Source: Ruminococcaceae bacterium UBA1772 (GTDB taxonomy: Bacteria; Bacillota; Clostridia; Oscillospirales; Acutalibacteraceae). From it: a DNA stretch of 46,056 nucleotides. The notes below the pieces were generated by a model. That model saw only the letters and a program-made list of their open reading frames with translations, had not been told where the DNA came from and searched no databases. This document shows positions 1-46,056 of the stretch, piece after piece; within the stretch, counting starts at the first letter, position 1; the number at the start of each line of letters is the position of its first letter. The position numbers and the translations under genes are program-made. The DNA lies in the NCBI GenBank assembly GCA_002314645.1, contig DCGS01000043.1:1-46056 (forward strand), given 5' to 3'.

Positions 1-572
1 ATATCATGGTTAATATATGCAATTCTATCTGAAAGCTTAACAATTCTACCTTCAAGGGTGTCTGCTTCCTTACCAGTTGTGTGGCAGAGAATTCCGTCAC
101 GTACTTCTGCGGTAAGGTTAAGTCCTTTTCCACCCTTTTCAAGCTTGTCAACAACACGAAGACTCTGCTCGTAGTGTTTAAAGCCTTCAGGGAAAACAGC
201 ATCAAGTGCTCTTTCACCTGCATGACCAAAAGGAGTGTGTCCAAGGTCATGGCCTAGGGCAATGGCCTCAGTTAAGTCCTCATTAAGTCTAAGCCCTCTT
301 GAAATTGTTCTTGCAATCTGAGCAACCTCAAGAGTGTGAGTAAGACGGGTTCTGTAGTGGTCACCAGTTGGTGCAAGAAAAACCTGAGTCTTATGTTTAA
401 GTCTGCGGAAAGAACTGCAGTGTATAATTCTATCCCTATCTCTTTGATATTCAGTACGAATTTCACAAGGCTCTTCGTACCTTACTCTTCCCTTGCTGTG
501 GCTTTCTCTTGCAGCCAGTGCAGAAAGAGTAATTTCTTCAAGCTTTAGAGTTTCTTCATGTATGTTTTTCAT
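1..572 (-). CDS. dGTPase-like HD-domain deoxynucleoside triphosphate triphosphohydrolase (N-terminal part; gene runs off the window start)
   Basis: Manual minus-strand translation from ATG 572: [13 protein letters not shown]...[11 protein letters not shown]...[13 protein letters not shown]...[15 protein letters not shown]. This carries the HD motif typical of the Dgt family. The ATGA start/stop overlaps the upstream gene. Absent from the ORF track because it is truncated. Confidence 0.8.
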
Positions 573-1807
573 TCGTCACGCATCTTTCTGAGCACAGCGC
601 CCTGTGGAATAGATTTATTTGAACGAATTTTAATTGTTGCCATAGGGTTTGGTGCAACGTCAATTCGTTCACCCTTGTCGTTGTACATTTCTTCGACTTT
701 TATTGTGAAAGGCTTTGTCTTTGGCATTAGCACCTCAAGTTCATCGCCCTCAAAAAATCTATTTCTTTGAGTTACTGTTAAGAATTCACCATCTGAAGAC
801 TGAACATTTGCAATAATGTCCCACTCTCTAATGTAAATTCCATCGTAGTAAATGTTTGCGTCCTCATTAGGGCGGCCAAAGTAGAAACCTGTACAGTAGT
901 CGCGGTAGCTGATTTTTCTCATTTCATCAACCATCCACTGTTCTGGTTTGTAGTCTGGCGATGGATTTTCAAGATATCCATCTATTGCCGCTCTGTAGGC
1001 ATTAGTAACAGCAGCTGCATAGTATGCGGACTTTGCACGTCCCTCTATTTTAAAGCTGTCTACGCCAGCTGCTACAAGCTCTGGTATGTGTTCAATCATG
1101 CACATATCTCTAGAGTTCATGATATATGTGCCTTCTTCACTGTCAGACACCTCAAAGTACTGGCCAGGTCTCTTTTCCTCAACAAGATGGTATTTCCATC
1201 TGCAAGGCTGAGCACAGTCGCCACGGTTGGCATCTCTTCCTGTGAAGTAGTTTGAAAGAAGACATCTACCTGAAAAAGACATGCACATAGCACCATGTAC
1301 AAAGCATTCAATTTCAAGGTCCTTTGGAGTCCTTGCACGTATTTCTGCAATTTCATCCAAAGATACTTCTCTTGCAGTAATAATTCTCTTTGCACCCAAG
1401 TCATAAAAAGCGTTAGCAGTAATGTAGTTTACTGTACCTGCCTGGGTAGAAATGTGAATTGGTACGTCTGGTGCATATTTCTGTGCGCACTTCATAACGC
1501 CAAGATCTGCAACAATAAATGCGTCCACTCCTGCATCCTTTGCCTTTTCAAAGAATGATGGGAGCTTGTCCAGTTCATCATTTCTTGGGAGTGTGTTCAT
1601 TATATAATGAACAGCTGTCCCCTTTTCGTGACACATTGAAACGGCCTTCTTCAACTTCTCATCAGAAAAGTTTTCAGGAGCAGCTCTCATATTAAATTGT
1701 TCGCCACCAAGGTACACGGCGTCTGCGCCATACTGAAGTACAGCTTCAAGTCTTTCCATGTCACCTGCCGGACAGAGAAGTTCCGGTCTTCTAGTTTCAA
1801 TAGCCAT
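569..1807 (-). CDS. Peptidase U32 family protein (YrrO/TrhP-like)
   Basis: 412-aa ORF with the U32 signature [21 protein letters not shown] and an AGGGGA RBS. Lies downstream of mltG, as yrrL-yrrO does in Bacillus. Confidence 0.85.
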
Positions 1808-1820
1808 TTTATTCCCCTAA

Positions 1821-3302
1821 TTACTTACTTGAATTTAAAGTCTGATAGTAGTTTGCATTGTGCTCTGACTCAGTTCTTGCAGTGTACATTTTTCCTGACT
1901 TGTCATGACAGAAGTAGTATGCATCTGTGTCTGATGGCCAAAGAACTGATTCAATTGCTTCCTTACCTGGGTTGCACATTGGTCCTACTGGAAGACCCTT
2001 ACATGCATAGGTACTGTACCTTGCCCAGTAGGTGTCATATTCACCTGCTGAAACATTAGGCTTGATATATGTGTTTACATAGAAGTTAGTTGCATCTGAC
2101 TGAAGAGATGGGAATCCTGTTGAATTAAGTCTGTTAAAGAAGATTTTTGCAATAACAGGCATTTGCTCAGAATTACCAGCTTCCTTTTGAACAATGGATG
2201 CAAGTGTTAAAACATCGTCCATTGAAAGCCCAAGTTCATTTGCTCTTGTCTCATACTCCTTTGTCCACTTATCCTGAGAGTTTTCAAGAAGCTTGTTAAT
2301 AACTGAACTTGCATTCTGACCTACAAAGAATTCGTAGGTATCTGGGTATAGATAACCTTCAAGGTAATGGTATCTTGAAGTCTTGTCTTCCATTTCAGCA
2401 ATGAATTTGAAACTTGAGAAGTTTGCTTTTTCAATGTTGTTGAAGAATTCATCGCTCATACAAACGCCGCTCTTTTCAAGCTTTTTAGCTATTTGTTCAA
2501 TTGTAAATCCTTCAGGGATTGTAACTGTAACAGTCTCAGCCTTCTGAATTTCCTGACATGAAAGAAGCATTTTTTCAAGGCCCATATTAGGTGTCAAATA
2601 GTAAACACCACTGAGGTATACGGGCTCTTTGCCACTTGAATTATGTAGACCACCTGTAAGTCCCATAAAGATTTTACAGAGCGATCCATGCTTAATAAGT
2701 CCAACCTTATCAAGCTGATTAATTACCTGAGCGGTTGTAGCATTTTCTCCAACTGTAATTGTTGCAACGTCGTCGCCTCTGTTGAAGGCAAGGATGTCAT
2801 TTATGAAGGACATAGTAAACATTGAAAGGAAGATGGAAATTAAAAGTAGAATGCCAAGATAAATGGCTGTTCCCTTTTTGCCGCCATTCTTTATTGCCTT
2901 TGAAACAGCCATAAAGAATGCTTCAAATCCATTCTTTGGTTTTCTTGCACGAGATCTAGAAGGTGCACCTGCAGGCGCTGGTTTCTTTGCAGCAAAGTAA
3001 ACCTCACCCTCGTAGTATGTTGCATTTTGATCATTCATCTTTGAATAGTCTGTCTTGTCCTCGTACATCTTAATGCCGTTTTTAGTAGTTGTTGAAATAC
3101 GAGTCTTTGGAGCAGAACTTCCCTTTAACAAAGATGCAAGTGGATTGGTCTTTTTAGGCGCAGCTTTTTTGCCACGAGAATTAGAAGACGTTCTCTTTGG
3201 AGCCTGTCTAGTTCCCCTAGCACCACTTGGCTGTGCCGTTCTATTTGGAGCAGGACGTCTATTTTCCGTACCCCTTGTAGGACCATTGTTATACTCTGCC
3301 AT
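1821..3302 (-). CDS. mltG: Endolytic murein transglycosylase MltG (YceG-like), with a long basic, low-complexity N-terminus and one TM segment
   Basis: 493-aa ORF. The C-terminal YceG domain carries LASIVQKEAG...FFNRLN...LQSDATNFY. Confidence 0.85.
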   Translation of the reverse strand: MAEYNNGPTRGTENRRPAPNRTAQPSGARGTRQAPKRTSSNSRGKKAAPKKTNPLASLLKGSSAPKTRISTTTKNGIKMYEDKTDYSKMNDQNATYYEGEVYFAAKKPAPAGAPSRSRARKPKNGFEAFFMAVSKAIKNGGKKGTAIYLGILLLISIFLSMFTMSFINDILAFNRGDDVATITVGENATTAQVINQLDKVGLIKHGSLCKIFMGLTGGLHNSSGKEPVYLSGVYYLTPNMGLEKMLLSCQEIQKAETVTVTIPEGFTIEQIAKKLEKSGVCMSDEFFNNIEKANFSSFKFIAEMEDKTSRYHYLEGYLYPDTYEFFVGQNASSVINKLLENSQDKWTKEYETRANELGLSMDDVLTLASIVQKEAGNSEQMPVIAKIFFNRLNSTGFPSLQSDATNFYVNTYIKPNVSAGEYDTYWARYSTYACKGLPVGPMCNPGKEAIESVLWPSDTDAYYFCHDKSGKMYTARTESEHNANYYQTLNSSK

Positions 3303-3320
3303 TTTGGAATAAAACCCCCA

Positions 3321-3872
3321 TTAAAATCTGTACTGCATTGCTTCTGTTACGCGTCTTGCAGCAGAACCACCAACAAGCCAGCCTGTAACTGCCTCGCCGA
3401 ATTTAATAGCGTTACCAGCACCATCAGCTGTTATAACGTTGCCATCTATTGTAACTGAACCACCTGTAAATACGGCACAGTTTAATTCCTTTTCAAAGCC
3501 TGGGAAACAAGTTGCCTTCTTAGCCTTAAGAAGACCCATGTGACCAAGGATTGATGGAGCTGCACAAATTGCAGCAACAAGTCTGTCGTTGTCAAAGCAG
3601 AACTGAACAACTTCTAAAACTTCCTTTGAAGCCTCAAGGTTCTTAGTTCCTGGCATACCACCTGGAAGAACAACGCCCTGCATATCCTTGTCCATTTTTA
3701 CATCAGATAAAGTCATATCTGCCTTAATTGTAATTCCATGAGAACCAGTTACGAACTCACTGCTTGAATCTACAGCAACAGTCTTAACGTCAACACCAGC
3801 TCTTCTCATTACGTCAACAGGAGCAATAGCCTCTGTCTCTTCAAAGCCGTTTGCTAAAAATAAGTAAATCAT
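3321..3872 (-). CDS. DJ-1/PfpI family protein
   Basis: MIYLFLANGFEETEA... with the nucleophile-elbow motif AAICAAPSILG. Start moved to ATG 3872, which follows GGAGGAG. The track start at 3893 would overlap the upstream stop. Confidence 0.85.
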   Translation of the reverse strand: MIYLFLANGFEETEAIAPVDVMRRAGVDVKTVAVDSSSEFVTGSHGITIKADMTLSDVKMDKDMQGVVLPGGMPGTKNLEASKEVLEVVQFCFDNDRLVAAICAAPSILGHMGLLKAKKATCFPGFEKELNCAVFTGGSVTIDGNVITADGAGNAIKFGEAVTGWLVGGSAARRVTEAMQYRF

Positions 3873-3885
3873 ATTTTCTCCTCCA

Positions 3886-4743
3886 TTATCCAAGTGTCAA
3901 GCCTATCCAGGCGTTATTTAAAACCTCTTGGGCCTTTTTTCCTTCTTCTGAAGTTGGCACAGACATGCCAACATTTTCTACTGTTTCATCTTCCTTACAA
4001 ATACTTGAGAATGACGGAAGATTAAAAGTAAACTTCTCCGCACCGTCTTCTAAAAGTAGCATTTTGAAAAGCTCCGACGGATCAGATAAAGTACACATTT
4101 CTTTAACGTAGACGGTGTCTTTGCCCATGTTGTACATTGCATACCCGTCACTAGTAAAGGCAATGGAACCCGAACAATATGTGTGTTCCATCATTGCATA
4201 CTTAAGGGCGGCTTCACCCCAGTTAAAGAAATCTTTAAAGCCAAAGGATGTCTGCCTTGTTTCAAAGACATTGAGTTTAAATGCCTCTGAAAGGTCAGGC
4301 TCAGTAGCCAACGCATTAAGTTCACTTCTTGTGTAGTGAACAACCTTCTTGTTGAACTTCGTTTCAAATCCAAACTTTGAATAGTAGTCAAAGAGATATT
4401 CCTCTGCTGGAACTAAAACTATGAAGTCTATTCCACGTTCTTTTGCTACTGCCTTTGCAGAATTTATAACCTTCTCCATATGACCACGACGTCTGTACTT
4501 TGGGTGCGTAGCGGCGGCATAAAAATAATATGCACTGTATGGTCTTCCTCCAACAACAAGCTGTGCTGGAATTAAAAATGCCATTGAAACAACTACGCCA
4601 CATTCCCTGGAGACTATTGTGTTCTCTGGAGAATAAAGGTTGGTAAGGAATAAGTTGATATATTCATCAGAGTCCGAGAATGCCATTCTCCATATTGCTG
4701 AGATATTTTCAATGTCGGTATCCCTGGCAAATATTTCGTCCAT
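3886..4743 (-). CDS. GNAT-family N-acetyltransferase with an extra C-terminal domain
   Basis: Acetyl-CoA-binding-like motif HPKYRRRGHMEKVINSA. The start is probably ATG 4743 (MDEIF...), 1 nt after the upstream stop. The track start is 4761. Confidence 0.6.
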   Translation of the reverse strand: MDEIFARDTDIENISAIWRMAFSDSDEYINLFLTNLYSPENTIVSRECGVVVSMAFLIPAQLVVGGRPYSAYYFYAAATHPKYRRRGHMEKVINSAKAVAKERGIDFIVLVPAEEYLFDYYSKFGFETKFNKKVVHYTRSELNALATEPDLSEAFKLNVFETRQTSFGFKDFFNWGEAALKYAMMEHTYCSGSIAFTSDGYAMYNMGKDTVYVKEMCTLSDPSELFKMLLLEDGAEKFTFNLPSFSSICKEDETVENVGMSVPTSEEGKKAQEVLNNAWIGLTLG

Positions 4744-4744
4744 C

Positions 4745-5626
4745 CTACACCATCCTTGCATTTTGTTTATTGAGTAGGAATGCGGGTCTATATGACTCCT
4801 TAGCCTTTCTAAGTCCCGGAATTCCCAAGTCTTCTTCTCTGTTTACGTACTCGTATTTAGAAATTGTGTTTTTGGCAAATTCTCTGTTTATCATTGGGTA
4901 TGCACCGCGAATGGCAGAGGATGCCTTTTCAACATGAGTACAAAAAACCTTGTCGTTTATTCCTTCGCCAAAGGTAAAAGCAACAATTTCCCCTTCAACA
5001 CGAAGAATGCCACCAGTAAAGCCAATTTCAAAGAATGCACCAAGTGCCTTTTCAATTGCATCCAGTTCCTTGTCTGTACCAGTTTCTTGTTTTTCTTTGT
5101 TGGACAAGAACCAGTACCTTGCAAAGTCAAGACACTCGTTTAAATTGTCCTCTGTAATTTTCTCATAAGACCAATCAAAGTTATTTTCAAAGAATGAAAT
5201 ATGGTTTCTCTTTGAGTGGTATTTCTTGCCTGGAAGAAGTGCTAGATCTTCGACTCTGTAAATGTAGTCTGAAACGTCCCTTGCTTCTTGGAATTCAAAC
5301 TCATTTGGAAAAGTCTTTTCAATTAGCTTTCTCTGTTCTTCATCCACACAGTGGAATGAAAGAGTCATATTGTTTTCTTCCGTGTATTGTTTTAGGCAAT
5401 CCAAGCCCTCTACAATTTTCTCTTCTGTTTTAGCAGCTGGAACCGTAAATGAGTTTCCAGCCTTAAGATAAATAATTTCATTCTCAACTGCAATTTTGCA
5501 GTCGTAATGTTCGCCCCACATATATAAGTTTCCAAAGCATGCTTCTGACCCCATTCTTGAAAGGGATGAAAATACATCTTTGAAAAATGTTACATCTTTT
5601 AGTGTGGCTTCTTTAAATTCAAGCAT
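4745..5626 (-). CDS. DUF2156 (lysyl-phosphatidylglycerol synthase C-terminal-like) domain protein
   Basis: 293-aa ORF with GKKYHSKRNHISFF and NREEDLGIPGLRKAKESYRP, motifs I associate with free-standing DUF2156 proteins. Confidence 0.55.
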   Translation of the reverse strand: MLEFKEATLKDVTFFKDVFSSLSRMGSEACFGNLYMWGEHYDCKIAVENEIIYLKAGNSFTVPAAKTEEKIVEGLDCLKQYTEENNMTLSFHCVDEEQRKLIEKTFPNEFEFQEARDVSDYIYRVEDLALLPGKKYHSKRNHISFFENNFDWSYEKITEDNLNECLDFARYWFLSNKEKQETGTDKELDAIEKALGAFFEIGFTGGILRVEGEIVAFTFGEGINDKVFCTHVEKASSAIRGAYPMINREFAKNTISKYEYVNREEDLGIPGLRKAKESYRPAFLLNKQNARMV

Positions 5627-6300
5627 TAAACAACTCCATTAACTACGAGTGCAATTTCCTTTGAAATGTCATCTATGGATTTTGGTTCTCCATTTTGTGA
5701 GCATTCAATAACCTTCCATGAAAGTTTTTCAGCTGCATAAAGAGCAGCCTCTCTACACTTCTTCAAGTACTCTACGTCTGCTTCGTGAACATCCTTTTTA
5801 GCTTCATCGCCATTATATCTTGAAGTCATAAGCTTCTGAGATATTTCAACAGGCATGTCAAGGAAAATGACAAGTGAAGGCTTTGGAACTCCTATTTTTT
5901 CATATTCGAAATCTTCAAGCCAAGAGAGGTATGAATCCCATTCACTCTTTTCTAGTTTGGTCATTTGGTGAGCAGCATTTGATGTTGTATATCTGTCTGC
6001 CAAAATGAGTGTTCCAGATTCATATTCCTTCTTCCATTTTCTAGAGAAGTTTGCAAACCTGTCCACCGCATAAAAAGCAGATGCAGCATATGCATTTACA
6101 GCAGATGGATCTGAGCCAAAGTCTCCGCCAAGGTACATTCTTACAAGAGAGCTTGACGCGTCCTCATAATCTGGAAGCTTTATTTTTAAAATTTCCTTGC
6201 CAGAATCTAGAAGGCTTTTTCCAAGAATTTCAGTCTGTGTTGATTTTCCTGAGCCATCCAGTCCATCCACAACTATTAACTTGCCATTTAGGTTTGCCAT
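5626..6300 (-). CDS. Thymidylate kinase-like nucleoside monophosphate kinase
   Basis: P-loop VVDGLDGSGKSTQ and a DRY motif (LADRYTTSN). ATG 6300 follows GGGTGA. TAATG overlap with the downstream gene. Confidence 0.7.
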   Translation of the reverse strand: MANLNGKLIVVDGLDGSGKSTQTEILGKSLLDSGKEILKIKLPDYEDASSSLVRMYLGGDFGSDPSAVNAYAASAFYAVDRFANFSRKWKKEYESGTLILADRYTTSNAAHQMTKLEKSEWDSYLSWLEDFEYEKIGVPKPSLVIFLDMPVEISQKLMTSRYNGDEAKKDVHEADVEYLKKCREAALYAAEKLSWKVIECSQNGEPKSIDDISKEIALVVNGVV

Positions 6301-6425
6301 AATATTCACCCATCTATTATATATAAAATAAATTTATTTATATACTACTATACGTAAGTTGTTATTATAGCAAAAGAAAAATTAAATATCAATAGAACTT
6401 CATACATTTTTCAATGAAAAATGAC

Positions 6426-6454
6426 AAAAAAATAGGCGAGCTATTGCCCGCCTA
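6426..6454 (-). terminator. Rho-independent terminator after mazF
   Basis: Minus strand reads TAGGCGGGC-AATA-GCTCGCCTA (9-bp stem with one G-U pair) followed by TTTTTTT. It starts 2 nt after the mazF stop. Confidence 0.8.
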
Positions 6455-6456
6455 CT

Positions 6457-6813
6457 TTATGCTCCCACTGCCTTAAGTCCCATGCTAACTGAAATTGCTA
6501 AATCTATGCTATTCATAATATTTTCAGGAAGAGTTCCAATTCGCTCTCTTAGACGCTTTTTATCTAGAGTTCTAACCTGTTCTAAAAGAACAACTGAATC
6601 CTTTGCAAGACCAGATACATCTGCTGGAATTGTAATGTGAGTTGGCAAATCCGCTTTGAATTTTTGGCTGGTTATGGCAGCCGCAATTACTGTTGGACTG
6701 TATTTATTTCCCACATCATTTTGAACAATAAGTACTGGTCTAATTCCGCCCTGTTCCGAACCAATTACGGGACTCAAATCAGCATAAAAAATATCTCCAC
6801 GTTTAACGTTCAT
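6457..6813 (-). CDS. mazF: MazF/PemK/EndoA-family type II toxin endoribonuclease
   Basis: [50 protein letters not shown]... is near-identical in pattern to Bacillus EndoA (NdoA). RBS GGGAGAG. Confidence 0.9.
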
Positions 6814-6934
6814 TTTATCACTCTCCCTCTTGTTGTGACATTCTTATTCTTGCCAAAAAATGAATGTTTTAATCACAACAATTTGAGGAGACTTAAAAGT
6901 CCTTTAGGACTCATTCCATATTATGTAAATACGC

Positions 6935-6973
6935 AAAAAATGACACTGTAAAGTGCAAATGCTTTACAGTGTC
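6935..6973 (-). terminator. Rho-independent terminator after nnr
   Basis: Perfect 12-bp stem GACACTGTAAAG/CTTTACAGTGTC with an 8-nt loop, followed on the minus strand by ATTTTTT. Confidence 0.8.
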
Positions 6974-6999
6974 TGCTTTTTACTTGATTTTATGTTTTG

Positions 7000-8568
7000 T
7001 TAAAGGTCATTTTCCTTATAAATAAAGCGAATTCCTTCAAAAATGTCAGATGCAACCATACCGTTTTTTGAATATTTTTTAGAAACGACATCTGCTGCAA
7101 GACCATGCATATATGCACCCATATATGCGGCTGAAAATGACTCCAAACTTTGAGCTAATAGACCGCCAATTATACCAGATAAAACATCTCCACTTCCGCC
7201 CTTTGCAAGACCAGAATTACCTGTTCTATTCATGTATATTTTTTCATTGTTTTTTGATACAACAAGAGTTGTTGGACCCTTCAAAAGAACAGTCAAATTA
7301 TACTCATTTGCAAGGGCTTTCATATCCTCAATTCTTTCATAAAGTGAATCTGAAATATCCTTACCAAGAAGACGTTTCATTTCCCCTGGATGAGGTGTAA
7401 CTATAACAGAAGAGAGTGCATCTTTTAAAACTTCCATATTCTTTGAAACAGAATTAAGTCCATCTGCATCAAGAACAAGTGGACAACTGGCATTTCTAAT
7501 AACAAATGCCACCACTTCATCAACCTCTTCCCCTTGTCCAAGGCCACAACCAAGGACAATAACAGATGCTTTTTTCATAAGACTAGAAAGTTCTGGAACA
7601 GCAGAAGTAGAAAGCTTTCCGTCCTCTGTTTCAGGAAGTGGACAAAGCATTATTTCTGACATTCCAGATGCAAATGCAGGATATGCACTTTCTGGAAAAG
7701 CTACTGTTACAAGGCCTGCGCCAGTGTACACAGCGGCTGAAGATGAGAGCTTTCCAGCTCCTGGCATACTCCTGCTTCCACAAATAAAGAGCACATGACC
7801 AAAGTCATTTTTATGTGCGTCATCATCTCTATATGGAAGAAGCATTCCATCTTCTGTGTCATCTACAGTAAAGAATTTTGGGTTACATCCCTCAAATGCT
7901 TCATCTGACATTCCTATGTCAACAATTTCAATTTCACCGCTACTTCTTTTTCCTTCTCCATATACATGACCAGGTTTAAGCGATGTAATTGCAAGTGTAA
8001 TGTCCGCAACTACGTGTTCTCCGCCTGCCTCACCGTTGTTTGCGTTTATTCCACTTGGAACATCTACCGCAAAAACAAGTGCAGGTGAAGTATTAACAAG
8101 GTGGAACATACTGCCAGCAATTACGTCTGGTTCGCCGTGGAAGCCGAACCCGAAAATACAGTCAACAAGAATGTCCGCACTGTCTATTTCGTGTTCCGCA
8201 GAAAGTGAACTTTCACTAGAAGTTCCATCATATGTATAGAATTTTATTCCAAGATCATATGCCTTTGAGTACATTTCAATTGCGTCCTCTGCTTTTGGCG
8301 CGCCTGGCATGAGAACAACACTTACAGGAAAGCCTTCTTCACACAGCTTTCTTGCAATAACAAAGCCGTCTCCACCGTTCTTTCCCGCACCACATACAAC
8401 GCATACGGATGGCTTCTCATCCATATGATAAAAATAATCATTTGCGTGCTTCATTATACGGCGCGCACAGGCAGCTCCCGCATTTTCCATAAGGCGAATA
8501 AACCTTGTACCTATTTGGTTTTCACGTTCTTCAACCCTTTTTATTTCCTCAACGGTTAATATATCCAT
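7000..8568 (-). CDS. nnr: Bifunctional NAD(P)H-hydrate repair enzyme (epimerase/ADP-dependent dehydratase)
   Basis: 522 aa. N-terminal YjeF_N domain (CGAGKNGGDG) plus a C-terminal carbohydrate-kinase-like dehydratase domain (GTGDVLSG-type GSGDVLSGIIGG). Confidence 0.9.
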   Translation of the reverse strand: MDILTVEEIKRVEERENQIGTRFIRLMENAGAACARRIMKHANDYFYHMDEKPSVCVVCGAGKNGGDGFVIARKLCEEGFPVSVVLMPGAPKAEDAIEMYSKAYDLGIKFYTYDGTSSESSLSAEHEIDSADILVDCIFGFGFHGEPDVIAGSMFHLVNTSPALVFAVDVPSGINANNGEAGGEHVVADITLAITSLKPGHVYGEGKRSSGEIEIVDIGMSDEAFEGCNPKFFTVDDTEDGMLLPYRDDDAHKNDFGHVLFICGSRSMPGAGKLSSSAAVYTGAGLVTVAFPESAYPAFASGMSEIMLCPLPETEDGKLSTSAVPELSSLMKKASVIVLGCGLGQGEEVDEVVAFVIRNASCPLVLDADGLNSVSKNMEVLKDALSSVIVTPHPGEMKRLLGKDISDSLYERIEDMKALANEYNLTVLLKGPTTLVVSKNNEKIYMNRTGNSGLAKGGSGDVLSGIIGGLLAQSLESFSAAYMGAYMHGLAADVVSKKYSKNGMVASDIFEGIRFIYKENDL

Positions 8569-8570
8569 AA

Positions 8571-8945
8571 TTAGTCCTCCAAAAGTGCAACTGCAACAGC
8601 AATTGCAACACTTTTATCATGAGTTATGCTAAGATCCATTGAAAATATTTTTTGCTCTTTTATTACTTCATAAGCAATTCCATGAAACTCATATGAAGGC
8701 TTTCCAAGTTCATCATGAACTATTTCAACATCCCTTAAGGTAAAGCCACGAACACCAAGTCCACAAAGCTTTCCAAATGCTTCCTTTGCGCACCAAGCAC
8801 CTGCAACGCTTTCAGCTTTAAAGCCCTTTTCCTTGTAGTATTCATACTCTTTTTCGCCAAAAATATGAGTTAAAAAGTTCTCATTTTCCATGGCCTTTTT
8901 AACGCGTTCAATTTCAACACAGTCTACGCCTGTCTTTATTTGCAT
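8571..8945 (-). CDS. acpS: Holo-[acyl-carrier-protein] synthase
   Basis: MQIKTGVDCVEIERV...SITHDKSVAIAVA. ATG 8945 follows GGTGA. Confidence 0.9.
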   Translation of the reverse strand: MQIKTGVDCVEIERVKKAMENENFLTHIFGEKEYEYYKEKGFKAESVAGAWCAKEAFGKLCGLGVRGFTLRDVEIVHDELGKPSYEFHGIAYEVIKEQKIFSMDLSITHDKSVAIAVAVALLED

Positions 8946-9000
8946 TATTATCACCAAAAATAGTTTATCATAATTTTATTATAAATAATATACTTTATTA

Positions 9001-9029
9001 TTGCATAAAACCCTTAAAGATGATACAAT
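9001..9029 (+). promoter_or_regulatory. Sigma-A-type promoter for the pheST leader
   Basis: TTGCAT, 17-nt spacer, TACAAT, with TG at the extended -10 position (TGATACAAT). Confidence 0.7.
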
Positions 9030-9035
9030 ACTTCC

Positions 9036-9278
9036 ACGCAAACGCAATGACGGAGAAAGTAGACTGTCAGTTTTTTGTAAAAAGAGAGAGCTGCCACCGG
9101 CTGAAAGCAGCTTTACAGAAAAGACATTTGAAGTTCCCTCCCGAGCGGTTTTCTTGAACTTTTAGTAGGGAAAAACGAGTGGTCCACGTTAAGGACATAA
9201 AGTGTCCGCTTTATGCGGGAATTACGGGTGGTACCGCGGAGTCTTACTTCGTCCCAGTATTTGGGGCGAATTTTTTTA
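9036..9278 (+). promoter_or_regulatory. T-box riboswitch leader (Phe) with intrinsic terminator
   Basis: AGTA-like and AGAGAG elements, and the conserved T-box AATTACGGGTGGTACCGCGGA at 9220..9240. Terminator stem TTCGTCCC/GGGGCGAA (9248..9270) plus T7. A UUC triplet at 9134..9136 is a candidate specifier. Sits immediately upstream of pheS. Confidence 0.85.
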
Positions 9279-9321
9279 TGCCTTCGTCCCGTAAATAAAA
9301 CACTTGAAAGGTCGAAAAGAA

Positions 9322-10341
9322 ATGAAACAGCAACTTGAAAACATTCGCATTGCTGCCGAAGAAGCACTTAAAAGTGCATCTTCACTCCAGGATCTTGACA
9401 ACGTTCGTGTACAGTATCTTGGAAAGAAGGGTGAACTCACTGCAGTACTCAAGCAGATGGGTGGACTCTCAGCAGAAGAACGTCCAGTAATTGGACAAAT
9501 TGCAAACGAAGTTCGTGAGCAAATTACAGCAGAAATTGAAGCTAGAAAGGCTGAAATTCAGGCTGAAGAACAAGAAAAACAACTTCAGAATGAAACAATT
9601 GACGTTACCCTTCCAGGTAAGACAGAGGCTTTAGGTCACAAGCACCCTCTTTCAATTGTTCTTGACGAAGTAAAAGAAATATTCCTCGGTATGGGCTTTG
9701 ACGTAGCTGAGGGACCAGAAGTTGAGTGGGATCACTACAACTTTGAGGCTCTCAACATTCCAAAGGACCACCCTGCAAGAGACACACAGGACACATTCTA
9801 CATTACAGAGAATATGCTTCTCCGTACACAGACATCTCCTGTACAAATTCGTGTTATGGAAAAGAAGGAGCCACCTATTAGAATCATTGCTCCAGGACGC
9901 GTTTACCGTTCAGACGCAGTAGATGCTACACACTCTCCTCTCTTCCACCAAATTGAAGGTCTTGTAGTAGACGAGGGCATTACAATGGGTGACCTTAAGG
10001 GAACTCTTGAAACATGGGCTAGAAAGCTCTACGGAGAGGACACAAACATTCGTCTTCGCCCTCACCACTTCCCATTCACAGAGCCATCATGTGAAATTGA
10101 CATTTCATGCTTTAAATGTGGCGGTGTTGGATGCCCAATGTGTAAAAATGAAGGCTGGATAGAAATCCTTGGTGGCGGCATGGTTCATCCAAAGGTTCTT
10201 GAAAACGGTGGCGTTGACCCTGAGAAGTACAGTGGTTTTGCCTTCGGAATTGGCCTTGAAAGAATTGTTATGTTTAGATTTGGACTCGATGACATGCGTA
10301 TGCTCTATGAAAACGACATGCGTTTCCTCGAGCAGTTTTAA
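9322..10341 (+). CDS. pheS: Phenylalanine--tRNA ligase alpha subunit
   Basis: Class II aaRS motifs ([34 protein letters not shown]). ATG 9322 is preferred over the TTG at 9304. Confidence 0.95.
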
Positions 10342-10356
10342 TGGAGGTGGAATGTA

Positions 10357-12747
10357 ATGTATTTATCTAAAAGATGGCTCGCTGAGTTCGTTGATCTTGA
10401 CAAGATAAACGTTTCAGACAAGCAGTATGCAGAAGATCTTACCATCTCTGGTTCAAAGGTAGAATCATTCAAAAAGGAAGGTTCAGAGCTTTCTAACATT
10501 GTTGTTGGTAAAGTTGAATCTCTTGAGCGTCACCCTGACTCTGACCACCTCTGGGTTTGCCAAATTGATGTTGGCGCAGAGGAAAAACTTCAGATAGTTA
10601 CAGGTGCTCAGAACCTTACAGCTGGTGACATTGTTCCAGTTGCACTCAACAAGTCAGTAGTTGCTGGCGGACATAAAATTACAACTGGCAAGCTCCGTGG
10701 AGTTAAGTCAGAAGGTATGATGTGTTCACTTGGCGAACTTGGCCTTACAGCACACGACTTCCCATATGCAATTGAAGACGGCATCTTCGTTCTTGGCGAT
10801 GATTGCGACAAAACTCTTGGTATGGACATCAGAGACGCAATTGGCCTTAACGACATTGTTACTGAATTTGAAATTACATCAAACAGACCTGACTGTCTTT
10901 CAGTTATTGGTCTTGCAAGAGAAACTGCTGCAACATACAAGGTTCCTCTTAAGCTTCACACACCAGAAGTAAAGCCTGGTATTGAAGATATTAAGGACTA
11001 CTTGAAGGTTGACATTGAGGCTCCAGACAAGTGCTACAGATATGTAGGCGGCGTTGTTAAAAACGTTCGTGTTAAAGAGTCTCCAAGATGGATGCGTGAG
11101 CGTCTTCGTGCTTCAGGCGTTCGTCCTATTAACAACATTGTAGATATTACAAACTACATCATGCTTGAATATGGTCAGCCAATGCACGCATTCGACCTTC
11201 GTTTCCTTGAAGGAAACCACGTTATAGTTCGTAATGCAAAGAAGGGCGAAACTATTACAACTCTCGACGGCGAAGAGAGAGAGCTTTCTGAAGAAATGCT
11301 CGTAATTGCCGACGAGAAAAAGCCTGTCGCTGTTGCTGGCGTAATGGGCGGCGAATACTCAGGTATTATGGACGACACAAACACAATCGTGTTTGAGTCA
11401 GCTTGCTTCAACGGCCCATCAGTTAGACGCACAGCTAAGGCTCTTGGTATGAGAACAGAGGCATCTGGACGTTTTGAGAAACAACTCAATCCAGATGACT
11501 GCGACGCTTGCCTTCTCCGTGCACTTGAACTTGTACAAATGCTTGACGCAGGTGACGTTGTCAACGGCACAGTAGACTGTGACAAGTCAGACAAGACACC
11601 TGTTACTCTCCCATTTGACCCAGAATGGACAAACAAGTTCATTGGCATTAACGTTTCAGCTGACGAGCAAAAGGCAATTCTTGAAAGAATTGGATTCAAG
11701 GTTGAAAATGGAACAATTTATGCTCCATCATTCAGAATAGATATTGAACATCAAGCAGACATTTCAGAGGAAATTGCAAGATTCTTCGGATACAACAACA
11801 TTGAGAACCATGAAATCCACGGTGTTGCAAAAGCAGGTCCTACAGACAGACAGAAATTTAATCGCCTTGTAGAGAACACAATGCTCTCATGCGGTCTTTC
11901 TGAAATTCAAACATTCTCATTCATAAGCCCTAAGGCATATGACAAGATTGATCTTCCAAAGGACTCAAAAATGCGCAACTGCGTTGTTATTTCAAATCCA
12001 CTTGGTGAAGATACAAGTGTAATGAGAACAACTGCAATCCCTTCAATGCTTGAAGTTCTTCGTACAAACTTCAACAACAGAAATGAAAAGGCATTCCTCT
12101 ATGAACTTGCTACAACTTATACTTCAAACGGCCTTGAAGAGCTTCCAGACGAAAACCAGGAGCTTGTTCTTGGTATGTACGGTAAGGATGTTGACTACTT
12201 CGCACTCAAGGGTGTTGTAGAAGAACTCCTTAAAGTATGCGGCATTGAAGACTATGACGTAGAACCAAAGAAGAACTGCCCAACATTCCACCCTGGTAGA
12301 ACTGCTAAAATTACAAAGGACGACAAGAGCCTTGTTCTTCTTGGTGAAGTTCATCCAAAGGTACTTGGAAACTATGAAATTGAAACAAAGGCATACGTTG
12401 CAACAATAAACATGGAGAATCTCTTTGAAATTGCAAACCTTACAAGAGTTTACAAGGCTCTTCCTAAGTACCCTGCAACAACAAGAGACCTTGCATTCGT
12501 ATGTGATGCCGACCTCCCTGTTCTTCTCCTTGAGAAGGCAATTAAGGGCGCATGTGGTAAAATCCTTGAGAGCATCCAGCTCTTCGACGTTTACCAGGGC
12601 GCTCAGGTTGGTGAAAATAAGAAGAGCGTTGCATTCAACCTCAAGTTCCGTTCTGCTGAAAGAACACTTACAGATGAGGAGTGCAATGGTGCTGTTAAAA
12701 AGGCAATCAAAGCCGTTTCAGACCTTGGAGCTATTCTCCGTTCATAA
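10357..12747 (+). CDS. pheT: Phenylalanine--tRNA ligase beta subunit
   Basis: 796-aa ORF with tRNA-binding, B3/4, B5 and FDX-ACB domains in the usual order. RBS GGAGGTGG. Confidence 0.95.
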   Translation: MYLSKRWLAEFVDLDKINVSDKQYAEDLTISGSKVESFKKEGSELSNIVVGKVESLERHPDSDHLWVCQIDVGAEEKLQIVTGAQNLTAGDIVPVALNKSVVAGGHKITTGKLRGVKSEGMMCSLGELGLTAHDFPYAIEDGIFVLGDDCDKTLGMDIRDAIGLNDIVTEFEITSNRPDCLSVIGLARETAATYKVPLKLHTPEVKPGIEDIKDYLKVDIEAPDKCYRYVGGVVKNVRVKESPRWMRERLRASGVRPINNIVDITNYIMLEYGQPMHAFDLRFLEGNHVIVRNAKKGETITTLDGEERELSEEMLVIADEKKPVAVAGVMGGEYSGIMDDTNTIVFESACFNGPSVRRTAKALGMRTEASGRFEKQLNPDDCDACLLRALELVQMLDAGDVVNGTVDCDKSDKTPVTLPFDPEWTNKFIGINVSADEQKAILERIGFKVENGTIYAPSFRIDIEHQADISEEIARFFGYNNIENHEIHGVAKAGPTDRQKFNRLVENTMLSCGLSEIQTFSFISPKAYDKIDLPKDSKMRNCVVISNPLGEDTSVMRTTAIPSMLEVLRTNFNNRNEKAFLYELATTYTSNGLEELPDENQELVLGMYGKDVDYFALKGVVEELLKVCGIEDYDVEPKKNCPTFHPGRTAKITKDDKSLVLLGEVHPKVLGNYEIETKAYVATINMENLFEIANLTRVYKALPKYPATTRDLAFVCDADLPVLLLEKAIKGACGKILESIQLFDVYQGAQVGENKKSVAFNLKFRSAERTLTDEECNGAVKKAIKAVSDLGAILRS

Positions 12748-12754
12748 CTTTTAG

Positions 12755-12783
12755 TTGTTTTTAAAAGTTAAATAGTATATAAT
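12755..12783 (+). promoter_or_regulatory. Candidate promoter for ireB
   Basis: TTGTTT, 17-nt spacer, TATAAT. Confidence 0.5.
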
Positions 12784-12815
12784 ACTTGTATTATTATTTG
12801 TTGGAGGTGGATTTT

Positions 12816-13061
12816 GTGACTGACAAAACCATACAGTTTTCAATCAAAGAAGACAGTGACGCAGAAATGAAGCAGATTTTAAACGAGGTTTATACAGCTT
12901 TACAAGAAAAGGGTTACAATCCAATCAGCCAGATAGTAGGATATATTCTTTCAGAAGACCCAACTTATATTACCACCCACAACAACGCTCGTAGCCTTAT
13001 TCGTAAAATAGACAGGGACGAACTCCTCCAGAGTCTCGTTCGTGACTTCCTTAACAGATAA
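12816..13061 (+). CDS. ireB: IreB-family regulatory phosphoprotein (UPF0297/YrzL)
   Basis: VYTALQEKGYNPISQIVGYILSEDPTYITTHNNARSLIRKIDRDELL is the family hallmark. GTG 12816 lies 5 nt after GGAGGTGG. The track start at 12786 has no RBS. Confidence 0.85.
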   Translation: MTDKTIQFSIKEDSDAEMKQILNEVYTALQEKGYNPISQIVGYILSEDPTYITTHNNARSLIRKIDRDELLQSLVRDFLNR

Positions 13062-13096
13062 AATATATACGTGCGTACGGAATGGAGTGACTAATA

Positions 13097-13396
13097 GTGG
13101 CTGCAAAAAAAGAGAAGAAGTTTCTCACTTATAAGGGCAAGCCTCTTGTAAGACAAGGAAATGTTCTCTACTACGGCAACATGTATGACCCTTACGTAAT
13201 TATGCTCACAATTCAAAGCACTAAAAACGTAGGCGACATGGAAATTGCCGACAAGGTTTCAGTTCAGCTTCTTTCAACGGATCCAGACGTAAGTCCAAGA
13301 AACCGTATCATTAAGAAGAGTGAAAAGCCAGGTCTCTATCCTGCAATGGATATTGGTTCAATTTGGCTTGAACGTGCTTTAAAAGCTGAAAACTAA
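13097..13396 (+). CDS. Small hypothetical protein (99 aa), family not recognised
   Basis: GTG start 6 nt after GGAGTGA, codon usage like its neighbours, followed by a strong terminator. Confidence 0.6.
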   Translation: MAAKKEKKFLTYKGKPLVRQGNVLYYGNMYDPYVIMLTIQSTKNVGDMEIADKVSVQLLSTDPDVSPRNRIIKKSEKPGLYPAMDIGSIWLERALKAEN

Positions 13397-13405
13397 ACAA
13401 AAAAA

Positions 13406-13440
13406 GAAAGCTTCCTGAATTTCAGGAAGCTTTTTTATTT
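13406..13440. terminator. Bidirectional rho-independent terminator
   Basis: Palindrome AAAGCTTCCTGAA-T-TTCAGGAAGCTTT flanked by an A-run and a T-run, between convergent genes. Confidence 0.85.
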
Positions 13441-13443
13441 TGC

Positions 13444-14703
13444 TTATCCGTTCATACGAAGTGCTTCAATTGGAGGCATTTTAGCAGCCTTTCTTGCTGG
13501 GTAAATGCCAAAGAAAATACCAACCGCACTTGAGAATCCAACCGCAATTAAAATGGTTGAAAGTGTAAGTGTTACTGGAGCGCCCATGAAGCTTGAAACT
13601 CCAGCGGAAACGCCAAAGCCAAGTGCCATACCTATAAGTCCACCAATAAGACAAATAATTACAGACTCAGTTAAGAACTGAAGAAGAATGACATTTGTTC
13701 TTGCACCGAGTGCCTTTCTAATGCCTATTTCTCTTGTTCTTTCAGTAACAGATACAAGCATAATATTCATAACACCAATACCACCTACAACAAGTGAAAT
13801 GGCACCCACTGCTGAAATGAATATTGTAAAGATGTTAATTACTGTGTCAAGAAGGTCTACAAGTGTTGCCATGTTTCTTGCAGTATAAACTGAATTATCA
13901 GTAACATTGTGTCTAGCGTTGAGCATGCCTACAGCTATTGCACCCGCTCTATCAAGGTCTTTAACGTCATATGTTGTAACTGATAAGGCTTGATAGGTTG
14001 TAGTGCCGTAAATGCCCATAAGGACGCTTGCAGGCATATACAAAAAGCCAAATCTGTTAATATCCATTTTCATTCCGTAGTTTTCCATCATGTCTGTCAT
14101 ATCATCCATGCTGAAAAGACTGGAATCTTCTGTTTTTACAACACCAATTACCTTTAAAGTAATAAGTTGATCATTTACGGAAATATCTACTGTTTCTCCT
14201 ACAGGATTGCTCTTTCTAAAGAATTTTTGAGCAGTCTTATCTGATACAACGCACACACGTGCCTCAGAGGAATACTCTTCTGCAGAGAAAAATCTTCCGT
14301 GGACCATTTCAAGGTCCATCATGTTTGCATAGTCTGCATTAGATGCAGTAATTGAAGCAATACCATCATGAAGGAATGAGGTTTCAGCAAGTGACATATC
14401 TGAAAGAAGTGGCGTTACGCCCTCTACTATGTCAATACTTCGGATGGTTTCAATGTCCGACTCATTTAGTCCTACAATATTGTATCTACTGTCCGCATCC
14501 TGCCTTTGAACAGAAATGTTAAGACTCTGTCCACCCGCAGCATTAATCTTTTCTATTAAGAAGGCCTTACCACTGTTACCAATTGTTACAATGGAAATAA
14601 CGGAAGCAACGCCTATTATAATACCAAGCATAGTAAGGAACGAACGCATTTTATTGCTTCTAATACTGGACAATGCAATTCTAATGTTTTCTTTAAGATT
14701 CAT
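13444..14703 (-). CDS. MacB/FtsX-type ABC transporter permease (no nucleotide-binding domain)
   Basis: 419 aa. N-terminal TM segment, a roughly 230-aa extracytoplasmic domain, then the C-terminal FtsX 3-TM bundle (TERTREIGIRKALGA). Confidence 0.85.
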   Translation of the reverse strand: MNLKENIRIALSSIRSNKMRSFLTMLGIIIGVASVISIVTIGNSGKAFLIEKINAAGGQSLNISVQRQDADSRYNIVGLNESDIETIRSIDIVEGVTPLLSDMSLAETSFLHDGIASITASNADYANMMDLEMVHGRFFSAEEYSSEARVCVVSDKTAQKFFRKSNPVGETVDISVNDQLITLKVIGVVKTEDSSLFSMDDMTDMMENYGMKMDINRFGFLYMPASVLMGIYGTTTYQALSVTTYDVKDLDRAGAIAVGMLNARHNVTDNSVYTARNMATLVDLLDTVINIFTIFISAVGAISLVVGGIGVMNIMLVSVTERTREIGIRKALGARTNVILLQFLTESVIICLIGGLIGMALGFGVSAGVSSFMGAPVTLTLSTILIAVGFSSAVGIFFGIYPARKAAKMPPIEALRMNG

Positions 14704-14712
14704 TGTAGCACC

Positions 14713-16284
14713 TTACTTTTCTTCCACCTTGACTGCATCGCCATCTTTAAGCTTTGAAGAATTAACAATAATTACGTCATTCTCCGAAACACCGCTTGTT
14801 ACTTCATAGAATTCATCTGAAGAAATACCAACTTCAACCTCTGTTTTAACAGCTTTACCATTTACTTCATCATAAAGGAATACATACTTCTTGCCTTCGT
14901 CTATAACGAGCGATTCAACTGGTATTGTTAAAACATTCTCTTTTTCTGAAGTCAAAATTGAAAGCTTAGAATCAAATCCAACAATTAAAATGTCGTCTGG
15001 ATTCTTTATCTTTGCAGTACACTTAAGTGCACTTGAATTTCCACCACTTGAATTTGACATTCCGCCCATCATGCCTGTCATAACTGCAGACAAGTCGTTT
15101 CCTGCGCCTGCGTATGGGCTCTTATAATTTACTTCAGCTTCATATTCATAATCTGTATATGAAAGAATTGCTGGCATACCAACTCTTATTACTTGTGCAT
15201 CGTACTTACCAAGGCTGAATGTTACTTCATAGCCATCATACTTATCAAGAATGAGTCCAAGGCCCTTCTTAGCTGAATTTCCACCATTTGACATCATACC
15301 TGAAAGTGCTTCACTAACGTCAAAAGAGGAACCACCTGAAAGCATGCTCTGAAGAGAACTTGTTTCTGCTCCATCTGCTACGTATTCATACTTTTTTCCA
15401 GCCTTAATGTTTACTGTACCAATTTTACCTTTAGCTGTAGCAACCCAACCCTCATCAAGAGCCTTCTTCTCTGCTACGGCTTCATCATATGATTCTTTTG
15501 CAGCATCAAGATTATTCTTGTATGCCTTAATTACAGCGTCATACTGTCCTGAGTTTACCATTGAACGCTCTGTTTCAAGCATTTGAATTTGAGCATCAAT
15601 TGACTGTGTACTGTTTTGTAAAGCAGCAAGAGCACCTTGTGCAGCCTGTAAGTCAGATGAAGCCTGACCGTTTTTAAAGTATGCTCTAATTGCCTTCTCC
15701 TGGTCTGGAGTTAATTCCTGACCACTTGCCTTAATAGCTGAAACAATAGAATCCACTTGGCTGTCAGAGAGTGTATTAGAGTTTGAACTGCTTGAGTTCT
15801 CCTTTGGCTTCTCTGAATTGCTCTTTTCAATTTCCTTCTTCTGCTTCTTAAGGTCAGCAATTCTTTTATCTATATCTGCTGCTCTTTTTACAGTGTCATT
15901 CTTATCTGCAATTGCATTATTGTAATTCTTTTGAGCAGTGTTTACTGCATCCTTCTTTTCAGAAATAATGGAGTCGAGTGAAGAAGTGTCAAATGTTGCA
16001 AGAACGTCACCCTTTTTAACCATGTCTCCAGGGTTAACCTTAACCTCTTTAACCTTTACACCCTCAAACAGATAGTATTTTTCCTGAGAGCTTGAAGATA
16101 TTGTTCCTGTAGTTTCATAGTACTGTTTAACGTCGCCCTTAACAACATTTGTTACTGTAACATTTACAGGCTTTACAGAGTACTTGTTATAAAGCAATAC
16201 TGCAACAACTGCAAGCACTAATAAAACCGGAATACAGATCTTCCAAAATTTTTTGCTTTTAATAAGAGTTTTAAAATTTTGCAT
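14713..16284 (-). CDS. HlyD/MacA-type periplasmic adaptor (membrane fusion) protein
   Basis: N-terminal TM segment, lipoyl-like hairpin (VKKGDVLATFD), long coiled-coil and a C-terminal beta-barrel. ATG 16284 is preferred because AAAGGA lies 9 nt upstream. Confidence 0.8.
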   Translation of the reverse strand: MQNFKTLIKSKKFWKICIPVLLVLAVVAVLLYNKYSVKPVNVTVTNVVKGDVKQYYETTGTISSSSQEKYYLFEGVKVKEVKVNPGDMVKKGDVLATFDTSSLDSIISEKKDAVNTAQKNYNNAIADKNDTVKRAADIDKRIADLKKQKKEIEKSNSEKPKENSSSSNSNTLSDSQVDSIVSAIKASGQELTPDQEKAIRAYFKNGQASSDLQAAQGALAALQNSTQSIDAQIQMLETERSMVNSGQYDAVIKAYKNNLDAAKESYDEAVAEKKALDEGWVATAKGKIGTVNIKAGKKYEYVADGAETSSLQSMLSGGSSFDVSEALSGMMSNGGNSAKKGLGLILDKYDGYEVTFSLGKYDAQVIRVGMPAILSYTDYEYEAEVNYKSPYAGAGNDLSAVMTGMMGGMSNSSGGNSSALKCTAKIKNPDDILIVGFDSKLSILTSEKENVLTIPVESLVIDEGKKYVFLYDEVNGKAVKTEVEVGISSDEFYEVTSGVSENDVIIVNSSKLKDGDAVKVEEK

Positions 16285-16377
16285 GTAAAACATTCCTTTG
16301 CCAAAGATATTTCTATTCTATCATAAATTCAACCATTTTTGTGTATGTTTATATATAAAATAAAAAAGGTGATGTTT

Positions 16378-16881
16378 ATGAAAACTAGAAAATATCTATT
16401 ATTAATTACATTGATAGTAATTACCTTTATGTTCACGTCATGTACCTACATTGGAAGAAACAATATTGAACTGTTTTCTAAAAAATTCAACGACTACAGC
16501 ACTGACGAATTAACACTGGATGAAAACAATCTGGTTATTAATAAAGAACAAAAAAGCTATTATTACTTTTTCCCAGCAAGTGGAGAAAATGAATATTTAC
16601 TCAGTCTTTTTGAAGACAGCAATAAAGAAATATATGAATTTGGAATTTGCATTATGAGCAATTCCCCAAAAGACGTAAAGACAATAGAAGAAATATTCAA
16701 TTCAGCCTTCCAAGCTCTTATTTCCACAAAAAAAGAAACGCCCTCACCATTTAGCGAAATACCGCTAAATGACAAAGGCGAAATTAAAAACCCAACAAAT
16801 AAAACCATTGAACATGATTTATACAATATAAACATTTTAGTAAATGATGCTGGAACTGGAATATATGTCGTGAAAAAATAA
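16378..16881 (+). CDS. Putative lipoprotein, unknown function
   Basis: MKTRKYLLLITLIVITFMFTSC signal peptide with a lipobox. ATG 16378 follows AAGGTGA. Confidence 0.65.
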   Translation: MKTRKYLLLITLIVITFMFTSCTYIGRNNIELFSKKFNDYSTDELTLDENNLVINKEQKSYYYFFPASGENEYLLSLFEDSNKEIYEFGICIMSNSPKDVKTIEEIFNSAFQALISTKKETPSPFSEIPLNDKGEIKNPTNKTIEHDLYNINILVNDAGTGIYVVKK

Positions 16882-16883
16882 TA

Positions 16884-17510
16884 CTACGCCTTTACATACT
16901 CTGTTCCTATTATATCAGCGAAACCTTTACCCAAACTTAAATTTGTCAAATCTTCGGTAAATTTTTCATAATTTGGAACAGGTATTAAAAACGAAAGTTT
17001 AACGTCATCTTCAAAAACTTGATCCTTTATTTTTCCACCATGATCTGAAATTAATGAAGGTATTTTTCCGTAAAGAGTGTAGTCACAAGACATACTACAT
17101 AAATTACAAAGTTCCATAGTTATAACGCCACCTGCATTTACCGCAAGTGATGCAGCGTGGGAATAGGCTCTAACAAGCCCTCCACCGCCAAGGAGAATTC
17201 CTCCAAAGTATCTAGTTACAACGACGCAGCAGTCGCATACACCAGCCTTCTGAAGGACATCTAAAACGGGCACGCCAGCGGTTCCCTGTGGCTCACCGTC
17301 GTCTGAATAGCGTTTAATTTGGCCATCCCTTAAAATATATGCATATACATTGTGCTTAGCATCCCAATGCTTTGCCTTTATTTCATTGACGAAACTTACT
17401 GCTTCCTCGTTTGTCTTAACAGGCTTAATGTAGCCTATAAACTCAGAACGCTTTTCAACAAACGAGTCAGATGTTTCGTTTTCAATAGTCAAGTATGACA
17501 TTTCGGCCAA
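16884..17510 (-). CDS. yigZ: YigZ/IMPACT family protein (UPF0029)
   Basis: KRSEFIGYI...HNVYAY...DDGEPQGTAG.P...VVVTRYFGGILLGGGGLVRAY. The start is TTG 17510 (5 nt after GGGGGTG) or ATG 17501. The track start at 17558 runs through the rpmE terminator. Confidence 0.8.
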   Translation of the reverse strand: MAEMSYLTIENETSDSFVEKRSEFIGYIKPVKTNEEAVSFVNEIKAKHWDAKHNVYAYILRDGQIKRYSDDGEPQGTAGVPVLDVLQKAGVCDCCVVVTRYFGGILLGGGGLVRAYSHAASLAVNAGGVITMELCNLCSMSCDYTLYGKIPSLISDHGGKIKDQVFEDDVKLSFLIPVPNYEKFTEDLTNLSLGKGFADIIGTEYVKA

Positions 17511-17533
17511 ATTAACACCCCCTAAATTAAAAT

Positions 17534-17556
17534 GGCGGTACAAAAAATGTACCGCC
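17534..17556 (-). terminator. Rho-independent terminator after rpmE
   Basis: Minus strand reads GGCGGTACA-TTTTT-TGTACCGCC, followed by ATTTTAATTT. Confidence 0.7.
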
Positions 17557-17567
17557 AAACATTAGAC

Positions 17568-17777
17568 TTATTTCTGCTGAGCTTTTTCAAAACGCTTATT
17601 AAATCTATCAACACGTCCACCGGTGTCAACAAGCTTCTGCTTACCGGTAAAGAATGGATGACAGTTTGAGCAAATATCAACACGAAGTCCTTCTTTTGTT
17701 GATGCTGTTTCAATTGTAGCACCACATGCACACTTTACTGTTGTTGGTGCATAGTTTGGGTGGATTCCCTCTTTCAT
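17568..17777 (-). CDS. rpmE: 50S ribosomal protein L31 (Zn-ribbon, Cys-containing form)
   Basis: MKEGIHPNY...[24 protein letters not shown] 17777 follows GAGGTGA. Confidence 0.95.
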
Positions 17778-17890
17778 TCTTTTCACCTCGCATCTGAAAC
17801 TGGACATAGCGTCCGCATAAGTTACTAAAGCATTTTATCATACACTTATGGAAAATGCAATAACAAATTTTTGTATTTTTTTACATTATA

Positions 17891-17919
17891 AAGTCCCGTG
17901 AAATTCATTCACGGGACTT
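17891..17919 (-). terminator. Hairpin downstream of ftsZ (probable terminator, weak U-tract)
   Basis: 12-bp stem AAGTCCCGTGAA/TTCACGGGACTT with a 5-nt loop. Confidence 0.55.
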
Positions 17920-17938
17920 GTGTTTATTTAGTTAAAAA

Positions 17939-19111
17939 TTAGCCTCTGCTTGAGAAGATATCATCAATAGCGTCGAAGTAGCTATCATCATCCATACCGA
18001 AACCAATTCCACTTGACTGAGAGTCAGATTCTGGCTGGTCAAAGCCCATGAAGTCTGAAGAATCAGCTGAGTTAGAAATGATGTCAATCATGTCTGGACC
18101 GTTGTCTTCTTCTGCTGTTTCAAAGCGTCTTGGATCTACACGCTTAACAGCGCCTTCTGTTCCAAAGCCTGTAGCAATAACAGTAATAACCATTTCATCC
18201 TGAAGAGTATCATCAAATGCAACACCCCAAATAACGTTTGCATCTGGATGAGCTGCGTTAGAAATGATTTCTGCTGCCTGCTCAACTTCATCAAGTCCAA
18301 TATCAGGTGAAGATGTAAAGTTGATGATTACACCGTGAGCACCGTCAATTGTTGTCTCAAGAAGTGGGCTTGAAATTGCAGCGTTAGCAGCCATTTCTGC
18401 CTTATCCTTACCCTGAGCACGGCCAACGCCCATGTGAGCATGACCAGCGTCTCTCATGATTGCTGAAACGTCAGCAAAGTCAAGGTTGATGAAACCAGCT
18501 GTCTTAATGAGTTCAGAAATACTCTTTACGCCCTGACGAAGAACATCGTCTGCAGCGTCAAATGCATTAGCAAGAGTAATCTTCTCATTTGAGAAGAACT
18601 TAAGACGTTCATTTGGAATTACAACAAGGCTGTCTACGTTTGCAGCAAGCTCTTTAATACCCTGCTCAGCCTGTTCCATTCTATGATTACCTTCAAAGCT
18701 GAAAGGCTTTGTTACAATACCAACTGTAAGGATACCCATTTCCTTAGCAATGCCAGCAATGATTGGAGCAGCACCTGTACCAGTTCCGCCTCCCATACCA
18801 GCTGTAATGAATACCATGTCAGTACCCTTAAGAGCATCAACAATAATGTCCTTGCTCTCTTCTGCAGCTCTCTGGCCAATTTCTGGACGAGCACCAGCGC
18901 CCTGTCCCTTTGTTACTTTCTCACCGATTTGAATCTTGTGAGTTGCCTGTGAATGTAAGAGAACGTGCTTATCTGTATTAACAGAGATAAACTCTACTCC
19001 CTTAATTTCAGAACGGATCATACGGTTAACAGCGTTTCCGCCGCCGCCACCGACACCGATTACTTTAATCTGAACAACGCTTTCAAAATCTGCGGCCATT
19101 TCAAAACCCAT
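17939..19111 (-). CDS. ftsZ: Cell division protein FtsZ
   Basis: [17 protein letters not shown] and [12 protein letters not shown] tubulin signatures. ATG 19111 follows AGGAGGGTG. Confidence 0.95.
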
Positions 19112-19233
19112 TTGGCACCCTCCTAAATTATATACATCCATTAAGATATTATTTCATATTAAAAGATAAATAAATACACTTTATAGTATCACGTTAAAAT
19201 ACAAAATTCAACCTTTTTATTATATATAAGTAA

Positions 19234-20427
19234 TTAATTACTTGATTTTGTTGTTCCAGCACTCTGTGTGCTTGAAACTGGTTTAGTTGTAGAGCCTGAA
19301 TTTGACTCTTCCTTCTTTGTTGTTTCGGAAGTATTCTCTGTAGTTGAAGGCTTAGTTGTTTTTGGTTTTGTAGTCTCCTGCAATGGAGAGAAATAAGCCT
19401 TTTTATCCAAAGTCAAATCAATAGTGCCCTCCTGGTAAGGGCTGATTTCATCCTGACTCTTAAGTACATTTTTACAGAGCTTAATTTTATTTTCAAGATT
19501 TGAAACAGAACCAACAATAATATTTATTCTGTCCTGATATTTCATTGTTATTTTAACTGTATCAGTCAAATTAAGTTCTGTAATGCCTTTGATTCCGTTA
19601 TCTACAAGGCAATTCATTATCTGCTCATAAAGGGCAAAAACCTTTTCATTTTTTGCCTCAATTATTTTTCCAGGTACTGCGGAATTTACTACTACGCCTT
19701 TGAGAATGATAATTTTTTCATCGCCCAAAACGTACTGAGGTCTTGTTGTTTCAGCCTTCTTTGTAGTCTCTGGTTTAGTAGTACTTTCAGCAGGTTTTGT
19801 TGTACCTTCAGTAGGCTTTGTAGTGTTCTCAGCTGGTTTTGCCTCAGCCTTTGTAGTTTCTTCTTCCTTCTTTGTGGTTTCCTTTTCACCACCGACTTTT
19901 GCACCGTTCTTATACACTTCAGAAAGCTTCTTAACTGTTCCTAAAACCTTGCCATCTTCGTTAATAAGAACATATTCACCATTGTATTCAACAGCACATT
20001 TAATAGAAGTGTCTGTAACCTTTATTACAAGTTTGTCTGGGAACTTATTGGAAAGTTCAATTGTTCCAGCAAAAGGAAGCTTTTCAGAAATATTCTTTCT
20101 TACTTTGTCCTTATCCATAAGAATAAGATTTTCTCCTGTGGAAACACCAGAAGCAGTAATAATTTCAGATTCTGTGTATATGCTGCTTCCCTCAACCATG
20201 ACCTTCTTCACGTTGAAGAACACAGTAAGTGAAAGAGCAACGCCAACAGCAATAACAACCGCACAAAGGGTAAAGTAAAAGATAGTTCTTCTCCTTCTTT
20301 GCTGTCTCTGTCTTTCTGCTCTATGTTCGCGTCTCAGTTCCTCGTTAGACTTTTGAGAGCCATTACCTGCTTGTGGTCGTTTTGGCTTTGTCTGTGAAGC
20401 CTTTTTTTGAGGTCTCTTTTCGGCCAT
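19234..20427 (-). CDS. divIB: FtsQ/DivIB-type cell division protein with Thr/Lys/Pro-rich insertions
   Basis: Basic cytoplasmic N-terminus, one TM segment, a POTRA-like region (VKKVMVEGSSIYTESEI) and a position between murA and ftsZ. ATG 20427 lies 7 nt after GGAGGA. Confidence 0.75.
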   Translation of the reverse strand: MAEKRPQKKASQTKPKRPQAGNGSQKSNEELRREHRAERQRQQRRRRTIFYFTLCAVVIAVGVALSLTVFFNVKKVMVEGSSIYTESEIITASGVSTGENLILMDKDKVRKNISEKLPFAGTIELSNKFPDKLVIKVTDTSIKCAVEYNGEYVLINEDGKVLGTVKKLSEVYKNGAKVGGEKETTKKEEETTKAEAKPAENTTKPTEGTTKPAESTTKPETTKKAETTRPQYVLGDEKIIILKGVVVNSAVPGKIIEAKNEKVFALYEQIMNCLVDNGIKGITELNLTDTVKITMKYQDRINIIVGSVSNLENKIKLCKNVLKSQDEISPYQEGTIDLTLDKKAYFSPLQETTKPKTTKPSTTENTSETTKKEESNSGSTTKPVSSTQSAGTTKSSN

Positions 20428-20443
20428 ATACATTTCCTCCGAA

Positions 20444-21697
20444 TTATTTTCTTCTTACGTCTGCACCAATGCTTGTTAGCACAGATTCTATTTTTTCATA
20501 TCCTCTATCTATATGAGTAATACCAGTTATTTCTGAAGTACCATCAGCAGCAAGTGCAGCTATTATAAGGGCAGCACCACCGCGAAGATCTGGGGCTGAA
20601 ACAGTTGCAGGATGTAAGCGATTCACGCCCTCTACCACAGCCATTCTTCCCTCTACTTTTATGTTTGCACCGAAGCGAATTAGCTCCGGCACGTGTTTAA
20701 ATCTACATTCAAAAATGTTTTCCGTAAACAGGCTCGTGCCGTTCGCAATTGTTGTTACTGCCATTATTGGGGCCTGTGCGTCTGTAGGAAAACCAGGATA
20801 AGGCATTGTAACAATATGTTTCAGTCTATTTAAGACATCTTTAGATTTTAAAGAAATCCACGACTCGCCTACGCTTACCTTGCATCCCATTTCAAGAAAA
20901 ACAGGAATTATTGGTCGCATATGAGAAGGGACTATATTTGTAATTTCAATTTCTCCGCCAGTTATTGTAGCCGCGGACAAAAGAGTAGATGCAACAATTC
21001 TGTCTGGAATTATAGAGTATTCCGTTCCATGAAGTCCTTCTACGCCTTCAATTACAATGGTGCCTTCACCAGCACCTTTTATTCTAGCACCACAGGAATT
21101 TAGAAAGTCAGCAAGATCTGAAATTTCAGGCTCCCTTGCACAATTCTCTAAAACAGTTGTGCCCTTTGAAACGCAGGCGGCAAGTATTGCATTTTCCGTT
21201 GCCCCAACTGATGGGAACTGAAAAACAAAGTTGCAGGACTTAAGTCCGTCTTTTACAGAAGCCGTTATTCTTCCGTTATCATTTGCAATATTGACGCCAA
21301 GTGCTTCCATTACTTTAACATGTAAATCAATAGGCCTTAGGCCTATTTCACACCCACCAGGAGCAGAAAACTCAGCAAGTCCCATTCTTCCAATAAGCGC
21401 ACCTAAAAAGACAATTGAAGAGCGCATTTCTCTCATTAAGTCATCTGGTATTGAATAGTTATTCACGCCACTGGAATCCACTATAAGTGTATCCTCTTGC
21501 CACAAAGCTTTGCAGCCAAGTTTTTCAAGTATTTTTATGGCCGCATACACATCGGACAGCCTTGGACAATTATGTAGAACAACCTTGCTATTTGTTAAAA
21601 CACAAGCCGACAAAATGGGAAGTGCACCATTTTTTGAACCTTGAGCACTTATTTTTCCACTTATTTTCCTTTGTCCATTTACAATGAATTTTTCCAC
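20444..21697 (-). CDS. murA: UDP-N-acetylglucosamine 1-carboxyvinyltransferase
   Basis: 417 aa, active-site region PGGCEIGLRPIDLH. GTG start 7 nt after GAGGTG. Confidence 0.95.
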   Translation of the reverse strand: MEKFIVNGQRKISGKISAQGSKNGALPILSACVLTNSKVVLHNCPRLSDVYAAIKILEKLGCKALWQEDTLIVDSSGVNNYSIPDDLMREMRSSIVFLGALIGRMGLAEFSAPGGCEIGLRPIDLHVKVMEALGVNIANDNGRITASVKDGLKSCNFVFQFPSVGATENAILAACVSKGTTVLENCAREPEISDLADFLNSCGARIKGAGEGTIVIEGVEGLHGTEYSIIPDRIVASTLLSAATITGGEIEITNIVPSHMRPIIPVFLEMGCKVSVGESWISLKSKDVLNRLKHIVTMPYPGFPTDAQAPIMAVTTIANGTSLFTENIFECRFKHVPELIRFGANIKVEGRMAVVEGVNRLHPATVSAPDLRGGAALIIAALAADGTSEITGITHIDRGYEKIESVLTSIGADVRRK

Positions 21698-21766
21698 CTC
21701 GGCACACCTCTTTTATATTAGTCGTGCCATTATATGCATTTTCTGCACATTTGGTGAGATATTCAT

Positions 21767-22888
21767 TTATTTTATGAGCTTTAGAATGTTTTCAACAATC
21801 ATATCAGTGGCATTAAGAATTGCCATTTCTTTTACGTTGTCGCCTATTTCGCGAAGCCTGTTTTTATCTTTAAGAAGCTTGTTTACTTCCTCAGTTAAAA
21901 CCTCAGGAGTTAAATCCTTTTCCTCAATAATAACCGCTGCATCGTTGTTTACAAGTTCCATTGCATTGTAGTACTGATGGTTCTCTGCAACATTTGGAGA
22001 AGGAATTAAAATTGAAGCCTTGCCAAGTGCACGTATTTCATAGAGCGATGTAGCTCCTGAACGACAGATAATCAAATCTGCAGCCGGCATGCAAATGTGC
22101 ATGTCGTTTATATACTCACGAACCTCAATGTCACTTCTATTATTCAAGTCAACACCAAGTTCCTCAAGCTTTTCTGGAACCCAAAGTCCATACTGTCCCA
22201 TTGCATGGAGAAAGTAACAATCATGGTCATCCTTCTTGTTTGCAATGAGTCCGCAAACGGCCTCATTTATTGCATTTGCGCCAAGACTTCCGCCCATTGA
22301 AAGAATTAGTGGTTTGTCGTCTGGCACACCAAGTTCGGCCCTTGCAATATCTCTATTTGAAAGAATGAGTTCGTCTCTAACAGGAAGACCTGTTACAACC
22401 ATTTCACTCTTTGTTGACATTCTTTCCTTTGCATCTTCAGATGTAAGCATTACAACATCAGCAATTTTTGCAAGTGCCTTATTTGTTACACCTGGGAATG
22501 CATTTTGTTCGTGAATGGCAATGGGAATATGTAGCTTATGGGCCGCCCTCAAAACAGGCCCGCTAACATATCCACCAAAGCCTATCACCACATCCGGATT
22601 AAACTCTTTTATGATTTTTTCAGCCTCTCTTGAAGCCGACATAATGAGTTTAACCGTATGGAGATTCCTCCCCAAATTCTTTAAAGGATTTCCTCTGTAG
22701 AAACCTGTAATTTCAATAGTTTTAAAATCAAATCCTGCAGCTGGAACAAGACGAGCCTCCATCCTGTTTGCTGTACCAACAAAAAGGATTTCTGCGTCAT
22801 TGCCATATTCTTTTTTTATTCTTCCAGCAACAGCAAGTGCTGGATTAATGTGGCCACCTGTGCCACCAGTTGCAAAGAGTAATTTCAT
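21767..22888 (-). CDS. murG: Undecaprenyldiphospho-muramoylpentapeptide beta-N-acetylglucosaminyltransferase
   Basis: MKLLFATGGTGGHINPALA and C-terminal GT28 motifs. Confidence 0.95.
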   Translation of the reverse strand: MKLLFATGGTGGHINPALAVAGRIKKEYGNDAEILFVGTANRMEARLVPAAGFDFKTIEITGFYRGNPLKNLGRNLHTVKLIMSASREAEKIIKEFNPDVVIGFGGYVSGPVLRAAHKLHIPIAIHEQNAFPGVTNKALAKIADVVMLTSEDAKERMSTKSEMVVTGLPVRDELILSNRDIARAELGVPDDKPLILSMGGSLGANAINEAVCGLIANKKDDHDCYFLHAMGQYGLWVPEKLEELGVDLNNRSDIEVREYINDMHICMPAADLIICRSGATSLYEIRALGKASILIPSPNVAENHQYYNAMELVNNDAAVIIEEKDLTPEVLTEEVNKLLKDKNRLREIGDNVKEMAILNATDMIVENILKLIK

Positions 22889-22889
22889 A

Positions 22890-24131
22890 TTAAACCTTCT
22901 TTATCTTTGAATATCTGGAAACCGAAAGTACCATACCCATTTCACCAAGCAGCATCAGAAGACTGGTACCACCATAGCTGAAGAATGGAAGACTAATACC
23001 AGTGTTTGGTAAAACGTCAGTAACAACGCCAATGTTAAGGGCTGCCTGAAGTCCAATCTGTAAAACAATTCCCATTGAAAGAAGCGCACCAAACTTGTCT
23101 TTTGCATGGAGACCAATTACAAAGCCTCTCCAAACAAGAAGAATAAAGCAAATAATAATTAAGAATGCACCAATGAATCCAAGCTCTTCACAAACAATTG
23201 AGAAAATGAAATCGTTTTGTGGCTCAGATACATAGAGTTGTTTCTGCTTTGAATTTCCAAGGCCTACGCCAAAGAATCCACCAGAACCAATTGCATAAAG
23301 TGCGTTGTTTGTCTGCCATCTTGCACCAAGTGGATCATAGTCCTTGTCAAGCCAAGCAGCAATACGAGGCTGAGCATGTGCTGGCAAAATGTCAGGTTTT
23401 ACAACAACTAAAAGCACAGCAGCCACGCCAAGTGCAGCAACAACAATAAACGCCTTTGAGTTGAAGCCTGCAAGCCAAAGCATCATAACGCCAAGTGCAA
23501 GAACAAGGAGTGTACCAGAAACGTGGTTTTCCTTGTAAATAAGGGCACAAGTCAAAAGAATAATAATTGCATATTCTAAAAGACAAAGTGTTTTTGTGTA
23601 AATCTTTATACGTCCAGGACGTCTGTTAAATCCTTCTGCAAAAGCAGCATTTGAAAGTTCGTTTGTGTTGATTGCTCTGTAGTTCTTATCTATATCCCAA
23701 GCAAGGAAGAGAATTACAGCAAGCTTAGAAATTTCTGATGGCTGGAATGTACCAAGACCAGGAACAGTAATCCATCTGTGGAACTGTTCAAATCCCGGAG
23801 GTGGTGAAACAAAAAGAACCAAAACTAAAAGAACAAATGAAAGTGCAAGCACTGGAATTGCAGCAACTTTAAAGTACTGATAGTTAATCTTTGAAACCAC
23901 AAACATTGCGACCACGCCAAGGACTGCAAAGAAGAGCTGTCTTTTGAAGTAGAAAAGACTGTTTCCATTAAAGTTGTAATAGCAATATGTGTAACTAGAA
24001 GAGAAAAGCATAATAAGACCCACTGTTAAGAGGATCAGCACTATCATGAGAAAGAATACATCTATTCCGCCTTCGCCGAACAGTACGTTTCTACGCCTTT
24101 TTCTTTTTATTGTCTGTCCATTCTTTGCCAT
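22890..24131 (-). CDS. ftsW: SEDS-family peptidoglycan glycosyltransferase FtsW/SpoVE
   Basis: 413-aa polytopic protein with QPSEISKLA and PNTGISLPFFSYGGTS motifs, in the dcw position. Confidence 0.9.
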   Translation of the reverse strand: MAKNGQTIKRKRRRNVLFGEGGIDVFFLMIVLILLTVGLIMLFSSSYTYCYYNFNGNSLFYFKRQLFFAVLGVVAMFVVSKINYQYFKVAAIPVLALSFVLLVLVLFVSPPPGFEQFHRWITVPGLGTFQPSEISKLAVILFLAWDIDKNYRAINTNELSNAAFAEGFNRRPGRIKIYTKTLCLLEYAIIILLTCALIYKENHVSGTLLVLALGVMMLWLAGFNSKAFIVVAALGVAAVLLVVVKPDILPAHAQPRIAAWLDKDYDPLGARWQTNNALYAIGSGGFFGVGLGNSKQKQLYVSEPQNDFIFSIVCEELGFIGAFLIIICFILLVWRGFVIGLHAKDKFGALLSMGIVLQIGLQAALNIGVVTDVLPNTGISLPFFSYGGTSLLMLLGEMGMVLSVSRYSKIKKV

Positions 24132-24141
24132 GAAAATTCAC

Positions 24142-25203
24142 TCACATTCCACAGTAAACTAATACGCAACCAAGTACGCCGCCAATGAGGTTTACAAGAG
24201 AAAATACAACTACAATTTTAACCTCTGACCATCCGCATTTCTCAAAGTGATGATGAATAGGAGCCATTTTAAAGAGTCTCTTTCCTGTTGCGTTAGGGTC
24301 AGTCTTTCTTGCAATTTTCTTTGTAATTTTGAAGTATACAATCTGAATTACATCAGAAAGACCTTCAATAACATATATTATGCCCGCAACAAGTAAAATA
24401 AGCGGACAATCTATTGCAAAAGCAAATGCTACAAGCATACCGCCAAGGAACATTGAACCTGTGTCGCCCATGAAGCACTTAGCAGGATGCCAGTTCCAAA
24501 TAAGGTAACCAGCGCACGCACCTGCAAGTGTACAAGCTGCAATTGAAACGCCCAAGCACTCACGAAGTGCTGCCATTACAGCAAAAGCACCTGCTGCTGT
24601 AATTGTTACAGATGAGCAAAGACCATCAATACCGTCTGTGAAGTTAACAGCGTTAACTGTTGCATAAATAACACAGAAAGCAAAAAGACCAAAAATAATT
24701 GGTGAGCCATATGAAACATTTCCAACAAAAGGAATGTACATAAACTGGTCTGAAGAAAGAGCAAGAGTAACAATGTAAGCAATGCTTATAAGCACCTGTG
24801 CAAGTGTCTTCTGAAGAATTGTAAGTCCTTCGTTTTGTTTCTTTGCAACCTTAATGTAGTCATCAAAGAAACCAATAACACCAAAGCCTAAAGCCATAAT
24901 AAGTCCAGCATAAAGCTTAACCTTTTCGGTGTCTGGAACAACTGATGTTCCACCAACAATGTCTCCACCAAGAAAGTGATCAATTACAACTATTAAAATA
25001 AATGTAACAAGAGAAGCAATGATGAACATAAAGCCACCCATTGTTGGAGTACCCTGCTTTTGTTTATGCCAATTTGGTCCAATATCCAAAATAGTCTGGC
25101 CAAATTTTAACTTGTGAAGCCATGGAACAATTACCACGCCAAGAGCAGCACTGAGTGCAAAACTGAGTATTAAAGCTATTACTATTGCAACAGTTGTATT
25201 CAT
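24142..25203 (-). CDS. mraY: Phospho-N-acetylmuramoyl-pentapeptide transferase
   Basis: GTPTMGG, NAVNFTDGIDGL, MGDTGS and APIHHHFE motifs. Confidence 0.95.
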   Translation of the reverse strand: MNTTVAIVIALILSFALSAALGVVIVPWLHKLKFGQTILDIGPNWHKQKQGTPTMGGFMFIIASLVTFILIVVIDHFLGGDIVGGTSVVPDTEKVKLYAGLIMALGFGVIGFFDDYIKVAKKQNEGLTILQKTLAQVLISIAYIVTLALSSDQFMYIPFVGNVSYGSPIIFGLFAFCVIYATVNAVNFTDGIDGLCSSVTITAAGAFAVMAALRECLGVSIAACTLAGACAGYLIWNWHPAKCFMGDTGSMFLGGMLVAFAFAIDCPLILLVAGIIYVIEGLSDVIQIVYFKITKKIARKTDPNATGKRLFKMAPIHHHFEKCGWSEVKIVVVFSLVNLIGGVLGCVLVYCGM

Positions 25204-25204
25204 T

Positions 25205-26629
25205 TTACTTTTCCCCTTTTTCTAATTCCTCGTATACTTTTTCAATTACTTCTTCAAGCTTCATACCGCGGCTTGCTTTAAAAGCAATTACATCGCCCGG
25301 CTTAATAATTGAAATGAGTTTGCTAATAAGTTCTTCTTTACTGTCAAAATCAAAGACGCGAAGAACGCCGTTTTCTCTTGCAGTTTCAGCTGTTTTCTTA
25401 GACTTTTCGCCGTATGTCATAAGAAGGTCAACGCCAGCCTTTGCTAAATACTCACCGCATACTGAATGAGCTTCTTCAGAGTAGTCGCCAAGCTCTAGCA
25501 TGTCTCCAATTACGGCAATCTTTCTCTTTTTGTTTTCGCCTTTAATTTTAAGGGTTTCAGAAAGAGCGCGAACAGAATCTGGGCTTGCATTGTAACAGTC
25601 TTCAATAATTGTTACATCGTTTACAGTCTTAATTCTTTCACGCATTCCAGCAGGAGCATATGAAAGAAGTGCCTCTGCAATTTTATCTGCATTAATTCCA
25701 AGTACAGAACCAACAGAAAATGCTGCAAGCGCATTGTAGACATTGTGTTCTCCTGTAGTTGGAATTTTTATTTCATGCACGCCCTCATTTTGTGGGAACT
25801 TATTTGAAACATGAACCAAAAACACTGTTCCATCGTCCACGTATTTTATGTCTGAAGCGTAGACATCAAAATGATTTTTAATTCCAAATCTTATTATGTC
25901 AATTTCCTTATCAAAGTCAGACTCTTTAACAGTTGAAAGCATGTCGTTGTCTGCATTTATTATGAGTGGTGCACCATTTGAAAGGCCTTCAACTATTTCA
26001 AGCTTTGCTGAAAGAATTGCCTCTCTACTGCCAAGGTTTTCAATGTGAGAAACACCAACATTTGTTATTACTGCAACATCTGGAAGTCCTGTATTTGTAA
26101 GGGTACTTATTTCCCCTTTATGATCCATTCCCATTTCAAGAACCAGAGCTTCATGCTCATTTGAAAGTCCTAAAAGAACCTTAGGAAGACCAATATCATT
26201 ATTCCAGTTCATGTATGTTTTGTGTGTATTATATGTTGAATTAAGAACACACCAAATCATTTCCTTAGTTGTTGTTTTACCAACACTGCCTGTCAGGGCA
26301 ACAACTGGAAACTCATCCAACCCCTTTCCAAAGCCAAGTCTATATGCCTTTGAAAGATTAAGGAAAGCCTGTCTTGTATCTTCAACAATTATTAAAGGTA
26401 CGTCGACAACAATATCCGAATGTGCTTTGTCTATCATTACTGCTGCGGCGCCGGCGTCAACTGCTGCAGGCACAAACTGATGTCCATCAAGTCTTTCGCC
26501 CTTTATGGCAATAAAGAGGCTTCCGTTTTGAACCTCTCTGTTGTCAATAACAACAGAAGTTATTTCTGCACAGCCTTTAGCCACGCCGCCCGTAGCCAGT
26601 GCTATTTCTTCAGTAGTAAGCATTCTCAT
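25205..26629 (-). CDS. murF: UDP-N-acetylmuramoyl-tripeptide--D-alanyl-D-alanine ligase
   Basis: Mur ligase P-loop LTGSVGKTTTKEM, dcw position, 474 aa. Confidence 0.9.
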   Translation of the reverse strand: MRMLTTEEIALATGGVAKGCAEITSVVIDNREVQNGSLFIAIKGERLDGHQFVPAAVDAGAAAVMIDKAHSDIVVDVPLIIVEDTRQAFLNLSKAYRLGFGKGLDEFPVVALTGSVGKTTTKEMIWCVLNSTYNTHKTYMNWNNDIGLPKVLLGLSNEHEALVLEMGMDHKGEISTLTNTGLPDVAVITNVGVSHIENLGSREAILSAKLEIVEGLSNGAPLIINADNDMLSTVKESDFDKEIDIIRFGIKNHFDVYASDIKYVDDGTVFLVHVSNKFPQNEGVHEIKIPTTGEHNVYNALAAFSVGSVLGINADKIAEALLSYAPAGMRERIKTVNDVTIIEDCYNASPDSVRALSETLKIKGENKKRKIAVIGDMLELGDYSEEAHSVCGEYLAKAGVDLLMTYGEKSKKTAETARENGVLRVFDFDSKEELISKLISIIKPGDVIAFKASRGMKLEEVIEKVYEELEKGEK

Positions 26630-26650
26630 ATTGTTGTCCCCCTTTCTCTA

Positions 26651-28870
26651 TTAGTCAGCAACGTCAACGGATGACTTAAATGATACTGTTACAATTGAGC
26701 CTGCTGAAACCTCTGTTCCCTCAGTAATGCTCTGTCTGTAAGAGTTGTTTGTAGATCCGCTTGTGTAACCAGAAATTTTAATGTTAATTCCGTTTGCAAT
26801 TGCAACACGGTTTGCTTCAGCAACTGTCATGCCAAGAAGGTTTGGAACCTGTACCTTTGTAGTCTTTGCCTTTTCGTCCGTGTAGATAACTACTACACCG
26901 TTCTTTGGAATAACCTGACCAGAAGCAGGATTCTGAGAAACAACCTTGCTTCCAGAACCAACAGTTCTAACTGTGAAGCCTTTGGCCTCAAGATCTGCCT
27001 TTGCAGAAGATGATGCATGACCAACAACGTTTGGAGTTGTAACGTCAAGGTTTGCAAGCTCTGAATCTGTATACTGTGGCTCAATGTTAAGGTAAGCCAT
27101 TGTCTGTGAAATTACTTCAGCGCCAACAGGTGCAGCAACTGTACCACCGTAGTATGAACCAGACTTTGGTTCGTCAATTGCAATAAGAACGGTAATCTTT
27201 GGATTATTTGCAGGAGCGAATCCGCAGAATGAACCAATGTAATATCTTCTTTCAGGAAGCTTTTCAGAAGTACCAGTTTTACCAGCAACTCTGTATCCTG
27301 CAACGTAAGCGTTCTTTGCTGTACCGCGTCTTACAGTTTCTTCCATCATGTAAGAAACCTGCTTTGCTGTATCTTCAGATACAACCTGTCTCTTAACAGT
27401 TGTCTGCGTTTCCATAGTCTTGTTGCCGTTTTCATCAAGAGATGCCGCAACAATGTATGGTTCAACAAGCTTTCCGCCGTTTGCAATAGCATTAATGGCA
27501 GTTACAACCTGAATAGGGCTAACCTGGAAAGACTGACCAAATGATGTTGAAGCAAGCTCAACGGCGCCCAATCTGTCACCAGTGTAATAAGTTACGTTTG
27601 CTGTTGGTGAATATTCAGCAGGAAGGTCAATTCCTGTCTTTTCAGTAAAGCCGAAAGCTTCAAAGTACTTGAAGAAGGTTTTTGCGCCAAGTCTCTGAGC
27701 AACCTCAATGTAAATAGGGTTACAAGAGTTAGCAAGCGATGTAGTAAAGTCTTCTACACCATGTCCTTCTCTGTGTGAACAGTGATACATTCTATCCTGT
27801 ACCTTGTAGTAACCACGGCAGTTAAACATTTCAGCAGGTGTTACCACACCTTCTTCAATACCAGCAGCTGCTGTTACACATTTGAAAACAGAACCAGGTT
27901 CATAACCGTCACTTACAGTTCTGTTTCTCCACTGACTGTATCTTGCGTTAATAAGTGCATTATTCTTTTCTTCATCTGTTTCAAGTTCTTCAATCTTGTC
28001 CAAAACAGATTGGTTTGCAACAGTGTATGGATTGTTGCAGTCGTAGTCGAGCTTTGTGCTCATTGCAAGAATGGCACCAGTTTCAACGTCCATAACAATT
28101 CCGTATCCGTATGTAGCATTGAAATCTACAACGGCATGTTCAAGAGCGGAGTCTAAATAGTACTGAATTACTTGGTCAATTGTAAGAACAAGGTTACCGC
28201 CCTGAAGTGCTTCGTAGTATGACTCGTATGATGAAGACATTTTAATTTGTCTTGCATTCTTTGCAGTAACTACACGACCTGGTGTACCAGTAAGTACATC
28301 GTCATAGAAATATTCAAGTCCAGAACGACCAACGTCGTCTGTTCCAGTAAAGCCAATAACTGTTGATGCGAAGTTTGAGTATGGATAATATCTTTTAACG
28401 TCGCTTTCAATACCAACAATTTGTGAAAAGCCTTTGTTATTCTTAACAGCCTCTGTTATTTCAGTTTTCTTGTCATATTCAACCTGAGATTTAATAAGCA
28501 CATAGTTGTACTTACTCTTGCCACATTTCTCATAAACAGAGTCATATTCAAGGCCAAGGATTTCGGAAAGAACCTTTGCAACATTCTGTCTTACTTCGTC
28601 CTTAGTTATTTTCGAAGGGTTAATATAAACCTTCCAAACATCAGCACTCTGAGCAATTACATTCATGTTGCGGTCGTAAATTGTACCTCTTTGTGCACTG
28701 ACAGTTGTATCTGATAGCTGCTGCGATTCAGCCTTCTGCTTATAGTATTCTCCCTTAACAAGTCCAGCTCTAACAAGACCAAAAATGCCAAGTCCAAAAC
28801 CGAACACACAAACAAGAACCATAGCAACCATTGCACGGTTTTGAAGCATTTTTCTTGATTTATTTGCCAT
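26651..28870 (-). CDS. Class B penicillin-binding protein (FtsI/PBP2B/SpoVD type) with two C-terminal PASTA domains
   Basis: SxxK (GSVFK), SxN (SCN) and KTGT motifs. N-terminal TM segment. Two PASTA-like repeats at the C-terminus. RBS GGAGGTG. Confidence 0.9.
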   Translation of the reverse strand: MANKSRKMLQNRAMVAMVLVCVFGFGLGIFGLVRAGLVKGEYYKQKAESQQLSDTTVSAQRGTIYDRNMNVIAQSADVWKVYINPSKITKDEVRQNVAKVLSEILGLEYDSVYEKCGKSKYNYVLIKSQVEYDKKTEITEAVKNNKGFSQIVGIESDVKRYYPYSNFASTVIGFTGTDDVGRSGLEYFYDDVLTGTPGRVVTAKNARQIKMSSSYESYYEALQGGNLVLTIDQVIQYYLDSALEHAVVDFNATYGYGIVMDVETGAILAMSTKLDYDCNNPYTVANQSVLDKIEELETDEEKNNALINARYSQWRNRTVSDGYEPGSVFKCVTAAAGIEEGVVTPAEMFNCRGYYKVQDRMYHCSHREGHGVEDFTTSLANSCNPIYIEVAQRLGAKTFFKYFEAFGFTEKTGIDLPAEYSPTANVTYYTGDRLGAVELASTSFGQSFQVSPIQVVTAINAIANGGKLVEPYIVAASLDENGNKTMETQTTVKRQVVSEDTAKQVSYMMEETVRRGTAKNAYVAGYRVAGKTGTSEKLPERRYYIGSFCGFAPANNPKITVLIAIDEPKSGSYYGGTVAAPVGAEVISQTMAYLNIEPQYTDSELANLDVTTPNVVGHASSSAKADLEAKGFTVRTVGSGSKVVSQNPASGQVIPKNGVVVIYTDEKAKTTKVQVPNLLGMTVAEANRVAIANGINIKISGYTSGSTNNSYRQSITEGTEVSAGSIVTVSFKSSVDVAD

Positions 28871-28908
28871 GTTAGTAGCACCTCCAATGTCCCTAAATAT
28901 AAGGCTAT

Positions 28909-28938
28909 GAGAGTTAAGAAAATTAATTCTTAACTCTC
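28909..28938. other. Perfect 12-bp stem-loop between ftsL and the PBP gene
   Basis: GAGAGTTAAGAA-AATTAA-TTCTTAACTCTC, with no adjacent U-tract on either strand. Confidence 0.6.
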
Positions 28939-28953
28939 AATTATACGTGTTTA

Positions 28954-29463
28954 TTAGTTAAAATATGATTTGATTGTGTCCCACAGGCTGTGGTGAACCT
29001 TACCTCCGCTGACAGTAGCAACATCGCCACTTGAAAGATCAACGTAGGATACCTGATAATTCTCTACTTTTACCATTCCGAGAGTGTCTTGCGCATACGC
29101 ATCAACCTTATCCAGAGATATGATTGAGTCGAGCTGCATGTTAAGTCTCGTATTTTCACTGTCAAGAATTTCAATTTGTGAATTAACCGACTGAAGTTCG
29201 CGGTCTAGTTCGTCCACTTTTACCTGACTAAATATTTGGAACGAAATGAGCGCAAAGAAAATACCGCATATAACGAGCACCTTAGCTGCTTTAAATGCGC
29301 TTCTTCTCTGCTCCAACTTTATTTGTTTTCTTGTTTTCTTAACTACTCTTGGCCTTTGAACCTCATTTGGTTTTCTCTTAGGGGCAGGAGTATTTATTTT
29401 TGGTGCAGCAGAGCCATACATATTTATTCTATTGTAATTCACTGCTTCATTATTTGAAGCCAT
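28954..29463 (-). CDS. ftsL: FtsL-like septum formation initiator (single TM segment plus coiled coil)
   Basis: Position between rsmH and the PBP gene. Basic N-terminus, TM segment VLVICGIFFALISFQIF, then a leucine-zipper-like segment. The start (ATG 29463 versus GTG 29475) is uncertain. Confidence 0.7.
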   Translation of the reverse strand: MASNNEAVNYNRINMYGSAAPKINTPAPKRKPNEVQRPRVVKKTRKQIKLEQRRSAFKAAKVLVICGIFFALISFQIFSQVKVDELDRELQSVNSQIEILDSENTRLNMQLDSIISLDKVDAYAQDTLGMVKVENYQVSYVDLSSGDVATVSGGKVHHSLWDTIKSYFN

Positions 29464-29494
29464 TGGCTCCACCACCCTTCTATATAATGTAATG

Positions 29495-30430
29495 TTATTT
29501 AATTCGTTCTATAGAACGAAGCTTTGCACTTCTTGACCTTGCATTTTTTGAAAGCTCCTCTTCTGAAGCCTCTTTATATTTAAACGCAAGCTTTCCTCTT
29601 GGAGTGTTGCCGCAAACACAAACTGGAAATTCAGGAGGACAAGTACATCCTTCACAGAATTTTGCATACGCCTGTTTTACAGCTCTGTCTTCCAAAGAAT
29701 GGAATGTAATTATAGAGAGCATTCCGTTTAGTTCAAGTGAGTCAAACATGTCATTCACTGAATCTGTCAATTTTTCAAGTTCCCCATTAACTTCTATACG
29801 AAGTGCTTGAAAGGTTCGCCTTGCTGGATGCCCGTTCCTACGTGCTTTAGCAGGCATTGACGCCCCTATAATATCAACCAATTGTAACGTGGTTTCAATT
29901 GGTGTAAAGTCCCTTGCCTTTACAATGTTCTTGGCAATACTAGCTGCGTACTTTTCTTCGCCATAGTCGCGGATTATACGCCTGAGTTCTTCTTCAGGCA
30001 AAGTGTTGCACAAATCCGCTGCTGTTGGGCCTTCTTGGCTCATACGCATGTCCAGCGGAGCGTCGTTGTGAAACGAAAAACCGCGCTCAGCCGTGTCCAA
30101 CTGATGTGAACTTACGCCAAGGTCGGCAAGTATGCCTGAAACCCCGGCAATGCCGAGGCTCGAAAGAATTGATTTTATATTGCAATAATTGTCATGGACA
30201 ATTGTTACTCTCTTGTCACTGCCAATACGAGCCTCGAGCGTCTTTATGGCGTCGGGATCCCTATCAACGGCAATAAGGCGACCGTTTTCACCGAGCGCCT
30301 TAAGTATTTCGCTTGAATGGCCTCCGCCACCAGCGGTAGCGTCCAAATAAATTCCATCAGGTTTAATTCGGAGGGAATTTATTGTTTCTTCAAGCAGCAC
30401 TGGAATGTGTTCAAAGTTTATTTCATCCAT
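29495..30430 (-). CDS. rsmH: 16S rRNA (cytosine1402-N4)-methyltransferase
   Basis: HIPVLLEE...DATAGGGGHS...DLGVSSHQLD...FHSLEDR. Confidence 0.95.
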   Translation of the reverse strand: MDEINFEHIPVLLEETINSLRIKPDGIYLDATAGGGGHSSEILKALGENGRLIAVDRDPDAIKTLEARIGSDKRVTIVHDNYCNIKSILSSLGIAGVSGILADLGVSSHQLDTAERGFSFHNDAPLDMRMSQEGPTAADLCNTLPEEELRRIIRDYGEEKYAASIAKNIVKARDFTPIETTLQLVDIIGASMPAKARRNGHPARRTFQALRIEVNGELEKLTDSVNDMFDSLELNGMLSIITFHSLEDRAVKQAYAKFCEGCTCPPEFPVCVCGNTPRGKLAFKYKEASEEELSKNARSRSAKLRSIERIK

Positions 30431-30849
30431 TAGAAGATAACCTCTATATCAAGTTCATCTGCACCGCGAACGTTGTAGCAATCATCCTCGTACTCTTCTG
30501 TATCCCAAATTTCAAATTTGTTACCAGAGCCTAAGATTACTACATCCTTTGAAAGACCAGCATATTCTATTAATTCGGCTTTCACTGTAAAGCGTCCTTG
30601 CTTATCCAGTTCAGCCATATCAGCATTTTTAAAGAAGTCTCTCTTATATCTTCTGTATTGTTCAGAACCTGGGAGAGACTTAACCTGTTCAGCTACCTTT
30701 TCCCATTCAGCTTGTGAATAGATATAAAGGCACTTATCTGGTGCTTTACAAATAACGAAACCACCCTCAAGGAAATCTCTGTACTTTGCAGGGATAAATA
30801 GTCTGTTTTTCGCGTCAAGACTATGATTGTATGTTCCAAGGAAATCCAA
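30430..30849 (-). CDS. mraZ: Transcriptional regulator MraZ
   Basis: Two SpoVT/AbrB-like halves (LDAKNRLFIPAKYR; LDKQGRFTVKAEL). TTG start 6 nt after GGAGTGA. Confidence 0.9.
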   Translation of the reverse strand: MDFLGTYNHSLDAKNRLFIPAKYRDFLEGGFVICKAPDKCLYIYSQAEWEKVAEQVKSLPGSEQYRRYKRDFFKNADMAELDKQGRFTVKAELIEYAGLSKDVVILGSGNKFEIWDTEEYEDDCYNVRGADELDIEVIF

Positions 30850-31194
30850 ACTATTTCACTCCATTCTGCACCATTTTGCATAAATTTTGAGGGAATTTGC
30901 CCCACTTACAGTTACAGTATATGTTATTCAACCCTTAATTGCAAGGCTTTTTTGTGAAATTGTTAAATTTTTTATCAATCTTTTTTTGACAGTCTGACGA
31001 CCCCTTTATACAAATAGGTATAAAGAGGTCTATTTTTCGTCAATTTTTTGTTCAGTTTTGACTTTGTTAAATAATTGTCAATTGTAGTAATAATTTTTAT
31101 GTTGAATTTAGTATATTCATTTGTTAAAATGTTTTAGTCTTATCAAGGTTTATAAGACCTTTATTAAAAACAAAATAATTTGGGAGGATCTAAA

Positions 31195-33219
31195 ATGGAA
31201 AAGTTTCTTTTTCTTGTTCCAGTTGCAGGCGTAATTGCTCTTTGCTTTGCACTTATCCTTGCACTCAGAGTTAACAAGGCTCCTGAGGGAACAGACAGAA
31301 TGAAGGAAATTGCTGGAAACATCCATGAGGGTGCACTCGCTTTCTTAACAGCTGAGTACAAAATCCTTGTAGTTTTCGTAGCAGTTCTCTTCCTCGTAAT
31401 CGGATTTGGTCTTAAGAGCTGGGTAATGGCTGCATGCTTCATTGCAGGTGCTGTATTCTCAGTTCTTGCAGGTTTCTTCGGTATGACAGTTGCTACAAAG
31501 GCAAACGTTCGTACTGCAAACGCTGCTAAAGAGAGCGGAATGAACAAAGCTCTCTCAATTGCATTCTCAGGCGGTGCCGTAATGGGAATGTCAGTTGTAG
31601 GTCTCGGCCTTCTTGGTGTTGGCGGAATCTACATGCTCACAAAGGACACAACCGTACTCTTCGGTTTCTCACTTGGTGCTTCTTCAATTGCACTCTTCGC
31701 TCGTGTTGGTGGTGGTATTTATACTAAGGCTGCTGACGTAGGCGCTGACCTTGTTGGTAAGGTTGAGAACAATATCCCAGAGGATGACCCAAGAAACCCT
31801 GCAGTTATTGCTGATAACGTTGGTGACAACGTAGGTGACGTTGCTGGTATGGGTGCTGACCTTTACGAATCATATGTTGGTTCTGTAGTTTCAGCAGTTA
31901 CACTTGGTGCTCTTCTTACAGCAGATTCAACAATCGTTGAAAAGATCCCAGGTTCTGGCGTTCTTTTCCCACTCTTCCTTGCAGCTCTCGGAATTGTAGC
32001 TTCAATCATTTCTACATTCTTCGTACGTGGTAAGGATGGTTCAAACCCTCATACAGCACTTAAGATTGCTCAGTGGGTATCATCAATTCTCGTAGTTATT
32101 GCAGCATTTGTTCTTTGCAACTACTGCTTCGTAGGCTTCGGTGCATTCATCGCAATCATCGCTGGTCTTATTGTTGGTCTTCTTATTGGTACAGTTACAG
32201 AAATGTACACATCTGACTCTTACAAGTCAGTTAAGAAGATTGCTGAACAGTCACAGACAGGTCCAGCTACAACAATCATCTCTGGTCTTTCAGTTGGTAT
32301 GCTTTCAACAGCTATTCCAATTCTTCTTATTGCAATCGGCATTTTCCTTGCTTACCACTTTGCAGGTCTCTACGGTATTGCTCTTGCAGCTGTAGGTATG
32401 CTTTCAACAACAGGTGTTACAGTTGCAGTTGACGCTTACGGCCCAATTGCTGATAACGCTGGTGGTATTGCTGAAATGTCAGGTCTTGAGGAATCAGTTC
32501 GTGAAATCACAGATAAGCTCGACTCAGTTGGTAACACAACAGCTGCTGTTGGTAAGGGATTCGCAATTGGTTCAGCTGCTCTTACAGCTCTTGCTCTCTT
32601 CTCAACATACACAGAGACAATCTCTAAGACAACTGGTGAAGTAATGTCAATCGACGTTACAAACGCAATGGTTGTTATTGGTCTTCTTATTGGTGGTATG
32701 CTTCCTTTCCTCTTCTCTGCATTCACAATGGATTCAGTTGGTAAGGCAGCTAATAAGATGATTGAAGAAGTTCGTCGTCAGTTCCACGAAATTCCTGGTA
32801 TCCTTGAAGGTACAGCAAAGCCTGACTACAAGACATGCGTTGCTATCTCAACACAGGCTGCTCTTAAGGAAATGATCGTTCCTGGCGTAATTGCTGTTCT
32901 TGCACCACTTGCTGTTGGTTTCCTTCTTGGACCAGAAGCTCTTGGTGGTCTTCTTGCTGGTTCTCTTGTATCTGGTGTTCTCATGGCTATCTTCATGTCA
33001 AACGCTGGTGGTGCTTGGGATAACGCTAAGAAGTACATTGAAAGCGGCGTATACGGCGGTAAGGGTTCAGACGCTCACCACGCAGCAGTTGTTGGTGACA
33101 CAGTTGGTGACCCATTCAAAGATACTTCAGGCCCATCAATCAACATTCTCATTAAGCTCATGACTGTTATTTCAACAGTATTCGCAGCTGCAATTGCTAG
33201 TGTTGGTGGACTTATCTAA
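31195..33219 (+). CDS. hppA: Membrane-integral (K+-dependent type) cation-translocating pyrophosphatase
   Basis: [31 protein letters not shown] (Ala rather than Lys at the K+-dependence position) and [17 protein letters not shown] 31195 follows GGAGGA. Confidence 0.95.
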
Positions 33220-33240
33220 CAAGTAAATTAAGCACAATAA

Positions 33241-33279
33241 AAGACACTCAATTCATTCGAATTGAGTGTCTTATTTTTT
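33241..33279. terminator. Bidirectional terminator between hppA and the convergent EAL gene
   Basis: 14-bp perfect stem AAGACACTCAATTC/GAATTGAGTGTCTT with a 4-nt loop and a T-rich tail. Confidence 0.85.
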
Positions 33280-33287
33280 ATATTCTA

Positions 33288-36095
33288 TTATTTAGATGTG
33301 TCCTGAACAAAGAATGTAGCATATGGCTTTTCGTCCTTCACAGAGCACATAGAAACAATTGTCATTGTACCGTACTGTTCCTTGTCCTTTGTGCGACATC
33401 TGAGCTTAATTGAGCCACCCTTTTCATTGTTAGCAATTTTTTCCTTTATAGTATCTATAGAGAGGAATTTCATAGCTTTTTCCTTATCCTCTTCATGTAC
33501 TATATTGTCTATAAACTTGTCAACTGCACTTTCATAGCTCTGATTGTCAGGTATGTTTAAGAAAGGTGGCTTGGTCTGATATACGCTGTATTTATTTTCG
33601 TCTGCATCAACATAGAAAATAATGTCACAAAAATTAACTACTGTATCATTAATTGCAGATTCAAGAGCCTTATGAGCCTCTTCAAACTGCTTGCTTTCGT
33701 CTTCAGCATGTCCAATAAATACGTATCTTGTTTCTTCCTTGCCATTTCTTTCAAACTTCATCTTAGAAATAATGACTTTAAGATTCATAATCTTTCCACC
33801 AATATTTACTTTAAAGGTAGAAAGAAGCTGTTCTTTACCACTTTCAAATGCCTTTTCAACACTCTCTGTGTTACAGAAATTTATGAATCTTTCTGTATCT
33901 TCTTTAAGTAGAAGTTTTGGTGCATATATTTCAAGTACCCAAGCAATGTCACCAGAGTCTGGCTGATTACCAACCTTTGCATTGTCACAATAGAGCTTTT
34001 TAAATGTTCCTGCACTTGGGTCAAACTCATAAATAAATGTACATACATTCATAAGAGCAGATCTTACAGACTCAGAAATAAGTACCTTTCTTTCTGCCGT
34101 CTTGTCTGTCTTTTGGTTAATAGCTTCTGAATACACATATGCTCTAAAGTCGTTTGAATTAGGATCTGGATTAATTCTAACAATACTAATCTTAGACCAT
34201 TCATATGTATTTGTTTCCTTGCTAAGGATTCGCATTTCAGTAACAATTGTTGTTTCGTTCTGATAGAAGGTTGACATAACAGATATTGGCAAACATCTAT
34301 TCTTAACAACTGCCACATCATCTGGATGAACATACTTGTCTATTATTTTTGCAAATATGCTACTATAGTTGCCACCTTCAAGTTGAACATGCTTCATATT
34401 TTCTGCAATTTTACTTACATTAACATTTACAACCTTAAAAGTATCAGCATTAAAATCTACTTCAAGAAGCATTCCTGGAAGGAGACTCATAATTGATTTC
34501 AATTTCTCAGCTGCAGCAGTTCCGTCATCATCAACAACAATATTTCTGCCAGCCTGGAACTCTGCAGGCATTTCCTTACGTCTGTTACCCTCAAGAAGCA
34601 TAGTGAATCTTGAATGAGGAATTGGTTCTGAGTAAACATAACCTTGAATTATGTCACAACCAATTTCCTTAAGGAAGTTAACCTGCGCCCAATTTTCAAT
34701 ACCTTCAGCAACTGTTTTCATGTTGAGGGCTCTTGACATTGTTACTACGCTGGAAATAAGAGCTTTATCTCTTTCCAAATTGTCACTATCTTTAAAGAAC
34801 AATCTGTCAAGCTTCAATGTGTCCATTGGAAGGTTCTTAAGAATATTGAGCGATGAATATCCTGAACCAAAGTCGTCTATTGAACAAGAGAAACCAACCT
34901 TCTTAAGGCTCATTACTATTTTTCTCAATATTTCAAGGTTCTCAAATACAATGCTTTCAGTAAATTCAAGCTCTAAAAGTCCATCTGGAATATCATATTT
35001 TTCTTTAATTTTTGTATAACGCTTTACGAAGTCAAGTCTGTAGAACTGAAGTCTTGAAACGTTGATGGATACAGGAACAACCTTTATGCCAGCATCCAGC
35101 CACTCTCTCATATTCTTACATACAGTTTCAAATACATACTGGTCAAGGTTAATAATGAAACCGTTCTGTTCAAAGAGTGGAATAAATTTTGCTGGAGACA
35201 TGAATCCAGTCTCTGGGCTATCCCAACGAACAAGCGCCTCAGCACCAACTATTTCACCAGTAGAAACTTCATATTTTGGCTGGAAGTATGCTTTAAACTC
35301 TTCGTTTGCAAGCGCACTTTCCATTCTTCTTTCAAGTTCTTTTTCTGCAATTACACGTTCTCTAATTTCCTCTGTGTAATATGCAATGTGGTACTCAGAG
35401 CTTCCCTTAATAGACTTTTGAGCCATGTTTGCTCTGTCTATCATTTCACTTATTGTAAGGTCTGCATCTGCTTCACCACTGCAGAAAATACCAACATAGA
35501 TTTCTGGCTTATAGTGAGCCTTCTGAATATCTTCAAACCAACAAACGTCATCTATTATGGAGTAAATATATTCAACAAATTCATTCTTGTCTTCGTAAGG
35601 GATAATGGCGGTGTAGTTATCAGCAGAAATACGAGCAAAATATCCGCTGTTTCCTACAGTTTCCTTAATACGTGCCGAAATATACATGAGTAAATTGTCG
35701 CCTACATCATAACCGAACGTGTCATTAATATATTTAAAATTCATAATATCTGAATAAAATACAGCATACTTCTTAGACTTATCCTCAAGCATAAGGTCTG
35801 CTTCTTTTAAGAATCTTTCATAGTTGATTCCGTTGGTAAGTCGGTCGGTGTCTGCATATTTATCCATACGTGTTTCATATTTGTAAAGTGCCAAATATGT
35901 ACTAATTATTGCAAACAGCAAATACGTAAATGCAAGAACTGCAAAGTTCGTATACAAATACAAAGCGGTTGTTGCCAGTTGTAAGTTTATAAGCGCTAGG
36001 ACTACTGCAACAGACGTAATTATACTGTATATGATGACTAGCAGAGCCAGCATTTTCATTTTTACTCGTCTTATTTCTGTGGTTTTGTTACTCAA
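33288..36095 (-). CDS. Membrane-anchored degenerate-GGDEF / EAL c-di-GMP phosphodiesterase with about 440 aa of C-terminal PAS-like repeats
   Basis: Two N-terminal TM segments. GGDEF-fold with SADNY in place of GGDEF (35613..35627). EAL signature residues are intact (EALVRW, ELEFTES, DDFGSGYSSL, KLDR, AEGIE, QGY). Start reassigned to TTG 36095, 6 nt after GGAGGG, because a consensus promoter lies inside the longer track ORF. Confidence 0.85.
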   Translation of the reverse strand: MSNKTTEIRRVKMKMLALLVIIYSIITSVAVVLALINLQLATTALYLYTNFAVLAFTYLLFAIISTYLALYKYETRMDKYADTDRLTNGINYERFLKEADLMLEDKSKKYAVFYSDIMNFKYINDTFGYDVGDNLLMYISARIKETVGNSGYFARISADNYTAIIPYEDKNEFVEYIYSIIDDVCWFEDIQKAHYKPEIYVGIFCSGEADADLTISEMIDRANMAQKSIKGSSEYHIAYYTEEIRERVIAEKELERRMESALANEEFKAYFQPKYEVSTGEIVGAEALVRWDSPETGFMSPAKFIPLFEQNGFIINLDQYVFETVCKNMREWLDAGIKVVPVSINVSRLQFYRLDFVKRYTKIKEKYDIPDGLLELEFTESIVFENLEILRKIVMSLKKVGFSCSIDDFGSGYSSLNILKNLPMDTLKLDRLFFKDSDNLERDKALISSVVTMSRALNMKTVAEGIENWAQVNFLKEIGCDIIQGYVYSEPIPHSRFTMLLEGNRRKEMPAEFQAGRNIVVDDDGTAAAEKLKSIMSLLPGMLLEVDFNADTFKVVNVNVSKIAENMKHVQLEGGNYSSIFAKIIDKYVHPDDVAVVKNRCLPISVMSTFYQNETTIVTEMRILSKETNTYEWSKISIVRINPDPNSNDFRAYVYSEAINQKTDKTAERKVLISESVRSALMNVCTFIYEFDPSAGTFKKLYCDNAKVGNQPDSGDIAWVLEIYAPKLLLKEDTERFINFCNTESVEKAFESGKEQLLSTFKVNIGGKIMNLKVIISKMKFERNGKEETRYVFIGHAEDESKQFEEAHKALESAINDTVVNFCDIIFYVDADENKYSVYQTKPPFLNIPDNQSYESAVDKFIDNIVHEEDKEKAMKFLSIDTIKEKIANNEKGGSIKLRCRTKDKEQYGTMTIVSMCSVKDEKPYATFFVQDTSK

Positions 36096-36177
36096 GTTTA
36101 TCCCTCCGGAAACGGTATGCGATTTGTTCAAAAAATTCAAAAAACTACGCACTTTTTTATACAAATTTACAGAATAA

Positions 36178-36206
36178 ATTCTAACACCATAACAGCCTTT
36201 TGTCAA
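36178..36206 (-). promoter_or_regulatory. Strong sigma-A-type promoter for the minus-strand EAL gene
   Basis: Minus strand reads TTGACA, 17-nt spacer, TGtTAGAAT (extended -10). Confidence 0.7.
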
Positions 36207-36288
36207 CGAGACTAATCAAAGTATTTATATATTTTTAACAAATATTTTCTCATTATATTAAATAACACTATACATTCGATTAATATCT

Positions 36289-36297
36289 TGTTATAAT
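36289..36297 (+). promoter_or_regulatory. Extended -10 promoter element for the plus-strand EAL gene
   Basis: TGtTATAAT lies 39 nt upstream of the ATG. The -35 is weak (TATACA-like). Confidence 0.55.
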
Positions 36298-36335
36298 TTG
36301 TATGTATATCTCTATTATTGGGAGGTTAAGCCCCT

Positions 36336-39300
36336 ATGCATACGGATCAAAAACGAATTAATAAAAGCATAATTATATTTGGTGGCGTTGCAACTGTCTT
36401 TGTAATTGTATTCTTAACAGTTCTAACTTTTACCTATGGTAAGACTCAGCAAATTGCAGAAGACTCTCTTCTTCAGTCCACAGCAGACACTGTAGCAACT
36501 ATGGAAATGGAAGTTGAAACTGACACGAGACAAACAGAAGCAATTGCTGAAATTTTTTCGTATGAGCTCCAGAACTATACACCTGAAAAGTACGGTTCTC
36601 TTGTAGCTTATACGCTTAAAAAGTCAGTTTCACCAACCTGTACTTCTATAATATTAATTGCAAATGGTCACTACTATTACAGTAATGGCGAAAGTGGGTT
36701 AGTTACTAACGCCAAAAATACCGAACTAAAAAAGCTGTTGGATACAGAAGTAGATTTCTACAAAGGTAAAGACCGAGTAACTGGAAACACAGTTACAATG
36801 ATGATAAAAGATTTTAAGGATAGTGAAGGACGCAAATGCCAAGTTGTATGTTTATATGACTACACTGATCTTCTTGATAATTCCTATTCAAACAAGTACT
36901 ATGCAGAAGATGGCATAGACATTATTTATCAGTCAAATGGTAACATTCTTTATTCATCTAAAAATGGTGAAGATATATTCAAAGATGACACAAACATTTT
37001 TGAGGTAATAGACAAGTTAAAGGTTAGTAATAACCCGCCTAGAACAAAAACATATAAAGGCATAGTTTCAAAGGTAACAACAGTTGAAATAGATGGAATA
37101 AAGTATGCTGTATCCTATACAAATAGAGATAGTTCAAAATATAACTTTGATATTGCTCGCGTAGTACCTACTAAAGTTTTATTCTCAGCAACTGGTAATC
37201 TTTTAAGCACTATTTTTGTATCATCTGTTTTGCTTTTCTTCATTATTGCTACTCTTGCTTACAGATTCTTTAAAGCAACAAGAAACACAGCGGAGAAAAT
37301 ACAAAATATTGCCTATAAAGATCCTCTTACAGGATATCCAAACTTCGCAAAATTTAAAGAAGACGCTACTGAAATGTTAAACGGCAAGGATGCAGGCGAA
37401 TACTATATTGCATGTGCCGACATTGTTGGATTTAGATATATAAACGATGCATTCGGTTATGACATAGGAGACAAAATCCTCATTGAAATCTCAAAGAACA
37501 TTGATGATCTCCTAGAGGAAGATGAAATATTCTCACGTATTTCTGGTGACAAATTCGTTTTCATTACGAAACGTGACCTAAGTGACACAGAAAACGAAAT
37601 GTTCCTTTACAAGTTAACAGAAAGAGTAAGTACTATAGGTCCTCTTGCTAAGTCTCATATTAGACTTGAATTCCAAATGGGTATTTACAAGATTCAGCCA
37701 GAAGACATTGAAACTCTTTCAATAAACGCAATGTATGACCGTTGCCTTGTTGCACTCTATTCAATTGAACATAGCGACACAGGTATTGCCGTATATGACG
37801 CAGCAATTTACAACGAACAGGTTGAAAAGAAGAACATAGAATCTAAAATGCATAAAGCTCTCCAAAACGGCGAGTTCAGAGTATATGTTCAGCCAAAATA
37901 CAGAACTGCTAACGGAAAGCTTGCTGCTGGTGAAGCTCTCATAAGATGGGTAGACCCAGAGAAGGGCCTCATTCCACCAGTAAAATTCATTCCTCTTTTT
38001 GAACAGAACAGATTTGTTCATGATGTAGACCTTTACGTAATGGAAGTAGTTGCAAGATTCCAAAGAATGCGACTAAACGAAGGTCTTCCAGTAGTTCCAA
38101 TTTCACTTAATATTTCACCTGTTGAAATTACAATGCCAAACTTTAAGGAGTCATATATTTCTATTAAGGAGAAATATGACATTCCAGACAAGTTAATTGA
38201 ACTTGAATTCACTGAAGGTATTTTCTTCGAGGATGAAAAGTACTTCCAAAACTTAATTAGGGACTTCCAAAGCCACGGCTTTACCTGTTCAATAGATGAC
38301 TTTGGTTCAGGATACTCTTCTCTTAACATTCTTAAATCACTCCCTGTTGATACACTTAAGCTTGACAGAATATTCTTCAAAGAAAGTGACAACATTGCAC
38401 GTGACCGTTCAGTTGTTAGAAGCGTAGTTTCCATGGCTAGAGCTCTTAACATTAAGACTGTTGCTGAAGGCGTTGAAACTATGGAAGCCGTTGACTTCCT
38501 TAAACTCATTGGTTGTACTCTCATCCAAGGCTATATTTACTCAAAGCCTCTTCCTCTAACTGAGTTTGAAGAACATCTTAACAGTGAGAATATAGACACA
38601 GACGAGGATATAGATTTAGACTTCGACAAGTTTGAAGCCGTACCACTTGATGTACCTCTTACAAACTCAATAGATAACTCTCTTAGAAGTACATATACTG
38701 CCATTTGTGAAATAAACACAAACGGAAACATTTTCCACATGTACTACCCTGGAGAACCTTCAGGAAAGTTTGAAAGAATTGCTGAGCGTGGATTCTTCTC
38801 ATCATTTATTAATGATGTAATTCCAAAGTATGTTCATCCAAAGGATGTAGATAATGTACTTAACTACATGAATCCAATTAATCTTGTTGAACACTTTAAG
38901 ACAAACAAAGAATTAGATTTTGAGTACAGACACCTTCGCAAGAACGGTTCTTATTCCTGGATGAAAATCCATATTATTAAAGCAAGTGGTGGTAGATCAG
39001 ACAGCCAGGTATTCTTTGCATACTTCAATGTAATTGACAACTACAAAGAAACTGAAGAAAAACTTGAGGCCTTCCAAAATCGTTTTTCAAGTGTTTATTC
39101 TACATTTAATGGTGTCGTATTTGAAATAGACATTGAAACAAAGCTTCTTGAAAAACTTGAAAGCCACACAAGTACACTTGCAATACTCAAAGATGGTACA
39201 AGTTATGATGATGCAAGAAAATTCATCAATGAAAACATTATTCATCCAGATTACAAAGAAATCATTTCTTCTGTAGTAGATATTGAAAACATTAAAGCTT

Positions 39301-40463
39301 ACTTTAAAGAAAACAATAACACACCTCTTGTTGTTGAAGTGCTTTGTAAACCATCAAGAAAAGTTGATTATTATCACTCTTATGTTGCTACATATACATT
39401 ACAGACAAACCAGAAGCTTCTCCTTTCAATTCTCGACAATACTGAAGAGAAAACCCGAGAGGCTATGGATACATTAAAGAAGAAGGTTACAACTGCTGCA
39501 TTCTCAAATGTATATGACAGCGTAAACCATATCTTGCTGGACAAGGATGAGTTTGAACTTAGTGAATACATTACAATTTCCAAAGAGGAAAAATACACAG
39601 AAGGTAAATATTCAACATATTTGAATGCTCACCTTATTCAAACTGTTCCTGAATCTGACAGAGAGACCTTTAGTCAAATCTTCTCTCTTGAAGCTTTAAA
39701 GAATCTTTGGAATAGTGGCAATACTCATACAAGTGTTACTTATCAAGCTTCAAGCAATTCAAATCCAAATAAATATGAGTGGTTTGAATCGCTGATTATT
39801 GCAAACCGACTAACCTTTGGTAAAGAAAAGCACGTTTTCATTTTCACAAGGTCAATAGATGAACAGAAAGAGACGGAAAAAGCTCTCAACGAATATGCAC
39901 ATCGTCTTAGCTACTCACTTGCAATGTACGAATATGCATATAGCGTTGATATTGAAACTGAAAACGTCGATTTAATTGGTGGTCTTTCTCTTGACTCAGA
40001 CTTCTTCAACGAAGAAGATATGACTTATTCACAAATAACCAACACCATTAAGAATAAGTTAATCAGTGAAGATGATAGAATGGCATTCAGACGCCTCACC
40101 TATCTTGACAACCTCATTGAATATTTCTCACACAATTCTCCAACTATTGTTAAATACTTTGCTTGTGAAAGCGAGCCAAACAAGGTTATAGAAATATCTA
40201 TAATCTATGGTTCTAGAGAGCAGAAGATAACTATTTACATTAGAAAGCTTGATCGTGAAAATATTTCAAAGGAAGCTTTGTATTCAACAAGCAGTGAAGT
40301 ATCACCTGAAATAGTATCTGAAATCCCTCTTGTCACTGAGGAATCTAAAGGTGCTCCAGTAGATGGAACAGACCTTGAATACGAAAACTTAAAATCTGCC
40401 AACAGTTCAATTTCTAACCAAATTTCAAAACGTCTTGAAGATATTAGAAATGAACTAAGTTAA
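36336..40463 (+). CDS. Cache-like sensor / degenerate-GGDEF / EAL phosphodiesterase with about 630 aa of C-terminal PAS-like repeats
   Basis: TM segment, about 255 aa extracytoplasmic domain, TM segment. GGDEF-fold with SGDKF (37542..37556). EAL motifs are intact (EALIRW, ELEFTEG, DDFGSGYSSL, KLDR, AEGVE, QGY). Four PAS-like modules follow (for example YVHPKDV...EYRHLRKNGSYSWMK). RBS GGGAGG. Confidence 0.85.
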   Translation: MHTDQKRINKSIIIFGGVATVFVIVFLTVLTFTYGKTQQIAEDSLLQSTADTVATMEMEVETDTRQTEAIAEIFSYELQNYTPEKYGSLVAYTLKKSVSPTCTSIILIANGHYYYSNGESGLVTNAKNTELKKLLDTEVDFYKGKDRVTGNTVTMMIKDFKDSEGRKCQVVCLYDYTDLLDNSYSNKYYAEDGIDIIYQSNGNILYSSKNGEDIFKDDTNIFEVIDKLKVSNNPPRTKTYKGIVSKVTTVEIDGIKYAVSYTNRDSSKYNFDIARVVPTKVLFSATGNLLSTIFVSSVLLFFIIATLAYRFFKATRNTAEKIQNIAYKDPLTGYPNFAKFKEDATEMLNGKDAGEYYIACADIVGFRYINDAFGYDIGDKILIEISKNIDDLLEEDEIFSRISGDKFVFITKRDLSDTENEMFLYKLTERVSTIGPLAKSHIRLEFQMGIYKIQPEDIETLSINAMYDRCLVALYSIEHSDTGIAVYDAAIYNEQVEKKNIESKMHKALQNGEFRVYVQPKYRTANGKLAAGEALIRWVDPEKGLIPPVKFIPLFEQNRFVHDVDLYVMEVVARFQRMRLNEGLPVVPISLNISPVEITMPNFKESYISIKEKYDIPDKLIELEFTEGIFFEDEKYFQNLIRDFQSHGFTCSIDDFGSGYSSLNILKSLPVDTLKLDRIFFKESDNIARDRSVVRSVVSMARALNIKTVAEGVETMEAVDFLKLIGCTLIQGYIYSKPLPLTEFEEHLNSENIDTDEDIDLDFDKFEAVPLDVPLTNSIDNSLRSTYTAICEINTNGNIFHMYYPGEPSGKFERIAERGFFSSFINDVIPKYVHPKDVDNVLNYMNPINLVEHFKTNKELDFEYRHLRKNGSYSWMKIHIIKASGGRSDSQVFFAYFNVIDNYKETEEKLEAFQNRFSSVYSTFNGVVFEIDIETKLLEKLESHTSTLAILKDGTSYDDARKFINENIIHPDYKEIISSVVDIENIKAYFKENNNTPLVVEVLCKPSRKVDYYHSYVATYTLQTNQKLLLSILDNTEEKTREAMDTLKKKVTTAAFSNVYDSVNHILLDKDEFELSEYITISKEEKYTEGKYSTYLNAHLIQTVPESDRETFSQIFSLEALKNLWNSGNTHTSVTYQASSNSNPNKYEWFESLIIANRLTFGKEKHVFIFTRSIDEQKETEKALNEYAHRLSYSLAMYEYAYSVDIETENVDLIGGLSLDSDFFNEEDMTYSQITNTIKNKLISEDDRMAFRRLTYLDNLIEYFSHNSPTIVKYFACESEPNKVIEISIIYGSREQKITIYIRKLDRENISKEALYSTSSEVSPEIVSEIPLVTEESKGAPVDGTDLEYENLKSANSSISNQISKRLEDIRNELS

Positions 40464-40468
40464 AAACT

Positions 40469-40501
40469 AAAAGGACTTCAAGAATTCTTGAAGTCCTTTT
40501 T
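40469..40501 (+). terminator. Rho-independent terminator
   Basis: Perfect palindrome AAAGGACTTCAAGAATTCTTGAAGTCCTTT followed by a T-run. Confidence 0.85.
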
Positions 40502-40594
40502 ATATTGTAATTAATAATACTTGTATAATAATTAACAATTTGATAAAATACTGTCATGCAATTTTTTAATTTATATAAAAAAGGAGAATGAAAA

Positions 40595-41008
40595 ATGGCA
40601 GAAGAAAAAAAGGGCTTTGTAGCTGAATTCAAAGAATTTATTGCAAGAGGAAACGTAATGGATATGGCTGTCGGCGTTGTTGTAGGTGGCGCTTTCACAG
40701 CAATCGTTAACGCTCTCATTGAAAGCATTATCAACCCAATCATTACACTCATTGCAGGACAGGCTGATTTCTCATCAGTAACTGTTGGTATTTTCCCAAT
40801 TGGTACACTTATTAGTGCAATCATCAACTTCCTCCTCATTTCACTTGTTGTATTCACAATGGTTCGTACACTCAACAAGGTTAAGGACAAAACTTCAAAG
40901 AAGGAAGAAGCTGTTGAAGAAGTAGTAGAAGAAGCTCCAGCTGCTCCAACAGAGGCAGAGCTGCTTGCTGAAATTCGCGACCTTCTCATAGCAAACAATA
41001 CAAAATAA
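40595..41008 (+). CDS. mscL: Large-conductance mechanosensitive channel
   Basis: EFKEFIARGNVMDMAVGVVVGGAFTAIVNALIESIINPII is the canonical MscL N-terminus and TM1. RBS AGGAGAA. Confidence 0.95.
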   Translation: MAEEKKGFVAEFKEFIARGNVMDMAVGVVVGGAFTAIVNALIESIINPIITLIAGQADFSSVTVGIFPIGTLISAIINFLLISLVVFTMVRTLNKVKDKTSKKEEAVEEVVEEAPAAPTEAELLAEIRDLLIANNTK

Positions 41009-41023
41009 AGGAATTAACCCAAA

Positions 41024-42214
41024 ATGAAGACTCTTTACATAGATTGTTGCAATGGTGCTGCAGGTGACATGCTTTCAGCTGCTCTTTGGGAACTTATTGA
41101 CGACAAAGAAGAATTCCTAGAAGAACTCAATGCAGCTGGCATACCTGGCGTTAAGACTTACGCCATTCCATCTGTAAAGTGTGGCGTTACTGGCACACAC
41201 TTTAAGGTTGAAATATACGGCGAAGAAGAAAAGCCAGGAGAAAAAGTGCTTGCACTTGAAGAAAAGCATCATGAGTATATGCACCAGCATGGCATAGAGC
41301 ATCATCATGATCATGAGCATGAACATCATCATGACCATGAGCATGAGCATCATCATGATCATGCGCATGATCATCACCACAGTTCACTTGGTGACATTGA
41401 AAGATTAATTAGATCGCTCAATGTTTCTGAGACTGTAAAAACAGATGCAATAAACGTTTATAAGCTTATTGCTGAAGCAGAAAGCCAGGTACATGGTGAA
41501 ACTGTTGTTGACGTTCACTTCCATGAGGTTGGAATGAAGGATGCCGTAGCAGATATTGTTGCTGTTTCAATGCTTATTGAAAAGCTTGCTCCAGACTTTA
41601 TTCTTGCATCTTCAGTTCATACAGGTTCAGGAAAAATCAAGTGTGCTCACGGTATTCTTCCAGTCCCTGCCCCAGCAACTTCAATCCTTCTTCAAGGAAT
41701 TCCTGTATATGCTACAGACGTTCAAGGAGAGCTTTGTACACCAACTGGTGCTGCACTTCTTAAATACTTTGTTTCAAACTTTGGTCCAATGCCTGTTATG
41801 AACATGGAAAACATTGGATATGGTATGGGTACAAAGGACTTTGAAACCGCAAATTACCTTCGTGCAATTTGGGGTAACTCAGATAACAATATTAAAACTG
41901 GTTATGATGCACCACACCATAAGCAGACACATGAACACCATCCGGTAAATCATTCTGCTGAGCAGAAGAAGGCAGTTCTTAATAGAGTTTCACGTTCTAT
42001 TGGGCATCTTGAATCTGTAAAAAGAATGATTGAAAACGATAGTGACGCAGGAGATGTTCTCATTCAGCTCTCAGCTGTTCAGTCTTCAATTAACAGTACA
42101 GCAAGAGTAATTATTAAAGAGCACTTCAAGCACTCAATCAAAAATGCTTCAAAGACAAATGACGACAAAGCTTTTGACAGTCTTTATGGCATAATTGATA
42201 AGTTCTTAAAATAA
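41024..42214 (+). CDS. Fusion protein: LarC N-terminal (DUF111) nickel-binding domain with a His-rich insert, plus a C-terminal CsoR/RcnR-family (DUF156) domain
   Basis: N-terminal part carries MKTLYIDCCNGAAGDM, VHFHEVG, HGILPVPAPAT, GELCTPTGAALL and IGYGMGTKDF. The C-terminal 85 aa read QKKAVLNRVSRSIGHLESVKRMIENDSDAGDVLIQLSAVQSSIN...EHFKHS. Starts 15 nt after the mscL stop. Confidence 0.8.
   Translation: MKTLYIDCCNGAAGDMLSAALWELIDDKEEFLEELNAAGIPGVKTYAIPSVKCGVTGTHFKVEIYGEEEKPGEKVLALEEKHHEYMHQHGIEHHHDHEHEHHHDHEHEHHHDHAHDHHHSSLGDIERLIRSLNVSETVKTDAINVYKLIAEAESQVHGETVVDVHFHEVGMKDAVADIVAVSMLIEKLAPDFILASSVHTGSGKIKCAHGILPVPAPATSILLQGIPVYATDVQGELCTPTGAALLKYFVSNFGPMPVMNMENIGYGMGTKDFETANYLRAIWGNSDNNIKTGYDAPHHKQTHEHHPVNHSAEQKKAVLNRVSRSIGHLESVKRMIENDSDAGDVLIQLSAVQSSINSTARVIIKEHFKHSIKNASKTNDDKAFDSLYGIIDKFLK
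41300..41380 (+). repeat. In-frame 24-nt tandem repeat (about 3.4 copies) encoding (HHHDHEHE)n
   Basis: CATCATCATGATCATGAGCATGAA / CATCATCATGACCATGAGCATGAG / CATCATCATGATCATGCGCATGAT / CATCACCAC. Confidence 0.9.
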
Positions 42215-42244
42215 CATATATAAAACAAATTTGGAGGCATTTAA

Positions 42245-43228
42245 ATGCTTATTCCCGTTCTTCTCTTTATTGTAGGACTTGTACTTCTCATTAAAGGTGG
42301 AGACTGGTTCGTAGATGGAGCAACTGGTATTGCTCATAAATTTCACGTTCCAGAGCTTCTCATTGGTGCAACAGTTGTAGCTATTGGTACCACTCTTCCA
42401 GAAGTAATGGTTTCTGCAACATCAGCAGTATCTGGTCATGGAGAAATTGCATACGGTAATGCACTTGGTTCTATCATTTGTAACACAGCACTTATTGCTG
42501 CAATTACCATTACTGCAAAACCTTCTGATGTAGACAAAAAGTCTCTTGTAAAACCAGTTGCATTCTTCTTCGGTTCTGCCCTCTTTTATGCAGCAACCGC
42601 ATATGCAACAGGACATTTCTCAAGAGTTACAGGTATTGTACTTCTTGCAGTATTTGTACTTTATATTGGAATGCTTGTTAAAGAGGCAATCAGTTCACCA
42701 AAGCCAGACGTAAACCTTTCGTCTGAAAATGGTCCAGATGCAAGCGACGACCCACGAGTTATAGTAAGAGACATTATAAAGCTTATTATTGGTGCTGCCT
42801 TTATTGCCGTTGGTGCTGATTTACTTGTAGATAACGGAACACTAATTGCACAAGCACTTGGTGTACCTGAATCAGTAATTGCACTCACATTCGTAGCACT
42901 TGGCACTTCACTTCCAGAGCTTGTAACAGCAATTACATCGCTCAGAAAAGGACACGGTGCCCTTTCTCTTGGTAACGTAATTGGCGCTAACATCTTTAAC
43001 CTTGTATTGGTATCTGGTGTTTCAACAACACTTTCACCATTTGATGTTCCTGCTTCAAAAACTATTGCAGGAATGAACGCATCGCTTCTTGTAGATATTC
43101 CTGTAGTGTTCGCAGTTATGCTTATTTTAACTGTACCAGCACTTCTTAAAGGAAAGCTTACAAGAGTTCAGGGAATTATTCTTCTCTTAATATATGCGGC
43201 ATTTTGTGTGTTCCAATTTGTAAGTTAA
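42245..43228 (+). CDS. CaCA-family cation/Ca2+ (Na+/Ca2+ exchanger, YrbG-like) antiporter
   Basis: Two alpha-repeats (GTTLPEVMVSATSA and GTSLPELVTAITS) and about 10 TM segments. RBS GGAGG. Confidence 0.85.
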   Translation: MLIPVLLFIVGLVLLIKGGDWFVDGATGIAHKFHVPELLIGATVVAIGTTLPEVMVSATSAVSGHGEIAYGNALGSIICNTALIAAITITAKPSDVDKKSLVKPVAFFFGSALFYAATAYATGHFSRVTGIVLLAVFVLYIGMLVKEAISSPKPDVNLSSENGPDASDDPRVIVRDIIKLIIGAAFIAVGADLLVDNGTLIAQALGVPESVIALTFVALGTSLPELVTAITSLRKGHGALSLGNVIGANIFNLVLVSGVSTTLSPFDVPASKTIAGMNASLLVDIPVVFAVMLILTVPALLKGKLTRVQGIILLLIYAAFCVFQFVS

Positions 43229-43232
43229 AAGT

Positions 43233-43268
43233 AAAAGAGCTAAGTCCAATGGACTTAGCTCTTTTTTT
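43233..43268. terminator. Bidirectional terminator between the antiporter and the convergent TSCPD gene
   Basis: AAAAGAGCTAAGTCC-AAT-GGACTTAGCTCTTTT followed by a T-run. Confidence 0.85.
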
Positions 43269-43275
43269 ATGTTCC

Positions 43276-43548
43276 TTACTGGCCTATGCCTTCAGCTTTG
43301 GCAGCTTCATATGCTTCTCTAACAGCCTTTGCAAACTGGTCTGAGCAAGATGTTGGTCTTCTACCACATTCAATGCCAGAACATTTACTTTCAATCTCTT
43401 CTACTGTCATTCCATCACAGAGAGAAGATATTGCCTTGAGGTTACCATTACAGCCACCAAAAAACTCAATGTTTGAGATCTTGTCTCCGTTTATATCAAA
43501 CTTTATGTGAGTAGAACATACTCCACTTGTTTCATAAATGTATTCCAT
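43276..43548 (-). CDS. Small TSCPD-domain protein (TIGR03905-like)
   Basis: 90 aa with GGCNGNLKAIS and RPTSCSDQ motifs. Confidence 0.7.
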   Translation of the reverse strand: MEYIYETSGVCSTHIKFDINGDKISNIEFFGGCNGNLKAISSLCDGMTVEEIESKCSGIECGRRPTSCSDQFAKAVREAYEAAKAEGIGQ

Positions 43549-43574
43549 ATTAAAGCCCCCTAAGCTAGTTTAAA

Positions 43575-44048
43575 TTAAAGTAATTCATTAATTTTAGCGT
43601 CAATTTTTGCTGGTGTGTCAATTGGTCCAAATCTATCAACAACGTTACCATTTCTATCTACAAGGAACTTTGTAAAATTCCACTTGATTGCTGATGAAAG
43701 CATACCGCCCTGTTGGCTTTTAAGGTATGTGTAAATTGGATGCTCATCTGGTCCGTTAACCTTGATCTTTTCAAACTGCTTGAAGGTTACTGAGTAACGA
43801 GACTGACAGAAGTCAACAATTTCTTCTTCTGTGCCAGGAGCCTGATTTGCGAACTGGTTGCATGGGAAGTCAATAATTTCAAAGCCCTGTGCCTGATACT
43901 TCTCGTAAAGATCCTGAAGACCTTCATACTGAGGAGTGAATCCGCAGCCTGTTGCAGTGTTGACTACAAGTAATACTTTACCTTCATAGTCCTTCATTGC
44001 TACCTCATTGCCCTCTGCGTCACGAACGATAAAATCATAGATTGTCAT
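43575..44048 (-). CDS. Glutathione peroxidase family protein (Cys type)
   Basis: LVVNTATGCGFTPQY...FPCNQFANQAPG...KWNFTKFLVDR. Confidence 0.9.
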   Translation of the reverse strand: MTIYDFIVRDAEGNEVAMKDYEGKVLLVVNTATGCGFTPQYEGLQDLYEKYQAQGFEIIDFPCNQFANQAPGTEEEIVDFCQSRYSVTFKQFEKIKVNGPDEHPIYTYLKSQQGGMLSSAIKWNFTKFLVDRNGNVVDRFGPIDTPAKIDAKINELL

Positions 44049-44106
44049 TTTACATCTTCCTTTCTTTTGGCGATTTGTTGTCGCTGTTTTTAATTGATTG
44101 CAATTG

Positions 44107-44136
44107 AATTGTACACAATTTAATTTTAGTTGTCAA
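44107..44136 (-). promoter_or_regulatory. gpx promoter with an overlapping OhrR-type operator
   Basis: Minus strand reads TTGACA (44131..44136), 17-nt spacer, TACAAT (44108..44113). The palindromic box AATTGTGTACAATT (44107..44120) covers the -10. Confidence 0.7.
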
Positions 44137-44168
44137 CAAGTTTTTCAAAAACATTTTTATGACTCTCA

Positions 44169-44198
44169 TTGCAAAACGGAAATGAATTGTGTACAATT
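44169..44198 (+). promoter_or_regulatory. ohrR promoter with an overlapping OhrR-type operator
   Basis: TTGCAA (44169..44174), 17-nt spacer, TACAAT (44192..44197). An identical box AATTGTGTACAATT (44185..44198) covers the -10. Confidence 0.7.
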
Positions 44199-44230
44199 AG
44201 TTAGAAATAAAGTTTTAAAAGGTGAATTAT

Positions 44231-44734
44231 ATGGCTAAGAAAAATATGAGTGATAGAGCAGCCGAGCTTGCTCTCTCTGCAATTCCAGATGATGAACTTC
44301 TAAAACTGGATAACCAGTTATGCTTTTCCCTTTATGTGTGTTCTAAAGAGGTAATAAGAAGATATAAACCATTACTAGATCCATATGGCTTAACATACAC
44401 AGGTTACATTACCCTTATGGCTCTTTGGGAAAAGGATAATATTAATGTAAAAGAACTTGGAGAAAGACTCTTCCTTGACTCTGGTACACTCACCCCTCTT
44501 CTTAAAAAGCTTGAGGCACTTGAGTATGTTACAAGAGTTAGAGACCCTAAAGATGAAAGAAACATGAAAATATGTTTAACAGAAAAGGGTCGCAACTTAA
44601 AGAAGGAAGCAGTTTGTGTTCCAAAGGAACTCCTCTCCTCTGTTTCTTTTGGTAATGTTAAAGCATATCTTCTCATGCAAACTCTACATCAACTCATGGA
44701 TGTTCTTACAGAAAATGGAGATGAAGAAAAATGA
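44231..44734 (+). CDS. ohrR: MarR-family, OhrR-like organic hydroperoxide-sensing repressor
   Basis: LDNQLCFSLY (sensing Cys context), TYTGYITLMALWE, LDSGTLTPLLKKLE...V.R.RDPKDER. ATG 44231 follows AAGGTGA. Confidence 0.8.
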   Translation: MAKKNMSDRAAELALSAIPDDELLKLDNQLCFSLYVCSKEVIRRYKPLLDPYGLTYTGYITLMALWEKDNINVKELGERLFLDSGTLTPLLKKLEALEYVTRVRDPKDERNMKICLTEKGRNLKKEAVCVPKELLSSVSFGNVKAYLLMQTLHQLMDVLTENGDEEK

Positions 44735-45549
44735 TCCAAGATATTGCACCATATGAGTATGACAACCAGTATAGAAATGAAAAACCAGACGAAAACTCTG
44801 CAATAGTTCTTATTGAAAAAGGAAAGCTCCTTGTGAAGGTATGTGAAAATGAATTTTCGTTTCCTATATATAAAGAAGTAAAAGAAGAATTAAAGCTTAC
44901 ATACCTTTTTTCAATTAGTAATCGGAAATACTTTCTTTCAGAAACACCATTTACCCTTGAAGGCTATTCTTTACTAGGTGCATTTGAATTAAGAACAGCA
45001 GGGCCTAAACATTTAAAATTTGCAGCCGTTACTGCAATGCAGCTATCAGGCTGGTATAAGCAGCACAAATTGTGCGGATGTTGTGGCGAACCAATGCAGC
45101 ATTCCGAAAAGGAGCGCATGTTAATGTGCCCTTCTTGTAAGGTCCCTGTGTACCCAGTAATTAGTCCTGCGGTAATAGTGGCCATTACAGACGGTGACCG
45201 CATTGTTCTTTCAAGGTACGCACAGGGACCTGCAAAGAGCCACTATGCGCTCATTGCAGGATTTAACGAAATTGGTGAGCCTATAGAGGACACAGTACGC
45301 CGTGAAGTAATGGAAGAGGTTGGCCTTAAAGTTAAAAACATTAAGTTTTATAAAAGCCAACCATGGTCCTTTACAGGCACTCTCCTTCTAGGATTTGTCT
45401 GTGACCTCGACGGCTCAGATGAAATTAAAATAGATAAAGAAGAACTTGCTGAGGCACTTTTTGTAAATAGGAATGATATTCCTGACCGCATTGACGACAT
45501 CAGCCTTACATGGGAAATGATAAACAAATTCAAAAGTGGTGAACTTTAA
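44731..45549 (+). CDS. nudC: NAD+ diphosphatase / NAD-cap decapping Nudix hydrolase NudC
   Basis: Zinc ribbon CGCCGEPMQHSEKERMLMCPSC and Nudix box GFNEIGEPIEDTVRREVMEEVGL. ATGA overlap with ohrR. Confidence 0.85.
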   Translation: MIQDIAPYEYDNQYRNEKPDENSAIVLIEKGKLLVKVCENEFSFPIYKEVKEELKLTYLFSISNRKYFLSETPFTLEGYSLLGAFELRTAGPKHLKFAAVTAMQLSGWYKQHKLCGCCGEPMQHSEKERMLMCPSCKVPVYPVISPAVIVAITDGDRIVLSRYAQGPAKSHYALIAGFNEIGEPIEDTVRREVMEEVGLKVKNIKFYKSQPWSFTGTLLLGFVCDLDGSDEIKIDKEELAEALFVNRNDIPDRIDDISLTWEMINKFKSGEL

Positions 45550-45836
45550 TGACTGAGTTTGAAAAAAGTGTGTACGAGGTTGTAAAAACAATTCCATATG
45601 GAGAAGTTAGAACCTACGCAGACATAGGCACAGCACTTGGAAATCCAAAGCTTGCAAGGGCCATTGGAAATGCGCTACATAAAAATCCAGATCCAGATGG
45701 CACACCATGCTTTAGAGTGGTTCACTCAGATGGAAGCCTCTGCCCAGCTTTTGCCTTTGGTGGAATAGATGCACAAAAAGCACTTCTTGAAGCAGAAGGA
45801 GTTACAATAAAAGATAACAAGGTGGTTCTAGGATGA
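45549..45836 (+). CDS. MGMT/ATL-family (COG3695-like) single-domain alkylated-DNA binding protein, PCFRV variant
   Basis: 95 aa. IPYGEVRTYADIGTALGNPKLARAIGNAL...TPCFRVVHSDGSL. TAATG overlap with nudC. Confidence 0.75.
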   Translation: MTEFEKSVYEVVKTIPYGEVRTYADIGTALGNPKLARAIGNALHKNPDPDGTPCFRVVHSDGSLCPAFAFGGIDAQKALLEAEGVTIKDNKVVLG

Positions 45837-46056
45837 CTGATATTCAAAAAGGACTCTTTGAGTTACAGGATAAAGAATATAGAGAATTCCACGCAAAACT
45901 TGTTCCTACAATAGACAAGGAAACCATAATTGGAATTAGAGTTCCAATCCTTCGTAAGTTTACTAAAACCTACTATAAAGAACACAAAGAGGAATGTAAT
46001 GAATTCATAAACAAACTTCCTCATAAGTACTTTGAAGAAAACAACTTCCACGCTTT
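45833..46056 (+). CDS. DNA alkylation repair protein (AlkD-like HEAT-repeat family), N-terminal part; runs off the window end
   Basis: Manual translation: MTDIQKGLFELQDKEYREFHAKLVPTIDKETIIGIRVPILRKFTK... ATGA overlap with the previous gene. Confidence 0.65.
   Translation, partial: MTDIQKGLFELQDKEYREFHAKLVPTIDKETIIGIRVPILRKFTKTYYKEHKEECNEFINKLPHKYFEENNFHA

Follow-up and report, generated by a model that had tools for sequence, protein, structure and literature searches.

The stretch of DNA analysed here (46,056 nucleotides, referred to below as the window) carries, at positions 41024..42214 of the + strand, a gene in which the LarC1 domain of the nickel-inserting enzyme LarC is fused to a small domain of the CsoR/RcnR family of repressors, which serve bacteria as sensors of nickel and copper. 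We propose, with a probability that we put at about 0.5, that its product would be a DNA-binding repressor in which the fused LarC1 module has taken over effector sensing. Sensors of the CsoR/RcnR family are viewed as minimal repressors of a single domain, with one sensory site between subunits. The LarC1 fold was visualised only recently and is known solely as one half of an enzyme.

Architecture of the fusion protein

The gene is one uninterrupted open reading frame, from ATG to TAA, and its 396-residue product consists of LarC1, a linker and then the CsoR/RcnR-family domain. The LarC1 (nickel-insertion) domain occupies residues 4-291 (41033..41896, + strand), as delimited by Pfam, NCBIfam and alignment to PDB 12bi. 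It matches Pfam family PF01969 (Ni_insertion) with an E value of 2.6e-81 over positions 1-235 of the 375-position profile, that is, LarC1 only; the protein matches the NCBIfam model TIGR00299 (nickel_LarC1) with an E value of 2.6e-60, and in a PDB sequence search the N-terminal domain matches full-length LarC 12bi (E 1e-41). Every LarC motif that the original prediction quoted from this part is present.

Residues 314-392 (41963..42199, + strand) form the InrS-like, CsoR/RcnR-family domain, which is supported by Pfam, PDB search, Foldseek and conservation. The match to PF02583 (Trns_repr_metal) extends over profile positions 1-77 of 78 with an E value of 2.9e-19 and 69.7 bits, the Pfam cut-off being 22.8 bits, and in NCBIfam residues 309-396 match RicR, FrmR and RcnR, all below threshold. 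The PDB sequence search places InrS (5fmn) first (E 4e-13), with CsoR, CstR and FrmR after it, and the M. tuberculosis CsoR sequence that the original prediction gave for comparison aligns as claimed. The AF2 model of the single chain has a confident LarC1 fold followed by a C-domain of three helices (312-337, 342-378 and 381-395), with disorder at residues 78-117, which are His-rich, and at 293-303 in the linker. In Foldseek the top match of the C-domain is likewise InrS (5fmn_A; TM 0.83, rmsd 2.0 Å), and CsoR/RcnR-family members fill all of the top 19 places. The interdomain linker (residues 292-311; 41897..41956, + strand) is partly disordered and is defined by AF2, the InrS alignment and family conservation; its motif H306-P-V is nearly invariant in the family, and H310 sits at the position of InrS His21 in the alignment to InrS.

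The fusion junction coincides with the natural LarC1-LarC2 linker. The N-terminal 291 residues correspond to LarC1 and end at the interdomain linker of LarC, where the query reads '...ANYLRAIWGNS' and the nearest canonical LarCs read '...ANCLRAFLGESEGQ..KLECNLDDMTGE'; LarC2, which in LarC binds CTP and Mn and forms the hexameric core, is replaced by the repressor domain. We considered whether the last ~85 residues are a normal LarC C-terminal domain, which would have overturned the original prediction, but the Pfam match ends at profile position 235 of 375 and residues 314-392 belong to PF02583 instead, and tblastn with four LarC2 domains gives no match, either to the window or to any of the fusion loci. 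The profile extent and the tblastn result together rule out a cryptic LarC2 at the C-terminus. Pfam, NCBIfam, PDB search, AF2, Foldseek and the junction alignment therefore agree that a CsoR/RcnR-family domain stands where LarC2 would follow LarC1.

The family comprises about 75 clusters (90% identity), P0001-P0075, drawn from assemblies in NCBI, ENA and Logan; in each, a single open reading frame encodes the two domains (52-100% identity). The same architecture occurs in 17 GTDB species-representative genomes, which are gut and rumen MAGs, and assemblies with the gene include GCA_029219165.1, GCA_965340255.1, GCA_045642705.1 and GCA_017451425.1. The 75 clusters, the many independent assemblies and the 17 species representatives rule out an assembly or frameshift artefact, including the accidental joining of two genes, and confirm that the fusion is real and conserved within one group of uncultured gut and rumen bacteria. 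The short gene calls of cluster 10 either have starts set past the His-codon repeat or are fragments. Public databases already hold these sequences under generic names such as 'DUF111 family protein', and the literature searched contains no characterised LarC1-CsoR protein and nothing on the fusion protein, as the original prediction supposed.

The CsoR-type domain lacks its thiolates and retains its basic face

The C-terminal domain shares the three-helix fold and a full-length Pfam match with CsoR, RcnR, FrmR and CstR (DUF156 / PF02583), conserves the helix-1 NR..R..GH motif of that family, Arg15 equivalent included, and has a C-terminal ...DKF.K tail that is RcnR/FrmR-like. It is set apart from all four by the large fused N-terminal domain and by its ligand fingerprint, the W-X-Y-Z pattern x-A-H-A/S differing from each of the known patterns x-C-H-C, H-C-H-H, H-C-H-C and x-C-x-C. 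The four positions in the query are H310, A342, H367 and S371, such that both thiolates are gone and the His at position Y is kept. Among the 75 members position X is Ala in 70 and Thr in five, position Z is Ala in 63 and Ser in 12, and the domain is wholly Cys-free in 72.

The best match in both sequence and structure, InrS, is a Ni(II)-sensing repressor of Synechocystis (PDB 5FMN), and its alignment reaches into the His-containing segment preceding helix 1. InrS is a stand-alone repressor of ~100 residues, whereas here the InrS-type domain is the C-terminus of a much longer protein. The InrS ligand set is His21/Cys53/His78/Cys82, of which Cys53, His78 and Cys82 are needed for tight Ni(II) binding, and the C53A and C82A substitutions each impair Ni(II) binding substantially (PMC4235346). 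His78 (position Y) is retained in the fusion as H367, whereas Cys53 and Cys82 are replaced by Ala and Ser; because both Cys positions are replaced, the InrS Cys-to-Ala data predict that the intrinsic metal site is gone. A residual all-His site may be present in the domain, with H306, H367 and H370 or H374 kept in 55 of the 75 members.

Stand-alone relatives outside the fusion clade almost always keep H-C-H-C, and the predicted loss of the Cys site falls exactly in the clade that gained LarC1. These relatives include CsoR-like repressors with His-rich tails from Clostridia and Synergistaceae (for example Butyrivibrio, Eubacterium and Oscillibacter) that are 45-57% identical to the C-domain, keep both Cys, are mostly separate genes for products of about 90-170 residues, and are themselves uncharacterised. 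They have the same HS.E..K..NR lead-in as the fusion C-domain and differ from it hardly at all in helix 1 and at the start of helix 2.

Thirteen positions of the domain are invariant in all 75 members: K316, N320, R321, R324, G327, H328, S331, K333, R334, M335, Q348, R361 and K365. R321 aligns with M. tuberculosis CsoR Arg15, mutation of which abolishes DNA binding (PMC10601412), and the equivalent of CsoR Arg52 is Ser in the fusion.

The LarC1 module and its His-rich loop

LarC is a CTP-dependent nickel-pincer cyclometallase (LarC1/LarC2 in L. plantarum; M. thermoacetica PDB 12BI). The fusion shares with it the His cluster, the acidic pocket and the His-rich loop, and the identity of its LarC1 part to the nearest canonical LarCs averages ~61%. 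Roles of individual LarC1 residues in Ni insertion were shown in 2026: loss of H108, H118 or H160 reduces LarC activity to <10%, the acidic pocket consists of D15, E104, E119, D124, D128 and E187, and the His-rich nickel surface arises between neighbouring LarC1 domains (PMC13510736). The query has all ten of the functional residues of the His cluster and acidic pocket, with D15, E153, H157, H165 and H167 corresponding to D15, E104, H108, H116 and H118 of M. thermoacetica LarC, and E168, D173, D177, H209 and E236 to E119, D124, D128, H160 and E187. Nine of them are kept in at least 73 of the 75 family members and D15 in 67, and the same residues are invariant among the 45 nearest canonical LarCs. 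The equivalent of D15 or E104 is lost in some members, and P0166 and P0170 keep both domains with nearly all of the LarC1 functional residues lost. Full conservation of the nucleophile, which is the proposed catalytic residue, and of the acidic pocket would go beyond the needs of a sensor; it argues against a plain Ni sensor and would fit an enzyme equally well.

A His-rich insert in LarC1 (residues 78-117; 41255..41374, + strand) is predicted to be disordered, with AF2 pLDDT below 50, and is mostly encoded by a 24-nt tandem repeat found with Tandem Repeats Finder at 41288-41376. It raises the question as to whether the protein is a nickel buffer, store or metallochaperone, in which this loop and the LarC1 His cluster would hold nickel and the helical bundle would multimerise; Hpn, HypB and SlyD-type His-rich proteins provide the comparison. 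The query has about 22 His within the disordered 40-residue loop and more in the linker, and the window yields no operator (see below), all of which would suit such a role. In the family at large, however, the insert varies from 10 to 80 residues, and the tract has a median of 11 His, against 28 in the sister LarCs, and none in some members; a tract shorter than in the sister LarCs counts against storage. The acidic pocket and the DNA-face residues are conserved, which storage would not require, and derivatives in which LarC1 has been deleted persist. We therefore consider a storage or chaperone function very improbable.

Genomic neighbourhood and search for an operator

The fusion gene lies 15 nt downstream of mscL, which encodes a large-conductance mechanosensitive channel (40595..41008, + strand; PF01741, E 4.5e-35), and because of this short gap the two are probably co-transcribed. 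At the 5′ side the unit is bounded by a terminator-like hairpin of the upstream GGDEF/EAL gene (40469..40500, + strand; inverted repeat I1), with a 14-bp stem followed by a T-run, and then by a putative sigma-70 promoter for the mscL-fusion operon (40521..40549, + strand; TTGTAT, 17 nt, TG-n-TAAAAT). The promoter was found by eye and was missed by a consensus promoter scan, the -35 hexamer fitting at only three of six positions, but the arrangement TTGTA(T/C)...TGnTAAAAT also occurs upstream of mscL in many homologous loci. Downstream, 30 nt with no + strand terminator separate the fusion from Na_Ca_ex, a CaCA-family cation antiporter gene (42245..43228, + strand; PF01699, E 4.8e-62) that in the window genome probably belongs to the unit as well, as its third gene, and a perfect 15-bp bidirectional terminator hairpin (43233..43265, acting on both strands) forms the 3′ boundary.

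Among the 22 loci used for neighbourhood counts in the window's LarC1-CsoR family, which we term class A, mscL is directly upstream of the fusion in 19; Na_Ca_ex is within 10 kb in nine, and the window and L001/L010 alone have it next to the fusion in the same orientation. The whole region is syntenic (mraZ, H+-PPase, GGDEF/EAL, mscL, the fusion gene and MarR), and vertical inheritance accounts for the strongly conserved adjacency to mscL no less well than function, so we do not accept proximity to mscL or Na_Ca_ex as proof of a functional link. Lar genes, nickel transporters and nickel enzymes are missing both from the 46-kb window and from the ~10 kb on either side of the class A gene at each of the 22 loci. 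The window gene thus differs from larC in lying outside any lar cluster, and from inrS in having no adjacent nrsD-like exporter gene.

A search of the whole window for GGGG..CCCC gave no matches, neither the window promoter nor the rest of the window yielded an operator of CsoR or RcnR type, and the promoter has no convincing palindrome. Other fusion loci have inverted repeats in the leader after the promoter, but these vary by subclade, none occurs in the window, and in form they are like terminators or 5′ hairpins. Enrichment of palindromes upstream of 60 stand-alone relatives returned just two elements, a palindrome within coding sequence and an AT-rich repeat restricted to Butyrivibrio, and a search of the mscL leader against Rfam gave no riboswitch. 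The lar operons of L059 and L094 are preceded by G/C palindromes, a suggestive observation made without a control. The negative operator results, the terminator-like leader repeats and the lack of lar or nickel genes nearby weigh against a regulator.

Deletion derivatives and the origin of the fusion

Four orthologues at the same locus (L011, L012, L026 and P0154) have most of LarC1 deleted and the CsoR domain kept. Comparison of the CsoR parts of L011 and L012 gives a dN of 0.037 with dS saturated, and the domain is under strong purifying selection in these LarC1-deleted orthologues; since it is kept under selection without LarC1, it has a function of its own. This bears on the two functional readings of the original prediction, a metal-responsive regulator with a LarC1-type sensor and a nickel-handling protein that uses the CsoR bundle as an oligomerisation device. 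The evidence favours the regulator, because the CsoR domain remains under purifying selection after loss of LarC1, because the basic residues of helices 1 and 2 are invariant, and because it is the sister LarCs that have the longer His-rich tract, although neither reading is proven.

In one related genome, L059, the gene order is larC, an H-C-H-C Trns_repr_metal (inrS-like) gene, larE and larB, and its LarC falls in the canonical clade nearest the fusion. On the reading that we favour, the fusion originated in a lar operon with this precursor order, larC next to an inrS-like gene, by a deletion that began in the LarC1-LarC2 linker and ended within the repressor's His-rich tail.

A second LarC1-CsoR family

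A second family that lacks LarC2, class B, is found in Eubacterium sp. MAGs (P0288 and P0301-P0312), among them GCA_017459945.1. Monophyly of classes A and B receives 0/100 bootstrap support, and their LarC1 domains are 37% identical to each other, whereas each is closer to its own canonical LarCs (61% for class A and 54% for class B); by these comparisons the class B fusion arose independently, and such convergence argues that the combination has been selected. Class B genes sit between larB and larE, the slot of larC, with no LarC2 within 10 kb; unlike class A, 12 of the 13 members have an intact H-C-H-C site in the CsoR domain, and the linkers, of 46-96 residues, are very His-rich. In L095 a LarC1-only gene immediately follows larB. 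LarC1 without LarC2 is thus a natural architecture, in which LarC1 may still be catalytic.

These arrangements raise the question of whether the fusions are enzymes first and foremost. The protein would then be a LarC2-independent nickel insertase, acting for example on the dinucleotide precursor P2TAD without CMP activation and with the CsoR bundle taking the place of the LarC2 hexamer as oligomerisation core or, in class B, serving for nickel capture, and it would not bind DNA. The conservation of the LarC1 catalytic residues is consistent with this, as are the larC position of class B and the L095 gene, and the latter two count against a regulator in that LarC1 without LarC2 is plausibly workable. 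LarC can turn P2TAD into NPMN (PMC13510736), an NPAD cofactor is reported to exist (cited in PMC13524815), and LarC1-only proteins could by inference serve a dinucleotide pathway; an oligomerising tether would also be useful to a LarC1 nickel surface that forms between neighbouring domains. Against this, class A is not near any lar gene, and a mere scaffold would explain neither the retention of the CsoR domain under selection in LarC1-deleted orthologues nor the invariant basic residues on the surface of helix 1, including the Arg15 equivalent. Loss of the D15 or E104 equivalent in some members, and of nearly all LarC1 functional residues in P0166 and P0170 with both domains kept, is also difficult to reconcile with an enzyme, and in LarC any alteration of the LarC1-LarC2 linker dramatically reduces activity. 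We regard a purely enzymatic role as unlikely.

The two activities could also coexist. BirA, NadR and PutA, which are trigger enzyme-repressors, and NikR each have a cofactor or metal module covalently tied to one that binds DNA, which makes transcription depend on the state of the ligand; their folds are unrelated to the fusion and they are not homologues, and any likeness would be one of function. By analogy, LarC1 would insert nickel into a pincer precursor while the CsoR domain binds DNA, and occupancy or turnover of the LarC1 site would report the supply of nickel or precursor to transcription. Conservation of both modules, the two independent origins, and the location of class B inside larB-X-larE operons with both ligand systems intact are in keeping with such a trigger enzyme. 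Class A, though, has no lar context and has lost its CsoR metal site, LarC1 is dispensable in some orthologues, and both activities are predictions, leaving this proposal doubtful in our estimation.

A proposed ligand-linked repressor

We infer that the protein is a two-module, one-component regulator; the inference extends to its binding of DNA and of Ni or a nucleotide, to the way in which allostery runs and to its targets. The C-terminal module, of InrS-like lineage, would most likely form the usual dimer or tetramer and act as the DNA-binding repressor, having lost its own Cys metal site, and the LarC1 module, with its His cluster and acidic nucleotide pocket intact, would take over effector binding. 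LarC1 would bind Ni(II), perhaps along with a pyridinium-bisthiocarboxylate (pincer) nucleotide. Because the nickel surface of LarC forms between neighbouring LarC1 domains, loading should shift LarC1-LarC1 association, and the altered association of four tethered LarC1 domains around the repressor core would in turn alter DNA binding. The likeliest target would be its own mscL-fusion(-Na_Ca_ex) operon.

A natural, conserved fusion of a repressor stripped of its metal ligands with an enzyme-derived LarC1 module that retains all of its own would represent a new way to build a metal or cofactor sensor. It would also provide a tractable experimental handle on the ligand of LarC1 itself, an open point of the LarC mechanism, and would suggest that Clostridia of the gut and rumen, abundant yet uncultured, have regulation tied to nickel or to the nickel pincer. 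The second origin within lar operons and the LarC1-only genes bear in addition on nickel insertion without the CTP-dependent LarC2 step. A broader and more tentative proposal, which we would not rate as probable, is that the LarC1-CsoR proteins, as repressors gated by a ligand or as trigger enzymes, report on the nickel-pincer cofactor pathway itself, with DNA binding controlled by occupancy with a pincer nucleotide and Ni(II) or by its metallation. Were this so, no transcription factor known before them would detect an organometallic nickel cofactor or a precursor of it, and such sensors would have been invented twice independently, once still within larB-X-larE operons.

Architecture of the fusion protein

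The gene at 41024-42214 (+) is one uninterrupted ATG-to-TAA reading frame encoding 396 aa. In Pfam, PF01969 (Ni_insertion) spans aa 4-291 over profile positions 1-235 of 375 only (E 2.6e-81), and is followed by a complete PF02583 (Trns_repr_metal) on aa 314-392 (profile 1-77 of 78, E 2.9e-19). The protein matches NCBIfam TIGR00299 (nickel_LarC1, E 2.6e-60), and among PDB sequences its N-terminal part matches the full-length LarC structure 12bi (E 1e-41). The tail gives below-threshold NCBIfam matches to RicR, FrmR and RcnR, and its best PDB sequence match is the Ni(II) sensor InrS (5fmn, E 4e-13), followed by CsoR, CstR and FrmR. The AF2 model, for which 28 family members were used (mean pLDDT 77.5), has a confident LarC1 fold and three C-terminal helices, the disordered stretches being a His-rich loop (78-117) and a linker (293-303); Foldseek ranks InrS first (TM 0.83, rmsd 2.0 Å), and all further matches are CsoR-family structures. 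The departure from canonical LarC falls exactly within the linker between its nickel-inserting (LarC1) and CTP-binding (LarC2) halves. The original prediction, a LarC1-type N-domain joined to a CsoR/RcnR fold in place of LarC2, is correct.

The His-rich loop, of HEHEHHHD type, is encoded by a 24-nt tandem repeat at 41288-41376 (3.7 copies, unit CATGAGCATGAGCATCATCATGAT). Homologues have loops of 10 to 80 aa, and in gene calls the reading frame often begins just past the loop; two antisense reading frames listed at 41117-41387 are probably by-products of the repeat.

Distribution and genomic setting

The fusion is real and conserved, and it is uncharacterised. In a search across 5.8 billion proteins, 75 homologues (P0001-P0075, found in assemblies of NCBI, ENA and Logan) combine the two Pfam domains in a single chain, and are 52-100% identical and 351-430 aa long; canonical LarCs of 417-440 aa rank below them. 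Scanning one genome per species with a C-domain profile recovered the fusion, which we term class A, in 17 species representatives (loci L010, L013-L025, L028, L029 and L036), all MAGs from rumen, horse, goat, deer and human gut, labelled Oscillospiraceae, Acutalibacteraceae, Ruminococcaceae UBA1785, Candidatus Limimonas, RUG351 and RUG420. In public databases these proteins go by generic names ('DUF111 family protein', 'LarC family nickel insertion protein'). That no protein of this architecture has been characterised agrees with our literature search, which found no paper pairing LarC with CsoR, InrS or RcnR and none on a LarC1-CsoR architecture.

In the window, mscL ends 15 nt before the fusion gene and a Na_Ca_ex antiporter gene starts 30 nt after it; terminator-like hairpins at 40469-40500 and 43233-43265 flank the three genes, with no + strand terminator-like site between them. 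Among 22 non-redundant loci, mscL lies immediately 5' of the fusion in 19, an H+-PPase gene upstream in 18 and a MarR gene downstream in 13; apart from the window, only its closest relative has Na_Ca_ex next to the fusion gene on the same strand. Because the whole region is syntenic (mraZ on the opposite strand, H+-PPase, GGDEF/EAL genes, mscL, fusion gene, MarR), adjacency of these neighbours may reflect descent rather than function. The remainder of the 46-kb window is housekeeping, including the dcw cluster and pheST, and holds no lar or nickel genes; homologues of LarB, LarE (the pathway partners) or LarC2 are absent within ~10 kb of any class A gene.

Other features of the window include a T-box leader (9038-9259; Rfam RF00230, 107.7 bits) 5' of pheS/pheT. 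Between the H+-PPase gene and mscL lie divergent genes for very large GGDEF/EAL proteins of 971 aa (33288-36206, -) and 1375 aa (36336-40463, +), the latter with a PAS_3 match under the Pfam cut-off; the pair is present in roughly half of related loci. At 44222-45836, genes for MarR, a NudC-like NUDIX protein (Zn-ribbon) and a 95-aa PF01035 protein consisting of the MGMT DNA-binding domain only are closely packed, the stop codon of one overlapping the start codon of the next, and this MarR gene is divergent to a glutathione-peroxidase gene.

No CsoR/RcnR-type operator could be defined from stand-alone relatives, fusion-locus promoters, the window or lar operons. G/C-rich inverted repeats do lie just past the -10 box of the mscL-fusion operon at L013, L015, L017, L018, L022, L025, L029 and L011, about 30-60 nt upstream of mscL, with compensatory changes and often a T-run after them. 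They differ by subclade and resemble terminators, and neither the window nor L010 has them; a role as leader terminators, as hairpins that stabilise the 5' end or as operators is possible. The mscL leader contains no Rfam element.

The LarC1 module

Cryo-EM and mutagenesis of M. thermoacetica LarC in 2026 described LarC1 as a new fold with a surface His cluster, in which H108A, H118A and H160A each leave <10% activity; beside it lies an acidic pocket (D15, E104, E119, D124, D128, E187), the proposed site of the CMP-activated substrate with E104 as proposed nucleophile, and a neighbouring LarC1 domain completes the His-rich surface (PMC13510736). By alignment to 12bi, the functional residues of the window protein are D15, E153, H157, H165, H167, E168, D173, D177, H209 and E236. 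Nine of the ten are kept in at least 73 of the 75 fusion proteins and D15 in 67; the 45 nearest canonical LarCs show no variation at any of the ten. There are nonetheless signs that LarC1 is mildly relaxed in the fusion family: one subclade carries D15N, the E104 equivalent is lost in P0010 and P0075, and the His-rich insert is shorter and His-poorer than in sister LarCs (median 11 vs 28 His, minimum 0). Two long-branch relatives, P0166 and P0170, keep both domains, but hardly any of the functional residues of LarC1 survive in them.

LarC1 could still be active in the absence of LarC2. LarC can convert P2TAD, an AMP-bearing dinucleotide, to NPMN (PMC13510736), and a dinucleotide cofactor, NPAD, has been reported, as cited in PMC13524815. 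LarC1-only proteins of 244-300 aa are common and hint at a LarC2-independent function; at L095:7144-8867 a 288-aa example directly follows a larB-like gene and precedes valS, with no LarC2 reading frame alongside. At L090:4209-6058, the canonical larC encoding P0090, among the closest to the fusions, follows an ECF-transporter S-component gene, the stop codon of which overlaps the larC start, with no larB or larE nearby.

The repressor module

The W-X-Y-Z metal ligands of InrS (His21, Cys53, His78, Cys82) align with H310, A342, H367 and S371, so that the His at Y is common to both, whereas the Cys residues at X and Z of InrS are replaced by Ala and Ser. Among the 75 family members, position X holds Ala in 70 and Thr in 5, and position Z holds Ala in 63 and Ser in 12; 71 have His at Y, W is variable, and the domain is entirely Cys-free in 72. 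Ni(II) binding by InrS is substantially weakened by each of the substitutions C53A, H78L and C82A (PMC4235346). Since the stand-alone relatives (Butyrivibrio, Eubacterium, Oscillibacter, Synergistaceae, Clostridium and others) are H-C-H-C proteins with His-rich N-tails, loss of the thiolates coincides with the fusion clade. A weaker, all-His metal site is possible, as 55 of 75 members keep H367, the H306 of an invariant HPV motif and a further His at either 370 or 374.

K316, N320, R321, R324, G327, H328, S331, K333, R334, M335, Q348, R361 and K365 are invariant in the family and form a putative DNA face; R321 corresponds to Arg15 of M. tuberculosis CsoR, and mutating that residue eliminates DNA binding (PMC10601412). 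This clade of repressors also includes fusions to HAD (hydrolase), to SAM-methyltransferase (three representatives), to PAS with a sigma-54 AAA+ fragment and to a ZnuA fragment, as well as a tandem CsoR-CsoR duplicate (L032:9230-10264; P0195, P0264, P0163, P0189, P0188, P0152). The domain evidently tolerates N-terminal partners; chimeras created by gene calling or assembly may account for some of these cases.

Evolution of the fusion

Four orthologues of 143-178 aa (L011:9848-10279, L012:9848-10279, L026:9752-10288 and P0154) begin as LarC1 (MKTLYIDCSN...), keep only its first ~10-50 residues, and continue into the linker and a Cys-less repressor domain. They occupy the orthologous site after mscL, in close relatives whose H+-PPase is 85-86% identical to that of the window. 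L011 and L012 differ at 21% of nucleotides but at only 12% of residues, with dN of 0.037 in the CsoR part and saturated dS, indicating that the repressor module is under strong purifying selection without LarC1, which is hard to reconcile with a pure scaffold role. Together with the shrinking His tract and the invariance of the basic face, these derivatives speak against two readings: that the protein is an enzyme first, its CsoR bundle only standing in for the LarC2 core, which we consider improbable, and that it stores nickel, which seems very improbable.

A plausible precursor arrangement is present in a rumen Oscillospiraceae MAG (L059:160-3517), where full-length larC is followed after 3 nt by a Trns_repr_metal gene (100 aa, H-C-H-C, InrS-like), then by PP-loop larE-like and AIRC larB-like genes; this LarC clusters with the canonical clade nearest the fusions. 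The operon suggests nickel-responsive, CsoR-family control of pincer-cofactor biosynthesis, and from such a gene order the fusion could have arisen by a deletion running from the LarC linker into the His-rich tail of the repressor.

An exhaustive profile search of 1.84 billion representatives found about 5,000 family members, only 4 of them in the fusion's own sub-clade, and also a second LarC1-CsoR family, class B (P0288, P0301-P0312, from MAGs that carry the label Eubacterium sp.). Its LarC1 shares 37% identity with class A and 54% with a different set of canonical LarCs, and bootstrapping gave monophyly of A plus B in 0/100 replicates and of class B in 100/100, so class B evolved independently. 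Most class B members have intact LarC1 and H-C-H-C sites and very His-rich linkers. Their genes take the position of larC, between larB and larE at L092:9227-12173 and after larB at L094:9233-11242, with no LarC2 within 10 kb. This placement and the full conservation of the catalytic pocket keep the enzymatic options in play, whether enzyme first or a trigger enzyme with both halves active; the latter we regard as unlikely.

Proposed function

We assign a probability of about 0.5 to the window protein being a DNA-binding CsoR/RcnR-type repressor that has passed effector recognition to its fused LarC1. LarC1 would bind Ni(II), possibly together with a pincer nucleotide, and loading would change how the LarC1 domains attached to the repressor core are arranged, and with it the DNA affinity; such a change is expected because the LarC1 nickel surface is intermolecular. 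Two known families are combined here into a new domain architecture whose evolutionary history is informative, and a repressor with a LarC1 effector module is its most economical reading.
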